From Kofleriaceae bacterium (GTDB lineage: Bacteria; Myxococcota_A; Polyangia; Haliangiales; Haliangiaceae): a DNA stretch of 20,381 nucleotides. The translations under genes were made by a program, and so were the position numbers. Within the stretch, counting starts at the first letter, position 1. Every line of letters begins with the position of its first letter. The DNA is taken from assembly GCA_046597055.1 (NCBI GenBank), contig JBKJLC010000217.1:1-20381 (forward strand). The letters are read 5' to 3'. This document shows positions 1-20,381 of the stretch, piece by piece. The notes under the pieces are model-generated. The model made no database searches. It worked only from the letters and a program-made list of their open reading frames with translations, and had not been told where the DNA came from.

Positions 1-1
1 C

Positions 2-295
2 GGGCTCGGCGACCCACGGCGGATCGTTGACGCCGGCGACCAGCTTGACGCCCGGCACGTGCGTCGCCACCGCGATCTCGGCGAGCGTTGGCCCGTGTGC
101 GGCGAGCGCCTCGGACAGCGACCGGGACGGCCGCGGCACGCCGGCGAAGATGTGCAGGTTCGGCGCGCCGAACGAACCATCGACGAGCACGACGCGCTTT
201 CCCAGCGTCGACAGAAAGATGCCGACGTTCGCGGCGACGAGGCTCTTGCCCACGCCGCCCTTGCCACCACCGATGGCGACGACCCTGGGCGTCAT
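2..295 (-). CDS. MinD/FlhG/ParA-family P-loop ATPase, N-terminal part (runs off the left edge; not in the ORF track)
   Basis: Manual translation from ATG at 295: MTPRVVAIGGGKGGVGKSLVAANVGIFLSTLGKRVVLVDGSFGAPNLHIFAGV... It has the deviant Walker A GKGGVGKS and an FlhG-like 'D..G.pNLH' segment. Confidence 0.9.
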   Translation of the reverse strand, partial: MTPRVVAIGGGKGGVGKSLVAANVGIFLSTLGKRVVLVDGSFGAPNLHIFAGVPRPSRSLSEALAAHGPTLAEIAVATHVPGVKLVAGVNDPPWVAEP

Positions 296-301
296 GGCGG
301 C

Positions 302-331
302 ACCTAACCGCGAACGGGCCTCGGCGGTCAA
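302..331 (-). promoter_or_regulatory. Putative sigma-70-type promoter of the MinD/FlhG-like gene (possibly leaderless)
   Basis: Minus strand reads TTGACC (331-326), N18, TTAGGT (307-302), then 6 nt to the ATG. The -35 is good and the -10 imperfect. Confidence 0.4.
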
Positions 332-364
332 GGGCGGAAGCCGTGGGCCACCGCGAGGGCACGC

Positions 365-406
365 TCGACGCGGCGGCCGCGGCCCGGTATAACCGTTGGT
401 ATGACC
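365..406 (+). promoter_or_regulatory. Putative promoter and autoregulatory operator of the toxin-antitoxin operon
   Basis: TCGACG (365-370)-N17-TATAAC (388-393), 7 nt before ATG 401. Tandem repeat GGTATAACC (386-394) / GGTATGACC (398-406) covers the -10 and the start codon. Confidence 0.6.
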
Positions 407-661
407 ACCGTCGCGAAGATCGCGATAAGCTTGCCTATCCACGCCGCCGAGCGAGTGCGCCGCGCGGTTCGCCAGGGCCACGCCCCCAGTGTCAGCGCGT
501 ACGTTGCGTCGGCCATCGAGCAGAAGGCGAAGCTTCAGGAGCTGGCGAGCTTGCTCGACGAGATGCTCGCCGCGTCGGGCGGCACGATGACGGCTGCCGA
601 ACGGCGCGCAGCGGACCGTGCGCTGGAGCCTCCCAGGAAGCGGCGCAAGGTGCGCCGGTGA
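401..661 (+). CDS. Type II antitoxin, ribbon-helix-helix/CopG-like
   Basis: 86 aa. The N-terminal 'KIAISLP...VSAYVASAIE' fits an RHH strand-helix-helix pattern. GTGA overlap with the downstream PIN gene. Confidence 0.8.
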   Translation: MTTVAKIAISLPIHAAERVRRAVRQGHAPSVSAYVASAIEQKAKLQELASLLDEMLAASGGTMTAAERRAADRALEPPRKRRKVRR

Positions 662-1035
662 GCGTCCTGGTGCTCGACGCCGGTGCGCTGATCGCGTTCG
701 AGCGCAACGAGCGGCGGATCGTGACCCTGCTCGCCCGCGCGCTCGAGCGCGAGCTTTCCCTGGTGGTGCCTGCCGGCGTGGTCGGCCAGGTCTGGCGCGA
801 CGGCCGCCGGCAAGCGCGCCTCGCGCGGCTGCTGGCCACGGACGAGGTCGAGGTCGAGGCGCTCGACGATACGCGGGCACGCGCGGCCGGCCAGCTCTGC
901 GGGGTCAAGGGAACCAGCGACGTCATCGACGCCGCCGTCGTGCTGTCTGCGCGCGCGCGGAGCTGCAAGATCGTGACGTCGGATCCCGGGGACCTGGCGC
1001 GGCTCGATCCGCGCGCCCAGCTGATCGCCATCTGA
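658..1035 (+). CDS. vapC: PIN-domain (VapC-like) ribonuclease toxin
   Basis: The real start is GTG 658, inside the 88..1035 ORF: MSVLVLDAGALIAFER...SDVIDAAVV...IVTSDPGDL. It has PIN acidic motifs, is 125 aa, and is translationally coupled to the antitoxin. Confidence 0.85.
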   Translation: MSVLVLDAGALIAFERNERRIVTLLARALERELSLVVPAGVVGQVWRDGRRQARLARLLATDEVEVEALDDTRARAAGQLCGVKGTSDVIDAAVVLSARARSCKIVTSDPGDLARLDPRAQLIAI

Positions 1036-1080
1036 ACCCCTAGGCACGCCGAGGTTCGGTCTCTGGGCTAGAGTGGCGGC

Positions 1081-3366
<2,286 letters not shown>

Positions 3367-3372
3367 CCGGCG

Positions 3373-4881
<1,509 letters not shown>

Positions 4882-4891
4882 GCAAGGCGGG

Positions 4892-5194
4892 TCAGGACCG
4901 GACCGAGAACCCGCCGACGTCGTCGCCAAGCGGGACGTCCTCGGTCTCGACCGCGGTGACCACGGCGAACGGCGGGCCCTTCGCGCACCAGGCGAGCAGG
5001 ACCTCGACGCTGTCCGGATCTCCCTGAGCCTCGAGGAGCACCGAGCCATCGGCCTGGTTCTTCACCCACCCGGTCAGGCCCAGGCGCAAGGCCTCGGCGC
5101 GGGTGGCTGCCCGGTAGGACACACCCTGGACCCGGCCCCGGGCTCGTGCCCGGACCCGACGAACGTTCGAGGCGCCGCCTTGACCCGCGTCCAT
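4892..5194 (-). CDS. acyP: Acylphosphatase
   Basis: Signature GRVQGVSYR...[14 protein letters not shown]...GPPFAVV. ATG 5194 is preceded by AGGGAG (SD-like) and TAGAGT (-10-like); 100 aa. Confidence 0.93.
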
Positions 5195-5273
5195 GTAACT
5201 CCCTACTCTAGCAGGGAGACCAGGCCGGGCCGCCGCGCCTTCGCCTCCGCCCTCCTTTCCCGCCGTTCCGACC

Positions 5274-6584
5274 TTGCCCTCGACCCCGCCCAGCTCAAGC
5301 GCCACCACCAACGGTGGTTCGTCCCCGTCCGCGACCGCCGGGGTCGCGCTCGAGCTTGCGGGGCTGCGTCGCATGCGCGCCGACGAGCTTTGCACGCTGG
5401 CCGAGCGGCTCGGCGTCGGCGATGCGCGCGAGCTGCGCCGGCAGGAGCTGGTGCTCGCGGTGCTCGAGGCCCACGCCGATCGCCGCGGCGAGACCCACGC
5501 CGACGGCGTGCTCGAGATCCTGCCCGACGGGTTCGGCTTCCTGCGCAGCCCCGAGAACGGCTACTCGCCCGGCATCGACGACATTTACGTGTCGCCGTCG
5601 CAGATCCGCCGGTTCGGCATGCGCACCGGCGATCTGGTGCGCGGCACCGTGCGCGCGCCCAAGGAGACCGAGCGCTACTTCGCGCTGCTCCGGGTCGAGG
5701 CGATCGAGGGCGGCGTGCCCGATCAGCACCCACAGCTCACCGACTTCGAGGACCGCATCGCGATGCCCGCCAACCGGAGCTTCGAGCTCGGCAGCGGCTC
5801 GGCGGCGGTGCGGTTCGCGGATCTGCACTGTCCGCTCGGCTTCGGCCAGCGCGTCCTGGTCAAGGCGCCGCCGCGCGCCGGCAAGACCGCGCTGTTGATC
5901 GAGCTGGCCCAGGCGGTCCACCGCGCGCACCCCACCGCGCAGACCACGCTGGTCGCGGTCGATCTGCGGCCCGAGGACGCCGACGAGGTCCAGCGCCAGC
6001 TCGGCGATCTCGCGGCGGTGTCGACGATGGCCGATCCGCCGGCGCGCCACGTCCAGCTGGTCGAGCTGGTGGTCGAGCGCGGCAAGCGTGCCGCCGAGCG
6101 CGGTCAAGACGCCGTGGTCGTGATCGACTCGCTGGGCCGGCTGGCGCGCGCGATCAACGTGGTGGTGCCGCCGACCGGGCGCACGCTGATCGGCGCGCTC
6201 GACGCGGCCGCGGTCAGCCGGGTCAAGCGCTACCTCGCCGCCGCCCGCCGCCTCGACACCGGCGGCAGCCTGACCGTGATCGCCAGCCTCGCCACCGAGA
6301 GCGGCGCTCGCATCGACGAGGTCCTCGCCGACGAGCTGGCCGAGACCGCGGCGGTCGAGCTCTACCTCGACCGCGCCCGCGCCTTCGACCACGGCCACGC
6401 GGTGGTCGACCCGGCGCGCTCGTTCGTGCGCCACGCCGACCTCCTGCTCGGCGAGCGAGCCCGTGCCTGGCGTCGGTTCGGCGCCGCGCCGCCGTCCCCC
6501 GACGAGGTGCTCGCCGCCCTGCCCGGCGCGGCCGATCGCGCGGCGCTGCTGGCGGCCCTCGTGCCCCCCTCGTCCGCGGACTAG
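5274..6584 (+). CDS. rho: Transcription termination factor Rho homologue with a degenerate ATPase domain
   Basis: Rho RNA-binding domain GVLEILPDGFGFLRS...DDIYVSPSQIRRFGMRTGD...ERYFALL; Walker A GQRVLVKAPPRAGKT; IDSLGRLARAIN; GGSLTVIA. The canonical DERPEE is DLRPED and EFKGTGN is ELAETAA. The TTG start is uncertain, but the start must precede ~5350 by alignment to the Rho N-terminal helix. Confidence 0.88.
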   Translation: MPSTPPSSSATTNGGSSPSATAGVALELAGLRRMRADELCTLAERLGVGDARELRRQELVLAVLEAHADRRGETHADGVLEILPDGFGFLRSPENGYSPGIDDIYVSPSQIRRFGMRTGDLVRGTVRAPKETERYFALLRVEAIEGGVPDQHPQLTDFEDRIAMPANRSFELGSGSAAVRFADLHCPLGFGQRVLVKAPPRAGKTALLIELAQAVHRAHPTAQTTLVAVDLRPEDADEVQRQLGDLAAVSTMADPPARHVQLVELVVERGKRAAERGQDAVVVIDSLGRLARAINVVVPPTGRTLIGALDAAAVSRVKRYLAAARRLDTGGSLTVIASLATESGARIDEVLADELAETAAVELYLDRARAFDHGHAVVDPARSFVRHADLLLGERARAWRRFGAAPPSPDEVLAALPGAADRAALLAALVPPSSAD

Positions 6585-6587
6585 GCC

Positions 6588-7433
6588 ATGGCCCGCGTAC
6601 TGCGGCTGCCGGCGCGAGGGACGCTGATCGTCTGCACCGATCTGCAGGGCTGTCTGCGCGACTTCCACCGCATCGTCGAGGTGTTCGACGACGAGATGAC
6701 CGCCAGCGGCGACGCCCACCTGCTGTTCACCGGCGATCTCATCCACGGGCCGCACCTCGACCCGTGCGACTGGCCCGACTTCCTCGGCGAGTTCTACCGC
6801 GACGCGTCGGGCGAGCTGATCGACGAGCTGGTCGTGATGTCGCGCCGTCACCCCGGGCGCATCCACGCCCTGGTCGGCAACCACGAGCACGGCCACATCG
6901 GCGGCCCGCACACCGCCAAGTTCGCCGTCGACGAGGTCATCGTCCTCGAGCACCAGCTCGGCCCGCACGCGTCGGCCCGCCTGCGCGAGGTGCTGCGCGA
7001 GTTCGCGCTGGTCGCGATCGCCCCGTGCGGCGCGATCTTCACCCACGGCGCACCGGCGGCGGTGGTCAACTCGGTCGCCGACATCGAGGCGGCCAGCCTC
7101 GACGGCTACGACTTCGGCAGCCCGATCGACATCCTCGACACCCCGGTGATCGGCCCGATCCTGTGGGCCCGCTCGGCCCAGCCCGAGGTCGCCGCCCGGT
7201 TCGTGCGCGCGCTCGGCGGCACCTTCTGCATCTACGGTCACGACGTGATCCCCGAGGGCTTCGAGATGGTCGGCGACGAGCAGATGGTCGTGTCGACCAG
7301 CTTCGGCGTGTTCGACGCCCGCAAGGTCTACGTGCGGCTCGACCTCGCGGCCCGCTACCGCTCGGTGCGCGAGCTGCGCTTCGGCCACGAGATCGTGCCG
7401 CTGTACCCCGAGCTGGTCGGCCCGACCGGCTGA
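6588..7433 (+). CDS. Calcineurin-like metallophosphoesterase (PPP/ApaH-like), atypical motifs
   Basis: Motifs TDLQG, GDLIHG, GNHE, THG, LWAR and YGHD appear in the canonical order. Starts 3 nt after the rho-like stop. Confidence 0.88.
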
Positions 7434-7436
7434 CGC

Positions 7437-8114
7437 TCACGGCGGCGGCGCAGCGCCGCCATCACGACCCCCGCCACCGCCACCCCCGATGCCGCCGGGA
7501 CCGGGGTCGCCCCGGTCGCCGCGCCGCCGACCCGGGCCGCGCGCCTGCATCCCGGCCGACACCTCCTCGACGGTCACGAAGCCGTCCTGGTCGCCGTCGA
7601 GCGTCGTGAAGTCGAACGCACCGCGACCGCCGTCGCCACCGCCGGCGACCGCGAGCTCGGCCGGGGTCAGCTTGCCGTCGCGATCGCCGTCGAGGTGATC
7701 GACCATGCCGGCGACCCGCGCCTCGCGCATGATCTCACGCTCGTCGGGCGACAGCTGGCCGTCCTTGTCGGCGTCGTACATCTCACGCTCTTCCTGGCGG
7801 CGCTCGTTGCGGCGCTGCCCGACCTCCTCGCGGGTCGGCCGGTCGTCAGGCACCTGGGCGTCAGCGGGGTCGCGATCCCGGCCCGGGAACGGCCGCGGCG
7901 GCACCGGCAGGCGCGGGGGCTCGGCCGCGCGCGCCGAGGGCGGCTGCCCCGGGGCCACGGTGGAGCCGGCTGCCGGCTTGGCCGCCTCGTCCTTCTTGCA
8001 CGCGGCGAGCGCGAGCGTGGCGAGCGTGGCGGTCAGCGCCGCGCCCCAGCGCGCGCGCCGCACTAGCGCCCCCGCCCACGGCGGACGTAGCCTCGGTGGT
8101 AGCGATGGGTCCAC
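7437..8114 (-). CDS. EF-hand calcium-binding lipoprotein
   Basis: Lipobox LALAAC-KKD; three DxDxDG loops (DADKDGQLSPDE, DGDRDGKLTPAE, DGDQDGFVTVEE). Start placed at GTG 8114 because TATGAT lies 6 nt upstream; the start is uncertain. Confidence 0.8.
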   Translation of the reverse strand: MDPSLPPRLRPPWAGALVRRARWGAALTATLATLALAACKKDEAAKPAAGSTVAPGQPPSARAAEPPRLPVPPRPFPGRDRDPADAQVPDDRPTREEVGQRRNERRQEEREMYDADKDGQLSPDEREIMREARVAGMVDHLDGDRDGKLTPAELAVAGGGDGGRGAFDFTTLDGDQDGFVTVEEVSAGMQARGPGRRRGDRGDPGPGGIGGGGGGGRDGGAAPPP

Positions 8115-8325
8115 GGGCCGATCATAGCGTCGGCCGGGCCCGGCGCTCGTCGGGGTAGCCACCGAGCGTCCTCGACCAAGGTGCCCGACCTATCGCAACC
8201 CAGCGAAATCCGGGGTGGAACACGCTTTCCCAGACGCTGGCTAGATCGGCCGGGGCCAATCTGCTACAAGTCCCGCCTTCCCGACACCCGGGACACGCAG
8301 TTCCGGCACCGGAGAAAGAGGCGCT

Positions 8326-8610
8326 ATGAAGGACACCATCGGTCACCCGCACTATCGCCCCAGCAAGATCAGCTGTGCTTGTGGCGGCTCCTACGACACC
8401 TTCTCGACCCGCGGCGACTTCGCGGTCGAGATCTGCGCCAAGTGCCATCCGTTCTACACGGGCCAGCAGAAGCTGATGGACACCGCGGGCCGCATCGACC
8501 GGTTCCGCAAGCGCTACGGCCAGACCGCGCCGGTCGTCGAGGCCGCCCCGGCCCCCGCCGCCGCCGCGCCGGCCGCCGCCGCGCCGGCCGCCTCCGACAC
8601 GACCAAGTAG
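8326..8610 (+). CDS. rpmE: 50S ribosomal protein L31 (Zn-binding type) with an Ala/Pro-rich C-terminal tail
   Basis: HPHY...CACG...[33 protein letters not shown]-like GAGG upstream; precedes prfA. Confidence 0.97.
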
Positions 8611-8662
8611 GGCGGCCGTCCCGTCGGCGTTCGCGCCTGCGGTCGTGCGATGAGGACGTGCC

Positions 8663-9754
<1,092 letters not shown>

Positions 9755-9761
9755 GCGCCCG

Positions 9762-10226
9762 GTGTTGGGCCGGCGCACGGTCGTCGCCGCGGTGCTCGCG
9801 GCGCTCACCGGCGCAGCCTGCGATCGCTCGCCGGCCCCGCTCCGCTCGTGCGAGGACCCGCTCGGCGGGGTGTGGACGACCGAGCCGGGCGCCGCGACGT
9901 CCGCGACCTGGCACCTGATCGACAGCAGCGATCGCCTCGACGGCTTCCCGTCTTACCGCGAGCTACCGCCCGAGCCGGCCGGCACGATCGCGGCGCCGTC
10001 GCTGGTGAGCCTGCGCCGCCGGCACGGCGAGGTCGCCGGCACCGTCAGCCGGCGCTGGCAGCGCGGCGCCGCCACCTGCGTGGTCCGCTCGCCCGCGGTC
10101 GTGCGCGGCTGCGTCGCGGACCGGATCGGGCTGCAGCTCGGCCCGACCGGCGCGCCGGTTGACTGGACCACCTGCGCACCGACCGGCGAGCCAGTGATGC
10201 AGCTGCTCCGCCGCAGCTGGCCCTGA
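9762..10226 (+). CDS. Hypothetical Cys-rich lipoprotein
   Basis: From GTG 9762, 7 nt after the prfA stop: basic-hydrophobic signal RRTVVAAVLAALTGAAC, then four more Cys. No recognisable family. Confidence 0.65.
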   Translation: MLGRRTVVAAVLAALTGAACDRSPAPLRSCEDPLGGVWTTEPGAATSATWHLIDSSDRLDGFPSYRELPPEPAGTIAAPSLVSLRRRHGEVAGTVSRRWQRGAATCVVRSPAVVRGCVADRIGLQLGPTGAPVDWTTCAPTGEPVMQLLRRSWP

Positions 10227-10248
10227 CGTCGCGCGCCGCGGGCCGCGC

Positions 10249-10773
10249 TCACTTCACGAGCGAAGCGAGCAGCCGATCCATCTTGGTGTCGTCGCCACCC
10301 ACGTAACCCTCGTGGAGCTCGCGCACGATGCCCTTCGGATCGATGACGTAGCTCGACGGCTGCTTGGGCGGCGCCCAGATGTCGCCGGCCGCGGTCGACT
10401 CTTCCGGCGCGTACACGCGCAGCATCTTCTTGAGCTTCAGCCCGTCCATGAACTTCTTGCCCTTGGCCGGATCGTTGTCGAGGTTGACCGCGACGAACGT
10501 GACCTTGCCCGTCCACTTGCCGGCGAGCTTCTCCCACGCAGGCAGCTCGCGCTTGCAGGGCTTGCACCACGAGCCACCGAACGTGAGGACCACCCAGCCG
10601 CCGCGATAGGCCTTGAGCCGGAACGCCTTGCCGCGCGCATCCTTGCCGCCGTCCAGCTCGGGCGCGCGCTGGCCCTCGCGCACCTCGGCCGCGACCGGCC
10701 CGACCCCGACCAGGGTCACCGCCGCGACCAGCCCGACAACCATCGTGCGCAAGCGCAACATCGAGAGCTTCAT
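10249..10773 (-). CDS. TlpA/ResA-family thiol:disulfide oxidoreductase (exported)
   Basis: Signal peptide, then GQRAPEL, VVLTFGGSWCKPCKRELP, VAVNLD, PSSYVIDPKGIVR. Alternative start GTG 10815 overlaps the upstream stop (GTGA). Confidence 0.92.
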   Translation of the reverse strand: MKLSMLRLRTMVVGLVAAVTLVGVGPVAAEVREGQRAPELDGGKDARGKAFRLKAYRGGWVVLTFGGSWCKPCKRELPAWEKLAGKWTGKVTFVAVNLDNDPAKGKKFMDGLKLKKMLRVYAPEESTAAGDIWAPPKQPSSYVIDPKGIVRELHEGYVGGDDTKMDRLLASLVK

Positions 10774-10811
10774 GGGGGTTCCCGGTGCGACGAGGCGGCG
10801 GCGGCCAGCAT

Positions 10812-11813
10812 TCACCGGCGGGTCGCCAGCTCTTCTTCGATCGCCATCGTGAAGTACTTGGGATCGGCCGGGCCCGGGTACTTGCGACCGTTGACGAACA
10901 GGGACGGCGTGCCGTCGACCTCCTCGGCCTCACCCTCGGCCAGGTCGGCCTTGACCAGCGCCTCGGCGGCCGCGAAGTCGGCATCGTAGCGGGCCATGTC
11001 GAGCCCGATCTGCTGCGCGTACTTCTTCAGCTCGTCCTTCTTCTGGGCGCCGAACTTCTCGAACACGATGTCGTGCATCGGCAGGAACTTGCCCTGCGCG
11101 TGCGCGGCCAGCACCGCCTGCGCCGCGCCCATCGAGTCGGGGTGCTTGGGCAGCGGGTACATCTTGTAGACGACCTTCACCTTGCCGCGGTTCTCCTGCA
11201 CCACCTGGTCGAGCACCGGCTTCATCTGCACGCACGCCGGGCAGCCGTAGTCGAAGAACTCGACCAGGGTGACCGGGGCGTCGGACGAGCCGTGGCTGGG
11301 CGCGCCCTCGGTCTTGAACGGGTGGACCTTGGCGTTCTTGACGTAACGCTCCTCGTAGAAGTCCCGGACGATCTCGTCGCTCTGCTCGTCGGCGATGAGC
11401 TCCGCGATCAGCCGGGCCGCGAACGCCGCGCGCTTGCACGACGGGTCCGAGCTCACGCTGGTGCGGAGGCTGTGAGCCTTGCCGCACGGCGACGGCATCG
11501 CGCCGACCAGCTTGAAGAAGCGCTCCTGCTTGGCGGCGTCGAGCTTCGACACGTCCACCCCCGACACCGGGGTGCGATCGACCTCGGCGACCGCGCCGCC
11601 TTTGGCGGCATCGGCCGCGGCGATCACCGCCTTGGGATCGTTGGCGGCGTTCGAGTCCTTCTTGCAGGACGCCCCCCCGAGCAGGCCGATCGCCAGCGCC
11701 GCCAGAAAGGGGAATGCCAGCCGCCCAGCGAACCAGATGCGGACGGGCGGTGCGGCCGGTGCGAGCGCCCCGGGAACCGGGCCGTTTTCCTTTACGATCC
11801 GCGAGCTTTTCAC
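10812..11813 (-). CDS. DsbA-family/thioredoxin-domain lipoprotein
   Basis: APVTLVEFFDYGCPAC, YKMYPLPKH, cis-Pro loop VDGTPSLFVNG; lipobox-like GGASC-KKD. Start chosen at GTG 11813 from the promoter geometry. Confidence 0.9.
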   Translation of the reverse strand: MKSSRIVKENGPVPGALAPAAPPVRIWFAGRLAFPFLAALAIGLLGGASCKKDSNAANDPKAVIAAADAAKGGAVAEVDRTPVSGVDVSKLDAAKQERFFKLVGAMPSPCGKAHSLRTSVSSDPSCKRAAFAARLIAELIADEQSDEIVRDFYEERYVKNAKVHPFKTEGAPSHGSSDAPVTLVEFFDYGCPACVQMKPVLDQVVQENRGKVKVVYKMYPLPKHPDSMGAAQAVLAAHAQGKFLPMHDIVFEKFGAQKKDELKKYAQQIGLDMARYDADFAAAEALVKADLAEGEAEEVDGTPSLFVNGRKYPGPADPKYFTMAIEEELATRR

Positions 11814-11819
11814 CCGACG

Positions 11820-11848
11820 GTTGTAGCGAGGGCGCCGGCGCCGCGCAA
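11820..11848 (-). promoter_or_regulatory. Putative sigma-70-type promoter for the dsbA-like/tlpA operon (leaderless)
   Basis: Minus strand reads TTGCGC (11848-11843), N17, TACAAC (11825-11820), then 6 nt to GTG 11813. Confidence 0.55.
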
Positions 11849-11880
11849 GACGCGCGGCCGAGGCCCGCGCAGGTGCCGTC

Positions 11881-11909
11881 TTGACGTCGCGCGTCAACGC
11901 AGGTACAAA
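11881..11909 (+). promoter_or_regulatory. Putative sigma-70-type promoter of tetR-etfB-etfA
   Basis: TTGACG (11881-11886)-N17-TACAAA (11904-11909). The -35 is one arm of the inverted repeat TTGACG-N5-CGTCAA. Confidence 0.6.
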
Positions 11910-11915
11910 CCTGAC

Positions 11916-11933
11916 TGAATGACGGTTCATTCA
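11916..11933. promoter_or_regulatory. TetR operator, FadR(YsiA)-box-like palindrome TGAATGA-N4-TCATTCA
   Basis: Perfect 7-bp AT-rich inverted repeat in GC-rich DNA, overlapping the TetR start codon. Same arms and spacing as the Bacillus subtilis FadR box as I recall it. Confidence 0.85.
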
Positions 11934-12616
11934 CCCGAGGCACGCGGCGGCCGGGCGAGCGCGGATGACCGCGCCGCCAAGCGTGAGCGGATCCTCGACG
12001 CTGCCGAGCGGGTGTTCGCGCAGCGCGGCTTCTACACCGCGAAGGTGGCCGACATCGCGCGCGAGGCCGGGGTCGCCGACGGCACCATCTACCTCTACTT
12101 CAAGAGCAAGGATGATCTGCTGATCTCGCTGTTCGAGTCGCGGATCATCCGGGTCAACCAGCAGCTCGCCGGCGCGGTCGCCGCCGCGGAGCGCCCCCGC
12201 GACAAGCTGACCGCCTTCATCCAGACGTACCTGCAGATGATCGCCGACCACCCGACGCAGGCGGAGGTCCTCACGATCGAGCTGCGGCAGTCGACCAAAT
12301 TCATGCGCGAGTACTCCGCGCACCGGTTCGGCGAGCTGCTCGGCATCCTCGGCGGCGTGATCGCCCTGGGCCAGGCGCAGGGCGACCTGACCAGCGACGT
12401 CCCGGCCCCGGTCGCCGCCCGCATGATCTGGGGCATCCTCGACGAGATGGCCCTGGCCTGGCTGCTCGGGCGGGCCGATCGCGGCAAGCGCGGCAGAAAA
12501 CCGCTGCCAAACGGGGTGGTCGGAGCCGACGACGGCGGCAAGAAATTCGATATCGTCCGCGCCGCCGAGTGGGTTGGCGCGCTCGTCACCCAAGGTCTCG
12601 AACGAAGGAGCAACGC

Positions 12617-12620
<4 letters not shown>
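11919..12620 (+). CDS. TetR/AcrR-family regulator, probably a FadR(YsiA)-like fatty-acid degradation repressor
   Basis: HTH ILDAAERVFAQRGFYTAKVADIAREAGVADGTIYLYFKSKDDLLISLFE; GTGA overlap with etfB; FadR-like box at its start. Confidence 0.93.
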
Positions 12621-13444
<824 letters not shown>

Positions 13445-13471
13445 GCCACCGCTCGCAGGAAGGAACCAGTC

Positions 13472-14440
13472 ATGGGAAACATCCTTGCATTCTGTGAGTT
13501 CGGTGACGGCGCCCTCAAGGCGTCGGCCCTCTCCAACTTGACCTTCGCGCGCCAGGCCGCGGCCGCTCACGGCGGCGACGTGATCGCGCTCGTGATCGGC
13601 GCGGGCGCGGCCGCCGCCGGGACCGCCGCCGCGACCTACGCCGGCAAGGTCGTCACCGTCGACCACGCCGACCTCGCCTACTACATGGCGGAGACCTATG
13701 CGCCGATCGTCGCGCGCCTGGCCCAGGAGCACGGCGCGTCGCTGGTCTGCGCGACCGCGACCTCGGTCGGCAAGGATCTCTTGCCGCGGGTCGCCGCCCT
13801 GCTCGACGCCGGCATGGCGTCGGACATCTCGAGGCTGGAGTCGGCGACCTCGTTCACCCGGCCGATCCTGGCCGGCAACGCGTCGTCGACGGTCGAGATC
13901 ACCACACCGATCATCTGCGTGTCGGTCCGTCAGTCGGAGTTCCCGCAGGCCGACGCGCTCGGCGGGGCCGGCACCGTCACCAGCGCCGACGCGGGCACCA
14001 TCGACGCGCGCGGCGCCAAGATCGACCGCATCGAGTCGCAGAAGAGCGACCGCCCTGAGCTGACCTCGGCCAAGGTAGTCGTGGCCGGCGGCCGCGGCAT
14101 GCAGACCAGCGAGAACTTCAAGAAGCTCGAGGAGCTCGCCGATCTCCTCGGCGCGGCCATGGGCGCCTCGCGCGCCGCCACCGACGCCGGCCTGGTCCCG
14201 GCCGACTGGCAGGTCGGCCAGACCGGCAAGGTGGTCGCGCCCAACCTGTACTTCGCGGTCGCGATCTCCGGGGCGATCCAGCACCTCGCGGGCATGAAGG
14301 GCTCCAAGACGATCGTCGCGATCAACAAGGACCCCGAGGCCCCGATCTTCCAGGTCGCCGACTACGGCGTGGTGACCACCTGGGAGAAGGCGCTGCCCGA
14401 GCTCATCGAGGAGATCAAGAAGGTCAAGGCGGCGCGCTGA
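13472..14440 (+). CDS. etfA: Electron transfer flavoprotein alpha subunit
   Basis: [68 protein letters not shown]. Confidence 0.98.
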
Positions 14441-14461
14441 TCGCACGCTGACCGGTTTGCA

Positions 14462-14494
14462 CGGCGGCGCCTCGCGGGGCGCCGTCGCTATTTT
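14462..14494 (+). terminator. Putative intrinsic terminator after etfA
   Basis: Stem CGGCGGCGCC (14462-71) / GGCGCCGTCG (14478-87, one G-U pair), followed by CTATTTT. Confidence 0.6.
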
Positions 14495-14520
14495 CGGCGG
14501 CCCCTGGCGCCGCCAGCCAG

Positions 14521-14910
14521 GTGACACGCGCCGACCTGGCGGTACCCTCGGCCATGACCTTCGTGCCGCACGCGATCCTGGTCGCGATCGTGTACCTGTG
14601 GATCGAAGGCGTCGTCCTGCCCGGCAGCCAGCTCGCGTTCGCGCTCACCGCCGCAGCGCTGCCGCTCTGGGCGATGTGGTGCGGCCGGCGCCGTTCGGTC
14701 CTGCGCGCCATGCTGCTCGGCCCCGGCACCGCCATCCTGGGCGCGGCCGCGGTGCTGGTGTGGGCGCTGCTCGATCCCGCGAGCGCACCGGTCGGCGAGC
14801 TCGACCTGCTCGTCTTGCTGGTTGCCGGCGCGGCGCTGGTGCTCTACGCCATCTACTGTGCGGTCGCCTTTGCCCTCGCCGCCTGGCTGCTGCGCCGGCG
14901 TCGCCCGTGA
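14521..14910 (+). CDS. Hypothetical integral membrane protein (~4 TM)
   Basis: 129-aa hydrophobic ORF with GC3-rich codons and a basic C-terminus (RRRRP). It fills the gap between etfA and the next gene. The start may be ATG 14554. Confidence 0.7.
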   Translation: MTRADLAVPSAMTFVPHAILVAIVYLWIEGVVLPGSQLAFALTAAALPLWAMWCGRRRSVLRAMLLGPGTAILGAAAVLVWALLDPASAPVGELDLLVLLVAGAALVLYAIYCAVAFALAAWLLRRRRP

Positions 14911-14993
14911 CACTCTGTCGCCCTGTCCATCCGGGTAGCTGGACGCCGGCTGCCGCGTGCTACGCTACACCCTGTTCTCGATCGGAGAAAACC

Positions 14994-15728
14994 ATGGCCT
15001 ACGCACACGCTGACTCTCGTCCCATCCATGGCGCCGTTGCCACCCTCGGGGTGAGCGAGCGCGTCGCCTTCCTTCGCAAGACCTACGCCCACCTCGGCGG
15101 CGCGCTGATCCTGTGGGCGGTCGCGACGGCCCTCTTCATGCGAAGCGAGCTGAGCCTCCGCTATGTCATGTGGGTCGGTCAGGGGACCATGAACATGCTG
15201 CTCGTGTTCGCTGGCTTCATGGCCGCCGGCTACGCCGCGCAGCGGATGGCAGCCTCGCAGTCCTCGCGCGCGGTCCAGTACGCCGGGCTTGTGCTCGAGA
15301 TCGCGGCCTTCACGCTGCTCACGCAGCCGGTCCTGTGGTTCGCCTACGCGGTGAGCAACAGCGTCGGTGACTTCCACAGCCTGGTCGCGCAGGCCGCGCT
15401 GGTGACCGGTGTGATCTTCGGCGGGCTCACGGCGACGGTGTTCATCACCAAGAAGGACTTCTCCTTCATGCGCGGCGCGCTGACGATCGCGACCTTCGCC
15501 TTGCTGGGCGTGGCCCTCGCCTCGATCATCTTCGGCTTCAGTCTCGGCATCCTGTGGTCGGCCGCGATCATCCTGCTGATGGCGGGCTACATCCTCTACC
15601 AGACCTCCTCGGTGCTGAAGGACTTCCCGCCCGGCTACCACGTGGCGGCGGCCCTGATGCTGTTCTCGACCGTGGCGACCCTCTTCATCCACATGTTGAG
15701 CTTCCTCAGCCGTCTTCGCGGCGACTGA
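14994..15728 (+). CDS. Bax inhibitor-1/YccA family membrane protein
   Basis: ATG 14994 with GGAG SD and an extended -10 TGCTACGCT upstream; [35 protein letters not shown]; ~7 TM. Confidence 0.92.
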
Positions 15729-15755
15729 CGCACGGCGTCCGTCCCGTCGAAGACT

Positions 15756-15785
15756 GCCGGGCCCTGCGGGGCCCGGTTTCGTTTT
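15756..15785 (+). terminator. Intrinsic terminator
   Basis: CCGGGCCC-TGCG-GGGCCCGG perfect 8-bp stem followed by TTTCGTTTT. Confidence 0.8.
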
Positions 15786-15828
15786 CGGCCGCGGTTTCGC
15801 GCCCGGCGCTCGCGTATACTGCTTGCCC

Positions 15829-16808
<980 letters not shown>

Positions 16809-16809
<1 letters not shown>

Positions 16810-17939
16810 TGGCCACGGCGGCGCCGGTGCGGACCCGCGCGCCGACGCGCTGGCAGCGCGCGATGCGCCGCCTGCGCCCGCCGCGGCGGCTGTCGTTCAC
16901 CCGCGAGGGCCGCTGGTTCGTGTTCCTCTCGATCGCGATCGGCATCGCCGCGATCAACACCGGCAACAACCTCCTCTACTTGCTGCTGTCGTGGCTGCTG
17001 TCGTTCATCATCGCGTCGGGGGTGCTGTCCGAGGTCACGATGCGCGGCCTCGGCGTGACCCGGCGGGCACCGCCCCAGGTGTTCGCCGGTCAGCCGTTCC
17101 TGATGGAGATCGCGGTCGAGAACCAGAAGGCGGGCACCGCGAGCTACTCGATCGAGATCGAGGACCTGCTCGACGGCCGACCGCTCGACAAGAAGTGCTA
17201 CTTCCTCAAGATCCCGCCGGGGCGGACCCAGCGCACGTCGTACCGCCACACGTTCACCCGACGCGGGCTGTACCGCTTCGACGGGTTCCGGATCGCGACC
17301 CGGTTCCCGTTCACCCTCTTCCGCAAGTCGCGCGACGTCGAGAGCGCGAGCGAGGTGCTGGTGTTCCCGCGCATCGCCACGATGAGTCGGCCGCCGCCGC
17401 GCCCGCGCACGGTCGGCGTGGGCGCCAGCGCCCGGCTCGGTCGCCGCGGTGAGTTCTTCGGGCTGCGCGAGTGGCGCGACGGCGACGACCGCCGCGACAT
17501 CCACTGGCGCTCGACCGCACGCTCGGGCCGGGTGATGGTGCGCGAGCTGCAAGACGAGCTCGAGCGGCAGGTGACGATCGCGGTCGACAACGCGCTGCCG
17601 GCCCAGGTCGTGCGTGCGCTCGCCGCCGGCGACCGCCTGCGCGAGGACGCCCCGATCGCCGACGCGCTCGAGCGCGCGATCTCGACCGCGGCGAGCCTGG
17701 CCGCGACCTACCTCGAGGCGGGCTGGGCGGTCGGCCTGGCCGCCCGCGGCGCCCGGGTGCCGCTGGCGGTCGGCAAGCCGCAGCTGACCCGGATCCTGCG
17801 CGAGCTCGCGCTGCTGGCCACGGTCACCGACGACGTCGCGATGGCCGAGCTCGACGGCCGCCACGATCGCGTGCTGGTGGTGCCCGCCGAGGTCGCCGCC
17901 GCCGGCCGACCCGCCGCCGATCATGTCCTCCACGCCTGA
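16809..17939 (+). CDS. DUF58-family protein (MoxR partner) with N-terminal TM hairpin
   Basis: [50 protein letters not shown] overlap with moxR. Confidence 0.93.
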
Positions 17940-17945
17940 CCTCCC

Positions 17946-20201
<2,256 letters not shown>

Positions 20202-20295
20202 CACCTGCCACGCGATCGCGCTGCCAATCTGGCGCGAAGTTGATGCTGCCAAGTGCGCATGTTAGCTAGGGAAGGACGCTGCGTGGCCGCCGGCC

Positions 20296-20311
20296 GGGCA
20301 CCGTCCTTGCA
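20296..20311 (+). promoter_or_regulatory. Sigma-54 (-24/-12) promoter
   Basis: GGGCAC-CGTCC-TTGCA against the consensus TGGCAC-N5-TTGCW, with exact GG-N10-GC spacing, in an intergenic region 13 nt before an ATG. Confidence 0.75.
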
Positions 20312-20324
20312 AAGGCGCTCCCCC

Positions 20325-20381
20325 ATGTCTCGCTTCTGGCCTGTCCTCGCCTCGCTCGCGCTCGCCTCGGTCGCGCTGCCC
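20325..20381 (+). CDS. Start of a probable secreted protein (partial)
   Basis: MSRFWPVLASLALASVALP... resembles a Sec signal peptide; the frame is open to the window end. Confidence 0.65.
   Translation, partial: MSRFWPVLASLALASVALP

Follow-up and report, generated by a model that had tools for sequence, protein, structure and literature searches.

The window, as we term the whole 20,381 nt stretch of DNA analysed, carries a motor-degenerate orthologue of rho as a single unbroken frame of 436 codons, flanked by the genes and containing the features listed in Table 1. The gene has a GC3 of 0.94, compared with 0.91-0.97 for five of its neighbours, which bears out the uninterrupted frame and normal codon bias described in an earlier reading made from the letters of the DNA (henceforth the sequence-only reading). 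Matches to the Pfam families Rho_N and Rho_RNA_bind, and a weak match to ATP-synt_ab, are found within the frame in the canonical order. When searched with protein family profiles, the product scored 357 bits against TIGR00767, below the curated cut-off of 509, and 356 against the looser NF006886 model, above its cut-off of 315. An AlphaFold model informed by 59 homologues had a pLDDT of 94 and TM-scores of 0.86-0.90 against E. coli Rho.

Table 1. Features of the rho locus in the window; residues are numbered by E. coli Rho where a letter and number are given together
Feature	Position	Strand	Evidence
acylphosphatase, conserved upstream whether rho is canonical, degenerate or missing	4892..5194	-	
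candidate sigma-70-type promoter, TTGACC-N18-TACTCT	5180..5209	+	motif recurs in 13/14 genus members
rho, 436 aa, sole rho found in the source genome	5274..6584	+	profile searches, tblastn, model
N-terminal extension, Ser/Pro/Thr/Ala-rich, about 25 aa	5274..5348	+	
Rho_N helical domain, residues 31-70	5364..5483	+	PF07498, 32.6 bits
primary RNA-binding (OB-fold) domain, residues 77-149, contact residues all kept	5502..5720	+	PF07497, 106 bits
RecA-like motor domain, intact fold, catalytically degenerate	5808..6422	+	PF00006, 41 bits; model
Walker A G-K-T kept; adenine-contacting M186 is Ala	5880..5891	+	alignment
catalytic Glu position (E. coli E211) is Leu	5964..5966	+	L/V/M/I in 41/41 clade proteins
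K336-G337 replaced by Ala-Glu	6339..6344	+	position 337 acidic in 40/40 clade proteins covering the position
arginine finger (R366) kept	6429..6431	+	alignment
metallophosphoesterase, conserved downstream neighbour, present also where rho is canonical or absent	6588..7433	+	
rpmE (L31) and prfA, which mark the ancestral rho locus	8326..9754	+	

The order acylphosphatase, rho, metallophosphoesterase, rpmE, prfA is common to a relative with a canonical rho (G024), to other genomes with degenerate copies and, minus rho itself, to genomes lacking the gene. The gene is hence an orthologue at the ancestral locus, vertically inherited rather than duplicated; a vertical family clade was not rejected by the AU test (p = 0.154), yet is absent from the free Rho tree. 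Upstream of the locus, a membrane histidine kinase and a sigma-54 response regulator (1081-4881, forward strand) are conserved in the genus. An EF-hand protein (7437-8162, reverse strand) lies between the phosphoesterase and rpmE, and among the loci checked was matched only in G004 and G012. Further downstream, genes for a MoxR-type AAA ATPase, a DUF58 protein and a transglutaminase-like membrane protein lie in a row (15823-20201, forward strand) as an ordinary operon.

Translation probably starts at the TTG at 5274 rather than at the ATG at 5373, as in 14 of 14 cases an in-frame start precedes the conserved LELxxLRR helix by 22-35 codons; one of the 14 genus members with upstream sequence lacks the downstream ATG. 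The candidate promoter lies upstream of rho in all but one of these 14, taking the form TTGACA in G023, G152 and G040, whilst a consensus promoter scan made no call at it. Because the motif and the start of the divergent acylphosphatase gene overlap, its conservation may partly reflect the ribosome-binding site of the latter. The leader and N-terminal extension are rich in C (C 0.49, G 0.28): the region comprising the leader and the first 25 codons (5210-5348, forward strand) is C-rich, G-poor and rut-like in all motif-bearing genus members, and it is possible that the protein regulates its own synthesis by binding there. Similar C-rich leaders precede rho in canonical relatives.

Alignment with E. 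coli Rho, as encoded by NC_000913.3 and used for residue numbering throughout, recovered each of the substitutions named in the sequence-only reading. The catalytic glutamate E211 is replaced by L231, encoded by CTG at 5964-5966; F232-D233-E234 has become M-A-D (STFDEP to STMADP), the Q-loop T286-G287-G288 is I-G-A, and E334-F-K336-G337-T is E-L-A-E-T (EFKGT to ELAET, 6333-6347). In the adenine pocket, F355 corresponds to H375 and M186 to A206, two positions that hold the adenine in Rho (PMC8828861), although base stacking could still be possible with histidine. Both the secondary site and the coupling network are degraded, with V284, T286, G288, K336 and G337 all changed; K326 is an arginine, as it also is in canonical myxobacterial Rho. 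The residues kept are K184, T185, D210, R212, D265, R269, R272 and R366, so that the Walker A lysine and threonine, D265, the arginine valve and the arginine finger are all present, as had been claimed of Walker A, D265, R269 and the finger. Equally well founded was the claim of a highly conserved RNA-binding domain: at what we take, from earlier E. coli work, to be the 17 residues of the primary site that contact RNA, all 17 are identical to those of E. coli Rho.

The pattern extends beyond this one genome. In 41 homologues forming the surrounding clade (P0002-P0042, a set overlapping in part with the genes of the genomes examined), position 211 is leucine in 27, valine in 12, and methionine and isoleucine in one each, with none having glutamate. 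Every full sequence of the genus clade retains K184, T/S185, R212, D265, R269, R366 and the R-loop arginine. An acidic residue occupies position 337 in all 40 proteins of this clade that cover it, and likewise in each of the 120 proteins of another degenerate clade (f39), in which the Walker A motif is dead, having K184R in 110 and T185V in 97 of the 120 sequences. E211 is retained in 100 of these 120, and the RNA-contact residues are invariant at 11 of 11 tested positions.

Engineered replacement of the same glutamate (E211A in E. coli, E386A in Mycobacterium tuberculosis) leaves ATP binding, RNA binding and oligomeric state intact, whilst abolishing ATPase, helicase and termination activities (PMC4499133). 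By this comparison, the protein in the window very probably does not hydrolyse ATP. It might instead be a slow but working motor, with the invariant Glu357, at the position of E. coli G337, entering the neighbouring subunit's site and replacing E211 as the base to support weak termination. The invariance of the other motor residues in the genus and of the acidic residue at 337 would suit such a role, and G337 and E211 both form part of the lining of the bicyclomycin pocket (PMC11347177). However, the acidic residue is equally fixed in the f39 clade, where the Walker A motif is dead and E211 mostly kept, hence it does not track the loss of E211; furthermore, the adenine contacts M186 and F355 have been lost or deleted, with changes at K336 and in the Q-loop as well. 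We therefore regard a slow motor as unlikely. An analogy between position 337 and the VISIT-DG motif of the F1 alpha subunit was also considered, and found no direct support in the accessible text of PMC3268026.

The source genome, that of a soil bacterium (G000; 8.4 Mb, 94% complete, 7.6% contamination), has a single rho by profile search, tblastn and a six-frame motif scan. Neither a second rho nor a motif-bearing fragment was found with tblastn, the six-frame motif scan or TIGR00767, the additional hits being weak (21-73 bits). Fifteen of 16 congeners within the Kofleriaceae, one of them 99% complete, have one degenerate copy each, the two matches in G009 being the contig-end halves of one gene, and no canonical or second rho was detected in any of the 16. 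The same is true of all 29 family members with a degenerate gene, in which no canonical second copy was found and the two double matches were halves of one gene. The sequence-only reading had proposed that the protein could co-assemble with canonical Rho hexamers and poison them, or occupy rut sites against canonical Rho as a chromosomal anti-terminator. Mixed rings may form in vitro, given the retention of the fold and of probable interface residues, and a single assembly that is 94% complete could miss a gene; nevertheless, with a sole copy that is the ancestral orthologue, there is no canonical Rho to poison, and the absence of one recurs across the congeners and the family. This proposal is thus largely refuted and we consider it highly improbable. 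An inhibitor with a role like that of Psu or Rof would need a canonical Rho as its target, and none was found in the source genome.

Estimates of dN/dS by the GY94 method, across the nine genomes with all three genes, were 0.065 for the RNA-binding domain, 0.095 for the motor and 0.106 for the 28 C-terminal codons, with 0.077 for prfA and 0.060 for the phosphoesterase. With 14 sequences, the corresponding values for the RNA-binding domain, motor and C-terminus were 0.052, 0.086 and 0.18. As synonymous sites are near saturation, these figures indicate strong constraint rather than exact rates. No stop codons interrupt the Rho domains in 16 genus matches, dN/dS is far from one, and the exceptions are an internal deletion in G010 and, in a different genus, a single frameshift in G041 that may be a sequencing error. 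Purifying selection thus acts on the source rho, which is no decaying pseudogene; the argument against simple decay made in the sequence-only reading holds, with per-domain values of 0.065-0.11 matching those of prfA and the next gene. Together with the loss of E211 and the retention of the contact residues, this supports the view of the protein as a probable RNA-binding pseudo-enzyme. Relative to RpoB, the motor evolves at 0.5-0.7 times the rate in three canonical pairs and at 4.7-6.1 times in three genus pairs, whilst the RNA-binding core changes from 0.9-1.0 to 2.1-3.1 times; the C-terminal part is the fastest-decaying region.

Whilst that view of the protein stands, it had overlooked both how widely the degenerate form occurs in related lineages and the accompanying loss of rho from most of the family. 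Only 32 of 138 family genomes match TIGR00767: two canonical (G024 and G144), 29 degenerate, spread over seven genera, and one divergent fragment with intact catalytic residues at a contig edge in G043 (L214). This fragment may have originated through transfer or contamination. The other 106 genomes, including all 91 of one neighbouring genus, have no match to this profile; many are incomplete metagenome-assembled genomes, yet 53 of the 73 best-quality family genomes are also without one. Single absences can be assembly gaps, as in G027, which at first seems to lack rho, although a 3' end resembling that of a canonical gene lies at the edge of a contig. No stand-alone RNA-binding remnant scored above the cut-off in the rho-less genomes, beyond the 32 rho genes themselves.

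Remnants of the gene itself were found. In the congener G010 (L182:2430-2652), an 880 bp internal deletion joins approximately codon 58 to codon 352, whilst in G048 (L174:5034-5159) a collapsed remnant includes canonical-looking GKTMLLQ and STFDES pieces, suggesting loss straight from a near-canonical gene. These remnants, and the 106 of 138 genomes without a match, indicate that the gene is dispensable. When 24 genomes were placed in an RpoB tree, both canonical carriers fell within groups of degenerate and rho-less genomes, which implies repeated decay and loss, and degenerate and rho-less genomes came out as sisters. The upstream acylphosphatase was also not found in G010, another ORF being in its place. 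Other arrangements seen include two rho copies in G030 (L215, L030), one with K184Q, and, in a neighbouring family, a sole rho in G025 (L213) with K184R and the entire Q-loop deleted. Within the same class, rho was detected in two of 16 genomes of family f10 and in none of 15 of family f12, with completeness of 90% or more throughout. Haliangium ochraceum is reported to lack Rho (PMC11347177); the scarcity in f10 and f12 makes the loss of Rho in the class far wider than this one species in print.

In a sample of 221 genomes from the phylum, 172 matched TIGR00767, 136 of them above the cut-off. Of 33 other genomes with a match below it, 24 were examined and two contig-edge fragments dropped; in each of the remaining 22 the one Rho present is full-length and is missing one or more of K184, T/S185, E211, R212, D265 and R366. 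A pooled set of 47 sequences from 14 degenerate lineages was assembled, with partial sequences and L022, L030, L323 and L324 left out. In this pool, retention of the positions that do not vary among canonical Rhos is 0.91 for the RNA-binding domain, 0.57 for the motor and 0.40 for the C-terminus. The 17 residues we assume to contact RNA are kept at 0.93-1.00, as against 0.39 for K184, 0.47 for E211 and 0.04 for K336. All but one of the 47 sequences lack at least one of the six core catalytic residues, and those lost differ between lineages. Within the motor, R173, R212-P213-E214, H239, D265, R299 and R305, which we take to be subunit-interface residues, are kept at 0.92-1.00. Selection appears to preserve RNA binding and this presumed set of interface residues. 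In Rho gene trees the degenerate sequences cluster with one another, as would be expected of long branches, and such trees therefore cannot serve to count origins; the independence of the decay events is instead drawn from the species tree, synteny and the differing lesions.

It could be argued that these genes are merely on the way to being lost: termination is no longer needed, the motor is wearing away, and what constraint is left concerns only folding and the avoidance of a harmful product. The remnants in G010 and G048, the complete absence of rho from the 91 genomes of the neighbouring genus, the sister relationship of degenerate and rho-less genomes, and a roughly nine-fold higher rate in the motor are all in keeping with such a transition. 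Set against it are the lack of stops over the Rho domains in 16 genus matches, a dN/dS equal to that of prfA, the conserved upstream TTGACC-N18-TACTCT motif, and the retention across 14 lineages of solvent-facing RNA-contact residues, beyond the needs of folding. We consequently think it quite unlikely that transit to loss is the whole explanation.

No genomic correlate of the state of Rho was evident among the features compared. In the 21 NusG loci aligned, out of 26, no difference was seen according to whether rho was canonical, degenerate or absent, and C/G skew was not linked to Rho state in either rpoB (24 genomes) or sampled coding DNA (11 genomes). A crude caller of low power found 0-1.9 intrinsic terminators per 100 genes in all Rho classes (samples of 68-500 kb from 11 genomes), with no compensating rise in degenerate or rho-less genomes. 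Across these samples, which comprise L243-L322 and G000, hairpins with U-tracts followed at most two in 100 genes, even where rho is absent. RNase J was not found with TIGR00649 in any of five genomes; RNase E/G was present in all five and Mfd in four, neither discriminating by Rho state. The source genome has both Mfd and NusG.

The number of related lineages having a sole, motor-degenerate Rho that would still grip RNA suggests a second job for Rho that needs no motor. The explanation we favour, at a probability of roughly 0.55, is that a selected, ATPase-independent RNA-binding role exists, that at least 14 groups of the phylum, and some Actinomycetota according to published tables, live on a sole motor-dead Rho, and that in several of them an acidic residue at 337 has arisen convergently and would lock the ring without ATP, termination proceeding by a route not yet described. 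The organism's own inherited Rho would have lost ATP hydrolysis and translocation, and with them classical transcription termination, and would have been retained for a task requiring RNA binding alone. The subunits would still assemble into a ring, with the acidic residue at 337 pairing with the neighbouring subunit's retained arginines in place of phosphate and so fixing the interface.

As to what such a ring does, we infer a passive clamp on ribosome-free, C-rich single-stranded RNA, whether antisense, untranslated or possibly its own C-rich leader, that would prevent the RNA re-annealing to DNA as R-loops and either expose it to, or shield it from, decay by RNase E. Links between Rho, R-loop control and degradosomes have been reviewed (PMC12360218). 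We give this specific role, limiting R-loops or routing RNA to decay, an even chance; counting against it are the dispensability of the gene and the fact that the genus preserves more motor residues than would be expected of a passive clamp. A modest benefit of this kind could explain why lineages losing Rho termination keep the degenerate form for a long time, with some then deleting the gene.

RNA binding without a motor might alternatively serve termination directly, the protein docking on elongating polymerase in the open stand-by mode, reading rut-like RNA and pausing or inactivating the complex allosterically, with release left to Mfd or another factor. The stand-by complex uses the N-terminal face of Rho and an open, catalytically inactive ring (PMC12360218); it is the N-terminal face that is conserved here whilst the C-terminal part decays fastest, and Mfd and NusG are both encoded in the source genome. 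However, termination by stand-by complexes has not been demonstrated and they may be off-pathway (PMC12360218), the catalytic mutant of M. tuberculosis Rho releases transcripts inefficiently (PMC4499133), and NusG is unchanged whether rho is canonical, degenerate or absent. This too seems to us unlikely.

In its three-domain layout, fold, primary site and ancestral locus, and in its Walker A lysine, D265, arginine valve and arginine finger, the protein resembles canonical Rho (E. coli; TIGR00767; PDB 3ICE and 1PV4), from which it differs in lacking the catalytic glutamate and K336, in its altered Q-loop and adenine pocket, and in a shortened, divergent C-terminus. Its lesion is that of the E211A and E386A mutants (PMC4499133), but natural, fixed in the genus, selected, and in the cell's only Rho. 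The closest published parallels are in Table S9 of PMC11347177, which according to its text holds 294 sequences; five rows have a changed E211, from two Leucobacter, Nocardioides seonyuensis, Tropheryma whipplei and Mariniblastus. In the Leucobacter, N. seonyuensis and T. whipplei proteins, E211 is A or I and K184 is also changed, and N. seonyuensis and T. whipplei are listed with a single Rho in their rows. These Rhos belong to another phylum, being from cultured Actinomycetota, and were classed as functional by the presence of domains, the ATPase domain being called highly conserved; in the available text of that paper, changes at E211 and K184 are discussed only as variants of the bicyclomycin pocket, with no comment on catalysis.

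Another atypical form is the short Rho paralogue (NF041509, 'Group B' or Type 4); the protein in the window differs in being full-length with an N-terminal domain, in not being a second copy, and in scoring 236 against that model's cut-off of 628. The 'Rho-like' proteins of Baekduia and Conexibacter consist of N-terminal and RNA-binding parts, and so keep RNA binding without a motor domain. The alpha subunit of F1-ATPase is a RecA-fold ring subunit that binds nucleotide and lacks the catalytic glutamate; it alternates with catalytic beta subunits, whereas no catalytic partner for the protein described here was found in the genome. Full-text searches, in a literature largely free of subscription papers, turned up no account of a sole Rho that is motor-dead and under selection.

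ATP hydrolysis has been described as mandatory for termination, and the motor domain of Rho as highly conserved. A natural, selected and sole Rho without the catalytic glutamate would separate RNA binding from motor action in living cells, and thereby give a direct handle on whether Rho works usefully without translocating, as bears on the stand-by model, R-loop control and the links to RNA decay. These lineages would also reveal the order in which Rho is lost, beginning with the motor and ending with the RNA-binding domain, and would show that a working Rho is not essential to large, GC-rich genomes even where recognisable intrinsic terminators are few. If they do run on a motor-dead Rho, then genome surveys that count domains overstate the extent of Rho-dependent termination.
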